Below, in pieces: positions 1 through 64,000 of a DNA stretch of 64,000 nt; positions within the stretch are counted from its first letter, which is position 1; each line of letters begins with the position of its first letter. A program made the translations under genes and the position numbers. Under the pieces are notes generated by a model. It was not told where the DNA came from and made no database searches. It was given only the letters and a program-made list of their open reading frames with translations. This DNA comes from an uncultured Verrucomicrobiae bacterium (GTDB lineage: Bacteria > Verrucomicrobiota > Verrucomicrobiia > Limisphaerales > Palsa-1400): positions 256,001 through 320,000 of the forward strand of contig CAVPOM010000007.1 in assembly GCA_963707025.1 (NCBI GenBank). Direction: 5' to 3'.

Positions 1-592
1 GCAGCCGCCGCACATAGACGTCCACGATATTGGTTCCCGGATCGAAATTATAATCCCAGACCTTCTCCAGAATGGTCATGCGCCCGCAAACCCGCCCAGC
101 CGAGCGCATCAGAAATTCCAGCAGCCGGTATTCGCGCGCCGCCAGGTCGAAGGTGGTGGGGCCGCGCCGGGCCTGGCGCGTGATGGTGTCCAGCGTCAGG
201 TCGGCCACGCGCAGGAGCTGGGGCTTGGGTTCGTTGCCGCGCCGGACCAGGGCGCGCAGCCGCGCCACCAATTCGGCCAGCACGAACGGCTTGGCCAGAT
301 AGTCATCGGCGCCGATGTTCAATCCTTCCACCCGGTCGTTGACATCGCCGCGCGCCGAGAGCAGCAAGACCGGCGTGCGGTTGCGGCGCTGGCGCAACTG
401 CCGCAGCACGCTCAACCCGTCCTGCCCCGGCAGCATGATGTCCAGGACGATGGCGTCGAAGGACACGGCCATCGCCTCCGCCAGGGCCGCCGGGCCGTTG
501 TGGCACACATCCACGGCGATATGTTCCGCTTCCAGGGCCGAGCGGATGAACGACGCCGTTTTCCTTTCGTCTTCCACCACCAATACGCGCAT
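1..592 (-). CDS. OmpR/CusR-family two-component response regulator (3' end runs off window)
   Basis: Manual translation from ATG at 592: MRVLVVEDERKTASFI...IVLDIMLPGQDG...GADDYLAKPF...EYRLLEFLMR...VWDYNFDPGTNIVDVYVRRL; receiver domain plus winged helix. Confidence 0.95.
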   Translation of the reverse strand, partial: MRVLVVEDERKTASFIRSALEAEHIAVDVCHNGPAALAEAMAVSFDAIVLDIMLPGQDGLSVLRQLRQRRNRTPVLLLSARGDVNDRVEGLNIGADDYLAKPFVLAELVARLRALVRRGNEPKPQLLRVADLTLDTITRQARRGPTTFDLAAREYRLLEFLMRSAGRVCGRMTILEKVWDYNFDPGTNIVDVYVRRL

Positions 593-638
593 GAGCGGAC
601 TCTAGCGCAATTCCCGCGGCCAATGAAGCTGATTTTCA

Positions 639-656
639 GATGACAAAACTGTCATC
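639..656. promoter_or_regulatory. CusR/CopR-box-like palindrome in the divergent promoter region
   Basis: GATGACA-aaac-TGTCATC perfect 7-bp inverted repeat resembling the ATGACA...TGTCAT box bound by CusR/CopR-type regulators; lies between the regulator and the efflux operon. Confidence 0.65.
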
Positions 657-741
657 AATCCCGCCTTGAAGGCCCGCCGTCACGCCTGCACTTTCCCACT
701 TGGACCAAAAGTCAAAAGGACCAAAATTCAAACTTACTTTT

Positions 742-1734
742 ATGAACAGAAATCAATGCTTCAGTCTGCTGGCCCTGGGTTTGGCGCTGACCACGCCCGC
801 GTCACTGCGCGCAGCGGAGGGGCCTTACCGTTTGTGGAAGGAGATACCGGTGGGCGGCCCCAGTTCCTGTGATTACATTTCCGTGGATGAGGCGGGCCGC
901 CGTCTTTACGCCAGTCACGGCACCGAAGTGGTGGTGATTGACCTTGACAGCGATACGGTGGTGGGGAAGATCCCCAACACCCCCCGCGTGCATGGCTTTG
1001 CCATCGCGCATGACCTGGGGCGGGGCGTCGCCAGCAACGGCGGCGAGAACAAGGCCAGTGTGGTGGATTTGAAGACGCTGGAAACGATCACCAAGCTGGA
1101 CACCGAAAGGAACCCCGACGGCATGCTCTACGAACCCAGCCAGCACGAGGTTTATTTGTTCAACGGGGGAAGCGCCTCGGCCAGCGTCATTAACGTGAAG
1201 GATGCCAAAGTCGTGGCCACCATCCCGCTGGGCGGCAAGCCGGAATTTGGCGCGGCCGATCCGGCGGCCGGGCGCGTTTATGACAACCTGGAAGACAAAA
1301 GCGCGGTGGTAGTGATTGACACCAAGACCCACGCCGTCGTGGCGACCTGGCCGATCGCCGGGGGCCAGGGGCCTTCCGGCATGGCCATTGACACCGCCCA
1401 CCACCGGCTCTTCATCGGCTGCGGCGAAAACAACGTGATGGCCATGATGGACAGTTCCAATGGCAAAGTCATCACCACCGTGCCCATCGGCGCCGGGGTG
1501 GATGCCACCGCCTTTGATCCGGCCACCCAACTGGCCTTTGCCTCCTGCGGCGACGCGGCCACCACCACCATCGCCCATGAGGATTCCCCGGACAAACTGA
1601 CCGTGGTGCAAACCCTCAAGACGGAGCGCGGGGCCAAAACCATGACGATTGACCCCAAGACGCACAGGATTTACCTCCCGGTGCGAGGCGGACCCAGTTT
1701 CAAAGTGCTGGTGTACGAGATGCAAAAGCCCTAA
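742..1734 (+). CDS. YncE/YVTN-family beta-propeller secreted protein
   Basis: Signal peptide, then repeated blades (VVVIDLDS, VVATIPLGGKPE, VITTVPIGAG); ATG at 742 preferred over TTG at 700. Confidence 0.85.
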   Translation: MNRNQCFSLLALGLALTTPASLRAAEGPYRLWKEIPVGGPSSCDYISVDEAGRRLYASHGTEVVVIDLDSDTVVGKIPNTPRVHGFAIAHDLGRGVASNGGENKASVVDLKTLETITKLDTERNPDGMLYEPSQHEVYLFNGGSASASVINVKDAKVVATIPLGGKPEFGAADPAAGRVYDNLEDKSAVVVIDTKTHAVVATWPIAGGQGPSGMAIDTAHHRLFIGCGENNVMAMMDSSNGKVITTVPIGAGVDATAFDPATQLAFASCGDAATTTIAHEDSPDKLTVVQTLKTERGAKTMTIDPKTHRIYLPVRGGPSFKVLVYEMQKP

Positions 1735-1743
1735 GCTGCCTAA

Positions 1744-3175
1744 TTGTTGACTTTGATACCCAGATTTTGCCTGGCTTTGCCCTTATGCGGACTGGCGGCC
1801 GGCTGCGCTCACTACGAGGCGCAGCCGCTTTCACCCGCCCGGACCGCCTCCGCCCTGGAAAGCCGCGCGCTGGACGATCCCGGCCTGAGAACTTTCCTGG
1901 AAAAGAATCTCCACCGCGATGCCGCCGCCGGCCCGCCGCGCGCCTGGGATTTTGAAATGCTCACGCTGGCGGCCTTCTATTATCATCCTGATTTGGAAGT
2001 TGCCCGCGCGCAGTGGAGTGTCGCGCAAGCCGCCATCCAAACCGCCGGCGGACGGCCCAATCCGGCGTTGACCGTCACCCCCGCGCTCAATTTCAGCCAC
2101 GTCAACGCCCAGTACCGGACTAAGCCCGTGGCTGCCGGCGGTGAATTTCGATGTGCCTGTGGAGACGGCCGGCAAGCGGGGCAAGCGCATCGCGCAGGCG
2201 CGGCAACTGTCCGAATCCGCGCGCCTCAACATCGCCGCCACGGCGTGGCAGGTGCGGGCCGGGGTGCGGACCAGCCTGCTGGAATTTTCCGCGGCGCGGC
2301 AGCGGGAGGCGCTTCTGCAAAACCAGATTTCCATCCAGCAGCGAATCATCTCGCTCCTGGACCAGCAAATCCAGGCCGGCGCGCTGGCCGCGCCGGAGGC
2401 GGTGGCCTTTCGCATCGCCCTGCAAAAAACCCAGCTTGACCTGGCCGACGCCCAGCGGGAGCGCGCCGAGTCCCGCGCGCACCTGGCGGAATCCATCGGC
2501 GTCCCGGTCCGCGCGCTGGATGCGGTGGAATTGCCGGCGCTGTTTCCAGACAGCGCGATGGCTGACAGCCTGACCTCCGCCGAAATCCGGCATGAGGCGC
2601 TGTTGGGCCGCTGCGACGTTCTTGGGGCGCTGGCCGATTACGCGGCGGCCGAGTCGGCCTTGCGACTGGAAATCGCGCGGCAATATCCCGACGTTCATTT
2701 CGGCCCGGGCTATCAGTTTGACCAGGGAGATAATATATGGAGCCTCGGGATCACCTTCGACCTGCCGGTGCTCAACCAGAACCAAGGCCCGATTGCCGAA
2801 GCCGCCGCGCGCCGCACGGAAGCCGCCGCCCGCTTCAACGCGCTTCAGGCCAAAGTGCTGGCGGACATTGACACGGCGGTGGAAAGTTTTCGCGCCACGG
2901 AAAAGAGCCTGGCCCTGCTCCAGGATCTGGCCGCCACCCAGGCCAAGTCCCGCGACGCCGTCGCCGCGCAGGTCAACGCCGGCGCCGCCGCCCCGCTCGA
3001 TTTGTTAAACGCCCAACTGGAATATGCCGTGGCCGAAGAGGGGCAGTTGGAGGCGCGGGTGAAAAGGCAACAGTCCCTGGCGGCCCTGGAAGATGCCGTG
3101 CAACGTCCCATTGAAATGATAACGCCGGGCGTGATCGAGCGGAATCCGGCGGCGACAAAGGAGAAGAAACCGTGA
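1744..3175 (+). CDS. TolC-family outer membrane efflux lipoprotein (frameshift near 2110)
   Basis: Lipobox LAAGC; ORF 1744 (LAAFYYHPDLEVARAQW) continues in the frame of ORF 2141-3175 (FDVPVETAGKRGKR...LPVLNQNQGPIAEA). Confidence 0.85.
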
Positions 3176-4608
3176 AGCGATCCCTTGTTTTCATCATCGT
3201 AATTGCCGCGGCCATCGGCGGCGGATTCTGGTGGTACAAGCACCATAACGCCGCCGTTGAGCCGCCGGCTGCCGCGGACCAAAGCCCCCAAGTCACCCAC
3301 GACGCCCAGGGCAACACCGTGGTCAGCATGAGTGACGACGAGCAGGGGGACTTGGGGATCGTCTTTGGCAACCCGGCGGCCGGGCAGTGGAGGCAGGAAG
3401 GCAAAGGCTCCGCCCCGGCGCTCCACCCGCCTGCGCTGGAGGGCGTCCTCATCCCGCGCGACGCCGTGGTGCTGGTGGAAGGCGCGAGCTGGGTTTATTT
3501 GATGAACAAAGACAAGGGCGGAGAAGCCTTCACCCGCATAAAAGCCCCGTTGGACCGGCTGACCGACGCCGGATGGTTTGTGACGGGAACCATCAAGACC
3601 AACGATTACATCGTTGTCACAGGCGCGCAGAAGCTCCTTGCAACAGAACTCAAACCGGCGGGCGCCGAGGAGAGCACACCCACGGTCGTCAGTGTCCAGA
3701 CCAACGCGCTCCAGCAGGCCGCACTGCATCGTTACGTGCAAGGTTACGGCACGGTGGAACCCGCGCCCGCCACGACCAACGCTTCGGCCGCGAGCGTGTC
3801 GCTGGCTGCGCCGGTGCCGGGCGTCATCACCAAGGTCGCCGTGGTGGAAGGCCAGCACGTCGAAAAGGGCGATTTGGTGGCGGAATTGAATTCAGGCACC
3901 TTGACACTGGAGAACGCGGCACAGGAAGTGGCGCGGCAAAGGCAATTATACGCGCAAACCAACACCTCGCTAAGAAACTTGCAGAGCGCCGAAGCCCAAG
4001 TGGCCTTGTTGCGCGTCCTCGCGCCCATGTCCGGCACGGTTGTGCATGTCAATGTCAAACCCGGTCAGTCAGTGGATTTGCCGACGGTCGTGGCGGAAGT
4101 GATGGATTTGAACCGGCTGGTGGTGACCGCGGCAATTCCGGCGGCGCAAGCCGGCGAATTAAGAACCGGGAATCCGGTCGAAGTGTTGACCGGGCCTCCG
4201 GTGACGGCGGACCTTGCCTACATCAGCCCGACGGTGGACACGAACAGCGACACGGTGCTGGTGCGAGCGTCGTTGCCGGTGGGCGGCGGTTTGCGGCCTG
4301 GACAATTCGTTCCTTTACGCATCGTGACGGCGGTTCACACGAACTGTCTGGCAGCGCCGGCCGAAGGGGTGGTGATGGATGGGACCGGCCAAAGCGTCAT
4401 CGCGCTGGTCAAGGGCAACGAGGCAACGCAAACGGCGGTGCAGACCGGTTTGCGGGAGAACGGCTGGATTGAAGTCGCCGCCCCGGGACTGAGAGCGGGC
4501 GATGCGTTGGTGACGGTCGGCGCCTACGGCCTGCCGGCGACCACGAAAATCCGCGTTCAGAATGCCGCGGGCGGCGAAACGTCCACCAATTCGTCCAGCG
4601 CCAAATGA
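3172..4608 (+). CDS. RND efflux periplasmic adaptor (MFP) with an extra N-terminal partial MFP module
   Basis: N-terminal TM helix; APVPGVITKVAVVEGQHVEKGD and APMSGTV lipoyl halves; LRPGQFV; VQTGLRENGWIEV. Confidence 0.9.
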   Translation: MKRSLVFIIVIAAAIGGGFWWYKHHNAAVEPPAAADQSPQVTHDAQGNTVVSMSDDEQGDLGIVFGNPAAGQWRQEGKGSAPALHPPALEGVLIPRDAVVLVEGASWVYLMNKDKGGEAFTRIKAPLDRLTDAGWFVTGTIKTNDYIVVTGAQKLLATELKPAGAEESTPTVVSVQTNALQQAALHRYVQGYGTVEPAPATTNASAASVSLAAPVPGVITKVAVVEGQHVEKGDLVAELNSGTLTLENAAQEVARQRQLYAQTNTSLRNLQSAEAQVALLRVLAPMSGTVVHVNVKPGQSVDLPTVVAEVMDLNRLVVTAAIPAAQAGELRTGNPVEVLTGPPVTADLAYISPTVDTNSDTVLVRASLPVGGGLRPGQFVPLRIVTAVHTNCLAAPAEGVVMDGTGQSVIALVKGNEATQTAVQTGLRENGWIEVAAPGLRAGDALVTVGAYGLPATTKIRVQNAAGGETSTNSSSAK

Positions 4609-7600
4609 AGCCCGATGTCATTTCGCCTTTGGGCCGGTTCGCCACAAAGCACGCGCTGTCCATCACGTTCGTCGCGGCGGCCTTGTGTCTGGCGGGAATT
4701 TTCTCCGCGCTGCGCATGCCGTCGTCGGTTTTTCCGCAGACCAATTTTCCGCGCGTCGTCATTCTCGTGAACAACGGCATCATGCCCGCCGACGAAATGA
4801 TGGCGACGGTAACGCGGCCCATCGAAGAGGCGATGAAAGACATTCCGGGCGCGCTCACCGTGCGTTCGGCCACCAAGCGCGGTTCGGCCCAGATCAATGT
4901 CTTCTTCAACTGGCATGTGGACATGTCGCAGTCCGAGCTGTATGTGCTGGGGCGGCTCTCGCAAATCCGCAGTGATCTGCCGGCGACCGCCGACACGGAA
5001 ATTGAGCGCGTGACGTTCTCGGCCTTTCCCATCATTGGCATCAGCCTCACCAGTTCCAGCCGCGACATCATGTCGCTTTGGGAGACGGCGAATTATGAGT
5101 TGAAGCCGCGTTTTCTCCAAATTCCCGGCGTGGCCCGCGTGGAAATCCTGGGCGGCCGGGAGCCGGAATTTCATGTGGTGGTTGACCCGCTGAAATTGCA
5201 GGCCGCCGGCCTCTGCTTGGCAGGACGTGTGCGACGCGCTAACGAAGAACAACCTCATCGCGCCGGCCGGCATGATGGAGGAAAATTACCATCTTTACCT
5301 GACGACGGTGGACGGGCGCGTGCATTCGGTGGCGGCCATGGAGGATTTGGTGATCGCGGTCCGCGGCGGCCACCCCGTGCAAGTCAAGGATGTGGCGCGT
5401 GTCGAACGCGGGCCAAAGCCGGTCTTCCAATCCATCACCGCTCAAGGCCGCGAGTCGGTGCTGTTGAACATCCTGAGCCAGGCCGACGGCAGCACGCTCG
5501 ACATTGCCACCGCGTTGAAAGCAAAACTTGAGCAACTCCGGCAGGAATTGCCGCCGGATATGCGTCTGGCGTTCTATTACGACCAATCGCTCTTCGTGCG
5601 CGATTCGGTGGGGAGCGTTTGGGACGCGATTATTTTCGGGCTGATTCTGTCGGTGCTGATTCTTTATTTCTTCCTGAAGAATTGGGGCAGCGTGTGGACC
5701 GCCATCGTCACCATTCCGATTACGGTGCTGATCACGCTGGTCGCCATGAAACTGGCCAATATGAGCTTCAACATGATGACGCTGGGCGGCATCGCGGCCT
5801 CCATCGGGCTGGTGATTGACAACGCCATCGTCGTGGTCGAGGCGATGTGCGTGAAGATCGCGGCGGGGCGGCCGCGGCTGGAGGGAATTCAGGAAGCCAT
5901 CCACGAGATACTTTATCCGCTGGTCGGCTCGACGCTGACACCGGTGGTGGTATTCCTGCCGCTGGCGTTTTTGTCGGGCATTACGGGCGTGTTTTTCCGG
6001 GCGCTGGCGCTGACCATGGTGGTCTCGCTGCTCACCTCGCTGGTTCTGGCCCTCACCCTGACGCCGTCGCTGGCCGCCTGGTTCATCCGCGAGCGCGACC
6101 AACCGGAGCCCGGCCGCGCGCCCGGCGGTCTGGAGGGCGGCTTTTTGCTCCGGCGCGTCATCCGCGTTTACGAATGGGCGCTGCGCTGGGCGCTGGCGCA
6201 TCGCTGGCTCAGCTTGCTGGCCTGCGGCGTGGTGCTGGTCGCTTCCTTTTTCATTTACCAGCAGTTGCAGTCGGATTTTCTGCCCGATTTTGACGAAGGC
6301 GGTTTTGTCATTGATTTCTGGGCGCCCCCGGGCACGAGTCTGACCGAAACATCGCGCCAGCTTGCGGCGGCGGAGCAAATGTTGTCGGCCAACCCGGACG
6401 TGGAGAGTTATTCGCGCCGGCTCGGCGCGGAAATGGGCATGTTCATCACCGAACCGTATCGGGGCGACTTTGCGATCAAGCTCAAACGCGAGCGCGAGCA
6501 TTCGACCGATGAGGTTATCGCCGCCTTGCGCCACACCTTCAACGAGCAATTCCCCGCCTTCCGCTGGGAGTTTCCCGGCATCCTGACCGATGTCATCGGC
6601 GATTTGCAGTTGACGCCCGATCCGGTGGAAATCAAATTGTTCTCCACCGATTTGAAATGGCTGCGGCAGGTCGCGCCGCGTGTGGAAGAACAAATAAAAG
6701 CGATGCCGGGCGTGGTGGACACATTCGACGGCCTGACGGAAACCGGCCCCTCCATCAATTTCCGGGTGCGCCCCGCCGACGCCGCGCGGTTTGGCTTGAG
6801 CATCCAGGACATCGCCGCCGCCGTGAACACCGCGATGCTGGGCCAGGCGGTGTCGTCCGTGTTGGAAGGCGACCGGGTGGTCAGCATCCGCGTGCTGGCC
6901 AATCCGGCGAGCATCAACCACCTGGCCGGTTTGAGCGAACTGCCATTGCGGGCGGCCAACGGCACGGTGGTGCGGCTGGCGCAAGTCGCGGACGTGGCCC
7001 AGGAGCCGAGCGAAGTGGAACTGGTCCGCGACGATTTGCGCCAGGACATCATCGTCTCCGCCCGGCTCGAAGGCCGCGATTTGGGCAGCGCGATGACAGA
7101 AATCCAGGACAAGTTGAGCCAGGACCAATGGCTGCCGGCGGGCACGGTGGAATACGGCGGCCTTTACCAGCAGCAGCAGGAATCTTTCCGTAATCTCATC
7201 ATGGTCCTGCTGGCCGCCATCCTCCTCGTGTTCACCGTGCTGCTGATCGAATTCCGCTCCTTCTACGAGCCGGTCGCCATTGTGTTTGGCGCGGTGCTGG
7301 CGCTGTTTGGAACAGTGGCGGCGCTCTGGATCACGGGCACCTCGTTGAACATCGTCTCCTTCCTGGGCGCGATCATTGGGGTCGGCATTGTGGCCAAGAA
7401 CGGCATCCTCATGCTCGACTTTGTGGATCATCTCCGCACGCAAGGCGTGCCGCTGGAAGAAGCCCTCGTGCGCTCCGGCCATCGGCGGCTGCGCCCGGTG
7501 TTGATGACCTCGCTGGCGGCGGCCCTGGGGATGCTGCCCTTGGCCTGGGGCATCGGCAGCGGCGCCGAGATGCTGCGCCCGCTGGCCATCGCGGTGATTG

Positions 7601-7713
7601 GCGCCCTGTGCATTTCCGTGCTGCTCTCCCTCGTCGCCACACCGGCGGCGTATTACGTCCTGTTGCGCCTGCGCGAAAAAAAGGCCTTTCAACCAGTGGC
7701 GCCGCAGGGGTAA
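4605..7713 (+). CDS. CusA/CzcA/AcrB-family RND efflux permease (frameshift near 5215)
   Basis: ORF 4605 (FPQTNFPRV, VTRPIEEA) joins ORF 5227-7713 (GLVIDNAIVVVE, RRLRPVLMTSLAAALGMLPLA). Confidence 0.92.
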
Positions 7714-7739
7714 GGCGGCGAACGCCGTTCAGGAACGGC

Positions 7740-7901
7740 TCAAGGTTTGCGGAGGCGAACGCGCCCGGCGCGAATATCCTGCTCGCCGCGCTCAATCTTG
7801 GCCTTGAACTCGTCGGTGAATTCCAGATTGTCCTCCAGCATGTTTTCCAGCCAGTCAATTAAGGGTAAGCCTATACGAATCCTGACTTCGCGTCCCTTCA
7901 T
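7740..7901 (-). CDS. Small hypothetical protein, antitoxin-like C-terminus
   Basis: [57 protein letters not shown] overlap with the stop of the upstream dehydrogenase. Confidence 0.35.
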
Positions 7902-9437
7902 CCGCCGAAGCGGATGCCCTGGGCCAGGGGGAGTTCGGAGGAATAGTTGATGGTGACGGTTTGGCGGCGCATGTAGTTTTTCCAGGCGTCGCTGCCGCTT
8001 TCCCGGCCGCCCCCGGTTTCCTTTTCCCCGCCAAAGGCGCCGCCGATTTCCGCGCCGCTGGTGCCGATGTTGACGTTGGCAATGCCGCAGTCGCTCCCGC
8101 GCTGGGAGAGGAATAATTCGGCCTCGCGCAGGTCGTTGGTGAAGATCGCCGAACTCAACCCTTGCGGCACGGCGTTGTGCCAGGCGATGGCTTCCTCCAG
8201 TTTCGCGTAGGGTATCACATATAAAATTGGCGCGAAGGTTTCCTCCCGCACGATGCCTGGCGTCGGGGCCGATCCGGACCAGGCACGGGCTGACGTACCG
8301 GCCGCCGGGATAGTTGCGTCCGCGCAACGGTTCGCCGCCGTACAGAATTTTGCCGCCCTCGCGCCGCGCGCGCCGCAAGGCCCGCCTGCATATCTTCCAC
8401 CGCCGCCAGATTGATCAGCGGGCCTATGCAGCGTGCCCGCTTCGAGGGGATTGCCCACGGGGGTCTGGCGGTAGGCGCGCAGCAGGCGCCCGGTCAACTC
8501 GTGTTCAATGGATTCGGTGGACGAACAGGCGCCGGGTGCTGGTGCAACGCTGGCCGGCCGTGCCGACGGCGCCGAACAAAATGGCGCGCGCCGCCAGTTC
8601 CAAATTGGCCGAGGGCGCGACGATGATGGCGTTGTTGCCGCCCAATTCGAGCAGGACCCGGCCCAGGCGGCGCTGCACCTGTTCGGCCACGTGCGCGGCC
8701 CATTTTGGTGGAGCCGGTGGCGGAGACGCAGGGGAAGGCGCGGGTCGCTGCGCCATTTGCTCGCCGACCGTCGCGCCGTCGCCGATGACCAGGCTGAAAA
8801 TGGCCGGGTCCACCTGGTTGGCGCGGCAGACGCGTTCGGCAATTTTGATGGTGGCAATGGCGCAGAGCGGGGTTTGGCTGGAGGGTTTCCAGAAGGTGGC
8901 GTCGCCGCAGACGGCGGCCAGGGCGCTGTTCCAGGCCCAGACGGCCACGGGGAAATTGAAGGCGGTGACGATCCCGACAATGCCCAGCGGATGCCATTGC
9001 TCGAGCATGCGGTGCCCGGCCGCTCCGAGGCGATGGTCAGCCCGTAAAGCTGCCGGGAGAGGCCCGATGGCAAAATCGCAGATATCAATCATCTCCTGCA
9101 CTTCGCCTTCGCCTTCCGCCAGGATCTTTCCGGTTTCCAGGGTGACCAGCCGACCCAAGGTCGGCCTTGGCGGCGCGCAGGGCGTTGCCGAACTGGCGGA
9201 CCATTTCGCCGCGTTTGGGCGCGGGCATGTTTTGCCAGGCGGCGAAGGCCGGCCTGGCGCGCGCGGCGGCGCTGTTCGTAATCGGCCCCGCGTGGCCGTG
9301 CGGACGCTGGCCAGCGTTTTGCCGTCAATGGGCGAGATGCTTTTCAGGAGCGGCCCGCCGCCCATCCATTCCCCGCAGAAAACGCCGGGGTTGGCCGGTT
9401 GCAGGCCGAGTTTGTCAAATAGAATATTTGGCTTCAT
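7898..9437 (-). CDS. pcd: ALDH7-family aldehyde dehydrogenase (piperideine-6-carboxylate/aminoadipate-semialdehyde dehydrogenase), multiple frameshifts
   Basis: Pieces in several frames: [93 protein letters not shown]. Confidence 0.88.
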
Positions 9438-9482
9438 GTCAATGCAATTTCGCAAAGTCCCTTCCAAAAAATCCGGCATTTT

Positions 9483-10882
9483 CTAGCACAGTCCCCGGCA
9501 GGCCCGGTCCAGGAGTGGCAGCGCCTCGGCGATCACCTCGTCTTTCACATCCAGCACGGGACGCAGACGGATGGAGCGTTCGCCGCAGCGCAGGACGAGC
9601 AGGCCCGACTCGTAGGCGCCGTTCCACAGTTGCGTCGCGCAACTGGCGGTTGGGCAGATCGAACGCCAGCAGCAGGCCGCGTCCGCGCACGGCGGTGAGG
9701 GCGGGATGTTTTTGGGCGAGCTGGCGCAATTCGGCCAGGAGGATGCGCCCCGGCGCGGCGGGCGTTGGCCACCAGTTTTTCCTCTTCAATGATGCGCAGG
9801 AAATGGGTCGAGCGGACATAATCGCAAAAATTGCCGCCCCAGGTGGAACTGATGCGGCTGGGCAGGCGGAAGACAGTTCTCCTTGCACTTCGTCCAGGCG
9901 CGGCCCGGCCATGACGCCGCAGACCTGCGCTTTCTTGCCAAAGACCAAGCAGGTCGGGCAGCACGCCAAAATGCTGGCAGCACCAGTTCGGCCGGTCACG
10001 CCCATGCCGCATTGGACTTCGTCAAAGATGAGCAGCAGATCGTTCTCATCGCACAAGCGGCGGAGCGTTTGCAGCAATTCGCCGCGGAAATGGTTGTCCC
10101 CGCCTTCGCCCTGGATCGGTTCGATGATGATGGCGGCGAGGTCCGCCCCCCGTTGGGCGAGAAGGTCGCGGATTTGTTCCTCGGCCTGCTTTTCCTTTTG
10201 CCGGACGTTTGCCAGGCGCTCCTCTTCCGGCAGGGAAAAGTCAAGGAACGGGTTGCTCACGCGCGGCCAGGGGAACTTGGCGAACAGATCGATCTTGCGC
10301 GGGTCGGTGTTGGTCAGGCTCATGGTGTAGCCGCTGCGGCCGTGGAAGGCCCGGTCGAAATGCAGGATCTCCGTGCCCGCGTTCGCCCCGTCCGGCCGCC
10401 AGGTTCTGCCGCACTTTCCAGTCCATCGCGGCCTTGAGCGCGTTCTCCACGGCCAGCGCGCCGCCCTCGATGAAAAAATAGCGCTCCAGCGGCGGCAGCC
10501 CCATCACCCGCGCGAAGGTCTGGACGAAGGTGGCATAGGCCGTCGAATAAACATCCGCGTTGGCCACTTTGACCTTCGCCGCCGCCAGCAGGTCCGCCTC
10601 CACTTCCGGCCGGTTGAACTAGGGATGATTGAAGCCGATGGGCAGGGAGGCGTAGAAGGCGTAGAAGTCCAGGTAGCTGCGTCCGGTGGCGGCATCCACC
10701 AGGCGCGAGCCGCGGCTTTTCTCCAGGTCAATCACCAGCTTGAATCCGTCTGTCAAGATATGTTTTTCCAGCTCGGCGATGACCTGGCCGGGGGCCACCT
10801 CCGCCTCCCCGGCCGGGGCCGGCCGGGCCGGGGCGGATTTTGCCCCTGGGGGCCGCCGCCGCGGTGGTGCTTTCAGTTTCAT
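9483..10882 (-). CDS. lat: L-lysine 6-transaminase (class III aminotransferase), frameshifts plus one in-frame TAG
   Basis: HILTDGFKLVIDLEKSRGS, YLDFYAFYASLPIGFNHP, FFIEGGALAVENALKAAMDWK, IIEPIQGEGGDNHF, LLIFDEVQCG, FGKKAQVCG, RISSTWGGN. Confidence 0.88.
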
Positions 10883-11000
10883 AATGGAAAATTAGAAGCC
10901 TGCCAAAGGTTGTTCAAGGACAATAGGCCCGGCCTGGGCCGGCCGCGCCAGGCCACGCGCCCAACCGTGCTCCGCCTTTTCCCCGGGGGTGAAAACCGCA

Positions 11001-13538
11001 TTACGGTTCGGCGATGATCTTGGCGCGTTCGGTATGGTACTGGAGCGGGCTGATTTCGTCGTTCTTGTAACGGCGATTCAGCTCCTCCAACTTTTGTTCC
11101 TTGGTGAGAGGCGCATTGGCGTCAACGGCCGGGACGGGCGCCGCGGTCGTCTTGGCGGCGGCGGTGGTGGATGTCGGCACGGACCCGCTGGCCTTCGCCG
11201 CTGCTGTCTCGGGGGCGGCAACTTCCGGAGCCTTCTTCTGAGCTTTGGCATTGGCCGCGGCGGCGGCGGCCAGCTTTTTGTCTTCCGCCTGTTTGAGTTT
11301 GGCGTTGGCATTTGCCTCTTTAATGGCCTTTGCTACCGCGGCCTTTCTCTCCTTTTCGGCCTTGGCCGCGGCCGCGGCCGCTTTCGCCGCCTGCTCTTGC
11401 TTCAACTTGCTGGCGGCCATCTCCTCCTCATGTTGGGCTTTGGCCAACTGCGCGGCGGTCAGGTGATTCTTTTCGGCCTCCTTGGCTTGCGCCTTCTCAA
11501 GGGCGGCTTGGGCGGCTTTATCCTGGCGCGCTTTTTCGGCGGCATCCTGCGCGGCTTTGGCCGCGGCGGCGGCCTGTGCCGCCGCTTGGTCCTGGCGCGC
11601 TTTTTCAGCGGCATCCTGCGCGGCTTTGGCTGCGGCGGCGGCCTGTGCCGCCGTTTGGTCCCGGCGCGCTCTTGCGGCGGCATCCTGCGCGGCTTTAGCC
11701 GCGGCGGCGGTCTGTGCCGCCACTTTATCCTGGCGCGCTTTTTCAGCGGCATCCTGCGCGGCTTTGGCCGCGGCGGCGGTCTGTGCCGCCGCTTGGTCCT
11801 GGCGTGCTTTTTCCGCGGCTTGCTGTGCGGCTTTAGCCGCGGCGGCGGCCTGTGCCGCCGCTTGGTCCTGCTTCAATTTGGCGGCGGCCGCCTCCTGGTC
11901 ATGCCGGGCTTTGGCCTGCTGCTCGGCGGCCAGACGATTTTTTTCCGCTTCATTGACTGGCGCTTTCGGAACGGCGGCCTGGACGGCTTGGCCCTGGCGC
12001 GCTCTTTCGGCGGCTTCCTCTGCGGCTCTGGCGGCGGCGGCCTTTGCCGCCGCTTGTTCTTGCTTTAATCTGGCTGCGGCCACCTCCCTTGGAGACGGAA
12101 GCGGGACGATGGTTCCTGCTGAGGCTTGCTGCAAATTGGCGGCGGCCACCTCTTGGTCATGCCGGGCTTTGGCCTGCTGCTCGGCGGCCAGGCGATTTTT
12201 TTCCGCATCACTGACTTGCGCTGTCGCAACGGCGGCTTCCGGTGCGGCAATGGCGGCGGTGCCGGCCTTTGCCGCGGCTTGTTCTTGCTTCAATTTGGCG
12301 GCGGCCACTTCCCCTGGAGACGGAGCCGGGAGGGTGGTTCCTGATTGGGTTTGATTAAATCTGGTGGCGGCCACCTCCTTGACGCGGGTGGTGAAGATGT
12401 CGCCCTGCGCCCGCTCATCATTCAATTTGGCCGCAGCCACGTCCTTGGCAGACGGAGCCGGGACGATGCTTGCTGCTTGGGCTTGCTGCAATCTGGCGGC
12501 GGCCGCCTCTTGGTCGCGCCGGGCTTTGGCCTGTTGCTCGGCGGCCAGAAGATTTTTTTCCGCATTATTGACTTGCGCGGCCGGAGCGGCGGCTTGGACA
12601 ACTTGGTCCTGGCGCACTTTTTCGGCGGTTTCAGGTGCGGCTTTGGCAGCGGCGGCGGCGGCCTTGGCCGCCGCTCGGTCCTGCTTCAATTTGGCCGCGG
12701 CCACCTCCTTGGCAGACGGAGCCGGGAGGATGGTTCCTGCCGGGGCTTGCTGCAATGTGGCGGCGGCCGCCTGCTGGTCACGCTGGGCTATGGCCGGCTG
12801 CTCAGCGGCCAGGGGAATCTTCTCGGCCTCCTTGACTTGCGCTTTCGGAACGGCGGCTTGGACGGCTTGGTCCTGGCGCGCTTTCTCGGCGGCGGCCTTT
12901 GCCGCCGCTTGGTCCTGCTTCAATTTGGCCGCGGCCACCTCCTTTGCGGACGGAGCCGGGAGGATGGTTGCGGCCGGGGCTTGCTGCAATGCGGCGGCGG
13001 CTGCCTCCTGGTCATGCCGGGCCTTGGCCTGCTGCTCGGCGGCCAGGCGATTTTTTTCCGCATCATTGACTTGCGCTTTCGGAACGGCGGCTTGGACGGC
13101 TTGGGCCGGGCGCGCTTTTTCGGCGGCTTCCGGCGCGGCTTTGGCTGCGGCGGCGGCCTTTGCCGCCGCTCGGTCCTGCTTCAATTTGGCCGCGGCCACC
13201 TCCTTTGCAGACGGCGCCGGGAGGATGGTTGCGGCCGGGGCTTGCTGCAATGTGGCGGCGGCCGCCTCCTGGTCATGCCGGGCCTTGGCCTGCTGCTCGG
13301 CGGCCAGCCGCTGCTTTTCGTCCTCCTTGGCTTGATCTTTCGAGGCGCTGGCGGGTTCTTGCCGGGTCTCGTCCACCTGCGTTGGATTGGCGATGACGAC
13401 GGTCTTTTTCTCGGCGTCAAATTTGCGCAGGAGCCGGGCGTCGCTTTCCGTGAGATTGCCGTCCTTGGGGGAAGTGCAGGACACGCCACCGGAAAGACCG
13501 ATGGAACAGGCCAAAATTAACAGGGTGCAGTTTCTCAT
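11001..13538 (-). CDS. Exported (possibly lipo-) protein with long Ala/Gln/Lys repeats and a short SHOCT-like C-terminal helix
   Basis: Start MRNCTLLILACSIGLSGGVSC; tandem repeats; C-terminus LTKEQKLEELNRRYKNDEISPLQYHTERAKIIAEP. Confidence 0.75.
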   Translation of the reverse strand: MRNCTLLILACSIGLSGGVSCTSPKDGNLTESDARLLRKFDAEKKTVVIANPTQVDETRQEPASASKDQAKEDEKQRLAAEQQAKARHDQEAAAATLQQAPAATILPAPSAKEVAAAKLKQDRAAAKAAAAAKAAPEAAEKARPAQAVQAAVPKAQVNDAEKNRLAAEQQAKARHDQEAAAAALQQAPAATILPAPSAKEVAAAKLKQDQAAAKAAAEKARQDQAVQAAVPKAQVKEAEKIPLAAEQPAIAQRDQQAAAATLQQAPAGTILPAPSAKEVAAAKLKQDRAAAKAAAAAAKAAPETAEKVRQDQVVQAAAPAAQVNNAEKNLLAAEQQAKARRDQEAAAARLQQAQAASIVPAPSAKDVAAAKLNDERAQGDIFTTRVKEVAATRFNQTQSGTTLPAPSPGEVAAAKLKQEQAAAKAGTAAIAAPEAAVATAQVSDAEKNRLAAEQQAKARHDQEVAAANLQQASAGTIVPLPSPREVAAARLKQEQAAAKAAAARAAEEAAERARQGQAVQAAVPKAPVNEAEKNRLAAEQQAKARHDQEAAAAKLKQDQAAAQAAAAAKAAQQAAEKARQDQAAAQTAAAAKAAQDAAEKARQDKVAAQTAAAAKAAQDAAARARRDQTAAQAAAAAKAAQDAAEKARQDQAAAQAAAAAKAAQDAAEKARQDKAAQAALEKAQAKEAEKNHLTAAQLAKAQHEEEMAASKLKQEQAAKAAAAAAKAEKERKAAVAKAIKEANANAKLKQAEDKKLAAAAAANAKAQKKAPEVAAPETAAAKASGSVPTSTTAAAKTTAAPVPAVDANAPLTKEQKLEELNRRYKNDEISPLQYHTERAKIIAEP
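11470..13320 (-). repeat. Intragenic tandem repeats (long ~70-90-aa units and short ~23-aa units)
   Basis: Recurrent EKNRLAAEQQAKARHDQEAAAA..LQQA..ILPAPSAKEVAAAKLKQ units, then several QDQAAAQAAAAAKAAQDAAEKAR units; visible in DNA as repeated gcttcaatttggc and tcctggcgcgcttttt. Confidence 0.85.
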
Positions 13539-13575
13539 GCGCCATTTGTACGGGAAAACGGCGGGGAAAGCAAGT

Positions 13576-14601
13576 TCAAGTGCGCAGGCCCATTTCCCGG
13601 CGGAACTGGGCCTTCCAGGCCGCGGGCCAGGCCGAGAGAAGGATGGACCGGGCCATGATGGCGCGGACTTCACGGCGGGTGATTTTGATGCGCCGGGTTT
13701 GGTCCAGCACATTTTCGCCGCGCAATCCGCGCAGGGTCCTGGCGCCAATCAAAACCGGCCACGCGCAGGCCAGGCGCAGGCGCCATTGGCCGCCCGGCAG
13801 CGCGTTGGTGTAATTCCAACCAGCCTGCAAATGGTCCGCGGCGCGATCCAGCCAGGTTTGGTAAAGCGGGCGGAAGCGCGGTTCGCTGGCGGCGGAGCGC
13901 AAGTCCTCCGGCGTCAGGCCGGCCGCCGCCAGGGATTGGCGCGGCAGGTAGCAGCGGCCATTGTTCAAATCGGCCGGGATATCGCGCAGGATGTTCACCA
14001 GTTGCAGGCCCTTGCCAAAACGAATCCCGTCCCGCAGCAGCATCGCCTCATCCACCTGCGCCCGCGAGAAAAGATGGGCGCGGCAGAGGCGCGTCCAGAA
14101 TTCCCCCACGCAACCGGCCACGCGATAAGTATAATCGTCCAGGTCCGCCTCGGTTTCCAGCGCGGGGAGATTCTGGCGCTCGCCGGGTCCGAATCGCTGC
14201 AAGTCCAATTCCTGGCCGCTGATAATGGTGCTCAAGACCTCGCGAATGAGCCGTTTATCCTCCTCCGCCAAATCGTTGAAAACCCGCAACGTCTCTTCAA
14301 CCCGGTCCAGCAATTGCCTTTCCGGCGCCGTCTCATTGCCATGCTGCAAATGGACCTGGTGCAGCGCCGGCGCGGGCGCGCCCAGGATGCGGCTCCGCAA
14401 ATCCGCCAGGGCGCGCAGGCGGGTTGGCGTCGAATCCAGGCGGCTGTCCGCGATGGTGTCGGTGGTGCGGGCCAGCAAATAGGCGATGCCGACCTGCGGC
14501 CGGACGGCGCGGGGCAGAATCCGCACGGTCAAGTAAAACGACCGGGAGGTGTCGCGCAGGAGGGATTGAAGCGATGGGTCAGCCACAGGCAGGGAACTCA
14601 A
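13576..14601 (-). CDS. Squalene/phytoene synthase family protein
   Basis: LRDTSRSFYLT, AYLLARTTDTIAD, LDDYTYRVAGCVGEFWT, GKGLQLVNILRDIPADL..GRCYLP. Confidence 0.92.
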   Translation of the reverse strand: MSSLPVADPSLQSLLRDTSRSFYLTVRILPRAVRPQVGIAYLLARTTDTIADSRLDSTPTRLRALADLRSRILGAPAPALHQVHLQHGNETAPERQLLDRVEETLRVFNDLAEEDKRLIREVLSTIISGQELDLQRFGPGERQNLPALETEADLDDYTYRVAGCVGEFWTRLCRAHLFSRAQVDEAMLLRDGIRFGKGLQLVNILRDIPADLNNGRCYLPRQSLAAAGLTPEDLRSAASEPRFRPLYQTWLDRAADHLQAGWNYTNALPGGQWRLRLACAWPVLIGARTLRGLRGENVLDQTRRIKITRREVRAIMARSILLSAWPAAWKAQFRREMGLRT

Positions 14602-14666
14602 TTATTGGGTTCGGCGGTGAAATGGAAAGCATGAAGGCCATTTTCGAAGCCGAGAAACATATTCGT

Positions 14667-14996
14667 TCAGGATGGCTTTTCATGATCTCCTTTCTTTTTA
14701 GTGGGATTAGCGGGCTTGGACATAATGCCCATGACAAGAAAAAGAATCGCGCCTAAAAGAGCGTTGGCGATGATCGAGAATGGGGCACTTTGAAATAATG
14801 AACCGTTTGGAAAATCCAATCCCATGCATTTAAACAGCAAACCGCTGGGCACAGCTATAATAAGAAGAGCCATCATAGAATAATGGGTATTCTCGTACCA
14901 TACGGCCCAAGATGTTCTGAATCCAAAGATAATGGCACCCCACATCGAAATGAAGAACAGGCGTCGGCTCCTAGGGAATCGCTTTGCTATTTGCAT
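14667..14996 (-). CDS. Small multi-pass membrane hypothetical protein (low GC)
   Basis: 109 aa with three hydrophobic stretches; AT-rich DNA relative to flanks. Confidence 0.55.
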   Translation of the reverse strand: MQIAKRFPRSRRLFFISMWGAIIFGFRTSWAVWYENTHYSMMALLIIAVPSGLLFKCMGLDFPNGSLFQSAPFSIIANALLGAILFLVMGIMSKPANPTKKKGDHEKPS

Positions 14997-15106
14997 AAGA
15001 GTTACTAGAAAGAGTTAATTCTCCACACGCCATTCTCTTTATCGAAATCTACTGCCACTGTTAAGGCGGCTTCTGCCATAACACGAGTAAACGTCTGGCG
15101 GATTCT

Positions 15107-15340
15107 TTACTTTTCTGGGCGTTCAAGCAACATCAGCGCATCATCCGCCGCGACCGGATGTTTATTGCGTTCCGCTTTGCGCCGGGCGAGCAGTTCCCGG
15201 CCGCGTTTGAGCTGGGTCGTATATTGTTTCTCATCTTCGCGCAGGCTGGCCAGATATTTGGCAATGTCGTGTCCATGCTCGGCGGAGATGCGATGCCGCA
15301 CCGCCCTGATTTCTTCGATGGCTTTGTCTGCTGCGTTCAT
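15107..15340 (-). CDS. Small hypothetical protein, putative orphan antitoxin-type
   Basis: MNAADKAIEEIRAVRHRISAEHGHDIAKYLASLREDEKQ; resembles the short 'D..IEEIR.VRH.ISAE.GHD' proteins often seen next to PIN toxins (recognition from memory). Confidence 0.55.
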   Translation of the reverse strand: MNAADKAIEEIRAVRHRISAEHGHDIAKYLASLREDEKQYTTQLKRGRELLARRKAERNKHPVAADDALMLLERPEK

Positions 15341-15369
15341 GCTTCCCAATAGCCCGGGATTAAGGCTCA

Positions 15370-15470
15370 AGGCGGTGGTCGGCGAGGACGCCGACCACCA
15401 CACGCGGGGGCGCGTGTGCTCCCCGGACAAAAGAAGTCACGGCTCGACGGAGTCTTCCACCTTCGCCGGG
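15370..15470. repeat. REP-like short palindromic elements
   Basis: gtggtcggcg-agga-cgccgaccac hairpin, cacacgcg-gggg-cgcgtgtg hairpin; ggctcgacggagtct resembles the reverse complement of 31130-31152. Confidence 0.6.
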
Positions 15471-15517
15471 CCTACGGTGGACAGGCGCCCTGCCGTGAAG
15501 GAATTCGTCGCCGCTCC

Positions 15518-16899
15518 TCATGAGAATTGCTCGCGCCAGCGGGCCAGTTGTTTGGCGACTTCCTTGGTGCCGGGCGCGCCGATCAGGTTTCGTTTGGCCA
15601 TCGCCTCGGGCAAATGGAACACGTCCAGTGCGTCGCGGGCAAAAGTCTTGTCAATGGTTTGCAGTTCCGCGAGCGACAATTTATCCAGCGGCTTGCCGGT
15701 TCTTTCGGCCAGCGCCACGACCGCGCCGATGACGTGGTGGGCCTGGCGGAAGGGCATGCCTTTGCCCACGAGATAGTCGGCCAGGTCCGTCGCCAGCAAC
15801 GCCGGGTCGCCCGCCGCCGCCGCGCAGGCCGCGCGGTTGACCGCCGCGTTTTTCAGCAGCGCCGCCATCAGCCGCACGCAGGCGCGCACGGTGTCGGCGG
15901 TGTCGAAGAGACGTTCCTTGTCCTCCTGCAAATCGCGGTTGTAAGCCATGGGCAAACCCTTGAGCAGCGTCAGCAGCGACACCAGGTTGCCGATGACCCT
16001 GGCGGCCTTGCCGCGCGTCAACTCCGCGACGTCCGGGTTTTTCTTCTGCGGCATGAGCGAGGAACCGGTGGTGAAGGCGTCGGCCAAAGTGATGAAACCA
16101 AATTCGGTCGTGGCCCAAAGAATCAAATCTTCCGCCAGGCGCGAAAGATGCACCGCCAGCAGCGCCGCCGCCGCGCAAAATTCCACGACAAAGTCGCGAT
16201 CGCTGACCGCGTCCATCGAATTTTGCGTCAAGCGCGCAAAGCCGAGCAGGCGCGCCACCAGGGCGCGGTCCAGTGCCAGCGTGGAACCGGCCAGGGCGCC
16301 GCTGCCAAGGGGGCAGACATTGGTTCGCTCATAGCAGTCCAGCAGCCGCTCTGGTCCCGTTCCAGCATTTCGACATAGGCCAGCAGATGATGCGCCAAAT
16401 AAACCGGCTGGGCGCGCTGCAAATGGGTGTAGCCGGGGATGAGCACGTCGGAATACTTTTCGCCGAGACCGACCAGCGCCGCCTGCAAGCCGTGGATGGC
16501 AAAGCGCAGGCCGGCGATTTCCTCGCGCAGCCACAAGCGCATGTCGAGGGCGATTTGATCATTGCGCGAGCGGCCGGTGTGCAGCTTGGCCCCCGCCGGC
16601 TCGCGGGCGGTCAGCGCCGCCTCGATGTTCATGTGGACATCCTCCAAATCCACCCGCCATTTGAATTTGCCCGCGACAATTTCCCTGGCGATGGCGGTGA
16701 GGGCCTTTTCGATGGCGCGCTCCTCCCGGGCGGCGAGCACGCCGATTTTTTTCAACGTGGCGGCATGGGCCAGCGAGCCGAGGATGTCGTGTTCCCACAG
16801 CCTCCAATCAAAGGAAACCGACTGGGTAAACAGGGCCGCGCCGGCATTGACTTCGCCGCGGAACCGCCCGCTGCGTGAAACTGGAGAAGGGCGCTTCAT
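15518..16899 (-). CDS. argH: Argininosuccinate lyase (frameshift near 16350)
   Basis: LEDVHMNIE, KLHTGRSRNDQIALD, PGYTHLQRAQP, PLGSGALAG, TTGSSLMPQKKNPDVAEL. Confidence 0.95.
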
Positions 16900-16994
16900 G
16901 TCAGGCCGTCAATGTGCGGGTGCCTCCACGGAAAGTCACGCCGCAAATAAATGCAGAATGAAGAATGGGCGCAGGACACAATTCTTCGTGGCTC

Positions 16995-17240
16995 GCCCTC
17001 ATCCTAACCTTCTCCCCCTGGGAGAAGGAACAGACTTCGCCCGCCTCGGGTTGGGGGCATGCGCTTCCGGCAAATCCCAGTGCCGGCAATTCGCGAGGTC
17101 GGCGGAGGTTTCACCCTCTCCTGGAGGAGAGGGCCGGGGTGAGGTCGAGCCTTTCCGCTGACTTGGCTTTTTGGTTCGCTCTCATCCTGACGTTTTCCTC
17201 GAGTCCTCGCTCGTGCCTCAAGGAGAGATTAGGAGAGGGA
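16995..17240. repeat. Palindromic intergenic repeat (ccctcatcctaaccttctccc...gggagaagg family)
   Basis: ccttctccc-cct-gggagaagg and ccctctcct-gg-aggagaggg hairpins, with a degenerate third unit at ~17178-17240; related unit at 53312-53366. Confidence 0.6.
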
Positions 17241-17261
17241 AAGCGCACTGCCCTCGCGGGC

Positions 17262-18599
17262 TTAGACCAGCCCCTGGTCCAGCATGGCCTCGCCGACTTT
17301 GCGGAAGCTGGCGGTGTTGGCGCCCACGACGTAGTTGGTGTAGCCATCCTGCTCGCCAAAACGCACGCATTGGTTGTGGATGGCTTTCATGATGTCGCTC
17401 AAACGCTTGTCCACCTCGTCGTTGGTCCACTGCAGGCGCATGCTGTTTTGCGTCATCTCCAGCCCGCTCACCGACACGCCGCCGGCGTTGGCCGCCTTGC
17501 CGGGGCCGAAAAGGATCTTCTTGCCGAGGAAGACTTCGACCGCTTCGGGGGTGGACGGCATGTTGGCGCCCTCGGCCAGGCAGATGCAGCCGTTGCCGGC
17601 GAGGGACTGGGCATCGCTGCCGCTGATTTCGTTTTGCGTGGCGCAGGGCAGCGCGATCTGGCAGGGCACATCCCAGGGCCGTTTGCCCTCGAAATACTCG
17701 CATTTGAACCGGGCGGCGTACTCCTGGATGCGCCCGCGCCGGACGTTCTTGAGTTCCTTGACGAAGGCCACCCGCTCGGCATCCAGGCCCTGCGGGTCAT
17801 GGACGAAGCCGTTGGAGTCGGAGAGGGTCACGACCTTGGCGCCCCGCATCATGGCCTTCTCGGCGGCGAACTGGGCCACGTTGCCCGAACCGGAGATGGC
17901 CACCACTTTGCCGCTGATGGAAATGCCCCGGGTGCGCAGCATTTCTTCGACGAAATAAACCAGGCCGTAACCGGTGGCTTCTTCGCGGACGCGGCTGCCG
18001 CTCCAGTTGATGCCCTTGCCGGTGAGCACCCCGGTGAATTCATTGCGCAGCTTCTTGTATTGGCCGAAGAGGAAGCCGATTTCCCGCCCGCCCACGCCGA
18101 TATCCCCCGCCGGCACGTCGGTGTCCGGCCCGATGTGGCGGCAAAGCTCGCCCATGAAGGCCTGGCAAAAGCGCATCACTTCTTCATCGCTCTTGCCTTT
18201 GGGATCGAAATCGGAGCCGCCCTTGCCCCCGCCCATCGGCAGGGTGGTGAGGGCGTTCTTGAAGACCTGCTCGAAGGCCAGGAACTTGAGGGTGCCGAGC
18301 GTGACGGAGGGATGGAAACGCAGACCGCCTTTGTAAGGCCCGATGGCGCTGTTCATCTGGACGCGGTAGCCGCGGTTGACCTGCACCTCCCCTTTGCGGT
18401 CGATCCAGGTGACGCGAAACAGGATGACCCGTTCCGGCTCGGCCATGCGCTCCAGGATTTTTGCCTTCTGGTATCTCGGGTTCTTCTCGACAAATGGCCA
18501 AACCGACTTGGCAACTTCCGTCACCGCCTGATGAAACTCGGTTTCGGAGGGATAACGCTTCTTGAGCGCGTTGAGGAAACTGGACAGTTCGTTGGGCAT
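17262..18599 (-). CDS. gdhA: NADP-specific glutamate dehydrogenase
   Basis: GPYKGGLRFHPSV, KNALTTLPMGGGKGGSDFDPKGKS, DVPAGDIGVGGREIG, GSGNVAQ, EGANMPST. Confidence 0.97.
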   Translation of the reverse strand: MPNELSSFLNALKKRYPSETEFHQAVTEVAKSVWPFVEKNPRYQKAKILERMAEPERVILFRVTWIDRKGEVQVNRGYRVQMNSAIGPYKGGLRFHPSVTLGTLKFLAFEQVFKNALTTLPMGGGKGGSDFDPKGKSDEEVMRFCQAFMGELCRHIGPDTDVPAGDIGVGGREIGFLFGQYKKLRNEFTGVLTGKGINWSGSRVREEATGYGLVYFVEEMLRTRGISISGKVVAISGSGNVAQFAAEKAMMRGAKVVTLSDSNGFVHDPQGLDAERVAFVKELKNVRRGRIQEYAARFKCEYFEGKRPWDVPCQIALPCATQNEISGSDAQSLAGNGCICLAEGANMPSTPEAVEVFLGKKILFGPGKAANAGGVSVSGLEMTQNSMRLQWTNDEVDKRLSDIMKAIHNQCVRFGEQDGYTNYVVGANTASFRKVGEAMLDQGLV

Positions 18600-18907
18600 A
18601 AATCAATTTCGGCAGTGGGCTGCCGCCAGGCATTAAAAACAGGGCATCGCATCGTGTGCTCATCTGACGACGCCAGCCTAACGGAGTCTCCCCGGAAAGC
18701 ACAATCTCAAAGCGTCCCTCACCGGCCCTGCCCGCTCTCCAACAGAAAGCTGGTCTGCTGAAATGCCCCTTGCCTCTTTCGGCGCCATCACGGAGATCCG
18801 AGCCGGCCGGGAATGTCCGGTTTGGCCGGAACCAATGTGAACCGCGACTGGCGCCGGGCCAGGCTGCGGCCTTGCAGAGCAAGTTGGATCGGCCGCGACC
18901 CGGCCCG

Positions 18908-20593
18908 TCAGGGATGTTGATCCCCAGCTTGCTTTGGCAGAAGATTCCCCGAAGCTTGGAAGGGAAGTTTTTCCGGTTCGCATGCGATTCGCGCCTCTGC
19001 CAGATCGTTGTTCACGAACAGGCCGCCACCCACCACGTCTGCCACGGACACGAACACGCCCGTGCCCCGCGCCGCCTTGCAGTTGCGAATCGAGACTTTG
19101 CCGCCTCTGGAAAGGGCGATGGCCGCCTTGCCGCCATCTTCATGCGCCGGACCGCCGCTGAAGCCGTCAATGTCAAGGTTGTTGAAATCTTCCAATTGAA
19201 TGCCGTGGGAAAAAAACGACGCCAGACCGTCCGCCCATTCGACCTCCAAGCCGTCAATCTTCACCCCGTCGGCGTAGCGGCCATAAAACGCCGGAATATC
19301 ATGGGCGAATATGGCGGTCGCCGCGTCGCGACAGCCGCGCAAATCGAAATTGCCGCCATAGGACTCCTGCAACGGACTGTGGTTGATCCGGATCTTGACG
19401 CCCTGGAAAAGAAGGTCCTGGATGACGCTCTGTTCACACCCGTACACGACAATGCCGCTGGGGCTTTCGGCGGTGATGTTGCGAAAGCGGACGTTCTTGA
19501 TGCGGCCGATTTGCTGGATCTTGGGGTCCCACGGGACGGCGGAAACCTGAATCGGCTCGCCTTTCCCCCACCAATGGCCGGTGACCAGCCGCGTTTGAAT
19601 GACAATGTCTGAGAACAACACATTTTCAACTGAATTGGAACCCCGGACGTTGACCGCCAGGCCGCGATTGCTGTCGAATATCACCAGGTTGGCGAAGACG
19701 CAGTCCCGAATATCCGCTCCGGCAAAGCCCACCCGGACGGCGGCCGAGCGGGAGGAAAGGGTGCAGTTGGCGACGGTGATTCTTTCCCCGCCCAGAACCA
19801 CAATGGAATCGTCGCCGTTTTGAATATCGCAATCGCTGATATGCACCGACCGGGTGTCGGACAGGTCAATCCCATCGTCGTTGGGCACGCGCCGCCCGCC
19901 GCCGAAACTGTTGATGGCCACCCCCGTGATGTTGACCCGTTCGCATTGGACGAAGTGAACCGTCCAGACCGGTGAGTTCCGCAGGGTCACGCCGCTGAGC
20001 AGGATATTGGTGCAGTTAAAAAACCTGAGCATATTGTCAGGCCGGTCCTTTGGCTCCAGCGGACCATCCGCGGTCCCGTATTTGGGATTCATAAAATCCT
20101 CCCCCTGGCGGGTGTACTTCTTTTCGTAATCCAACTCCTCCCTCAGTTTGAGCTTGACGGGGTCCACGAAGAACATGCCGTTTCCTTCGACCACCCCGCG
20201 GCCGGTGATGGCGATGTCGCTGGCGCCCCGGGTAGTCAGCAGCCCGGCCCTGGACGGTTCGGCTCTTCCGGGCACCGGTTCCAGAGCGTAATCTTCAAGA
20301 TTGGTGCTGCCCACGATGACCGCCCCGGCTTCCAACTGCAAGGTGACGTTCTTGAGCAGTTGAATTGAACCGCTGAGATATTCACCAGCCGGAAAAACGA
20401 CCGTTCCTCCTCCCGCCGTCGAACAGGCGCTGATGGCCCGGTTGATGGCTTGGGTGTTCAACGTCCTGCCATCCGGTTTGGCGCCGTAACTGGCAACGCT
20501 GCGCATGACCCCGGCGGATTGCGCCTGCACCCGCGCGCCGAGAGTCAACAGGAACATCAGCGATACGAACCCGCGCGTGTATTTCATGAGCAT
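18908..20593 (-). CDS. Glycoside hydrolase family 28 (polygalacturonase-like beta-helix)
   Basis: Signal peptide, YGAKPDGRTLNTQAINRAI, GGGTVVFPAGEYLSG, PNDDGIDL, NGDDSIVV. Confidence 0.88.
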   Translation of the reverse strand: MLMKYTRGFVSLMFLLTLGARVQAQSAGVMRSVASYGAKPDGRTLNTQAINRAISACSTAGGGTVVFPAGEYLSGSIQLLKNVTLQLEAGAVIVGSTNLEDYALEPVPGRAEPSRAGLLTTRGASDIAITGRGVVEGNGMFFVDPVKLKLREELDYEKKYTRQGEDFMNPKYGTADGPLEPKDRPDNMLRFFNCTNILLSGVTLRNSPVWTVHFVQCERVNITGVAINSFGGGRRVPNDDGIDLSDTRSVHISDCDIQNGDDSIVVLGGERITVANCTLSSRSAAVRVGFAGADIRDCVFANLVIFDSNRGLAVNVRGSNSVENVLFSDIVIQTRLVTGHWWGKGEPIQVSAVPWDPKIQQIGRIKNVRFRNITAESPSGIVVYGCEQSVIQDLLFQGVKIRINHSPLQESYGGNFDLRGCRDAATAIFAHDIPAFYGRYADGVKIDGLEVEWADGLASFFSHGIQLEDFNNLDIDGFSGGPAHEDGGKAAIALSRGGKVSIRNCKAARGTGVFVSVADVVGGGLFVNNDLAEARIACEPEKLPFQASGNLLPKQAGDQHP

Positions 20594-20762
20594 GGATCGT
20601 TTAAGGCCGAAGGGAGTTTGGAGTCAATCACGGAAGCGGCCGCTCCCCAGGCGCGGCCGGGCGCGGTCAATGACTGGATTCGCCGGCAAAGAGAGTGCCG
20701 CTATGGGGTAAATACCCCATATCAGAGGTCTGGCCGATGGTGTAATCTAGCGACAAATGGCT

Positions 20763-21116
20763 ATGAACGCGCATTCTGGCCGCGCAGGCAAAGTCCGCCT
20801 CGTTGCCACCTTCGGCGACTCTCAACTCGTCAAGCGCGCCAGCGGCCGATACGAACTCTGCGGCGCCTCGGCTGCTGACCACACCGACGCCAAGGAATGG
20901 ATGTCGCTCTTCCTTCACGAAGCCATCGTTTCCTCTCCGCCACCACTGCGCGACGTTGCTTTTTGTGAACCGGGGATAAACGTGTCACGGCTCAACGTTC
21001 GCCACTCTGCACGCGGCGTCGGCCCATGTCAGGAGAGCCAAAAACTCTGGGTACCCTTCTTCGGAAACGAAGCTTTGAACTGTCGCTTGCCCAATCGCAA
21101 GCCCCTCCAAGACTGA
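20763..21116 (+). CDS. Small hypothetical protein
   Basis: LVATFGDSQLVKRASGRYELCGASAADHTDAKEWMSLFLHEA looks like a compact conserved domain; 3' extension uncertain. Confidence 0.5.
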   Translation: MNAHSGRAGKVRLVATFGDSQLVKRASGRYELCGASAADHTDAKEWMSLFLHEAIVSSPPPLRDVAFCEPGINVSRLNVRHSARGVGPCQESQKLWVPFFGNEALNCRLPNRKPLQD

Positions 21117-21121
21117 CGGTT

Positions 21122-21313
21122 ATGCGCACAATTTACTACGTGCTCCTTTTCGCTTTCCTGCTTCTGGTCCTCTTTTGCGTAGATTTCCTCCGATGGCTGA
21201 TCTCCAAGTGTCAGCTTGCGCTGCTCTCCGTCCGCCTATGGCTTCCCTCTCGCCGTCGAGGATGGAGGGGACATTCCCCCATGAAGACTGGCCCCTCGCG
21301 CCGGAGTTGCTGA
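21122..21313 (+). CDS. Small hydrophobic hypothetical protein
   Basis: MRTIYYVLLFAFLLLVLFCVDFLRWLI; single TM helix. Confidence 0.3.
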   Translation: MRTIYYVLLFAFLLLVLFCVDFLRWLISKCQLALLSVRLWLPSRRRGWRGHSPMKTGPSRRSC

Positions 21314-21419
21314 AATTTTCCAAAGAATTGGTCTCATAATTAACTTTGTCGCACAACCGGCTGAAGCCCCTTTTCAACTGGCATACTCCTGCGCTTCACC
21401 AGCTCGCCCCATCGCACCA

Positions 21420-21766
21420 CCGGCTATGAGTGCTTTGCCAGGTGCCTGACCAGCGCCTCCTCCTGCGTGCAAATTGTCCGCTGGGACGGGCCGCTTGGAA
21501 AGTTCACCTATTTGGCTGACAAACGCGGCGCCAATTATGGGCTCAACAATGGCGACATACTCAAGGCCTGCGTCATCGGCAATGTCATCACGGTGTCTAT
21601 CAACGGGGTTGAGAAGGCCCGGGTCACCGATGACACTTTCAAGGCGGGCAATCCGGGAATTGGGGAGTATCTTGCCTGCCAATCCGGTCAAGGCATTGGC
21701 TCCAACTTCGATTTTGGGTTCGCCAGTTTTACAGCCAAGGGCCTCGACGCCCAAGCCGGGCGCTAG
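21420..21766 (+). pseudogene. 3' fragment of a concanavalin-A-like beta-sandwich protein
   Basis: GYECFARC...QIVRWDGPLGKFTYL...GDILKACVIGNVITVSINGVEKARVTDDTFKAGNPGIG; no plausible N-terminus or signal peptide. Confidence 0.5.
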
Positions 21767-21784
21767 AGCGTATTCAAGAAAACT

Positions 21785-21965
21785 GTAGCCGCAGCACGCG
21801 GTAGGGTCCCGGTTTGCCGGGACTGCCCGCCGCGGCGCGCACGGAGTGCGCGCCCTACCTCCCTCGTTTCGGCTGCATCATTTCTTAAACCGCTCTAACT
21901 AATCCAGTTCGTAACCGCACTGTTGCCGAAGCGATTGGCGGCGGCCGCAGACCGCCGCTACCGTG
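21785..21965. repeat. REP-like palindromes
   Basis: ggtaggg...ccctacc enclosing gtcccgg/ccgggac and ggcgcgcac-gga-gtgcgcgcc hairpins; gcggcggccgcagaccgccgctac at ~21938-21961. Confidence 0.6.
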
Positions 21966-21987
21966 CAACAGCAAACTGGAAATGGCT

Positions 21988-24582
21988 TTACCGGGTTGCC
22001 GGACCCAGCTCAAACTGTTGCGGCGCGGGACCACCGGGTGTGCCTGTAAACTCGATGCGGCCGGCCCCGTCCGCATGCAAGGGAGCGGTGGTTTGACCGT
22101 TGGCTTTCAGTTCGTAAATCGCGTTGGGCCGCAATCGGGCCACGACATGCAGCGTCTTTCCTTCGCCTGCCGGCACCGCTTCCGTCCACCGGCGCGGCGC
22201 GTCCGGATCGCGGGGCCAGCTCTGAATTTGCACGGTGAACGGCCCGGCCGCCGGCCGCGAGATGGACATGGCCCAATCGGTGTTCGTGCCCGGAAAGTAT
22301 TCCAGTCCGGCCCCGGTGGCATTCACGCCAAAAGGGGTGGGACCGCCCAGCGTGCCGGCCCCCGCCGTCACCGCGCAACCTTCCGTGCTCAAATCAATCA
22401 GATAGGGCCGCCCCCGCAACTGGTAACAGAGTTTGGTGCCGTTGAGTTCGCCGGCCAGGTGGGGTTCCAGATAAAGCCGGTTGGGCTTGGGCTGAAGGCC
22501 GTAGATGTCGCGGTAAAGCCCCACCACCGGCATGCAGTTGCCGGCCAGAATGTCATCGCCCGAGCCGCGTTGCGATCGCCTCAGGTAGCGTTGAAAAGAC
22601 AATCCATCCTCTTGATAGCGGGCCAGGGTTTTCTTGACGTACTGGAGCGCCAGGACGGGATCATAAGCGGCGTAAGCGCGCACCCCCAGTTCACCCCAGG
22701 ACAGAAACAGGTCGCCATTTTCATAGTTCGGGAAGGGGAAATTGCGGGCCGCGCCTTCGTCCCGCTCAAAGGTGAAAAAGGCCAGCGGCCAGATGAACAG
22801 CTTCTCCTTTTGCATCTCCGCTTCCGTCCGGTCGAGAATGGCCTTCTGCCGCGCCGGGTCGTCGCAAAGCCCGTAGGCAATCGCCGCGAAGTTGACCGGC
22901 GTGCAGAGGTTGTCGCCATGGGTGGAACCGTCCTTGTCGCGCCAATAGACATACCACTGGTTGGTTGGGTCCCAAAAGCCGCCTTCGGAGATCGGGCGGT
23001 TGAAACTGGTCTTCAATCGCGCCGCGAAATCCCGATAGGCGGCCGCCTGCGCCGGATCGCCCAGCGTCTCCTCCGCGCCCGACCACAGTTGGAGCGCGGC
23101 GTAAAGTTCAGCGTTGACCAGGGCGTTTTCGTACGAGGCCCAGATAATATCCACCCAGTCGCTCCCTCTCTGCTCTTGGCGGGAGTCGGTCATCACGGCC
23201 ACCAGCCCGCTCTGCTGGACCTCCCGGCGCAGGAGAAAATTCAAGGCCCGTTCGCACGCGCTCTTTTGCCCGGCCAGCCAGGGGCGGTCCCCCGTCAGAT
23301 CAAACTCCTCCGCCACATTCATCACGTAATCCGGCTGCGAATCCATCAGGTAGCCCCACTGCGCCTCATAAAAGCCCAGGGCGTCATGGGTGCCGCGCAT
23401 GGCATCGCCAGAGTCATAGCCCCAGCGCGCTTTGACCCGTCCGTCCGGGCCGATCGCGTGGTCCCGCTCGTAATCCAGCGTGGCGGCCAGATTGGCCGTG
23501 TAATCCGGGTCGTCCAAGGCCAGGCCGATCCCGGCAAACCATTGCTCATGCAGGCAGATGAAGCCAGTCCGCCAGCCGTTGGCCCCGATCAACCGGCTGT
23601 CCACCACTCCATACCGGCCCACCGTGTTGAGCAACTCGCCAATGTTCCCGCCATCCAATCCTGCAAACGTGCCCCGGTTGCAGATTTCCTCGTAATCCAG
23701 CGCCTGCAACGCCAACTCGACACTCACTTCGCCCGCCCCCGCCTGGAACGGCGCCCATAAATCCTGCCGATGCGCCAGAAAACGGCGCAAATTGACTTTG
23801 GGTTTCAGTTCCTCGCCGCTCACGACGTAATTGAAGGAGAAAATGTTGTTCGTCTGGTGCGAGAAGCGGACGGTGCCGTATTGCTGCTTGGGGAGGCTGG
23901 GGACAATCCGCAGGCCATCGCGCTGCTCGCGGTTCCAGAAAGTCACCGTCCCGGCGTGCGCGCCATAGGTCGCGTTGAGCGTTTCCAGGTACTTGTTCCA
24001 GACCACTCCTCCGTTATCCAGCAACCCTCCGGTCCAGGTTGACATGCTGCGGAAATCCCATTCCGGGAACGCCGCGTCCTCCAGGGTGGTTTCCGTTGCA
24101 TATTTGCGTGTGATCCGCCACACCACCCTATCCGCCTCAACCGTAAATTGCCAGGTCTCGCGGACCTCGCTGCCCGGCTGGCCAAAGACAATGTTGGTTA
24201 CGGTGAGGGTGTCCTTGCCGAGGACAACGCCCGGCGTGGCCAGGCCGGTCCTGGTGGTGAACCATTGGCCCTCCACACGCAGGCCGCTGGCCACGCCTGA
24301 TTCGGCCGCCACCTCGCGCCCGCGCACGGTGACTTGATCCAAAACGCAACGGCCGTCGTAATTCAATCTCAGCGCCAACCGCCCCTGCCCGTCCGCCAGC
24401 GTCACCAGCTTCCGTTCGGCATCCAGATGAATCGTCCCCTCTGCGGCGGCCGAAACGGACGCGCCGCTCATCCACCCCGCAACCAAAAACACAATGCCGC
24501 GAGCCAATTGCCTTTCGGCCCGCGGCTGTTCTTGTGCGCGACCAAGGCATCCCTCGCCGGAGGCAAACACACCGCGGCGCAC
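21988..24582 (-). CDS. Large secreted six-hairpin glycoside hydrolase (GH78/GH116-like catalytic barrel); start uncertain
   Basis: Trp/Asp-rich helical core: DSQPDYVMNVAEEFDLTGDRPWL, SDWVDIIWASYENALVNAELYAAL, YENGDLFLSWG, GDDILAGN. Confidence 0.7.
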   Translation of the reverse strand: MRRGVFASGEGCLGRAQEQPRAERQLARGIVFLVAGWMSGASVSAAAEGTIHLDAERKLVTLADGQGRLALRLNYDGRCVLDQVTVRGREVAAESGVASGLRVEGQWFTTRTGLATPGVVLGKDTLTVTNIVFGQPGSEVRETWQFTVEADRVVWRITRKYATETTLEDAAFPEWDFRSMSTWTGGLLDNGGVVWNKYLETLNATYGAHAGTVTFWNREQRDGLRIVPSLPKQQYGTVRFSHQTNNIFSFNYVVSGEELKPKVNLRRFLAHRQDLWAPFQAGAGEVSVELALQALDYEEICNRGTFAGLDGGNIGELLNTVGRYGVVDSRLIGANGWRTGFICLHEQWFAGIGLALDDPDYTANLAATLDYERDHAIGPDGRVKARWGYDSGDAMRGTHDALGFYEAQWGYLMDSQPDYVMNVAEEFDLTGDRPWLAGQKSACERALNFLLRREVQQSGLVAVMTDSRQEQRGSDWVDIIWASYENALVNAELYAALQLWSGAEETLGDPAQAAAYRDFAARLKTSFNRPISEGGFWDPTNQWYVYWRDKDGSTHGDNLCTPVNFAAIAYGLCDDPARQKAILDRTEAEMQKEKLFIWPLAFFTFERDEGAARNFPFPNYENGDLFLSWGELGVRAYAAYDPVLALQYVKKTLARYQEDGLSFQRYLRRSQRGSGDDILAGNCMPVVGLYRDIYGLQPKPNRLYLEPHLAGELNGTKLCYQLRGRPYLIDLSTEGCAVTAGAGTLGGPTPFGVNATGAGLEYFPGTNTDWAMSISRPAAGPFTVQIQSWPRDPDAPRRWTEAVPAGEGKTLHVVARLRPNAIYELKANGQTTAPLHADGAGRIEFTGTPGGPAPQQFELGPATR

Positions 24583-24813
24583 CAGGCCCGTGATGGGCCA
24601 GGCAAACCATCATCTTCTGATTGCGGCATACGACTCATTTCATCTCTCCTCAATTGACCTGGTTTTAATTGGACTGGCCCAATCCGGCGCCGCCCGGTCA
24701 GCGCCGGTTTGACCACCGCTTATGATCTTCACAATCTTGCCGCCCACGCGCCACGACATTAACGGATGAGCGCGGCAGAATCCATTTCTTTACCCCTGTT
24801 TGCCAAAGTGGCG

Positions 24814-25689
24814 TCAATAGTAGAAGAAGAGAGGGCCAGTCGTCCGGACTTGAAATTGGGAGAAAGGCCGCCACTCGACATGGCCATCCAACATCCCCGC
24901 GTTTCCCCCGCTGGGAAGCCGGCCGTTGGCCAGATGCGCGCTGGTGAAAGATTTGATGGCGGCCGGAATATCGGCATCAAAACTGCGCGCCAGACTGGTC
25001 CAACGATAGGTTTGCATCTGCGCCAGGCTGATGGTCGCGCCGCTGCCGGTGACCGTCGCGCAGGCCAGGAGCACCCGGCTGGAGGGGCGGACCGGCAGCA
25101 TCACGGTGGGGGTGGAATGAGGCGAAATCCCCGCCGGGTTTTGCTTCCGATTCACGTTGGTGCTGCACAAGAATGCGGAGTCGGCGTAGGTCGAAATCCC
25201 GAAAAAAGTCTCGGCATATCCAATCACCCGCGCTGGCGGCGGATCATCCGCATCCCCGTCGCCGCCGGGGGTTGTATTATTCCAAAGGGCGAGATAATCC
25301 GCCTCGCTGAAGGCTTGCGCCGTGCCCGGGTCATACCAGAGTTTGTAAGGAGCGCCGCCAGTGGAAAAGTAGTTGCCGGTCGCCGTGGTCATGTCCCACG
25401 GCTCGGTCGCCCCCGTATTATCCGGCATGAAATCCTTGTTGTCATTGGCATAAATGAATTCCGCCAGAATCTGCTGCCGTTCGTTGCTCTTGCAATGTGT
25501 GCGAACCGCCTGGTCCCTGGCCTTCGACAACGCGGGCAACAGCAGCGCGGCCAGGATGGCGATGATGGCGATAACGACGAGCAATTCGATCAGCGTAAAA
25601 GCATCACCCCTCCGATGGCCGGCGCCAGGATGGCTCCGCCAAGACACGGAATCTTGCCACGGCGATTGAAGCTTGGTCCGGCGATTCAT
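24814..25689 (-). CDS. Prepilin-type N-methylation domain protein with H-X9-DG motif (DUF1559-like)
   Basis: [29 protein letters not shown] and C-terminal H...[13 protein letters not shown]. Confidence 0.9.
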
Positions 25690-25748
25690 GGATTCGTGTA
25701 GTATGGAGCAATTAGTCGTGTCCGTCAAGTTCAGCAAATTATTTGCGG

Positions 25749-27951
25749 TCAGGGCGCGCTGTCGGGCTTGTAATCCTCGTTGAGCTCCAGGCGCAGGTAG
25801 TCGTAAACGACGCCGGAAGTGACTTCCCCGGCGGGCACGGTGAGCTGCATTTCGTTTTCGCCCTGCTTGAGCAGCGTGGCGTCGAACTTCAAGATGTGTT
25901 CCTGCCAGACGCTTTTGTCGGTGTTGTAGCGCAGGGCATTGGTGGGCGTTGGACGGAGGGCGCCGGCGCTCTTGCCGTTGACAGCGATGGCCAGCCCGCC
26001 GGTGCCGTCGGCGCCGGCCAGCGCCACGCGCAGGACCGCCTGGCCCTGCGGCGCCTTGTCCATGTTGAAGTTAATGGTCCAGGTGGTCGCCCGGCCCCGG
26101 CCGATGGATCGCCAAGTGTCCGATCCCTGCACCTGGACCCAGCCAAAGCGCTGGTGCAGCGGGTCCTTGGCCTCCGGGTTCTTCCAGGCATCGGACAGCG
26201 CGTGGGGCACTTGCTCAAAGAACCAGTCCTTGTGGTAATCGCTTTGGCCGATGGTGTAGGTGATGTCGTTGGGGAACAATCGCCATAACGCAGACCCCAG
26301 CCCCAGAGCCAGTAGTTGGAGCCGTCGCCCTTGTAGAATTTGCCGCCGGTGCGGTCGGGGTAGCCGATGTCCCAGATTTGCCTGCCGTAGCGCAGGGCTT
26401 CCATTCGATTTTGTTCAAGTCCAGGGTCTTGCCGGCTTGGACGGTGATGTTGGCCTGCGAGAATTCACCCAGCACGCCGTCGGCAAACGCATGCAGCGTG
26501 TAGGTGCCGGGGCGGACGTTGGGAATGGTGAAGTTGCCGTCCTCGCTCCCGTCGTTCCAGAACTGGTAGAATTTCGCGTCGTGCGCCCAGTCCACCATGC
26601 CGCCACCGCGCCTGGAAGCTCCTGGTGCGCCAGCGGCTGCATTGGTGTCCCCGGCGCCGGAAGCCCGGCCGCCGCGCCTGCCGCCGCCGGCATAATCCGG
26701 ATGGGCCAGGCCCACGGTCAGGTTGGGCAGCTTGGTGGTGGCGGCTTGCGGGTCGTTGAGCACCAGTTGCCCGGTGACCGTCCCGCGCCCGTCCTTGTGC
26801 GGGTAGTCCACGCCGTTGACCCAGTCGTAGGGCCATTGGGCTTTCTCTTTCTTGGCCTGGCTGAGTGCGTCCTGCCACAAAGCCGTGGCGTTGTCCTTCC
26901 AGGCCTCTGGCACGATGGGGTTGCCGGCGGTGGCGGCCAGCGTGGCCAGGTCGGCCTGGGAAGCGACTCTGGGGTTGGCCAGCGCGTTGCAATAAACAAA
27001 AATCGGCCCAATGACCTTGCTCCACTCCTCCCCGGCGCTTATGTTGCAGCTCGCCCCGCCTCCGTAATGCGTCCCGCGCCAGTAATCCAGAATGATCGGG
27101 TCCGGGTTGTCGTTGGCGTCAAAATGGCAGACCAATTCCTGCTTGGAAGCCCCGCCGCTGAGAAATTCGATGGTCGGGTTGATGAACCACACGCCGACGT
27201 GATCCTTGGTGCTCGACCAGCCGAAGGCCGGGACCTTGTATTGCACGGCGTTGTAGCTGTATTTATGCTCGACGGAGTTTTGGTAAAAGCCGGTGCTCAA
27301 GATCCGCTGTTCCTTCGCGTGGATTTGGATGCCCGCGCCCCAGTCCTGCGGCGTGCATTCCAGCAGGTTGCGGTCCGAGTCCACCGAGATCCAGTCGAAG
27401 GTCTTGTTGAGCTTGGTGATGTAGCGGCTTTCGCCCACACCCATCGCGCCGTAGGCCGCCGGGTGGGAGAAAATCGCGTAGGCGTAAATGCCGCTTTCGC
27501 CCCGGCCCATGGCGTAGCGGACCTCGATGTCGCAATACGTTCCGCCGCCGGGCGCGCCCGGCGTCAGCATCACCGTGCCGCCGGTCACGCCCTTGACGGC
27601 GATTTCGGCGCGCGCCGCGCCGTTTTTCGCCGGGTCAATCGTCACCGTTTGGGTCAATTGCGGCGCCCCCTGAGGGGTTTGCTCCCAGTAGCCCCCGGCG
27701 CCCATGGTCTCGACGCCGTGAAAAAAGAGCGAGGTCAGGTTGCCGTTGCCCTTGTTGATCGTCGCCTTGACGATGCCGTTGTCGAGCGTCCAGGCGCGGC
27801 CGTTGTCGGTCACGGTCACGGGGGCGTTGGCTTCTGGTTTGGCGACGACCGGCCCGGCTTCGGCGGCGCGCAGCGGCGGCACGGCCAGCGCCATGGCCAT
27901 GAAGGCAGAGGCAAGGAAGCCGCGCGCGCCGGCAGAGAGGGGATTCTTCAT
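25749..27951 (-). CDS. Polysaccharide lyase family 4 (rhamnogalacturonan lyase), frameshifts near 26400 and 26280
   Basis: [79 protein letters not shown]. Confidence 0.88.
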
Positions 27952-28082
27952 GGGGAATTGTTGATGGTGGTGACTTCGCTTCGACGCATCCCTGATGGTC
28001 TGCCAAAACCTCCAGCGCGGCAAGCGGAAGATTTCAGGATTATGTAGTTTGCAAACGCAGGTTTGTAGGGTTCCTCGCTGTT

Positions 28083-28396
28083 TTCAGTGGAATGAAAAGC
28101 GACGTTTGGAGCCTCATCATTGGTACTGCCAATCCCAACGGGATTGAATCTTGCAGCCCAGGGTTGCGAGGCACGAGCTACCCTGGGTACGATCAGAGAA
28201 GCATCACAACCCTGCAAGGGTTGAATCTGTTTCTCAAGACTTTGCTATTCAACCCCTTCAGGGTTGTGTCATGTTATTGCAACCACCCAGGGTAGGCCCT
28301 CTCGGAATCGGGCCAACCTTGGGCTAAATGCTCCAATCCCTTCGGGATTGAGGAACAGGCCTTTGCGATGCTAACAACACCTCTTATTCCACTGAA
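28083..28396. repeat. Large nested inverted-repeat element (MITE/REPIN-like)
   Basis: Outer IR ttcagtggaat/attccactgaa; inner arms caatccc-nnn-gggattg (28130, 28334), agcccagggttg/caaccttgggct, ctaccctgggt/acccagggtag. Confidence 0.75.
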
Positions 28397-28541
28397 TTGT
28401 GTGTTCCATTATGCGCGCTTATCGGAGCAAATCGAGGCAGGAATGTAAACCAGAAAGCAACCGGAATTTTAAATCAGCCTGGAAAATGCCAAATAAAACA
28501 GAAAGATTGTCTGCCCGGCCGGATATCGGCTATCCTGCCCG

Positions 28542-28934
28542 ATGACAATGAGCTTTTACGACCAACTGAAGTTTAATGCGGACGGCCTGGTGCCGGCCAT
28601 CATCCAGGACCAAGCCAGCGGACGGGTCTTGATGATGGCCTGGATGAACCGCGCCTCCCTGGAGTCCACCCTCGCCACGGGCAAAACCCACTTCTGGAGC
28701 CGGTCCCGCCAAAAATTCTGGATGAAAGGCGAAAGCAGCGGCCACACCCAAACCGTCAAGGACATCGCTTATGATTGCGATGGCGACACCCTGTTGATTC
28801 AAGTGGAGCAGGTCGGGGCGGCCTGCCACGAGGGCTATCGCTCCTGCTTTTTCCGCTCCGTCGGCCCGGACGGCGCCGGCCGTGTCACCGAACCCCGGCT
28901 CAAGCCGCCTGGGGAAATCTACGGCAAGAAATGA
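28542..28934 (+). CDS. hisI: Phosphoribosyl-AMP cyclohydrolase
   Basis: [56 protein letters not shown]. Confidence 0.97.
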
Positions 28935-29458
28935 ACGGGGATGCGCTTTCTTTCGGGAGTTCCCCATACCTTTGCATGATGGGGCTGCTCGTCTTTGGCC
29001 GCGGGGCCGATTTCTTCAGCACCTGGGTGGCCACGCCCAACCTGCTGCTGGAGGGAAATCCTCTGGCCAAAAAACTCGGCTGGAAACTCGGCGGCCTGGT
29101 CAATCTGGCCCTTTGCTTCGGCCTGGCCTTCTGGCCGGCCACCGCCCTGGCGGCGGTCACCGCCAGCCTGCTGGTGGCGGCCCACAACTTCCATCTGGCC
29201 TGGCTGATGCGCTCCATGGGCGAGGAGGCCTTTAATCACTGGTTCCAGGAACGCATGGTGGAAAGCCGCCTGCCGCTCTACATGACCTGCCTCCTGGGCG
29301 AAACCGGCGCCACCGCCCTGGTCGGCGTCGGGCTGCTCTGTTGGTGCCCCGAGGACTCCAAGGCCTTTGCCATCGGCTGCGGCATCGTCGCCTACGCCGT
29401 CATCGTTCTCTTTTATACCTCGCTGTCCTTGTGGCGTCTGCGCCGCCAGGCAGGATGA
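28931..29458 (+). CDS. Membrane hypothetical protein
   Basis: ATGA overlap with his[30 protein letters not shown] followed by several TM helices. Confidence 0.75.
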
Positions 29459-29488
29459 GGCCCGGAACTGAACGCCCGTCCCCAACCC

Positions 29489-31066
29489 TTGTCCACTACT
29501 TATCTGAATATCGAGCCTGGCAAAGATGAATTCTTGCAGTTGGCCGCCCTGGGAAATCTCATCCCGGTCACCCGCCGACTTTTGGCCGATTTTGAAACGC
29601 CTCTCTCCGCTTATCATAAAATCCGCGGCCGGGGCGAATCGTTTCTTTTTGAATCGGTGGAGGGCGGGGAATACATCGGCCGCTACTCCTTTGTCGGCTG
29701 CAATCCTCGCGCCGTCATCCGCCAATCCGGCCGCCTCATCCAGGTGATCGAGAACGGCAAGGTGACCGGGAATTTTGCCGCGCAGGGCGGCCCGCCCTCC
29801 ACCGCCCCTGTAGCGGCGGAAAATGGCCGCCGCAATAATCCCCAACCCGTCCGGGACGGCCTGGCTGTGGTCGAGCAAGTCATGCAGCGTTTTCAGGCCG
29901 TGGCCCGGCCCGGCCTGCCTCGTTTTACCGGCGGCGCGGTCGGCTTCATCGGCTATGAATTCATCCACGACATCGAACCGGTCATCCCGCGCCCGCCGCG
30001 CGACGACCTGGGCACGCCCGTCCTGTATTTTCTCATCGCGGACCAGCTCCTGGTTTTTGACCGCGTGGCCCAGACCATCACCATCCTGGTCAACGCCGTG
30101 CTGGACGGGAAAAGCAGCCCGGAGCAGGCCTACCAGGGCGCGGTGGGGGAAATCGAGCGGCTGGTTTCCCTGCTGGAGCAGCCGTCCCACCCTGCCCCGG
30201 TGGATGTGCCGCGCGAAGTCCCGCAGATCCCCTTTGTCTCCAACGTGCCCAAGGAGGTGTTTTTGCGCAATGTCTTGCGCGCCCAGCAATACATCACCCA
30301 GGGCGACATTATTCAAGTGGTCGGCTCGCAACGCTTTTCCACCCCCGTCCACGCCGCCCCGCTGGACATTTATCGCGCCGCCCGCTCCATCAACCCTTCC
30401 CCTTATATGTTCTTGCTGGAGTTGGACGGATTCTCCCTGGTGGGCGCGTCGCCCGAAACCCATGTGCGCTGCGAGGACGGCCGGGTGGAAATCCGCCCCA
30501 TCGCCGGCACGCGCCCGCGCGGCAGGACCGCCGAAGAAGACGCCGCCCTGGGCGCGGAGTTGCTGGCCGATCCCAAGGAACGCGCCGAGCACGTCATGCT
30601 GGTGGACCTGGCCCGCAACGACCTGGGCCGCGTCTGCCAATTCGGCAGCGTGGTGGTCAGGGATCTGATGATCCTGGAGCGCTACAGCCATGTCATGCAT
30701 ATTGTCTCGCAAATCGGCGGAACTCTTTCCGGCGGACGCACCCCTTACGATTTGATGCGCGCCACCTTTCCCGCCGGCACCCTGACCGGCGCCCCCAAAA
30801 TCCGCGCCATGCAGATTATCGCCGAACTGGAACAAACGGCCCGCGGCCCCTATGGCGGCTGCGTCGGTTATTTCTCCTTCAGCGGCAACCTGGATTGCTG
30901 CATCACCATCCGCACCGCCCTGCTCAAAGACGGCCGGGCTTTTGTCCAGGCCGGCGGCGGCTGGGTCAACGACTCCACGCCCGAGTCCGAATTCCAGGAG
31001 ACCGTCAACAAAGCCAAAGCCATGCTCAAGGCCGTGGCCATGGCCGAGAATTTTACCCCGGGGTGA
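29489..31066 (+). CDS. trpE: Anthranilate synthase component I
   Basis: ADFETPLSAY, SFLFESVEGGE, NPSPYMF, PIAGTRPRG, KERAEHVMLVDLARND, FPAGTLTGAPKIRAM. Confidence 0.96.
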   Translation: MSTTYLNIEPGKDEFLQLAALGNLIPVTRRLLADFETPLSAYHKIRGRGESFLFESVEGGEYIGRYSFVGCNPRAVIRQSGRLIQVIENGKVTGNFAAQGGPPSTAPVAAENGRRNNPQPVRDGLAVVEQVMQRFQAVARPGLPRFTGGAVGFIGYEFIHDIEPVIPRPPRDDLGTPVLYFLIADQLLVFDRVAQTITILVNAVLDGKSSPEQAYQGAVGEIERLVSLLEQPSHPAPVDVPREVPQIPFVSNVPKEVFLRNVLRAQQYITQGDIIQVVGSQRFSTPVHAAPLDIYRAARSINPSPYMFLLELDGFSLVGASPETHVRCEDGRVEIRPIAGTRPRGRTAEEDAALGAELLADPKERAEHVMLVDLARNDLGRVCQFGSVVVRDLMILERYSHVMHIVSQIGGTLSGGRTPYDLMRATFPAGTLTGAPKIRAMQIIAELEQTARGPYGGCVGYFSFSGNLDCCITIRTALLKDGRAFVQAGGGWVNDSTPESEFQETVNKAKAMLKAVAMAENFTPG

Positions 31067-31281
31067 GGGAGGGCGGATCACAAATGAATACAAATGAACA
31101 ACGTAATACGTCAGCGACTTGAGGGAAAGGTAGGGCGAGACTCTGTTCGAGCCGTGACTTTTTGCAAAGGAATCGAGTTTCTGTGCGCCGATGCTTGCAA
31201 GATTGAGGATTGCAAACAGTATAGGTCGTTGACTGCCCGCATGGTTGCGGGCAACTGCCGATTACCAACGAAAGATGAATT

Positions 31282-32019
31282 ATGCGCGCCTATCGAATAT
31301 TGCTCGTTGCCGTCGCCGCCGGTTTCTTATTGACCGGTTGCGCCCAATACATTACTCCCAGCGGACGGGCGGATTTCACCGCCATGACCAGCCCGGCCAT
31401 TCAGGAGAGTTTCGCCGCCAAGCCGACGGCCCAATTCCCGGTGGGCATCGCCGCCATCCGGGTGCAGGCGCCGTATTACCGGAGTTATTCCACCGACCAG
31501 TCGGGCGGCGTTTTTAACGGGGAGAATTACTCGGTCATCGTCGTCAAGGAAGCCGAGGACGACACGGACATCAAGCGTCTGGAAAGTCTGCCCGGCGTGG
31601 GCGGCATCATCAGCATCAGCCGGCTGCTGCTCCCGCCCCATTTGCGCTCCGAACAGGACCTGCGCGAGGCGGCGGCGCGGCTCAAGGCGGAAATGGTGCT
31701 GCTCTATACATTTGACACGACCTTTCACCAGAACGATGCCGCGCTCCCTCTAAGCATGGTGACCTTGGGGCTGTCGCCCACCCGGCACGTCTCGGTTCAC
31801 GTCACCGCCTCCGCCCTGGTGTTGGACACGCGGACCGGCTTTGTCTATGCCGCCTTTGAGGCCAGCGAAAAGCGAAGCCCCTACAGCACCTCCTGGGGAT
31901 CCAAGGAGACGGCTGACCGCGCCCGCCGCGACGCCGAGCAGGCCGCCTTCAAGGGCCTGGTGGGGGAATTCGAGAAAAACTGGCCCCGCATCGTCGAGCG
32001 GGCCAAAAAGGGGGCTTAA
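31282..32019 (+). CDS. Hypothetical lipoprotein
   Basis: Lipobox LLTGC; globular alpha/beta body (LREAAARLKAEMVLLY, ALVLDTRTGFVY). Confidence 0.8.
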   Translation: MRAYRILLVAVAAGFLLTGCAQYITPSGRADFTAMTSPAIQESFAAKPTAQFPVGIAAIRVQAPYYRSYSTDQSGGVFNGENYSVIVVKEAEDDTDIKRLESLPGVGGIISISRLLLPPHLRSEQDLREAAARLKAEMVLLYTFDTTFHQNDAALPLSMVTLGLSPTRHVSVHVTASALVLDTRTGFVYAAFEASEKRSPYSTSWGSKETADRARRDAEQAAFKGLVGEFEKNWPRIVERAKKGA

Positions 32020-32065
32020 GCCCGCTGAGCAATTGGCCCCAGGACCGCGCATCCCGGAAACGCTG
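31958..32065 (+). repeat. Direct repeat, left copy flanking the R-M islet
   Basis: gaattcgagaaaaactggccccgcatcgtcgagcgggccaaaaagggggc (50 bp, 31966-32015) is identical at 34444-34493, with diverged extensions on both sides. Confidence 0.9.
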
Positions 32066-32189
32066 ATTGTTGAAAAGAAGGCTATGCGGGAAAGTCGTGC
32101 CAGATGGCTACGGAGGAGGATAACCTGTTGCGTACGACAGGCTTTATAATGCTTCACCCTGAAGGAGCAAAAGGCTACAAAATGGAAGG

Positions 32190-33104
32190 TTGGACACGCA
32201 AAAAGTCATTAAGTCCGCTGGCCGGCACCTTCAGAGTTTGGAAGGGCATGTGTTCGACGTGCTAACCGTGACCAAGCCTGTGTCCGTGGAAGCAGCGGTC
32301 CACTTGGCCAGGCTCATTTCCAAATTGTCTCCGTTGGTGGGGAACATAATTGAGATCAATACCGTCGAGGTGCTCAACGCCAAGCCGGAGTTTCGCCGCT
32401 TCGGAAAATGGATCCGGCAAGATCCGGATTTCCCGGACACCATCCTCAAGGGCAGCATCTCGCCGGTTCCCGGCTTTGAAATCAAGGCGTAGTTTCCCAT
32501 GGCGACGGAGATAACGGCGCGGTTCAAGGACAGCCAAAACCACTTCGTCAAGGACAACACCGGCGTTGTCATGCTGGCTTGGCTCCCGGAGCAAATGATT
32601 TATGGGAAGCCCAAAATCATCGGCGTTTGCATTGCCTCTGGAAAGTCAGTGGCGGCGGCCCGTGACCTTCATTACCACAAGCCGCCTGACTACCTTGTGC
32701 TCGAACCTGAAAACACGAAGCAGCGGACGCGGAACCTCCAACAGACCAATACGAACGGATACAAATTTCAGGGCACTGAGAAGCAGTTGTCGAAGGCGGC
32801 GGCGGTAGTCAGATCATGGGGCCTTGATGGTAGGGAATACAAGCCGACCCCGGATTACCAATCGAAATTAAGGGTGCTGACCTCGCGTTATCCTTATCGC
32901 CTGGATACCAATTACGCCAAAATTGACCGCATTGCACACCCTGGAATTGAGGCGTTCAAGAAAGCCATCGGTCTGAAGAAGTTTCTCGGCATGTCGGTCA
33001 ACCAGTGGAGGTGGGTATTGAGCAGCGGCGATGACTCCGCCATTCGCAAAGCCGTCAAATTGCTCGGCATCAAAGACTCAGGAACAAAGGCTCTGGTGCG
33101 GTGA
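32190..33104 (+). pseudogene. Type II restriction endonuclease (PD-(D/E)xK) interrupted by in-frame TAG at 32490-32492
   Basis: ORFs 32190-32492 and 32499-33104 share a frame: QDPDFPDTIL...GFEIKA*FPMATEITARFKDSQ; convergent with a DNA methyltransferase. Confidence 0.75.
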
Positions 33105-34137
33105 AGCGTTCCAAGCCGAGCTGGAAGTAGGTCGAATCAATTTCCGCGGCGTAGGCCTGGCGCTTGCATTTCCAAGCGGCGAAAGACGCGCTGAACAGTC
33201 CCCCGAAGGGTTCCCAAACAACGTCTCCCTCCTCCGAGGATGCTTCTATAATGAGCGTCAACAAATCGAGCGGTTTTTGATTCAAGTGCGCGGCCTTGCC
33301 ATTGGGCGCCTTGACGCGCTCCCCGCAATGCAGCGCGTTGCGTTCCCAAACATTGGTGTATCCGTGGGGGCAGTGGAATTTATAGCGCATTCCATCCCAC
33401 TCGTCGCGGTTGAGCGAACGCTTCCCATCCATCGAGAAGTAGGGGCGGCCACCCGGATCGCCATGCTGGTTGGCGTAACCAACCAACATCTCGAACTTTT
33501 CAGGCGGTGGCGGATACCAGAGGTGGCCCTGATCGAAGTATTTCCGCGTGGCAGCATCAGCCACCCCGCAGGCCTCGTTCGTCTGGCTGACCGGGAGGCC
33601 AGATCGTTTCCACTCGGCAAGCAACCACTCCTTCAACGGCTTGCCGCCAATCCTTGCTTCGAACGAATACTGCACACAAATCTCGGTGACGACTGGGAAG
33701 CGGCGAATCTTGGCGGTGTTGACGTTGCCGGCGATGTGGGCCTTCCCCTTGTTCCAGAAGTTGGCATTAACATACCGGAAGCCGTACCGCTCCAAAAGCG
33801 GGTGTGCCGCGGCCCATCCAATTTCTGAGTTCCAAAACCAGAGCGTGGTCCGTGCCGTTGCCTTGGCCGCCCAGGCCTTGACGTGCGGCTCATACCACGC
33901 CGGCAGGCCCAAGTGGTCGGACGTGTCGCCGTCGAAGCCCAGCACCCCGTAACCGCCATCGGATATGATGACCGTCGGCGCCGGCCACGAATCGTAAACC
34001 GTGAGGCTGTCGCCATAGTGCAGATGGGCAAAACTGTTTTGAAAATGTTTGGCCTTGGGTTCGCCGTGAAGCGTGACAGTTCGTTTGCGTCCGCGTGTGC
34101 TTGGGGCCGGGCTGGCAGCCTTGGTGGGTGCAATCAT
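33070..34137 (-). CDS. Amino (N4-C/N6-A) DNA methyltransferase, beta-class motif order
   Basis: LHYGDSL, VIISDGGYG (motif IV variant), HLNQKPLDLL, GDVVWEPFGG (motif I variant), AAEIDSTYF. Confidence 0.88.
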   Translation of the reverse strand: MIAPTKAASPAPSTRGRKRTVTLHGEPKAKHFQNSFAHLHYGDSLTVYDSWPAPTVIISDGGYGVLGFDGDTSDHLGLPAWYEPHVKAWAAKATARTTLWFWNSEIGWAAAHPLLERYGFRYVNANFWNKGKAHIAGNVNTAKIRRFPVVTEICVQYSFEARIGGKPLKEWLLAEWKRSGLPVSQTNEACGVADAATRKYFDQGHLWYPPPPEKFEMLVGYANQHGDPGGRPYFSMDGKRSLNRDEWDGMRYKFHCPHGYTNVWERNALHCGERVKAPNGKAAHLNQKPLDLLTLIIEASSEEGDVVWEPFGGLFSASFAAWKCKRQAYAAEIDSTYFQLGLERFTAPEPLFLSL

Positions 34138-34168
34138 GGCAACATCCTACAAAACTCTATCGCACACG

Positions 34169-34387
34169 TCAATGTTTTTCGCGCTTCCGGGGCCGCCCGC
34201 CTTTTCGGCGGTCTTGCTGGTCGAACCGTTCCACCTCAGCCTGGTCGAGCAAATGGTCCCGCCCGCGCTTCTCCGATTCCAACTGACCGTTCCCTATCAA
34301 CTGTCGAACTCGGCCGGGGGTCACTCTGAGGAGGACGGCCGCTTCGGCTGTCGTAATGAGGCCCACCTTGAGCGAGACTACTGCCAT
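34169..34387 (-). CDS. Excisionase/MerR-like helix-turn-helix protein, putative R-M regulator
   Basis: ITTAEAAVLLRVTPGRVRQLIGNGQLESEKRGRDHLLDQAEVERF...GGRPRK; directly upstream of the MTase on the same strand. Confidence 0.75.
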   Translation of the reverse strand: MAVVSLKVGLITTAEAAVLLRVTPGRVRQLIGNGQLESEKRGRDHLLDQAEVERFDQQDRRKGGRPRKREKH

Positions 34388-34435
34388 TTGGCCTCTCGTC
34401 AATACTTGCCGCAGACAAAACTGCTGCGGATTGCG

Positions 34436-34543
34436 TGGTCGGCGAATTCGAGAAAAACTGGCCCCGCATCGTCGAGCGGGCCAAAAAGGGGGCCTAAGCC
34501 CGGTGACTAATTGGCCCCCAGGCCGCGGATCCAAGCGGCGCTG
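34436..34543 (+). repeat. Direct repeat, right copy flanking the R-M islet
   Basis: Second copy of the 31958-32065 sequence. Confidence 0.9.
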
Positions 34544-35769
34544 CGCGAGTATTCGGCGTAAGCCTGGTCGCCCAGCGTCTCGCGGGTGGCGCGCTCCGCC
34601 TCGGCCTGGATGGCGTTCAGCGCCGCGTTGCGCCGGTCCTCGGGTATGTTCTGATTGGAAAGGAGCTGGCTGCGCGCGTCCTCGGCCAGCCGCCGCATGT
34701 CAAGTATAGTTTTTGAAACCTCCGGCGGCAGGTCAAATCGCGCGGCCAGCAGGGTGAGGCTTTGAAACTCCGGGTTGCCCGCCTGCTCCAATTGCGCGGC
34801 CCGCTCCGGGCCGAGCGCCGCCTCCAGTTCCGCCCGCATTTTCTCCTCGTCGGCCGCTTTGGCCGCGGCCACCGTTTCGTCGTTCGTGTCCTGCCAGGCG
34901 TAAGCGGCGTCCAGCGCCTGCTCGCGGGCAAAAATCTCCTGGAACTCGGCTTCGCTGGGATTGAAGCCGATCAATTCCCGGCGCATCCGGTCGGCCGTCG
35001 GCGATGTTGTCAAGTCGAACTCATACTTCTCCTCCGCCGTCATGGCCCCGGCCAGGGCGGCGTCCTGCTCCCGGTCAATCTGGCGCAGTTGTTCGGTCTG
35101 GCCGGGGGTGGGCCGGCCATTGGGGGCCTGCCAGAGCACCTGGTCGCGGCGGCTCTCAAACGGCTCGCGCAGGGCCAGCACCCGGGCGCGCTTGTCCTCG
35201 GACAAAAAGGCCAGCCGCCGGTCATCCTCCTCCGCGTCCACAAAATACTTGTTGAGCTCGCGCTCGTAATTGATGCCGAGCAGTTCGCGCAGGACGGCGG
35301 GCAATTCCTTGTCAATCCGGGCCAGTTGCGCCTCGCGCTCCTCCAGTTGGCTCTGTTTGAGTTTGCGTTTCTCGTCCGTCTCCCAGTATTTGAAGGCCCG
35401 GCCGTTCTGGTAGAATTTGCCCCGGCGCGCCGCATAGAGGCGCATGACGTCGGTGATAATGATGTCGCGCACGGTCGCTTCCGGGCAGCCGATGGCGCGC
35501 AGGTTGGCGATGTACTGCCGGTAATCGGTGGATTCGAGCTGGGACCATCGGAATTGGTTGGTTTTGTAAATCAGCACCCGCGGGGCGGGCAGCGCGCGCG
35601 CGGCGGCGGCGGCGGCGGCGGCGCGCCTTTGTGCTTCGCCCGGCACGGGGCCGGCCGCCGCGCGCTCCCGTGCCGAACGCGCGTTAAAATAAACCCCGAA
35701 CCAAAAATAACCGACTCCCAACAGAGTCAGGTTGAGCAGGCAGAGGAGCACGATGAGCCTGGGCTTCAT
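34507..35769 (-). CDS. Membrane-anchored helical hypothetical protein
   Basis: N-terminal TM; FRWSQLESTDYRQYIANLRAIGCPEATVRDIII; FNPSEAEFQEIF. Confidence 0.8.
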   Translation of the reverse strand: MKPRLIVLLCLLNLTLLGVGYFWFGVYFNARSARERAAAGPVPGEAQRRAAAAAAAARALPAPRVLIYKTNQFRWSQLESTDYRQYIANLRAIGCPEATVRDIIITDVMRLYAARRGKFYQNGRAFKYWETDEKRKLKQSQLEEREAQLARIDKELPAVLRELLGINYERELNKYFVDAEEDDRRLAFLSEDKRARVLALREPFESRRDQVLWQAPNGRPTPGQTEQLRQIDREQDAALAGAMTAEEKYEFDLTTSPTADRMRRELIGFNPSEAEFQEIFAREQALDAAYAWQDTNDETVAAAKAADEEKMRAELEAALGPERAAQLEQAGNPEFQSLTLLAARFDLPPEVSKTILDMRRLAEDARSQLLSNQNIPEDRRNAALNAIQAEAERATRETLGDQAYAEYSRSAAWIRGLGAN

Positions 35770-35872
35770 TGGCGATGAGACTAGGAATGAAGGTCCATCC
35801 AAGGCAAGAGCAGAATGCGGGGAACATTTATTCCATGCAACCGGGGGGCGTTTTGCAGTAAGGTTTACCAAG

Positions 35873-38602
35873 ATGAAACTTATCCCGATGGCCGCCTGCG
35901 CTTTGGCCGCGGCGCTTGCCGGCCTGCACTTCTCCCTCCTGGCCGCGCCGGCGGCGGGTCCGGCGGTGGACGTGGCCGGCGTGGACCGCGCGCGCATTCT
36001 CCAGGCAGCCCAGGCCGCGCTGGCGCTGGCCCCCATCACCATTACCGACTTCCCCGCCAAGCTCAGCGCGGGCGGCCCGCACGATTTCTACTCCAACGGC
36101 GATTATTGGTGGCCCGATACCAACAAGCCCGGCGGCCTGCCTTACGTGAACCGCGACGGCCAGTCCAACCCGGGCATGTTCTTCGAGCACCGCCGCTGTG
36201 TCGCCCGGTTGCGCGACGCCGTCGCCGCCCTGGGCGCCGCCTGGAAAATAACCGGGGACGACCGCTATCCGGCCAAGGCGGCCGGGTTGCTGCGCGTGTT
36301 TTTCCTCGATGCCAAAACGCGGATGAACCCCAGCCTCGACTACGCCCAGGCCATTCCCGGCGTTTCGCCCGGCCGGAGCTACGGTATTATTGACACCTTG
36401 CATCTGGCCGAGGTGCCGCTGGCCATTGCCGCCATGAGCAACTCCCCCGCCTTTGCCCCGGAGACCCTGGCCGGCCTGAAAGACTGGTTCCGCGATTACG
36501 CCCAATGGATGACCACCAGCAAAAACGGCCAGGACGAAGCCCGGGCCGCCAACAACCACGCCGTCGCCTTTTATTTGCAACTGGCCGTCTTCGCCCAGTT
36601 CGCCGGCGACGCGCCCAAACTCGCCGAGTGCCGCCGGCAGTTCAAGGAAGTTTTTCTCGCCCAACAAATGGCCGCCGACGGCAGTTTTCCCGCCGAACTC
36701 AAGCGCACCAAGCCCTACGGCTATTCGATTTTTCAACTCGACAACCTGGCCGCGCTGGCCCAGGTCCTCTCCACCCGCGAGGAGAATCTCTGGAGCTTCA
36801 CCCTGCCCGACGGCCGCGGCATGCGCCGGGCCATGGCCTTTCTTTTTCCCTATCTGGCCGATAAATCCAAGTGGCCGCACGCGCCTGACGTGCAGGCCTG
36901 GGACGGCTGGCCCGCGCGCCAGCCTTGCCTGCTCTTTGCCGGCCTGGCCTATGGCGCCAGGGAATATCTCGACCTGTGGGAAAAACTCCCGCCCGATCCC
37001 GCCGATCCCGAAGTCCGGCGCAACATCGCCATCACCCAGCCGCTCCTGTGGTTAAATTTCGCCGCGCCCGCTCCCCCCCGCGCCCAAATCAACTCCCCGC
37101 CGGAAATCCGCACCCCCAAGCCCCCGGCCGCTCCCCGCATCAACGGCCCGGCCGTTTTCGGCGTGCGGCCCGGTTCGCCCTTGCTCTACCGCATTCCCGC
37201 CACGGGCGACCGGCCCATGCAATTCTCCATCCAGCCCTCCACAGCACCGCCGCAGACGCCGCCGGCCGCTGGCGCTGCTTTGCCGTCCGGTCTCCATCTC
37301 GATTCCCAGACGGGCGAACTGACCGGCTCGCTGCCGGCTCCCGGCGAACTGCGGCTGCTTCTCCGCGCCAAAAACGCCCTCGGTTCGGCGGAAAAGGAAT
37401 TTAAAATCGTGGTGGGCGAAACCATCGCCCTGACCCCGCCCCTGGGCTGGAACAGTTGGAACTGCTGGGGCAGCCAGGTGGACGCCGACAAAGTTCTGCG
37501 CAGCGCCCGAGCCATGGCCGCTTCCGGGCTGATCAACCACGGCTGGAGTTACATCAACATTGACGACGCCTGGCAGGGCGCGCGCGGCGGCGAGTTCCAC
37601 GCCATTCAGGGCAACGAGAAATTCCCCGACATGAAGGGCCTGTGCGACGCCGTTCACGGCCTGGGCCTGAAGATCGGAATTTATTCCACCCCGTGGGTGA
37701 CCTCCTACGCCAACCACATCGGCGGCAGTTCCGAAAATCCGGAAGGCCTCTGGGAAAAGCCCGCCATCCCCAAGCGCGGCAACGTCAATAAGAAAATTCT
37801 TCCCTGGGCCATCGGCCGGCATCATTTCGCCACCAACGACGCCCGGCAATGGGCCGCCTGGGGTTTTGATTACCTCAAATATGACTGGAATCCCAATGAG
37901 CCTCCCGAAACCCTGGAGATGGCCGGCGCGCTGCGCCAGAGCGGACGCGACATCCTCTTCAGCCTCTCCAACAACTCCCCCTTCACCAACGCCCCCGTCC
38001 TGTCCCGCCTCGCCAATTGCTGGCGCACCACCGGCGACATCCGCGACAACTGGGATTCCATGAGCAAGAAGGGCTTCGGCCAGGACAAATGGGAGCGTTA
38101 CGCCGGCCCGGGCCATTGGAATGATCCCGACATGCTCGTCGTCGGCTACGTCGGCTGGGGCAAACCCCATCCCACCGGCCTCACCCCCGACGAGCAATAC
38201 ACCCACATCACCCTCTGGTGCCTGCTCTCCTCCCCGCTCCTGCTCGGTTGCGATTTGGAAAAGCTCGACGACTTCACTCTCAACCTTCTGCAAAACGACG
38301 AGGTCCTGGCCGTCAATCAGGATTCCCTCGGCCGCCAGGCCCGCAGCGTCGCCAGGAGCGCCGCCACCCAGGTTTATGCCAAAAAACTGGCCGACGGCTC
38401 AACCGCCGTGGGGCTTTTCAACCTCGGCACCAACGGCCCGGTCACCGTCACGGCCAGTTGGTCCGACCTCAACCTTGCCGGCCAACAGTCCGTGCGCGAT
38501 CTCTGGCGCCAAAGAGACCTCGGCCAGTTTGACGGCCAGTTCCAAATCACCGTCGCCGCGCATGGCGCCGAAATGGTCAAGATGCAAAAGTCCGGCCTCT
38601 GA
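35873..38602 (+). CDS. Alginate-lyase-family domain fused to an Ig-like domain and a GH27 alpha-galactosidase
   Basis: N-terminal HDFYSNGDYWWP, YVNRDGQSNP, TRMNPSLDYAQ, NNH, ELKRTKPYGYS; C-terminal TPPLGWNSWN, YINIDDAWQ, FDYLKYDW, WRTTGDI, HWNDPDML. Confidence 0.88.
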   Translation: MKLIPMAACALAAALAGLHFSLLAAPAAGPAVDVAGVDRARILQAAQAALALAPITITDFPAKLSAGGPHDFYSNGDYWWPDTNKPGGLPYVNRDGQSNPGMFFEHRRCVARLRDAVAALGAAWKITGDDRYPAKAAGLLRVFFLDAKTRMNPSLDYAQAIPGVSPGRSYGIIDTLHLAEVPLAIAAMSNSPAFAPETLAGLKDWFRDYAQWMTTSKNGQDEARAANNHAVAFYLQLAVFAQFAGDAPKLAECRRQFKEVFLAQQMAADGSFPAELKRTKPYGYSIFQLDNLAALAQVLSTREENLWSFTLPDGRGMRRAMAFLFPYLADKSKWPHAPDVQAWDGWPARQPCLLFAGLAYGAREYLDLWEKLPPDPADPEVRRNIAITQPLLWLNFAAPAPPRAQINSPPEIRTPKPPAAPRINGPAVFGVRPGSPLLYRIPATGDRPMQFSIQPSTAPPQTPPAAGAALPSGLHLDSQTGELTGSLPAPGELRLLLRAKNALGSAEKEFKIVVGETIALTPPLGWNSWNCWGSQVDADKVLRSARAMAASGLINHGWSYINIDDAWQGARGGEFHAIQGNEKFPDMKGLCDAVHGLGLKIGIYSTPWVTSYANHIGGSSENPEGLWEKPAIPKRGNVNKKILPWAIGRHHFATNDARQWAAWGFDYLKYDWNPNEPPETLEMAGALRQSGRDILFSLSNNSPFTNAPVLSRLANCWRTTGDIRDNWDSMSKKGFGQDKWERYAGPGHWNDPDMLVVGYVGWGKPHPTGLTPDEQYTHITLWCLLSSPLLLGCDLEKLDDFTLNLLQNDEVLAVNQDSLGRQARSVARSAATQVYAKKLADGSTAVGLFNLGTNGPVTVTASWSDLNLAGQQSVRDLWRQRDLGQFDGQFQITVAAHGAEMVKMQKSGL

Positions 38603-38635
38603 TCCTGTCCAGGCCCAACCCTCCTCCCATTCCTT

Positions 38636-39265
38636 CTATTCCTGCTCCGTCACGCTGGCCACTTCCGCCCGCGCGGATTTGCGCTCCATGACCAGCGCCT
38701 TGAATTTCCATTCCTTGCCGGGGAGAATGGACCCCACCTGGTCCATGGCCGAGCCGACTTTCTCGCCCTGGGCGTCGAGCAGGTTCAACTCCACCTTGAT
38801 GCCGAATCGCTGGCGGTCGGATTCGTTGCGCAAGACACCGACGGCATAAACAAGCTCCCCATTTTCCGCTTTCTCCAGGCTGACGGGGCCGGCTTTTAAT
38901 CCATGCCACGGGTCGGGCGGGGGCGCCGCCACGACGGGCGCCGCTTTGGCCGGGATGGCTTTCTCAGTGGACAGGAGTGGCGCGGGCCGATGGGCGAGGA
39001 AATACCATCCGGCCGTCCCGCCCGCCGCCGCCAAAACCGCCACGGCTATCGCGACCACGAACAACTTCCTTCGGGGCCGGGTTTGGGGATTGGGGGGACT
39101 GGCCGCAGCGTCGTCACCGGTCGGGCCGAGATTTGGCTGGAGGACGGTTTGCCAACCGCAATGCGGACACAGGATGGTTTGGCCCACCCCGCTGGCGGGG
39201 AACTCAATATGGCCGCCGCAGTTCTGGCAGGCGCACTTAAAATGAGGTTTAGGTTCTGGCACCAA
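38636..39265 (-). CDS. Zinc-ribbon, TM and FxLYD-domain protein
   Basis: CQNCGGHIEF...CPHCG; TM helix; GVLRNESDRQRFGIKVELNLLDAQGEKVG...PGKEWKF. Confidence 0.8.
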   Translation of the reverse strand: MVPEPKPHFKCACQNCGGHIEFPASGVGQTILCPHCGWQTVLQPNLGPTGDDAAASPPNPQTRPRRKLFVVAIAVAVLAAAGGTAGWYFLAHRPAPLLSTEKAIPAKAAPVVAAPPPDPWHGLKAGPVSLEKAENGELVYAVGVLRNESDRQRFGIKVELNLLDAQGEKVGSAMDQVGSILPGKEWKFKALVMERKSARAEVASVTEQE

Positions 39266-39817
39266 CTCCAGCCACTCTACAACGCAGCCGGTCTTGTGAA
39301 CACAGCAAATTGCAACATGGAAGCCTGCTGGCTCCCATTTCCGTGCCGTGGAATTATCTGCTGCCCCGGCTTAAACCGACCAGGCGTCCCACACGGGCTT
39401 CCCATGTTAAAACCTTCAATTCCGGGCGCTCGCGGCGGGGGACAACGGTTGGCGTGGACATCTTAGGCCTGGAGCCATTGCTCGCGGCCTTGTCGCCATT
39501 TCGTTGCACGACCTTCAGTTTTGGCTCCGTCTCCCAAGGCTCCACCGGCACTGTTTGTGTGTTCACTCTCATATCTATCGGCAACGCCAGCGCGCTGCCT
39601 CCCAGATACCCAGCATGGCCGATGCCAGAATCCGCCAGGGAAAATTCATTTATGTAAGCCGTTCCAGTTAAAGTGTTTGCAATCAGAGCCGCCATCCATC
39701 CACAATGGGCATATCATGCGTATTCTGCTAAAATTGCTGCAAAATGCGTGAAAATGCCGCATGCAGGCCTGCCACATTCGCCATTGTTTCCCGCTCCCGG
39801 CCGGATTAGATTCTGGC

Positions 39818-40297
39818 ATGGCATTGGTGCGCATACTCGTTGATGGCTACAGCCTCCTGCACAATTGGCCGGAGTTGGCGCCAGGCAAACCCCGCCATTC
39901 CGCCGCCGCCCGCGACGCGCTGATCCGCACTCTCACTCTTTATCGCGATGCGGTCGCCACGCCCCTGACCATTGTCTTCGACGGCGCCAACGCCCCCGCC
40001 GCCGCTCCCCCTCCGGTCTCCACCCCAGAATTGGAAATCATTTATTCCCGCGCCGGCCAGACCGCCGATGACATCATCGAGCGGGTCGCCTTCCGCATGA
40101 GGGACTACGGCGAAGTGCTGGTCGTGACCGATGATTACGCCGAGCGCGACACCGTGCTTTCCCTGGACGGCCTGGCCACGAGCTGCCGGAATTTTATCAG
40201 CGATGTCGAAAAAGTCTCGCGCGAGCAGCAGCGGGACATCACCCGCCACAATCGCCGCGAACGCGTGCATTTCCAAGAAATCAAAACTGCCAAATGA
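39818..40297 (+). CDS. NYN-domain (YacP/Rae1-like) RNase
   Basis: ILVDGYSLLH, TIVFDG, QTADDIIER, VLVVTDD. Confidence 0.85.
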   Translation: MALVRILVDGYSLLHNWPELAPGKPRHSAAARDALIRTLTLYRDAVATPLTIVFDGANAPAAAPPPVSTPELEIIYSRAGQTADDIIERVAFRMRDYGEVLVVTDDYAERDTVLSLDGLATSCRNFISDVEKVSREQQRDITRHNRRERVHFQEIKTAK

Positions 40298-41586
40298 ACC
40301 AGGACAGGCATAGCATCAGCCCCATGAGTTTAGAACAGAAGATCACAAAGGCAACGAAGACTCAAGAAACCCATCTTCGTTTCCTTCGTTGCCTTCTGTT
40401 AATATCCGTTTTTGCATTTTGCATTTTGCATTTTGCATTTTCTTTGCGCGCCCAGCCGCCGGCCCAGACGGAAAACCGCTTTTTATTCATCATCAACACC
40501 TCCTCCGCCATGCGCCGCATGACCAACGGCATCCAGGAAGCCGTCCTCGGCCTGCTCCAATCCCAAATGCAGGGGCAGATGCGCGACGGCGACACTTTTG
40601 GCATCTGGACCTACGACGACCAGCTTCACGCCAATTCGGGCGTGCAGGTCTGGTCCAAAACAAACCAGGCCGCCATCCTCGGAAATGTGTCCAACTGGCT
40701 GGCGGACCGGCCCTACCAAAAGAAGCCCCGCCTGGAAAAGGTCCTGCCCGTCGCCCTCCAGATCGTCGCCCGGTCGCGCGTCGTCACCCTTATCTTTATA
40801 TTTGACGGGTCGGAAACCATGCAGGGGACCGGCTTCGACCAGGACATCAACGCTCTCCAAAAGGACCTCGGCCCCCGCATGCGGGCCGACCGCATCCCCT
40901 TCGTCACCGTGCTGGCGGCGCGCGACGGGAAATTCTTCGATTACCGCGTGAGAACTCCCGCCTCCATCTCGCTGCCGCAGACCGCCGGTTTCTTCCCGCC
41001 GGCCCAAACCAACACCGTCGCAACTGTGGCCGCCACCAATGTGCCGCCCCCGGTCGTGGCGGCCACCAATGTGCCGCCCCCGGTCGTCGTGCCCAAGCCG
41101 CCGGAGACGCGCCGCCCTGAAATTGTCCTCCGACCCACCTCGCCGCCCAGGACCAACCCGCCGCCGGCCGGCGTCTCCGCCCCGCCGGCACAAAGCGCGC
41201 CGGAGAAAACAGAGGCGGTCCTCCAGCCCGCGCCGATGCCAGTGCAAACTCCGTCCAACGCCGTTGTGGCGCCTAATCCTAATCTTAATCCTAATCCTAA
41301 TCCCACCACCCCTCCCATCGTCGCGCAAGAACCCCTCCCGCCCGTCAAGCCTGTGGCTAAGGCGGACAGTCCCTTGCCCGCCGTTTCCCCCGAATCCCTG
41401 CCGCCGCAACCCGCCCCGCCGCCCGTGGCAACCGCCGTGGTAACGCCCTCTTCGGCGGATCACCTCGCTTTATTGGTCATAGCCTCTTCCCTGTTGATCA
41501 TAGCCGGGGTCCTGCTGGTTTTTCTCATCCGCCGTTCCCGCACCCCGCCCAGCCTCATTTCCCAGTCCATGGATCGGCCGCAGTGA
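40294..41586 (+). CDS. Hypothetical protein with vWA-like domain, Pro-rich linker and C-terminal TM; start uncertain
   Basis: RFLFIINTSSAM, GDTFGIWTY, LIFIFDG; Pro/Thr-rich tail; terminal TM followed by RRSR. Confidence 0.75.
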   Translation: MNQDRHSISPMSLEQKITKATKTQETHLRFLRCLLLISVFAFCILHFAFSLRAQPPAQTENRFLFIINTSSAMRRMTNGIQEAVLGLLQSQMQGQMRDGDTFGIWTYDDQLHANSGVQVWSKTNQAAILGNVSNWLADRPYQKKPRLEKVLPVALQIVARSRVVTLIFIFDGSETMQGTGFDQDINALQKDLGPRMRADRIPFVTVLAARDGKFFDYRVRTPASISLPQTAGFFPPAQTNTVATVAATNVPPPVVAATNVPPPVVVPKPPETRRPEIVLRPTSPPRTNPPPAGVSAPPAQSAPEKTEAVLQPAPMPVQTPSNAVVAPNPNLNPNPNPTTPPIVAQEPLPPVKPVAKADSPLPAVSPESLPPQPAPPPVATAVVTPSSADHLALLVIASSLLIIAGVLLVFLIRRSRTPPSLISQSMDRPQ

Positions 41587-41641
41587 GTGAAGCCAGCCTC
41601 TGCCATCGTGCCGGAGCTGTCAAGTCTAAGTCACGGCCGCC

Positions 41642-41869
41642 TCACGGCTTGCGGACAACCCGAACCACGCCGATGCCGACAAACAGGCCGACCTGACCAA
41701 CAATCATGCCCATCAGGCCCCAGTGGAACACCTGCCAAACTAAAAGCGAAATGGCTGCTGATAATACGGCCCACAATAACGCCGGGCCATTGTCAAACAC
41801 GCCTGCCCGATAAAAGCAAACAGCGAACACCACCAGCAACACGGCATTAAATGAATAAAACGGCATCAT
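41642..41869 (-). CDS. Small membrane protein
   Basis: MMPFYSFNAVLLVVFAVCFYRAG...LWAVLSAAISLLVW...GQVGLFVGIG. Confidence 0.6.
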   Translation of the reverse strand: MMPFYSFNAVLLVVFAVCFYRAGVFDNGPALLWAVLSAAISLLVWQVFHWGLMGMIVGQVGLFVGIGVVRVVRKP

Positions 41870-41892
41870 GGAAAACGAATCACGCCAAAGGC

Positions 41893-42019
41893 GCGTAACA
41901 CCCTGAACCGCCGACCGCCGCCGGCAAAGGACGACGGCAGCAAATCCAGCGCCCGAACAAGCCAAATTCCCTAAAACCGAAGCACAGGCGGCGGGTAGTG
42001 TTCAGCGAATTGTGCGGGA
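41893..42019 (-). other. Degenerate attC-like stem-loop between two small co-oriented genes
   Basis: Minus strand: cccgcac..ctgaac..cccgccgcc...ggcggcggt..gttcag..gttacgc; begins just after a stop codon. Confidence 0.4.
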
Positions 42020-42022
42020 ACA

Positions 42023-42505
42023 TCATTTCGCTGCTCCTTCGTTCAATCTTGCGGCGAGCTGTGCCGCCCCTTGTTCAGAAAACGGACCCGAGATCATAAT
42101 CTTGCCTCGCGAAATTTCATCCTCCACTTTCGGGCTTGTGCAAACCTTGCCGTCAACCACGAAGGCCAGACGGCGGCCAACGTGATCGCGCGTCACCTCC
42201 GCAAAACGCTTGGCGCCTTGCTCAGTGAAAGTGATTTCCACCGCCGGAGTTCCGGTCACTCGATCTTTCTGCACCGCGGCTGATTTGAGGGCTGAGCGGT
42301 CCAGCAGCGGTTTCTTCTGGACGTTCAGCGGCTCGGAGAATGTCTGCCCGGGTGCGGGGCCTTGGTGAAGCTGAATCAACTGCTCTGAATCGGGCGAGGC
42401 GCTGTCGAGCACCAGGCGCACTTCAAATGGTGCCGGCTGCGATGGCTCGGCGGCGGAGAGAGTGCATGCGAGCAGACAGTTCAAAAGGAGCGTTATCGTT
42501 TTCAT
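42023..42505 (-). CDS. Secreted stand-alone SecDF P1-head-like domain protein
   Basis: Signal peptide; PAVEITFTEQGAKRFAEVTRDHVGRRLAFVVDGKV..SPKV..EI..G...ISG.FS. Confidence 0.8.
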   Translation of the reverse strand: MKTITLLLNCLLACTLSAAEPSQPAPFEVRLVLDSASPDSEQLIQLHQGPAPGQTFSEPLNVQKKPLLDRSALKSAAVQKDRVTGTPAVEITFTEQGAKRFAEVTRDHVGRRLAFVVDGKVCTSPKVEDEISRGKIMISGPFSEQGAAQLAARLNEGAAK

Positions 42506-42700
42506 TCTGTGTTGGGGTTGCTGTTGGGAGAAAGACTGCATCGGTTTATGGTGGCTCTGGCCAATAACCATGTCGCTCCCGCCGCGCAACATCAAGCCCG
42601 TTCCGCGACTATTTTCATTCTGCATTTTTAATTTTGCATTTTGCATTTCGCTGCTTTCGGTTATTTTAACGGAATGTCTTGATGGCGAAATTCAGCACTC

Positions 42701-45778
<3,078 letters not shown>

Positions 45779-45839
45779 TGGCCTGCCAGTGTGGGAGGCG
45801 ACTTGTTCGACGCCGACTGTTGCAGGCAGGGTGAGATGC

Positions 45840-45924
45840 GCTACACCCGTTACACCGTTACAGTTGTTGATTATCAACGGTTTACGAAAACTGCGCCCGT
45901 TACACCCCGTTACATTCTGTTACA
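45840..45924. repeat. GTTACA direct-repeat array around a palindrome
   Basis: GTTACA at 45849, 45857, 45899, 45909, 45919 (plus GCTACA at 45840); GTTGAT-t-ATCAAC at 45866-45878. Confidence 0.7.
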
Positions 45925-46110
45925 TCCAACCTACTGCCCTTCATCAGATCGGTCAGGTCTTCGATAAGCTGCTCGCTATCGTTGGCCCCTTCGATGCTGT
46001 CTATGATCTGCTCGACGGCCTCTCCCTCGTTTTTCGCTTCGGCCTCCTCTTGGGCCTCCGTTGCCTCGGTCTTCCGCAAGCCTCCAAGAATTGGAGATTC
46101 AAACTTTCAA

Positions 46111-46147
46111 TTGACATTTGACATAATAACGCTTACTTTAAGCGTTA
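46111..46147 (+). promoter_or_regulatory. Sigma70 promoter overlapped by a palindromic operator
   Basis: TTGACA(46111)-17 bp-TACTTT(46134); TAACGCTTA-ctt-TAAGCGTTA (46127-46147) covers the -10. Confidence 0.7.
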
Positions 46148-46158
46148 CACAGACGTTT

Positions 46159-46758
46159 ATGAATATATCAGCCGAAAATCTTGATGAAATCTTGAGCCGC
46201 CTGAATCGAAAAATGGTTTATGCGGAGGGCAAACCGCTCAATGTGGCGGTATGCGGAGGCTCTGCACTCATCGCCGTTGCTTTAGTGGCTCGTCCAACAA
46301 AGGATGTTGATGTTGTTGCACTCCTTCGCGTGAATCAGGCTAATGTCGAGATTCTGGAGGTCAAGAGTCTGCCTACAGATGTTGAACGGTTGGCTGCGGA
46401 AATCGGGACTGAATTAGGCATTCGGGAAGATTGGTTCAACTTCAATGCGAGTCCGCTGATCGCCTTTGGATTTCCGCCGAACATGACCTCGCGGCTCATC
46501 AAGAAATCCTACGGAATATGCTTGACAGTCTATTTCATCAGTCGCTTTGACCAGGTGCATTTCAAAATATACGCGGCCATGGACCCCAAGGACGGCACCC
46601 GGCACCTCAGCGACCTGCTTGATCTCAAGCCGAAGGAACATGAAGTGAGGGCCGCGGTCTCCTGGCTGCTCGGGCGGAAAGCCAGTGCGGAGTTCAAAGC
46701 CGCCCTCTGCCAAGTGCTGGAGCGAATTGGTTATGAGCGAATCGCTGAACAGATTTAG
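46159..46758 (+). CDS. DUF6036/AbiEii-like nucleotidyltransferase
   Basis: VCGGSAL and RPTKDVDV Pol-beta-superfamily motifs; DWFN; HFKIYA...RHLSDL. Confidence 0.8.
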   Translation: MNISAENLDEILSRLNRKMVYAEGKPLNVAVCGGSALIAVALVARPTKDVDVVALLRVNQANVEILEVKSLPTDVERLAAEIGTELGIREDWFNFNASPLIAFGFPPNMTSRLIKKSYGICLTVYFISRFDQVHFKIYAAMDPKDGTRHLSDLLDLKPKEHEVRAAVSWLLGRKASAEFKAALCQVLERIGYERIAEQI

Positions 46759-49700
46759 GGAAAAACTGAGCGAACTGGTACTGAACTTCGTTCTTGGGCA
46801 GTGGGCCGCCGTCGGCGTCATGGCCACCCGCACCTCGGACCAAGCGCGCGTCATAGACCCTGAGCCGTTGTTGCTGCTGACTTTGGAGGTTGCCCGGCAC
46901 GATCCACGCACGTTCGACGAAGTTCTCGACTGGCTTATTACGAACGGCCGATGGATCAATGTCACCCGACTTGCTGCGTTGTTTGAAGCGGACAGGATTT
47001 GCGCCCCAGAGGTATTGGGCGCTGTCGCGGCCACCCTGTCGCTGCACGACAAGACACCCAAATGGCGCAACTTGGCTGCCAGGTTAAAGCCACTCCCCGA
47101 CAAATCCCCGGAGGCGCTATTCCGCAAAAACGGCCAACCGCTGTTCCTGCCTGGTTCGGAGCCGGATGCCATTTTCAAATCCTATGGATTGCTCCGCACC
47201 CCTGTGCAAACGCGCGGACTTTCCTCCCCGGTTTTACCGTCGCGGACGTTGGAGTGGAGTGCCGCGAACTTCATGTTCAAAGCACGGGCATTATTTGGAG
47301 TGAGCATTCGCGCGGATGCTTTCACTCTTGTCGTGCTGCATGGGTCCTCCAATCCAACCCGCATCGCCCGCGAACTCGGCTATTCCCAGCGTCGCGTGCA
47401 AGATGCTTTGTTGGACATGACATCCGCCGGTGTTTTCCAAGTTCGGAATGTCGGCAATGCCAAGGAGTATTTTGCGGATTCCGAAAGGGTGTTGCGTTTT
47501 CTTGGCGCTCTCGAGGAAGGGATTTGCTGGTTTGATTGGAGAACTCAAGCCCGGGCCTTGAGCACCGTTTGGCGCCGCGTCTTCGCGATGCGTGAGGAGA
47601 ATTTAACGGCTTATATTTTGGAATCGGAACAGGAGAAAATCCTCCGCGAAGTAGAGAATGACCTGCTGCGGGCCATCCCCAAACGTCCCGCTGCCACACT
47701 TGCCGGCTCTGGCCTTCTGCCAGGGAAGCCCCAGGGTTTGATGGAAACAATACAAAGGACTTTACCGCCGTCTGGTGACTTCAAGTGGCAGCGGTTGTGG
47801 GTGGCCCGCGGAGGCAGAATCAGCCTCGCCGATGGCGGATTTCCATACCTTGCCACATTTCCGTGGGACACATCCCGTCCTGAAGTGGTGCCCTATGAGT
47901 CCATCGCCGCCATCCCATGCCTGGTCTTGTTGGGCGAGCCGGGGATGGGAAAGAGCCATGCCATCAGAGCGGCGAAGGAATCCGCTCAATCTTCAATGGA
48001 TGCCACGAAGGCGAAGTCGCTCTTTCTCGATCTTAAATCGTATGGAAACGAAGAACGGTTGAGGAAAGATTTGTTTGGTTCACCCGAGTTCCGGGGATGG
48101 TCCAACGGCGAATTTCAACTCCATCTTTTCCTCGACAGCTTGGACGAGGCGCTCTTGAATCAGCAAACCATCGCCGGTGTGTTGGCCGATGGGATCGGCC
48201 AACTCCCATCTATGGCAGGTTTGTCGCTCCGCATCGCTTGCCGGACGGCCGATTGGCCCTCGGAATTGGAGCAAGCCCTGAAATTGAAATGGCCAGAACC
48301 TGATTTCGGCGTGTACGAATTGGCCCCGCTGACCAGAAACGATGTCAGCGAAGCAGCCAAAGGCAGTGGGATTGACGCAACTGCTTTCCAGCGCTTGATT
48401 GAGGACCATGACTTGGTTCCTTTGGCCTGCAAACCGATTACCCTCAAATTCCTGCTTCTAACCTTCGCGCGAGGCACCTTGCATGGTTTTAGCCAAAAAC
48501 AACTGTACGCGAAAGGATGCCGCATTCTCTGCGAGGAGCAAAGTCCTGCACGCAGACGGTCAAAAGGGGTCTGTACGCTCACCCCCGACCAACGGTTTCA
48601 AATCGCAATGCGCATCGCCGCGGCGACTATTTTGTGCCAACGGGACGCGATCTGGACGGCGGCAGAAAGCGGCGATCCATTGGAATCAGACGTGACCATG
48701 AACGAGCTGTGTGTGGGACCTTTCTCTGCAACAGGCGTTGCCCTCACCCGTGAAAACGTGATGGAAACGCTTTCAACAGGTTTGTTCTGTTCTCGCGGGG
48801 AGAACCGACTCGGCTGGGCGCATCAGACGTACGCCGAGTTCCTGGCCGCTCAGTTTCTTCATGACAGCAAGATGTCGCTTGAGAAAATGCTCAAGTTGTT
48901 GGTCTATCACGGAGATTCGGAAGGAAAACTGGTTCCGCAACTCCATGAAACCGCAGCCTGGCTGGCGACGATGGATGCCTCTATCCGTGAGGCTATATTC
49001 AAGACCGAGCCGGATATACTGTTGCGCAGCGACATTTCGTCCGCAGGCGATGAAGACAAAGAAGGACTTGTGAGAGTCCTGTTAAGACAACTCAATGATG
49101 GAGTCTTAGACAGCCTCCCCTCGCGTCAAAGGTGGCCAAAACTCAAGCATCCAAAAATGGCAGACCAACTCCGCCCGTACATCCTGGACCGGTCGAAGTC
49201 AATGAACGCCCGGTTGGAAGCAATCAACCTCGCTGAAGCTTGTGAACTGACGGAATTTGCCAACGACTTGGCGGAAATCGCGTTGGACCACAGCGAGGAG
49301 AGTCAGCTTCGCAAAGGCGCCGCTTTATTTGTGGCCCACCTCGGTTTGGCGACCGAAAAAGGGCGATTGAAGCCCCTGGTCCACCTATCCGCCGAAGAAG
49401 ACCCAAAAAACGATTTAAAGGGGTGCGCCCTCGAAGCGTGTTGGCCGGAGCAAATGTCCGGTGCTGAACTTTTTTCAGTGCTGACGCTTCCACCAGAGAA
49501 CGGGTTCTATGGCACGTACAAGCATTTCCTAGCGCGTCGGCTCATCGGCAACATAAAGGCGGAACATTTGCCACAGGCGCTCAGATGGGTGCGACAGCAA
49601 AAGCCACGACGTGGGCTTCGTCCTTCCTTTGGCAAACTACTAGAGGAGATCCTCAAAATTGCTGCTAATAATCTGGAGGGACCTGATGTGCTTGATGAGT

Positions 49701-51937
49701 TTTCAAGAACGATCCTGGATCGGCTGCGAAAGCATGATTTGGACATCCGGTCTGACGAGTGGCTGCAGATGCTCAAGACTGACGACCAACTGAGGTTGCA
49801 TATTGTCGAGACAATTCTGTGTGAACTTTCGCAAGCCAATGAGAGCCAGGGGTCGGTGACCATGTTCATGGGGGAGTGTCCGATACTGACTCGAAATGAT
49901 TTCAACTGGTTGGCGGATCATCTGGAGCGAGAAGACAACCGCGAGCGCCAGGCGGTGCTGGCGCAGTGGTTGCAGTTGGCTTGGATCAAAATGGATTGGT
50001 CGCAAACCGAAAGGATCATGAGTCTTGCGGAGAAAATCCCTGCCGCACACAAGCGATTCTTGCCCGACTTGAGTCCGATTGAACTTGGTTCAGAAAGAGC
50101 GAAAAGGGAGCGTGAAGAGTATGAAGCTCTCGCCAGCATCCACCAAGACGAAGCGGAAGCACAACAACCACTGGATCCGCCTCCCTATAAGAGGGTCCTG
50201 TCAATTCTGGAGCAATTCGAAGGCGGGAATACAGATGTCTTTTGGCTACTGGTCAGGGAACTCTGCTTGACAGCGAAGAGCAACTATTACGATAATGAAG
50301 AAGCTTCCGACGTTACACAATTGCCTGGTTGGAAGGAGGCGGATTCGTCAGTTCGAGGCCGGATCATCAAAGCTGCGGAAACTTATATCCGGGACAAAGA
50401 CGCCAATCCCGATGCCTGGTTTACGGAACCAAACATTGTCCATCTTCCGGCCGCAGCCGGCTTCAAGGCGCTTTATCTCCTTTACAAGGAAGCACCACTC
50501 CTGTTTCCCGCGTTGCCCGTCAGTGTTTGGAGTAAGTGGGTCGCAATCATTCTGGGTTATCCAGTATTTGATGAACTTGAACCCCACACGATTTTGACGC
50601 GAAAAGCCTACGAGGTCGTCCCGGAAGACACACTGTTATGGTTTGCGAAAGTCTTGCAAAAGGAGAAACGGGAATCCGCAGGACCGGCCGTCTTGAGCAA
50701 GTTGGGCGGTTTGTGGGACAGCCGGATTGCCGGCCTCGTTCTCCAAACCGCCAAAGACCCGGAAACCAGCCCGGATACTCTGGCAGACCTCCTCAAAGCC
50801 ATGCTGGGACAAAGGGAGACCGATGCAGTTTCACTTGCTTCATCGCTGCTTGATCTCCGCTCATCCGCCGATGAATTCAGCCGTCAGAAAGCGTTGGCTG
50901 CCGCTGAAATCTTGGTCGAGCATTCCCCAGGAAGTTGGAATGCGTTGTGGCCTTTGATTCTCGAGGATGGCCCTTTTGGGAGAAACTTCGTGGCCAGACT
51001 TGCTTACACTTATTTTCTCACGCCGACCGTGCTCCTTAATCAATTGAGTGAAGACCAAGTTGCAGAACTATATTGCTGGCTTGTCGGGCACTATCCGCAT
51101 GAAAAGGACAAGAGGCGCACCGGTGCCCATTTCGTTGGCCCTGAGGAAAAGATCGAGCGATTGCGCGATGGAGTGCTCCAACATCTTTCCGAGCGTGGAA
51201 CACCGGCGACCCTTTCTGCCATCGAATCCATCCAGAGCAGGTTGCCCAAATTGGATCTCAAGCAAGTGCTGTCACACGCCAAGGCGATCACACGCAAAAA
51301 GGACTGGCGGCCACCCACGCCCGGCGACTTGTTCGCTTTTGCCGATCAAAGGGATGCCCGCCTCGTCCGGGATGCCGATGAATTACTGGAAGCTGTCCTG
51401 GAGAGCCTCGCCAAATTCGGAATAAAACTCCAGGGGGAGACTCCCTTGAGTCAGTATCTCTGGAACATTGCCGACGACATATTTCGACCAAAAGACGAAG
51501 CCGCGTTTGCGGACCAAGTCAAGCTGCACCTCCAGACTGATCTGGCTTCATGCGGCATCATTCCCAAACGCGAAGTTGAGATTCGGCGAGGTCAGGAGAC
51601 GGATATCCATGTGGATGCGGTGGCAAAAGTGGAAGGCGCCTCATATAAAGCGGTTAGCGTCATTATCGAAACCAAATGCTCCTGGAACCCTGGATTGGAG
51701 AAGGACATGGAATCACAACTGGCCGGACGTTACCTTCGAGACAACCAATGTCAGCATGGAATCTACTTGGTGGGCTGGTTCACCAGCGACAAATGGGACG
51801 ATAAAGACTACCGCCGCAGGCGCTTGACGTCCTCCGACAAAAGTGCGTTGCAGGCGAACCTTGACGCCAAAGCAGAAGAGTTGTCCAAAGCGGGGATTAA
51901 GGTTCGGGCAATGATCCTGGATGCCAGCCTGCGATAA
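46733..51937 (+). CDS. Fusion protein: N-terminal partner/wHTH domain, NACHT (STAND) NTPase, helical repeats, C-terminal PD-(D/E)xK nuclease
   Basis: HTH NPTRIARELGYSQRRVQDAL; Walker A GEPGMGKS (47933); Walker B LFLDSLDE; IACRTADW; WAHQTYAEFLAA; C-terminal REVEI..ETDIHV..IIETK..QL..RYL..GIYLVGWF. Confidence 0.85.
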   Translation: MSESLNRFREKLSELVLNFVLGQWAAVGVMATRTSDQARVIDPEPLLLLTLEVARHDPRTFDEVLDWLITNGRWINVTRLAALFEADRICAPEVLGAVAATLSLHDKTPKWRNLAARLKPLPDKSPEALFRKNGQPLFLPGSEPDAIFKSYGLLRTPVQTRGLSSPVLPSRTLEWSAANFMFKARALFGVSIRADAFTLVVLHGSSNPTRIARELGYSQRRVQDALLDMTSAGVFQVRNVGNAKEYFADSERVLRFLGALEEGICWFDWRTQARALSTVWRRVFAMREENLTAYILESEQEKILREVENDLLRAIPKRPAATLAGSGLLPGKPQGLMETIQRTLPPSGDFKWQRLWVARGGRISLADGGFPYLATFPWDTSRPEVVPYESIAAIPCLVLLGEPGMGKSHAIRAAKESAQSSMDATKAKSLFLDLKSYGNEERLRKDLFGSPEFRGWSNGEFQLHLFLDSLDEALLNQQTIAGVLADGIGQLPSMAGLSLRIACRTADWPSELEQALKLKWPEPDFGVYELAPLTRNDVSEAAKGSGIDATAFQRLIEDHDLVPLACKPITLKFLLLTFARGTLHGFSQKQLYAKGCRILCEEQSPARRRSKGVCTLTPDQRFQIAMRIAAATILCQRDAIWTAAESGDPLESDVTMNELCVGPFSATGVALTRENVMETLSTGLFCSRGENRLGWAHQTYAEFLAAQFLHDSKMSLEKMLKLLVYHGDSEGKLVPQLHETAAWLATMDASIREAIFKTEPDILLRSDISSAGDEDKEGLVRVLLRQLNDGVLDSLPSRQRWPKLKHPKMADQLRPYILDRSKSMNARLEAINLAEACELTEFANDLAEIALDHSEESQLRKGAALFVAHLGLATEKGRLKPLVHLSAEEDPKNDLKGCALEACWPEQMSGAELFSVLTLPPENGFYGTYKHFLARRLIGNIKAEHLPQALRWVRQQKPRRGLRPSFGKLLEEILKIAANNLEGPDVLDEFSRTILDRLRKHDLDIRSDEWLQMLKTDDQLRLHIVETILCELSQANESQGSVTMFMGECPILTRNDFNWLADHLEREDNRERQAVLAQWLQLAWIKMDWSQTERIMSLAEKIPAAHKRFLPDLSPIELGSERAKREREEYEALASIHQDEAEAQQPLDPPPYKRVLSILEQFEGGNTDVFWLLVRELCLTAKSNYYDNEEASDVTQLPGWKEADSSVRGRIIKAAETYIRDKDANPDAWFTEPNIVHLPAAAGFKALYLLYKEAPLLFPALPVSVWSKWVAIILGYPVFDELEPHTILTRKAYEVVPEDTLLWFAKVLQKEKRESAGPAVLSKLGGLWDSRIAGLVLQTAKDPETSPDTLADLLKAMLGQRETDAVSLASSLLDLRSSADEFSRQKALAAAEILVEHSPGSWNALWPLILEDGPFGRNFVARLAYTYFLTPTVLLNQLSEDQVAELYCWLVGHYPHEKDKRRTGAHFVGPEEKIERLRDGVLQHLSERGTPATLSAIESIQSRLPKLDLKQVLSHAKAITRKKDWRPPTPGDLFAFADQRDARLVRDADELLEAVLESLAKFGIKLQGETPLSQYLWNIADDIFRPKDEAAFADQVKLHLQTDLASCGIIPKREVEIRRGQETDIHVDAVAKVEGASYKAVSVIIETKCSWNPGLEKDMESQLAGRYLRDNQCQHGIYLVGWFTSDKWDDKDYRRRRLTSSDKSALQANLDAKAEELSKAGIKVRAMILDASLR

Positions 51938-51989
51938 GCGGAAGCCAGAAGGCCAGGCGTTCGCCCCGCCCGTTGTCGAAATCCAGGCG

Positions 51990-52310
51990 AAGTCTTTGCG
52001 TTCATTCGCGTTCGTTGGCGGCAATTCCTCCCTAGCGCCCATCATTTTGCCCCTCAATGATTTTGCCTCTCCCCATGATTCTGTCCTGCCATGATTCCGT
52101 TCTCATCCCGCCCGCCCTTCGTTGTCTCCGCGCCCTCCTGTTCAAATCCCCTTCTTGTTTGAGCATTCCGATTTTCCGCATCTGCGTGAATCTGCGTCCA
52201 TCTGCGGGAAACTCCGGAATCGGTTGCGATTTGTCGCGCCAAGCCCTTTGGCGGCAATTCCTGGTCTTGGTTCTGGAATCAAAGCAAAGGCTCCGTTTCG
52301 CCTCCTTCTG
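51990..52310. repeat. Mosaic of short low-complexity intergenic repeats
   Basis: ttcattcgcgttcg, catcattttgccc/atgattttgcc/catgattctgtc, atctgcgtgaatctgcgtccatctgcgg; tttggcggcaattcctggtcttgg at 52247 recurs at 53116. Confidence 0.6.
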
Positions 52311-52340
52311 TTGATAAACCTGCCCCGCCCGGTATTGGTG

Positions 52341-52589
52341 TCACACGGCGTGGGCGAGTGGGCGCACATGCAGGACGCTTTTCGCCGTGAGCGGCTCGAT
52401 TTGTGACTCCCGCACCGTCACGACGTCAACGGTCTCGCCCACCGCGTTAAACACCTCCAAGGTGTAACCTGGTTCCTGTTCCAGACGGCCTGGATGGTAT
52501 TCGACAATCGTAGCCACATCCCCGCGCTCAAGCCGATGCTTGGGCAGGCTGGCCTTTAGTGATACTCTGCTGAACATCTTATATTTCAT
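52341..52589 (-). CDS. DUF4926-domain protein
   Basis: RVSLKASLPKHRLERGDVATIVE...GYTLEVFNAVGETVDVVTV..SQIEPL. Confidence 0.8.
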   Translation of the reverse strand: MKYKMFSRVSLKASLPKHRLERGDVATIVEYHPGRLEQEPGYTLEVFNAVGETVDVVTVRESQIEPLTAKSVLHVRPLAHAV

Positions 52590-52912
52590 GTCTTTTCCGG
52601 ATAAAGCGTCACAAACTTGGACTTGCCCCCGGCGTGCTCGACCATCCAAATGGACACCACGCGCAAGGTCCGTCCATTCGGCCCTGTCAATTTGCCGCGG
52701 ATCTCATATTTGGTGCCATATTCGCCTCGTTCCAAAAATTTGGCTTCGTGTGGCAGCAATTGCGTTCGCAGGTCTGCCAACAGTCGGTCGGTGGTTTCCG
52801 GAATGTAACCGGCTCCAGCCAGAAAACCTGACTTGTCGTCCTCCGGACGACTCACCAGAAGATAGTCGCTGATCTTTCGGCGCGCAATAAAAGTATCAGG
52901 CCGCAATCTCAT
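52586..52912 (-). CDS. DUF6883-domain protein (toxin-like)
   Basis: IARRKISDYLL...DKSGFL...GY...EYGTKYEIRGKLTGPNGRTLRVVSIW...FVTLYP; ATGA-coupled to DUF4926. Confidence 0.78.
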   Translation of the reverse strand: MRLRPDTFIARRKISDYLLVSRPEDDKSGFLAGAGYIPETTDRLLADLRTQLLPHEAKFLERGEYGTKYEIRGKLTGPNGRTLRVVSIWMVEHAGGKSKFVTLYPEKT

Positions 52913-53672
52913 TGGCGGAACTCAGTTGCGTAGTGACGCCGGTGCCTGTCGGTCGGCCTGGATGACCCAAGCGCCTCCGGCGTCATCGGCGTTGTCCCGT
53001 CATGGCCGGGGTAAATCATATTAAACTCTGCCGACAACAGGGTAAAGTCCCGTCCAGCCATTCTCAAGAGTCTTTCTTAAACCGGTGCCCCACGGTTTCT
53101 CGACGCGCTGGGCCGTTTGGCGGCAATTCCTGGTCTTGGGTTTGGAATCAACGCAAAACCTCCGTTCCCTTCGCGTTCTTCTGTTTAAAGATCTTCCTGT
53201 CTTCGCGAGCGGTGCGTTCTTTGAGGTCAATTCATTCTCGGCTGCGGCTTTGCCGCGCTGCGGTTCCTCCGCTGTCGGAATCAAGCGCAATCATCAGTAT
53301 CCTTTCGATGAACCCTCACCTCACCCTGGCCCTCTCCCCTCCCATCGGATGGGAGCGGAGAGGGAACCGCAGACGGACACGAGTTCTTCCACGAAGGCCT
53401 GTCGAGCAACGGCCGGTTCATGGTTCCCATGCGCGGCAAGAATTTGGCGTGGCGGCTAATCATAATCCTAATGTTAATCGGGCCTTCCCCTTTAGCATTT
53501 AGCATTCAGCATTTGGCATTTCCCCCAGACGGGTCCAGACCCTTGGAAACCCCGGGCGCAGGCATTCACGCCGCCTCATCGCAACACGAAAACAGATGAA
53601 TTTTTGAGTCGCCTCCTGGCCCGCCCTGTCGGATAATCGGGAGCCGTATGTCAGGTTTATCGGAGAATCTCC

Positions 53673-56330
53673 TTGCAAGCTTTGAACTTTAATGTGGCAA
53701 AAAGTCTGACGGCCCTCGTCGTGGGCCTGGTCCTGGCCGGCCCTGCGTCCGCACCGGCGCAAAGCAAGCAGGAAATCCAGGACTACGGGAGAGCGACCAA
53801 TATGTTGGCCCACCAGATGACCGGAGAGGCGGAACTGGCCTTGAGCAAATTTGTCGCCGACTATACCAACTCCATCTTCCGCACCAACGCCATCCTTGAC
53901 TGGGCGCGCGCCCGGATTGGGTTGTCCAACTATGATGGGGCGCTGGATTTGCTCAAGGCGACGCCGGCGGGCAAACTGGAGCCGGATTTCGTTTATTGGA
54001 CGGCCTGGGCTTATTATGGCAAGAGGGCCTACACCAATGCCATAGAGCGTTGCGCCTATTTGTTGCAAAACTACCTGACCGCCCCGCCGCCCTTGCCCCT
54101 GCGCGCCACTCTGCTCCAGGCGCGGGCGCTGGCCCAATTGTCCAATTGGACGAGCTTGCGGGTTCTTTTGTCCAAGCCCGACGGGGTGTTCCAGGCCGCC
54201 GCCCAGTTCGGACAGAATGACCAGGATGTGGTGGACGGTTATTTCCTGCTGGGGCAGGCCTATTTGAATCAAAAGCAGGACCAGGCGGCGGAGGCGGTCC
54301 TGGGCAAGATCAACACCAATGGCTTGAGGCTGGATTTGAGATGGCAGCGCCAGGATTTGTTGTGCCAGGTTTTTCTGGAGGAGGGGCGGCTGGAGGAAGC
54401 GCTGGTGGGCAGCGCCAATTTGCTCGCCTTCCTCCCCCAGGCCAGCCAGGACCAGCGCATCGCCACGGCGTTTTTGCGGGGGGAAATCTTGGAGCGAACC
54501 CGCCAGATATCCGCGGCGCTGCAATCTTATTCCAATAATCTGGAAAGGGGCTTTCCGACGGAAGTCAAGCGGCAGGCGCTGGGCCAAATGATTGACCTGA
54601 TGCTGCAACAAGACCAGCCATCCAATACCATGCAATGGCTGGACGATTTCATCCAGCAGCGCACCAACGAACCGATCCTGGACCTGGCGCGGTTTCATCT
54701 GGGCGATCTGGAGCTCAAAGCGTATTTTGCTCCCCGCGATCCGGGGAGCAACGGCCCGGCTGCCGCCGACACCAATCTTCTGCTCTCCGCCATCACCAAC
54801 CTGGACCTGGCGGCCAATTCGCACGACGGGGAACTCCCTGGCCGGGCGTGTCTGGACCGCGGCTGGTGCGACTGGGCGCAGGGAAATTTCGCCGGCGCCG
54901 CCTCTCATTTTTCCCAGGCGGTGGCCAAGCTGCCCTTATCCACAAACCAGGCCGTGGCGCTGTTGAAACTGGGCGACGCCTGCTTCCGGCAAGGCGATTA
55001 CGCGGCGGCGGTGACTCATTACAACCGGCTCATCCGGGATTACGCCAGCATGGCGGGGGTGAGCAACGAATTGTTCGACCTCACCCTCTATCAACTCGTG
55101 CAGGCCAACATCAAACTGGGCCGTGAGGAGGCCGCCCGCGCGGCGGCGGAACATATTCTGGATTGGTTTCCCATCAGCGGCTACGGCGAGCAAAGTCTGC
55201 TGCTCATCGGGGAAGATTCGTCCAACCGCAAGACCAACTACCCGGCGGCGCGCGCGGTTTTTCAACGGCTGCTGGAGAAATACCCCGACACGCCGCTGTG
55301 GCCAACCATTCAACTGTACATCGCCCGCACTTACGAGCAGGAAGGCGATTGGACCAGCGCCAGCAACGCCTATGCCAGCCTGGAGGACAACCCCAACTTC
55401 GCCAGCAACGCCCTCCGGCCGCAAGTGGAGTTTTCCATCGCCCTGGCCTGCGGCAAAGCGGGCCTGGAAAGCGAGGCGCTGGCGCGCATGTCGAATGTGG
55501 TGAGCCTGACCAACCAATTTCCCGGCGACACCAACGCGGCGCTGGCCCAGAACTGGATCGGCAATTACCACCTGAACCACGGCAATTATCCGGAGGCCGA
55601 CTACGCCTTCCAGGAGCTGGCCAACCGCAAGACCTTTCCCAAGGCGGGCGACCTGGCCTGGGAAGCCCGGCTGAATGCCGGCCGGGCGGCGCTCCATCAT
55701 CAGGATTTGCTGGGCGCCAGCAACGATTTTTATCTGGTGGCCTTTGACACCAACGCCCCGGGCGGGTATCAAGCCGAGGGCCAGTTCCAGTTGGGCTACA
55801 CCGATTATCAACTATGGCAAAAGGACACGACCAATGAGATCCTGCTCCAGGACGCCATCAAAGCTTTGAAAAGAGTGACCGATGCAGGCCCCTCCAACTT
55901 CATGGCGACAGCGGCATTCGGCGAATTGGGAAATTGTTATCTGGCTTGGGCCGATCTTAATAAATCCAACCTCAACAATTACACCAACGCCATCCACTTC
56001 TATCAAACCTTGTTGCTGGATACCAATGACGCGCCCGCCGATGTCACCGTGCGCAGCCAGGCGGAGTATGGCCTGGGCCTGATCGCCGAGCGCCAGCACC
56101 AGCCCCTGGAAGCATTGCGGCGCTATTGCAATGTGCTCTACGACACCGACACCGCCCATGCCGACCCGTCCTGGGTCCGGGAGGCCGGCGTCAAAGCGGC
56201 GGCGCTCTACGAAGAACTAAAGGACTGGCCCGGCGCCGAAGAAGTCTATCAGCGCGTCCAGGAGGTCGTGCCTTCCCTCCACGACCAGATGCAGAAGAAC
56301 ATTGACCGGATCAAGGCCGCCGGCAATTAG
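53673..56330 (+). CDS. Large secreted tetratricopeptide-repeat protein
   Basis: Signal peptide; repeated TPR-like helices (ALLKLGDACFRQGDYAAAVTHY, ARAVFQRLLEKYPDT, AEYGLGLIAE). Confidence 0.85.
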   Translation: MQALNFNVAKSLTALVVGLVLAGPASAPAQSKQEIQDYGRATNMLAHQMTGEAELALSKFVADYTNSIFRTNAILDWARARIGLSNYDGALDLLKATPAGKLEPDFVYWTAWAYYGKRAYTNAIERCAYLLQNYLTAPPPLPLRATLLQARALAQLSNWTSLRVLLSKPDGVFQAAAQFGQNDQDVVDGYFLLGQAYLNQKQDQAAEAVLGKINTNGLRLDLRWQRQDLLCQVFLEEGRLEEALVGSANLLAFLPQASQDQRIATAFLRGEILERTRQISAALQSYSNNLERGFPTEVKRQALGQMIDLMLQQDQPSNTMQWLDDFIQQRTNEPILDLARFHLGDLELKAYFAPRDPGSNGPAAADTNLLLSAITNLDLAANSHDGELPGRACLDRGWCDWAQGNFAGAASHFSQAVAKLPLSTNQAVALLKLGDACFRQGDYAAAVTHYNRLIRDYASMAGVSNELFDLTLYQLVQANIKLGREEAARAAAEHILDWFPISGYGEQSLLLIGEDSSNRKTNYPAARAVFQRLLEKYPDTPLWPTIQLYIARTYEQEGDWTSASNAYASLEDNPNFASNALRPQVEFSIALACGKAGLESEALARMSNVVSLTNQFPGDTNAALAQNWIGNYHLNHGNYPEADYAFQELANRKTFPKAGDLAWEARLNAGRAALHHQDLLGASNDFYLVAFDTNAPGGYQAEGQFQLGYTDYQLWQKDTTNEILLQDAIKALKRVTDAGPSNFMATAAFGELGNCYLAWADLNKSNLNNYTNAIHFYQTLLLDTNDAPADVTVRSQAEYGLGLIAERQHQPLEALRRYCNVLYDTDTAHADPSWVREAGVKAAALYEELKDWPGAEEVYQRVQEVVPSLHDQMQKNIDRIKAAGN

Positions 56331-56386
56331 CCGGGGCGCGCCGGCGCGACTTGCGCCCGGCGCAAAAATGAGGCAACATTATTAAG

Positions 56387-56764
56387 ATGATTAACAAGAC
56401 CGATACCGCCGGGGCGGTGGTGAATCTCACGGAAAATGCCGCCGACCAAATCAAGGCCCAACTGGCCGCCGATCCGGCCGGCGGGAGCAAGAGCCTGCGC
56501 ATTTACGTCGAACAAGGCGGCTGCTCCGGCCTGCAGTACGGCATGACTTTTGACGAGAAACGCGACGGCGATCTGACCGCGACTTGCTTCGGCCTGTCCG
56601 TCCTGGTGGATGCCTTCAGCGCCGATTACGTCCGCGGCGCCGTGGTTGATTTTTCCGAGGCGCTGACCGGCGGCGGTTTCAAAATCTCCAACCCCAACGC
56701 CGCGCAAAGTTGCGGCTGCGGCAAATCCTTCGCCACCGAAGCGCCCCCGGCCGCTCACTCCTGA
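56387..56764 (+). CDS. HesB/IscA/ErpA A-type Fe-S carrier protein
   Basis: LRIYVEQGGCSGLQYGM; GGFKISNPNAAQSCGCGKSF. Confidence 0.95.
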   Translation: MINKTDTAGAVVNLTENAADQIKAQLAADPAGGSKSLRIYVEQGGCSGLQYGMTFDEKRDGDLTATCFGLSVLVDAFSADYVRGAVVDFSEALTGGGFKISNPNAAQSCGCGKSFATEAPPAAHS

Positions 56765-56876
56765 CTGCCGGTGGCGGCGGTCCAGGACCGCGGCAAATCA
56801 AAAAGAAACACGGAAGACCGGCGGTCACAGAGGGCCGCTGCAATCTTCGCGCGAGCCGGGCGCAAGAGGCCGGCCG

Positions 56877-57320
56877 TCATGGCCCGGCGCCCGCCCGGCG
56901 AAGCTCGGCGCACCATGCTTCAATCTTGGCCCGGATCTGGTCGCGCACGGCGCGGGTTTTTTCCAAGGCTCCTTGGCGCGTCCCGGCAAACGCCGATGGG
57001 TCTGGAAAACTCCAATGCAGCCGCTGGGTCACGCCAGGGAAGACAGGACACCGTTCGGCGCTGGCCTCGTCGCAAACCGTGATGACGAAGGCGAACATCC
57101 GGCCGGATTTGAACATGTCGAAGACCGACTTGGTTTGGCTGCGGGAAATATCCAGGCCCGCCTCGCGCATCACCTCGACGGCCAGCGGATTGAGTTTGCC
57201 CGGCTCGAACCCGGCGCTGTGCCCTTCAAATTCCTCCGGGCAAATTTGATTGAGAAAGGCCTCGGCCATCTGGCTGCGGGCGCTGTTATGGATGCAAACA
57301 AACAGGACTTTCTTTTTCAT
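56877..57320 (-). CDS. arsC: Arsenate reductase (LMW-PTP family)
   Basis: VLFVCIHNSARSQMAEA, VITVCD..AERCPVFPG, HWSFPDP; downstream of acr3. Confidence 0.92.
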   Translation of the reverse strand: MKKKVLFVCIHNSARSQMAEAFLNQICPEEFEGHSAGFEPGKLNPLAVEVMREAGLDISRSQTKSVFDMFKSGRMFAFVITVCDEASAERCPVFPGVTQRLHWSFPDPSAFAGTRQGALEKTRAVRDQIRAKIEAWCAELRRAGAGP

Positions 57321-57336
57321 GGGTTGGTTCTTTCAT

Positions 57337-58430
57337 TTAATTGGGCGCCACCCTGATCTCCGGGCGCTGGTCCGCGGCGGCAAACCAATGCCGCGTGCGG
57401 TTGCAGAACGCGCAAACCGAAAGCATCACCGGCACTTCCACCAGCACACCGACGACGGTGGCCAGCGCCGCGCCGGAGGCAGGCCCGAACAGCGTGATGG
57501 CCACTGCCACGGCGAGTTCAAAAAAGTTGCTGGCGCCGATGAGCGCTCCGGGCGAGGCGATATTGTGGGGCACGCGCAGGCGGCGCATGAGCAGGTAGGC
57601 CAGGGCGGCGTTGCCATAAACCTGGAGGATGATCGGCACGGCAATCAAGAGCACGGCCAGCCAGCGTTGCAGGAGATTGGCCGACTGGAAGGCGAAGATC
57701 AGAACCAGCGTCAGGAGCAACGCCCCGATCATCACCGGATGAAATCCGGGAGAAAACTCCTCTCCAGCCACTCCTTGCCGCGCGACTTGAGCAAGGCCGC
57801 GCGGGTCAGCCAGCCCGCCGTCAGCGGCGTCACGATGAACACCAGCACCGAAGTAATCAGCACCTTGGGCGGAACCACCACGTGGGCCACGCCGCAGAGG
57901 AACATGACGATGGGCGCGAACGCCACCAGCATGATCAAATCATTCACCGCCACCTGAACCAGCGTATAGACGGGGTCGCCATCCGTCAGATAGGACCAGA
58001 CAAACACCATGGCCGTGCAGGGTGCCGCGGCGAGAATGATGAGGCCGGCGGTGTATTCTTTGGCCAGCTCCGGGGGGATCCACGCGGCGAACAGATGCCG
58101 CAGGAACAGCCAGGCCAGCAGCGCCATGCTGAACGGCTTGACCACCCAGTTGACCAACAACGTCACCATCAGACCCTTGGGCTTGCCGGCCATGGCGCCG
58201 ATGGCGCTGAAGTCCACCTTCAGCATCATCGGATAAATCATGAGCCACAATAGGACGCCGATGGGCACGTTGACCCGGGAGTCTTGCCCGAACTCCATCC
58301 GGCTCAGGCGGGAGGTGAGGCCCGGCAACAGTTTGCCCACGGCCACCCCCGCGACCATGCAGGCCAAGACCCACACCGTGAGGTATCGCTCGAAGAAACC
58401 CGGCCGTTTGGCTGGAATGGCTTGGCTCAT
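57337..58430 (-). CDS. acr3: ACR3-family arsenite efflux transporter (frameshift near 57745)
   Basis: FERYLTVWV, LLWLMIYPMMLKVDF, NWVVKPFSM, AAPCTAMVFVWS, GASNFFELAVAVA, GVLVEVPVML. Confidence 0.92.
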
Positions 58431-58549
58431 GCTCTAATTCTGACCGGGCGTCTTTGGCAAACACACCCCTGGCCCCGGGGCCAGGCCGGCAGCATGCGCG
58501 CGCGGCCCGGATCGGACAAGGCCCTGCCCGCGGCCCGGAGCGCCCGCAT
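58427..58549 (-). pseudogene. arsR: Truncated ArsR-family repressor remnant (40 aa)
   Basis: Manual translation MRALRAAGRALSDPGRARMLPAWPRGQGCVCQRRPVRIRA*; resembles the ArsR N-terminus (ALSD..R..IL...ELCVC); stop overlaps the acr3 ATG. Confidence 0.65.
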
Positions 58550-58557
58550 ATCTACAT

Positions 58558-58573
58558 TTCGCCAAATAGCGAA
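58558..58573. promoter_or_regulatory. Putative ArsR operator palindrome
   Basis: TTCGC-caaata-GCGAA just upstream of the arsR remnant start. Confidence 0.45.
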
Positions 58574-58666
58574 CTAACAATCGCCTATTCCCTGCGATTG
58601 CGCAACCCCTGTTTTGCAATTCGGGTTGCGCGGCGCGTGCCGGCGGGGTATGCCGTCATCATCCTG

Positions 58667-58996
58667 ATGAAAATCGGGGTGTTCAGCGCCGGGGGCATGA
58701 GCACCAATTTCCCCGCCAACTACCCGGCCCCGGGCGAAAAAGCCAACCAGCAACCGCGCCTCCTCTGGCTCAGTTGCGGCAGCGAAGACCGGTTGGTCAG
58801 GATCAATCGGAATCTGAGCGACTGGCTCACCGCCCGGGGCGTGCGGCACACCTGGGAGGAAACTCCGGGCGCGCATACCTACCAGGTCTGGCGGCGCGAT
58901 TTGGCCGGGTTTGCGCCCCTGCTGTTCCAGGCCAAAAAGCAGCGTGTTCCTTGTGCCGCGCTTTCCAGGCTGGCAACTTGGCTGTCTTGGGTCTAG
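58667..58996 (+). pseudogene. C-terminal fragment of an alpha/beta-hydrolase esterase
   Basis: IGVFSAG...LLWLSCGSEDRL...TPGAHTYQVWRRDL..FAPLLF; no GxSxG nucleophile region or N-terminus. Confidence 0.65.
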
Positions 58997-59011
58997 TGTG
59001 CTCGCGGTGAT

Positions 59012-59785
59012 ATGACGACTCTGGCAAAACAACTGGCGCGGGATTGGTTCGGGGGCTTGGGGCGGGGGACGCTGCTGTGCCGGGACATCGCGGCCTCGCT
59101 GTTCAAGGTCAAGCCGGTCGGGCGCGATGTTGTTTACCAGATGTACTCCATCGGCGTCAAATCCCAGTCCGTCGTGATCATCACCGGCATGTTCACCGGC
59201 ATGGTGTTGTGCGCCCAGACTTATTTCCAGTTTCACCGGGTGAAAATGGACAGCCTGACGCTGGCGGTGGTGAGCGTCTCCATGGGCAGCGAACTGGGCC
59301 CGGTGCTCACCGGCTTGATGGTCGCCGGACGGGTCGGCGCCGCCATCGCGGCGGAAATCGGCACCATGCGCGTGACCGAACAAATAGACGCCCTGCGCAC
59401 CCTGGCGGCCCATCCGGTGGATTACCTGGTCGTCCCCCGTTTTCTGGGCATGTTCCTCACCATGCCCTTGCTCACGGTCGAATCCATCGCCCTGGGCATT
59501 GGGGCGGCCTATCTGGTGGCGTCCTTTCTTCTCGGCATCAATCAAGCCGCCGCCTGGCACCAGATGGTCCACCATACCGACGTGATTGACATGCTGACTG
59601 GCATCATCAAGACCTTTGTCTTTGGCGGCGTCATCGCGGTGATCGCCTGTTACAAGGGGTTGACCTGTCCCCAGGGCGCCGAAGGGGTGGGCCATGCCAC
59701 CACCGGGGCGGTGGTGTATTCCTCGATCGTCATCCTCATCTCGAATTTTTTCCTGACCATGCTCCTCAACACCCTGCTGCGATGA
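59012..59785 (+). CDS. mlaE: MlaE-family ABC transporter permease
   Basis: ELGPVLTGLMVAGRVGAAIAAEIGTMRVTEQIDALRTL..P.DYLVVPR; GAEGVGHATT. Confidence 0.93.
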   Translation: MTTLAKQLARDWFGGLGRGTLLCRDIAASLFKVKPVGRDVVYQMYSIGVKSQSVVIITGMFTGMVLCAQTYFQFHRVKMDSLTLAVVSVSMGSELGPVLTGLMVAGRVGAAIAAEIGTMRVTEQIDALRTLAAHPVDYLVVPRFLGMFLTMPLLTVESIALGIGAAYLVASFLLGINQAAAWHQMVHHTDVIDMLTGIIKTFVFGGVIAVIACYKGLTCPQGAEGVGHATTGAVVYSSIVILISNFFLTMLLNTLLR

Positions 59786-60537
59786 TGATTGAAGTCCGCC
59801 ATCTGCAAAAAAGCTTCGGGGCGCTGCGCGTCCTGGAGGGAGTGGATTTCTCCATCGCCAAAGGGCAGGCGGTGACCATCATCGGGGTGAGCGGCGGGGG
59901 CAAGAGTATTCTGCTCAAGCTGCTCATCGGCCTCATCACCCCCGACGCCGGGGAAATCCACATCGAGGGCCAGAACATCGCCGGGATGGACGAGCGCCAG
60001 TTGCTCCAAGTCCGCCGCAAATTCGGCATGCTCTTCCAGGGCGCGGCCCTGTTCGACTCCCTCAGCGTGGAGGACAATGTCAACTTCCTCCTCCGCCGTG
60101 AGGGCCGGACGCCGCCGGAGGAGATTTCCCGGCGCGTGGCCGAAGTGCTGGAATTGGTCGGGCTGGAGGGCACGCAAAAGAAGATGCCCGCCGAACTGTC
60201 CGGCGGCATGCGCAAGCGCGTCGGCCTGGCCCGCGCGGTGGTTTACCGACCCGAAATCGTCCTCTACGACGAGCCGACCACCGGGCTGGACCCGATCGCG
60301 GCCGACAGCATTGACCAGTTGATCAGCCGGGTGGTCGAGACCTTTCACATCACTTCCATCGCCGTCACCCACGACATGCGGAGCGCGCGCCGCATCAGCC
60401 GGCGCATTTTGATGCTGCACGAGGGCCGCATTTACGCCGACCAAACCCCGGATGAAATTTTTAAATCCGATGATCCGGTCATCCGCCGGTTCGTCAATGG
60501 CATCGCCGAACCCATTGGAAAACAAACCCTAGTATGA
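59782..60537 (+). CDS. mlaF: MlaF/Mkl-family ABC ATPase
   Basis: GVSGGGKS, MLFQGAALFDSL, LSGGMRKRVGLARA, LYDEPTTGLDP. Confidence 0.93.
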   Translation: MMIEVRHLQKSFGALRVLEGVDFSIAKGQAVTIIGVSGGGKSILLKLLIGLITPDAGEIHIEGQNIAGMDERQLLQVRRKFGMLFQGAALFDSLSVEDNVNFLLRREGRTPPEEISRRVAEVLELVGLEGTQKKMPAELSGGMRKRVGLARAVVYRPEIVLYDEPTTGLDPIAADSIDQLISRVVETFHITSIAVTHDMRSARRISRRILMLHEGRIYADQTPDEIFKSDDPVIRRFVNGIAEPIGKQTLV

Positions 60538-61562
60538 ACGACACACGCTTTGCATGGAAGGTTGGGCTTTTTGTCGCTGTTGGCCTGCTGCTGGGGGCCC
60601 TGCTCATCCTCAACTTCAGCAAGGGCCCCATGGTCTTCCACCACACTTACAAACTCCACGTCGTCCTGCCGACGGTGGCGGGCTTGAAGACGTCGGCCGA
60701 TGTGATGATGGCCGGTGTGCCGATCGGCAAGGTTATCGCCACCGACCTGAGCCTGGACGGCCGGTCGGTGGACATCACGGTGGAGGTCCTGGCCAAGTAT
60801 CAAATTCGCCAGAGCGCGAGTTTTCATATTGACCAGCTCGGCTTTCTCGGCGATCCCTATATAGAAGTGACCCCGGCGGCGGAGGCGGCCGGCCAGGCCG
60901 GGCCGTATTTGACCAACGGGGCGAGCGTCATGGGCGAGGCCCCGTTCAACATGCAGGAGGCGGTGCGTTCCATTTCCGGTCTGGTGGATCAAGGACAGAA
61001 GACCATGAAGGACCTCGACAAGGCGATCAACAGCGTCAATAATTCCATATTGGATGCCGTAACCTTGACCAATTTCGTGGCCACCATGACCAATTTTGAG
61101 TCGGTGACCGCCGACGCCGCCAGCATGGCCAAGCAGATCCGTGGCATGCTCGATGCCAATCTTCCCGCCGTCCACGCCGCCGTGACCAACTTCGCCACTC
61201 TGGCCCGGAAGCTGGATGACATGGCCGACAAACTGGACCGCACCATCTCGACCAACACCGGCGACGTGACCGAAGCGGTGAAAAACATCAAAGCCGCCTC
61301 CGCCTCCCTGCAACACCTGGCCGACGGCCTCCAAGCCGGGCAGGGCCTGGCCGGGAGTCTGTTGAAAGACGAAAAGATGAGGGGGGATTTCGCGACCTTG
61401 ATCACCAACCTCAGCGGCATGGCGGAGCAATTCGGCCGGTTTGGCCGCGGCCTCAACGAACACGGGCTGTGGTGGCATTTATGGAACCCCAAACCAACGC
61501 CCACCAACGCGCCGGCGCGCCACTCGCCCGGACCATCGCCCGGCAACGCGCCCGCGCGCTGA
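60534..61562 (+). CDS. mlaD: MlaD/MCE-domain protein
   Basis: KVGLFV TM, VAGLKTSADVMMAGVPIGKV, GFLGDPYIEVTP, helical tail. Confidence 0.9.
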   Translation: MNDTRFAWKVGLFVAVGLLLGALLILNFSKGPMVFHHTYKLHVVLPTVAGLKTSADVMMAGVPIGKVIATDLSLDGRSVDITVEVLAKYQIRQSASFHIDQLGFLGDPYIEVTPAAEAAGQAGPYLTNGASVMGEAPFNMQEAVRSISGLVDQGQKTMKDLDKAINSVNNSILDAVTLTNFVATMTNFESVTADAASMAKQIRGMLDANLPAVHAAVTNFATLARKLDDMADKLDRTISTNTGDVTEAVKNIKAASASLQHLADGLQAGQGLAGSLLKDEKMRGDFATLITNLSGMAEQFGRFGRGLNEHGLWWHLWNPKPTPTNAPARHSPGPSPGNAPAR

Positions 61563-61593
61563 TGCCCCCAACCACCTCCCCACCACCGTTATT

Positions 61594-62642
61594 ATGCGAC
61601 CAATTCGGGTCATTCGGAGTTTGTTTTTGGTCCTCTGCATCCTGGGCGGCTACGCCATCAGCCAGTTGCGGACGGACCTGATCAGCACCGTGCAGTTGGG
61701 CTCGCACACGATCAGCGGGGCCTGGCTGGGCGCGGTCATCGGCTTCGGGTTTGGCGGACTGCTCATTGCCATTGACGAAATGCTCAAGGGCTTCTCCCTG
61801 CGCGCGTTCTCCGCCGCCACCTTCGGGCTGATTCTGGGCACGGTCATTGCCGTGATGGTGGACCGATCCGGCCTGTTCGAATTCTCCGACCCAAAAACGG
61901 CCCAGCGCCAGATCATCCGGATTTGTTTGTTTGTCGGCTTCAGTTACATCGGCATGGTCCTGGCCATGCGCAGCAACAAGGAGGATTTCTCCCTTATCAT
62001 CCCCTATGTCCGCTTCGCCTCCCAGAGCAAGCCGGAAAACCTGCTTATTCTGGACACCAGCGTTATCATTGACGGACGCATCGCCGACCTGATAGACGCC
62101 AATTTTCTGGAAGGGACGATCGTGGTGCCCCGTTTCGTCCTGCACGAACTGCAAAAGATAGCCGATTCCAACGACCCGATCATCCGCGCGCGCGGGCGGC
62201 GCGGCCTGGAAATGCTCACCCGCCTGCAGCAAAACAAGCGCAACGAAGTCAAAATCCACGACGCCGATTTCCCCGAGGAAACGGAGGTGGACGCCAAATT
62301 GGTCCGCCTGGCCCGGCCCTCGGGGCCAAGCTCTTCACCAATGACTACAACCTGGGCAAAGTGGCCGAACTCCAAAACGTCCCCCATTTCAATCTCAACG
62401 CGCTGGCCACCGCCCTCAAGCCCGTCATTCTGCCGGGGGAGAATTTCACCCTGCGGGTGGTGCGCGAGGGCAAGGACAAGGGCCAGGGCATCGGCTACCT
62501 CAACGACGGCACCATGGTCGTGATCAACCAAGCCCAGCCCCTCATTGGCCAGCAAGTCAGCGTCAAAGTCCTGAGCCTGCTCCAAACCGGCGCCGGCGTC
62601 ATCATCTTCGCCGATCTCCAGCCCCCCGCCCAGGCCAAGTAA
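61594..62642 (+). CDS. PIN/TRAM-domain membrane protein (YacL-like), frameshift near 62315
   Basis: LDTSVIIDGRI, RGRRGLEML, then TNDYNLGKVAE, GQGIGYLNDGTMVV, LQTGAGVIIFA. Confidence 0.9.
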
Positions 62643-62714
62643 GGCGGTGGAATTAAGCATTCAGCAATTTCACTATTCCTTGAGTTTTCCGCCGCCCGAT
62701 GGCAAGTTGCTGCC

Positions 62715-62921
62715 ATGGAATTTGTCACCGTTTACACTGCTTTGAACCTCGCCGACGCGGAACTCATCCGCGGCCGCCTGGAATCCGCCGACTTTACTGT
62801 CAATGTGAAGAATGAAGATGCCGTGCTGGGGACTGAAGGCGGCGTTTTGCTGCAGGTCCCCGAGGAGGAGGCGGCCGAGGCGCGGACCTTGCTGAACTAC
62901 CAGAATCCGGCCAATCCGTGA
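62715..62921 (+). CDS. DUF2007-family small protein
   Basis: VTVYTALNLADAELIRGRLES...GGVLLQVPEEEAAEARTLL. Confidence 0.75.
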   Translation: MEFVTVYTALNLADAELIRGRLESADFTVNVKNEDAVLGTEGGVLLQVPEEEAAEARTLLNYQNPANP

Positions 62922-64000
62922 ATTCACCCTGGCAAGGCCCCCTGCGGCAGTTGCAAAAGCTCCTGCCGCCGGGCGATCTCCGTTGCGACGCCGCGTCGCG
63001 CCAGGCCCATGCCGGCGACAAATGGTTTGCCTCCCGCCTGCCCGACGCGGTGGCCTTGCCGCGCCGCGCCGATTCGGTCGCGCTCCTCCTGCGCTTCGCC
63101 AGCCGCCACCGCATCCCCGTCACCGCCCGCGGGTCGGGCTTCGGCTACGTGGGCGGCTGCGTGCCGGCGCGCGGCGGCATTGTCCTGTCCCTGGCCCGCA
63201 TGAACCGCATCCGGGAGATTCACACCGGCGATTTTGTCGCGGTGGTCCAGCCCGGGGTCATCCTGCAAACCTTGCAGGAAGCGGTGGAGAGAAAGGGTCT
63301 CTACTATCCGCCCGATCCGGCCAGCCGCGCCGATTGCACCCTGGGCGGCAACATCGCCACCAACGCCGGCGGCCCCCGCTGCCTCAAATACGGCGTCACC
63401 CGCGATTTTGTCCTCGGTTTGGAAGTCGTCCTGGCCGGCGGCGCCATCGTCCGGGTGGGCGGACGCACCCATAAAAACAAATCCGGGTTCGATCTCACCG
63501 GCTTGTTTGTCGGTTCGGAAGGCCTGCTCGGGGTGGTGACGGAAGCGACCTTGAAACTGCTGCCGCTGCCACCGTTCCAGGCGCTGCTGGTCGCGGGGTA
63601 TGATGACATGGCCGCGGCCGCCCGCGCCATCCGCGCCGTTTTTGCGGCCGGCTTTTTGCCTTCCGCCCTGGAAGTCGCCGATCAATTCACTTTGGCCGCG
63701 GCCCGCCGGCGGACCGGCAGCCAACGGCTGGACGGCTTGCGCGCCATGATCATGGTGGAATTGGATGGCCAGGAGAAGTCGGTCCGCGGCGAAATCCCCG
63801 CCCTGGAAAAACTGCTCCGCGCCCGCCGGCCCAGGCTCCTCCGGCGCGCTTATGGGCGCGCGCGATGCGAGGACCTTTGGCAGTTGCGCCGCGAATTCTC
63901 CTTCTCCCTGCGCGACACCGGGCTGATCAAGCTCAACCAGGACATCGTGGTCCCGCGGGGCCGGCTGGAAGACCTCTTTGCCTTCACCGCCCGCCTCCAA
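62918..64000 (+). CDS. GlcD-like FAD-linked oxidoreductase (3' end runs off window)
   Basis: Manual translation from GTG 62918: PVTARGSGFGYVGGCVP..GGIVLSLARMNRI..YPPDPAS..CTLGGNIATNAGGPRCLKYGVTRD. Confidence 0.9.
   Translation, partial: MNSPWQGPLRQLQKLLPPGDLRCDAASRQAHAGDKWFASRLPDAVALPRRADSVALLLRFASRHRIPVTARGSGFGYVGGCVPARGGIVLSLARMNRIREIHTGDFVAVVQPGVILQTLQEAVERKGLYYPPDPASRADCTLGGNIATNAGGPRCLKYGVTRDFVLGLEVVLAGGAIVRVGGRTHKNKSGFDLTGLFVGSEGLLGVVTEATLKLLPLPPFQALLVAGYDDMAAAARAIRAVFAAGFLPSALEVADQFTLAAARRRTGSQRLDGLRAMIMVELDGQEKSVRGEIPALEKLLRARRPRLLRRAYGRARCEDLWQLRREFSFSLRDTGLIKLNQDIVVPRGRLEDLFAFTARLQ

Follow-up and report, generated by a model that had tools for sequence, protein, structure and literature searches.

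Organization of the Locus

The window, a 64,000-nt stretch of an uncultured Verrucomicrobiae bacterium (Palsa-1400; assembly GCA_963707025.1, contig CAVPOM010000007.1, positions 256,001-320,000 of the forward strand), includes a two-gene operon located immediately downstream of uvrA (42701-45778). The genes of this operon are: (i) gene 1, which encodes a nucleotidyltransferase (NTase), and (ii) gene 2, an ORF of 1734 aa (46733-51937) that is uninterrupted by stops and shares its first 26 nt with the end of gene 1 (gene 2 ATG at 46733, gene 1 end at 46758). The operon is low in GC (0.539 in 46101-51937 vs. 0.612 and 0.619 in the flanks). An earlier sequence-only reading of this DNA, which had described a GC-poor operon after uvrA with an NTase of ~199 aa, a 26-nt overlap and a stop-free second gene of ~1734 aa, is borne out on these points; its start at 46111 falls instead in the promoter region. 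The flanking genes of the window are housekeeping, except for one small DUF6883/DUF4926 pair, and a scan of the window found no tRNA gene or integrase beside the unit. The promoter-like site ahead of gene 1 lies at the left edge of a duplicated unit (46101) and is a weak call alone, as the region has no more such sites than shuffled sequences. The features are listed in Table 1.

Table 1. Features of the NTase/NACHT operon, in window positions.
Feature	Positions	Strand	Basis
Promoter-like site, TTCAAA-18 nt-CATAAT, TG before the second hexamer	46098..46127	+	Consensus scan, 9/12 matches
Inverted repeat, candidate operator of the winged-helix module	46127..46147	.	Perfect TAACGCTTA-N3-TAAGCGTTA
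Gene 1, predicted Pol-beta-fold NTase (DUF6036, AbiEii-like), 199 aa, ATG at 46159	46159..46758	+	Pfam PF19502 and invariant motifs
Gene 2 aa 1-315, N-module	46733..47677	+	AF2 model; relatives mostly stand-alone, ~340 aa
Gene 2 aa 176-264, winged helix	47258-47524	+	Fold match to ArsR/MarR
Gene 2 aa 316-344, fusion linker	47678..47764	+	Low pLDDT; unfused cores begin right after
Gene 2 aa 345-780, NACHT-type STAND NTPase	47765..49072	+	EruA/HyoA partial matches, motifs
Walker A	47933-47956	+	Gene 2 NACHT
Walker B, LDSLDE	48131-48148	+	Gene 2 NACHT
Gene 2 aa 781-1544, helical (HEAT-like) repeats, presumed sensor	49073..51364	+	Weak profile matches
Gene 2 aa 1545-1734, predicted PD-(D/E)xK nuclease domain (E1614, D1624, E1646, K1648)	51365..51934	+	Alignment, AF2, fold search
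Unit duplicated elsewhere in the genome (G000 contig C8)	46101..51937	+	Single blastn alignment

The Nucleotidyltransferase

Gene 1 has the hG[GS] and DxD motifs of NTases (CGGSA, aa 32-36, and TKDVDV, aa 47-52), with G33, D49 and D51 invariant in an alignment of 48 sequences, and is matched by Pfam PF19502 (DUF6036) at 26.0 bits (cut-off 23.6). Weak PADLOC AbiEii matches to this family, with E-values of 1e-3 to 1e-2 (1e-3 for the window NTase), cover the catalytic motif. PF08843 (DUF1814) is listed for one homologue (P0325) in a precomputed table and is present in 12% of one ESM Atlas cluster. The closest sequence relatives of the NTase thus appear, if weakly, to be the AbiEii-type toxins. 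A profile search of solved structures with the NTase returned nothing meaningful, and no mention of DUF6036 was found in a full-text literature search.

The N-Terminal Module

The N-terminal part of gene 2 (the N-module) is modeled by AF2 with a pLDDT of 90.2 and pTM of 0.91, and is composed of a helical domain (aa 1-~120), a small beta part, the winged helix and C-terminal helices. Matches to solved folds are confined to aa 176-264 and are of the ArsR/MarR type (VIA Z close to 10, with 68-78 residues aligned at rmsd 1.9-3.8), as are the sequence matches to solved structures (ArsR-type wHTH only); the N-terminal ~170 aa have no fold match in searches using the whole N-module model. The first ~340 aa of gene 2 had been described as ending in a winged helix. 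The winged helix is present, but these residues do not end in it, because it is found at aa 176-264 and the module continues to about aa 315.

Relatives of the N-module number 1285 representatives at E<=1e-3 and are mostly stand-alone proteins of ~340 aa. The family is without a name in NCBIfam and ESM Atlas and without a Pfam family, and searches at E<=0.01-0.1 matched no AbiEi family to the window N-module or to any of seven stand-alone members. At several places in the tree the N-module is fused ahead of other conflict-type domains (Schlafen/AlbA_2, DUF5677 and DUF1508), which suggests that it regulates whatever follows.

The NACHT-Nuclease Core

The remainder of gene 2 belongs to a core family of ~1400 aa with a NACHT ATPase, HEAT-like repeats and a C-terminal PD-(D/E)xK domain. 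The motifs of the ATPase are GEPGMGKS (aa 401-408), LDSLDE (aa 467-472), CRT (aa 503-505) and HQTYAEFLAA (aa 697-706), and those of the nuclease are TDIHVD (aa 1623-1628) and IETK (aa 1645-1648); thus, every motif that the sequence-only reading had quoted for the two genes was located, and each is invariant in alignments of 41-48 homologues. GEPGMGKS conforms to Walker A (GxxxxGK[ST]), and its G, G and K do not vary across 41 sequences. LDSLDE conforms to D[GAS]hDE, the signature by which the Walker B of NACHT is defined (bioRxiv 10.1101/2022.07.19.500537). The invariant residues of the alignment spanning this region (A2) are G64, G66, K67, D128, S129, D131, E132, R164 and H357. The Pfam NACHT model (PF05729) has no match in the window protein, scores 19.5-21.2 bits in homologues P0040, P0105 and P0133 (cut-off 26.7), and is listed for P0107, P0110, P0120 and P0121 in a precomputed table.

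Among named families, the core most resembles EruA and HyoA of NCBIfam ('NACHT domain-containing antiphage protein', bNACHT), with which it shares the Walker A, the D[GAS]hDE Walker B and the long helical repeats. The C-terminal domain is also the same as that of EruA, with the window protein matching model positions 72-742 and 1036-1312; in homologues P0105 and P0016, the alignment covers almost all 1318 positions of the model. Gene 2 scores 238 bits for EruA (NF058535; curated cut-off 1000) and 181 bits for HyoA (NF058534; curated cut-off 1200), and all 11 homologues tested score 160-277 bits for EruA. As gene 2 reaches no more than a quarter of either cut-off, the core is regarded as a distant relative of EruA/HyoA and not an equivalog. 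A single-gene organization is common to EruA/HyoA and the unfused core family; by contrast, the window protein has 344 extra N-terminal residues and an upstream NTase gene. No antiphage paper naming EruA and HyoA was found in a full-text literature search.

Profile searches match the repeat region weakly to alphaRep/HEAT repeat proteins, and HEAT_2 matches are sub-threshold in the homologues. In the C-terminal domain, D1624, E1646 and K1648 (D110, E132 and K134 of alignment A4) are invariant in 43 sequences and E1614 is nearly so. An AF2 model of the domain (pLDDT 88.5) has the catalytic motif on strands E111-119 and E123-135, and its top VIA matches are Can2 (Z 8.4, rmsd 3.6, 112 aligned), McrC (8.3), PaqCI (8.3), BstYI (8.2) and BamHI (8.1). 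By inspection, 39 of the 50 VIA matches listed, including ranks 1-20, are nucleases with a restriction-endonuclease fold, at Z values that are middling; Foldseek E-values are 2.5e-3 and weaker. With both the motif and a restriction-endonuclease-like fold in the model, the domain is predicted to be a PD-(D/E)xK nuclease. By sequence, gene 2 has no match among solved structures and the nuclease profile returned nothing meaningful. Similarly, PADLOC-DB 2.0.0 (library dated 2023) assigns no family to gene 2 or to four unfused cores, and PADLOC 2.0 includes no model covering the core or the N-module.

About 100 core homologues of ~1400 aa each are without the N-module. In some members of the family the C-terminus is exchanged for TIR, CHAT or SIR2, with matches to the ThsB, CHAT and ThsA/LmuA/Dsr1 models. 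The C-terminal position of the nuclease, which the sequence-only reading had contrasted with the N-terminal one of Avs3/Avs4, is correct, but it is the rule across the whole core family and not specific to the locus. This arrangement is described as infrequent in a bNACHT survey (bioRxiv 10.1101/2022.07.19.500537).

The Stand-Alone NTase/N-Module Cassette

Apart from the core, the NTase and N-module are encoded together in nearly all of the genomic loci surveyed. In 75 of 79 loci the NTase gene is directly upstream of the N-module gene on the same strand, the overlap being 26 nt in 49 loci and 32 nt in 23 (72 together), and in 76 of the 79 the N-module is unfused. By these sequence comparisons, the two genes form an independent and widespread cassette, with representative clusters numbering more than 1000, which is already by itself a candidate for defence. 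A scan of 130 neighboring ORFs places type I restriction-modification (R-M) genes nearest to the cassette in 15 of the 79 loci (usual order hsdM, cassette, hsdS, hsdR). Other neighbors include Fic, AbiEi, Abi_2, PemK, PIN and an integrase, with true AbiEi genes found as separate neighbors at two loci (L045 and L050).

In the window operon, the inverted repeat has its center 21 nt upstream of the NTase ATG. Of 63 cassette loci, 24 have an inverted repeat within the 60 nt that precede the NTase start (vs. 11 of 315 shuffles); 18 of these 24 are centered at -20 to -22, and seven different sequences are represented. Thus, the promoter palindrome of the cassette is conserved in position and variable in sequence.

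Fusion of the Cassette to the Core

The N-module and core of gene 2 are joined by a linker of 29 residues that is modeled with low confidence (pLDDT <50 at aa 320-332). Unfused cores start at residues just past this linker (consensus YxWxRFW; FKWQRLW in the window). About 16 fused homologues are detected, with identities down to 37%, and an NTase precedes every one that has upstream sequence; hence homologues that span the junction and follow a transferase, as the sequence-only reading had called for, do exist. A further, independent contig, from a peat metagenome and ~90% similar, reads across both junctions. Within the same genome, the unit is present in a second copy that is 92.5% identical by blastn over 5842 nt, ends at 46101 and 51937, and has unrelated flanks with no informative Pfam matches. 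The two copies are 99-100% identical in 49100-50600 and differ most in the linker, the fastest-evolving part (dN 0.23), while the NTase, N-module, NACHT and nuclease parts have dN/dS values of 0.12-0.33. The second copy is, as judged from its sequence, intact and under purifying selection.

Fusions are rare, being seen in 3 of the 79 cassette loci, in 2 of the 71 core loci and, among 401 genomes sampled from the phylum, in 1 of the 29 that bear the N-module. Phylogenies place 12 of 14 fused cores in one clade (100% support) and 14 of 15 fused N-modules in one clade (99% support, FastTree), with the unfused core P0016 nested within the fused core clade. Fused P0133 and P0098 are far from the main core clade, on long branches that join each other, and the N-module of P0098 falls within the main fused N-module clade; thus, a second independent fusion is possible but not established. 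The NTase and N-module are absent at 69 of 71 metagenome core loci, among them all 32 unfused loci in which 1.7 kb or more of sequence precedes the core start. As the unfused core is never beside separate cassette genes, no split form indicates a mutual need of the modules.

Taken together, the alignments and phylogenies indicate that the fusion is real and old, and that gene 2 is a whole N-module joined end to end to a whole NACHT-nuclease, an arrangement that is rare but conserved. The earlier view that a toxin-antitoxin (TA)-like transferase/HTH module is welded onto an NLR-like receptor is upheld by these findings, with both modules also occurring as separate families. The share of the operon's sequence words found in sequencing runs was at most 0.13. 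Soil-metatranscriptome contigs that are 90-95% alike cover parts of gene 2 and the promoter; these are not counted as expression, as RNA libraries may contain DNA and the contigs are from relatives.

Comparison to Known Systems

AbiE systems are composed of an NTase toxin and a winged-helix partner, encoded in an overlapping and autoregulated operon in which the gene order is opposite to NTase-first. The window operon is like AbiE and MenAT in that a Pol-beta-fold NTase and a winged-helix protein are encoded by overlapping genes, and the cassette has, as in AbiE, a place in defence islands and a promoter palindrome that suggests autoregulation. The window operon is unlike AbiE in that the NTase is encoded first, is ~200 aa and of DUF6036 rather than DUF1814, and has a partner without an AbiEi domain. 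Thus, the proposed likeness to AbiEii-type transferases with HTH antitoxins stands in part: the NTase has weak AbiEii matches, but homology to AbiEi is lacking in the partner and the order is reversed.

In MNT-HEPN pairs (type VII), the NTase gene is upstream of, and overlaps, that of its partner, and a small NTase gene is likewise upstream of the partner in the window. MNT and HEPN genes are noted to co-localize in PMC3710099, which also places PrrC inside the hsdMSR genes of PrrI; the cassettes located between hsdM and hsdS resemble this placement of PrrC in a type I R-M operon. Unlike in HEPN-MNT, the partner in the window is not a HEPN protein: only its wHTH matches solved folds, and the Rx4-6H motif is absent from the N-module in a 41-sequence alignment.

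The Avs (AVAST) proteins similarly unite a STAND ATPase with repeats as sensor and a nuclease as effector in a single chain that presumably oligomerizes on sensing. The window protein differs from Avs in that it has no PADLOC Avs match, its effector is C-terminal, its ATPase is of NACHT type, and it is associated with an N-terminal wHTH module and an NTase. The main text of a STAND survey preprint (10.64898/2026.01.04.697583) includes no nucleotidyltransferase, wHTH, Eru or Hyo, while its supplementary tables could list the clade. Among the systems compared, no named system was found that pairs an NTase with an N-module-NACHT-nuclease protein, although the parts are of known kinds; this agrees with the earlier statement that no described system of such architecture was known.

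Proposed Function and Alternatives

The reading preferred here, to which a probability of roughly 0.55 is assigned, is of a composite and self-regulated defence operon of the abortive-infection type, which arose by end-to-end fusion of the second gene of a mobile NTase/winged-helix cassette to a stand-alone EruA-like NACHT-repeat-nuclease gene. The defence role is assigned by analogy, from family resemblance and context. By precedent in related families, the winged helix of the N-module would bind the palindrome and repress the operon, and the N-module would also bind and restrain the NTase, a putative toxic enzyme by analogy with AbiEii and MenT. The predicted NTase/N-module complex scores 0.46 (0.00 for the best of three controls). 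In a benchmark, 116 of the 157 solved complexes and 2 of the 215 mismatched pairs attained this mark, and of these, 18 solved complexes and both mismatched pairs did so at <=0.60; contact agreement between runs was at least 0%, partner pLDDT was at least 80, and one of three runs scored 0.00. These models weakly suggest that the NTase binds the N-module. Following the same precedents, the HEAT-like repeats may sense a phage cue, upon which the NACHT domain would oligomerize with ATP and gather the C-terminal PD-(D/E)xK domains for DNA cutting. More speculatively, as the partner of the NTase is now part of the receptor, activation could also alter the N-module, such that the NTase is freed and repression is lifted, and one sensing event engages two effectors, in line with the joint control of nuclease and transferase that the sequence-only reading had suggested.

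The usual description of a bacterial NLR-type receptor is of a single, self-contained protein. In gene 2, the N-terminus of the NLR itself is the presumed DNA-binding partner of a TA-like transferase, and the operon offers a natural handle on the silencing and transcriptional control of bacterial NLRs and on whether TA-type modules can be wired into dedicated phage sensors. Both fused and unfused forms exist, and the contribution of each half is therefore cleanly testable. A wider version of the preferred reading is put forward tentatively: the DUF6036 NTase and its ~340-aa partner may represent undescribed, widespread Abi/TA modules of restriction operons in which the partner is a portable control domain, with the NACHT receptor serving as both autorepressor and antitoxin, and sensing unleashing the nuclease, the NTase toxin and derepression. 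If so, an N-module ahead of an NLR, Schlafen/AlbA_2 or DUF5677 would place an immune effector under nucleotidyltransferase control.

The alternative that survives best, a minority view that is somewhat less probable than this wider version, is of two independent modules that share a frame, in which an ordinary autoregulated TA/addiction cassette and an ordinary NLR were neighbors in a defence islet and became joined by stop-codon loss. The fusion would then be tolerated, and perhaps useful only for co-expression or co-inheritance, with no signaling between the halves. Such a history is consistent with halves that are complete and work alone elsewhere, a disordered and fast-evolving junction, the rarity of the fusion and the unfused P0016 inside the fused clade, but is at odds with the persistence of the fusion, both halves and the upstream NTase to 37% identity, the duplication of the operon as one unit, and the fusion of the N-module to Schlafen/AlbA_2, DUF5677 and DUF1508 as well.

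A regulatory NTase, as in type VII HEPN-MNT, is an unlikely alternative. By this account the NTase would nucleotidylylate the N-module or NLR to hold the nuclease off, and a phage that disturbs the NTase or nucleotide pools would thereby free the receptor; this is the second option of the sequence-only reading, in which the transferase modifies and restrains the NLR. The upstream and overlapping NTase gene, the finding that the partner and not the NTase is fused to effector domains, and the weak predicted contact are in its favor. Against it, the alignment of 41 N-modules has no invariant Ser, Thr, Tyr or His, nor even a nearly invariant His, and therefore a fixed acceptor or HEPN-type site is not evident; the absence of Rx4-6H and the weak kinship of the NTase to AbiEii-type toxins also speak against it. 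Finally, a STAND-type transcription factor (AfsR- or MalT-like) that controls a host process with an accessory transferase, and is not for defence, would account for the winged helix, STAND ATPase, helical repeats, own-promoter palindrome and housekeeping flanks, but is highly improbable given that the C-terminal nuclease motif is invariant and the domain is exchanged for TIR, CHAT or SIR2 in homologues, that the core family is normally without any DNA-binding domain, that restriction operons harbor the cassette, which also neighbors Abi and TA genes, and that the unit is GC-poor and duplicated.

Organization of the operon

Gene 1 and gene 2 form an operon directly preceded by uvrA, in which a nucleotidyltransferase (NTase) is followed by a fusion protein that joins a winged-helix (wHTH) partner of the NTase (the N-module, aa 1-315) to a NACHT-nuclease core (aa 345-1734) by way of a linker. 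The two genes, placed by the ORF list and translations, overlap by 26 nt, and the GC content of 46101-51937 is 0.539, compared to 0.612 and 0.619 in the flanks. The overlapping, GC-poorer two-gene operon just after uvrA that was proposed in the sequence-only reading is thus borne out, and all of the motifs quoted there are found in the translations. The wHTH, which was described as ending an N-terminal part of ~340 aa, is likewise present but does not end that part, as the N-module continues beyond it to ~aa 315.

Gene 1 is assigned to DUF6036 by Pfam (26.0 bits; cut-off 23.6), a family described there as a nucleotidyltransferase of unknown function and of which no mention was found in the literature searched. 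It gives no NCBIfam match and only weak AbiEii matches in PADLOC, which span the catalytic motif; its neighbors in the ESM Atlas are DUF6036 clusters, one of them auto-named as an AbiEii/AbiGii family. Among 48 homologs, the invariant residues are G33 of the GG[ST] motif and D49 and D51 of the DxD motif, together with R45, T47, R129, Q132, K136, H149 and D152.

Coordinates of the operon, its parts and related features (positions within the window unless another contig or locus is named)
Feature	Position	Strand	Remark
uvrA	42701-45778
Insert in uvrA	~aa 450-515		~65 residues, proline-rich, low complexity
CGTTACA, five copies	45840-45927, 46143-46149
Acidic ORF	45900-46079	minus	59 aa
Promoter-like site	46098-46127
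Duplicated unit	46101-51937
Perfect inverted repeat	46127-46147		TAACGCTTA-N3-TAAGCGTTA, 3' of the promoter-like site
Gene 1 (NTase)	46159-46758	plus	ATG at 46159; 199 aa
Gene 2 (fusion)	46733-51937	plus	ATG at 46733; 1734 aa
Winged helix of N-module	gene 2 aa 176-264
Tract near-identical between copies	49100-50600		99-100% nucleotide identity
Segment aa 1301-1520 of gene 2	50633-51292
DUF6883/DUF4926 pair	52341-52912	minus	DUF6883, 52586-52912; DUF4926, 52341-52649
Second operon copy	contig C8 of the same genome, 107378-113215 (L155, 4376-10215)	minus	intact
Fused locus L002, NTase	345-937		in two ORFs
Fused locus L002, SIR2-TIR protein	6799-8169		directly after the fused gene
Locus L043, two cassettes	6134-9509		convergent

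The NACHT-nuclease core and the fusion boundary

The core has the sequence signatures of NACHT proteins, and its Walker B motif LDSLDE fits the published signature D[GAS]hDE (bioRxiv 10.1101/2022.07.19.500537). Its invariant residues include the G, G and K of Walker A, D128, S129, D131 and E132 of Walker B, R164 and H357 and, in the C-terminal part, E1249, E1274, D1284, E1306, K1308 and Q1322 (core alignment numbering; 340 is added to obtain the gene 2 number). The last 220 residues have a predicted fold (pLDDT 88.5) whose best structural matches are restriction-endonuclease-fold nucleases (Z: Can2 8.4, McrC 8.3, PaqCI 8.3, BstYI 8.2 and BamHI 8.1), with NucS, Card1, NucC and HamA lower in the same list. 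Although Foldseek matches to this domain are weak (E 2.5e-3 at best) and the Z values moderate, the structural matches agree with one another and the D-ExK motif does not vary; both uphold the C-terminal PD-(D/E)xK domain noticed earlier. Gene 2 and all 11 homologs tested score 160-277 bits with the NCBIfam models EruA and HyoA ('NACHT domain-containing antiphage protein'), whose cut-offs are 1000 and 1200, and the core is related to these proteins only distantly and below threshold. The EruA model aligns end to end with unfused homologs (e.g., protein P0105), and its positions 1036-1312 match the C-terminal region of gene 2.

A search with the whole of gene 2 returned ten full-length homologs (1703-1782 aa, 37-76% identity, 98-100% coverage), mostly from Verrucomicrobiota, besides contig-truncated ones. 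About 100 proteins of ~1400 aa match only the last 80% of gene 2, while further homologs (~69% coverage) have a different C-terminus, identified by domain scans as TIR (P0052), CHAT (P0069) or SIR2 (P0072) and matching the PADLOC models ThsB, CHAT and ThsA/LmuA/Dsr1. The unfused core proteins start with YxWxRFW, which aligns with FKWQRLW at gene 2 aa 345, straight after a linker left disordered in the structure model; therefore, a whole N-module is joined to a whole core. Metagenomes scanned with the core alignment yielded 329 confirmed stretches and 71 kept loci, of which 69 have neither NTase nor N-module anywhere; the other two, L086 and L093, represent the fused form in fragments. The NTase/N-module pair (the cassette) is also absent from all 32 unfused loci in which the core N-terminus and 1.7 kb or more of upstream sequence are present.

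The N-module in stand-alone cassettes

The N-module is a family of its own. When its first 350 aa were searched against 1.84 billion representatives, 1285 proteins reached E<=1e-3 and 126 reached E<=1e-30; almost all are 330-370 aa long. Apart from weak wHTH matches, no model in Pfam, NCBIfam or PADLOC represents the family. In a scan of genomes, the N-module alignment confirmed 464 stretches, and the 79 loci kept are spread over the PVC phyla, Acidobacteriota, Nitrospirota, Desulfobacterota, Hydrogenedentota and others. When six-frame ORFs of these loci were searched with profiles derived from alignments of NTases and N-modules, a same-strand NTase ORF was detected immediately 5' of the N-module in 75 of 79 (the exceptions being L045, L060, L070 and L073); the two ORFs overlap by 26 nt in 49 loci and by 32 nt in 23. 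Only L001, L002 and L027 have the long fused form. One locus, L043, encodes two cassettes.

Pfam scans of 130 neighboring ORFs place the cassette repeatedly within type I restriction-modification operons. The nearest neighbor is a type I R-M gene in 15 of 79 loci; hsdM (N6_Mtase and HsdM_N) is upstream in 10 loci and hsdS (Methylase_S) downstream in 12, followed by a gene of ~1065 aa (range ~1017-1079 aa) presumed to be hsdR. The cassette lies between hsdM and hsdS in L029, L030, L031, L047, L053, L059, L063, L065 and L068, and the setting is partial in L034, L049, L056 and L071. Other neighbors are Fic (L046, L069), AbiEi (L045, L050), Abi_2 (L075), PemK (L014), PIN (L073) and an integrase (L026). 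Placement inside restriction operons is typical of abortive-infection and toxin-antitoxin (TA) genes. PrrC inside hsdMSR provides an example (PMC3710099). The cassette is a candidate for an undescribed, widespread defense system.

The N-module is also fused to C-terminal parts other than NACHT, including Schlafen/AlbA_2 (P0160), DUF5677 (P0141) and DUF1508 (P0265); the fusions listed are P0160, P0141, P0265/P0213, P0125, P0167, P0183, P0227, P0247 and P0230, and several of the extensions give no Pfam match. As these fusions are scattered across the N-module tree, the N-module behaves like a portable control module.

Origin and maintenance of the fusion

The fusion is genuine, of old origin and has been maintained. 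A single clade of the core tree (IQ-TREE quick, 120 rows) unites 12 of the 14 fused proteins with 100% support and also includes three unfused rows; in the N-module tree (FastTree, 148 rows), 99% support groups 14 of the 15 NACHT-fused modules into one clade. P0133 stands apart on a long branch, as does P0098 in the core tree, and a second fusion origin is possible. Homologs that span the junction and follow a transferase were found: an NTase precedes the fused gene in every fused locus with upstream sequence (the window, the second copy, L001, L027, L086 and L002), although in L002 it is split by a frameshift or assembly error. A SIR2-TIR protein is encoded after the fused gene of L002, and proteins P0272 and P0007 have consecutive locus tags. 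An independent peat-metagenome contig, ~90% alike, is unbroken across the gene overlap and the N-module/NACHT junction, with a compensated one-base deletion and insertion inside the linker. Of 401 sampled genomes of the phylum, 29 have the N-module and only the window's own has it fused. With both modules found as separate families and fused homologs in existence, the earlier proposal of a transferase/HTH module welded onto an NLR-like receptor holds.

The genome of the window has a second copy of the operon. A single alignment of 92.5% identity links the two, and because the flanks are unrelated it defines the duplicated unit, which takes in the promoter and a near-identical palindrome. The NTases share 84% amino-acid identity (dN/dS 0.33), and dN/dS is 0.12 for the N-module, 0.21 for NACHT and 0.23 for the nuclease; thus, both copies are intact and constrained. 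The near-identical tract is probably due to recent gene conversion. The segment aa 1301-1520 differs by 17 amino-acid changes from only 23 nucleotide changes (dN 0.035, dS 0.039), compared to a dN/dS of 0.12-0.35 in every other diverged part, and may be a diversifying sensor surface or small-number noise.

Candidate operator and upstream region

The palindrome ahead of gene 1 has counterparts at other cassettes. In the 60 nt before the NTase start of 63 cassette loci, inverted repeats (arms of at least 8 nt, at most one mismatch) occur in 24, compared to 11 of 315 shuffles; those with at least 9 matched pairs occur in 16 of 63 loci and 1 of 315 shuffles. For 18 of these 24 loci, the repeat center is 20-22 nt 5' of the NTase ATG. 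The palindromes comprise seven distinct sequences, a count that measures independence more fairly since many of the loci are close kin. A palindrome fixed in position and variable in sequence has the look expected of an autoregulatory operator that co-evolves with a wHTH, to which the N-module would bind.

Five copies of the heptamer CGTTACA lie within a span of 300 nt between uvrA and gene 1, in two clusters 50 nt apart, and the whole window has 7 (2.0 expected; 7 reached by 0 of 100 shuffles). This array lies outside the duplicated unit save for one copy, inside the palindrome. A highly acidic ORF between uvrA and the operon, also outside the duplicated unit, has no Pfam match and may be a remnant or no gene at all.

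Proposed mechanism and comparison with known systems

The best-supported reading, to which we give a probability of roughly 0.55, is that the locus is a composite abortive-infection operon. The wHTH of the N-module would repress the operon at the palindrome, and the N-module would neutralize the NTase in the manner of AbiE-like pairs. Infection would be sensed by the NACHT-repeat part, which would oligomerize, and proximity would activate the PD-(D/E)xK domains. Because the antitoxin-like partner belongs to the receptor, receptor activation may also release the NTase and lift repression of the operon. A predicted complex of NTase and N-module scores 0.46 (runs 0.47, 0.46 and 0.00; best of three controls 0.00). 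Among solved complexes, 116 of 157 attain this mark, as do 2 of 215 mismatched pairs; only 18 of the 157 and both of the passing mismatches do so at 0.60 or under. Contact agreement between the runs is at least 0%, and partner pLDDT is at least 80. The prediction is a mild nudge towards contact between the two, and the conserved gene overlap weighs more.

A neutral fusion of two independent modules, each of which also occurs alone, is a tentative alternative that we consider unlikely. A type VII-like arrangement, with the NTase modifying the receptor and keeping it in check, is more doubtful still; no Ser, Thr, Tyr or His is invariant in the N-module, which weakens the case for it. A STAND regulator outside defense is highly improbable.

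The cassette may work similarly to AbiE and HEPN-MNT pairs but falls outside both by their membership tests. The supplementary discussion of the bNACHT preprint (bioRxiv 10.1101/2022.07.19.500537) lists, each as a category, C-terminal effectors, N-terminal wHTH 'adaptors' and a fused Pol-beta NTase. The combination of a DUF6036 NTase with its partner wHTH fused to a NACHT nuclease matches no named system in PADLOC 2.0, NCBIfam or the searchable papers, in agreement with the sequence-only reading, and the supplementary tables of that preprint or of a 2026 STAND survey may list the clade.

Other neighbors

UvrA has a low-complexity insert that, to our knowledge, is not expected in this protein. 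Just downstream of the operon, within the GC-poorer stretch, the overlapping DUF6883 and DUF4926 genes may form another small TA-like pair.
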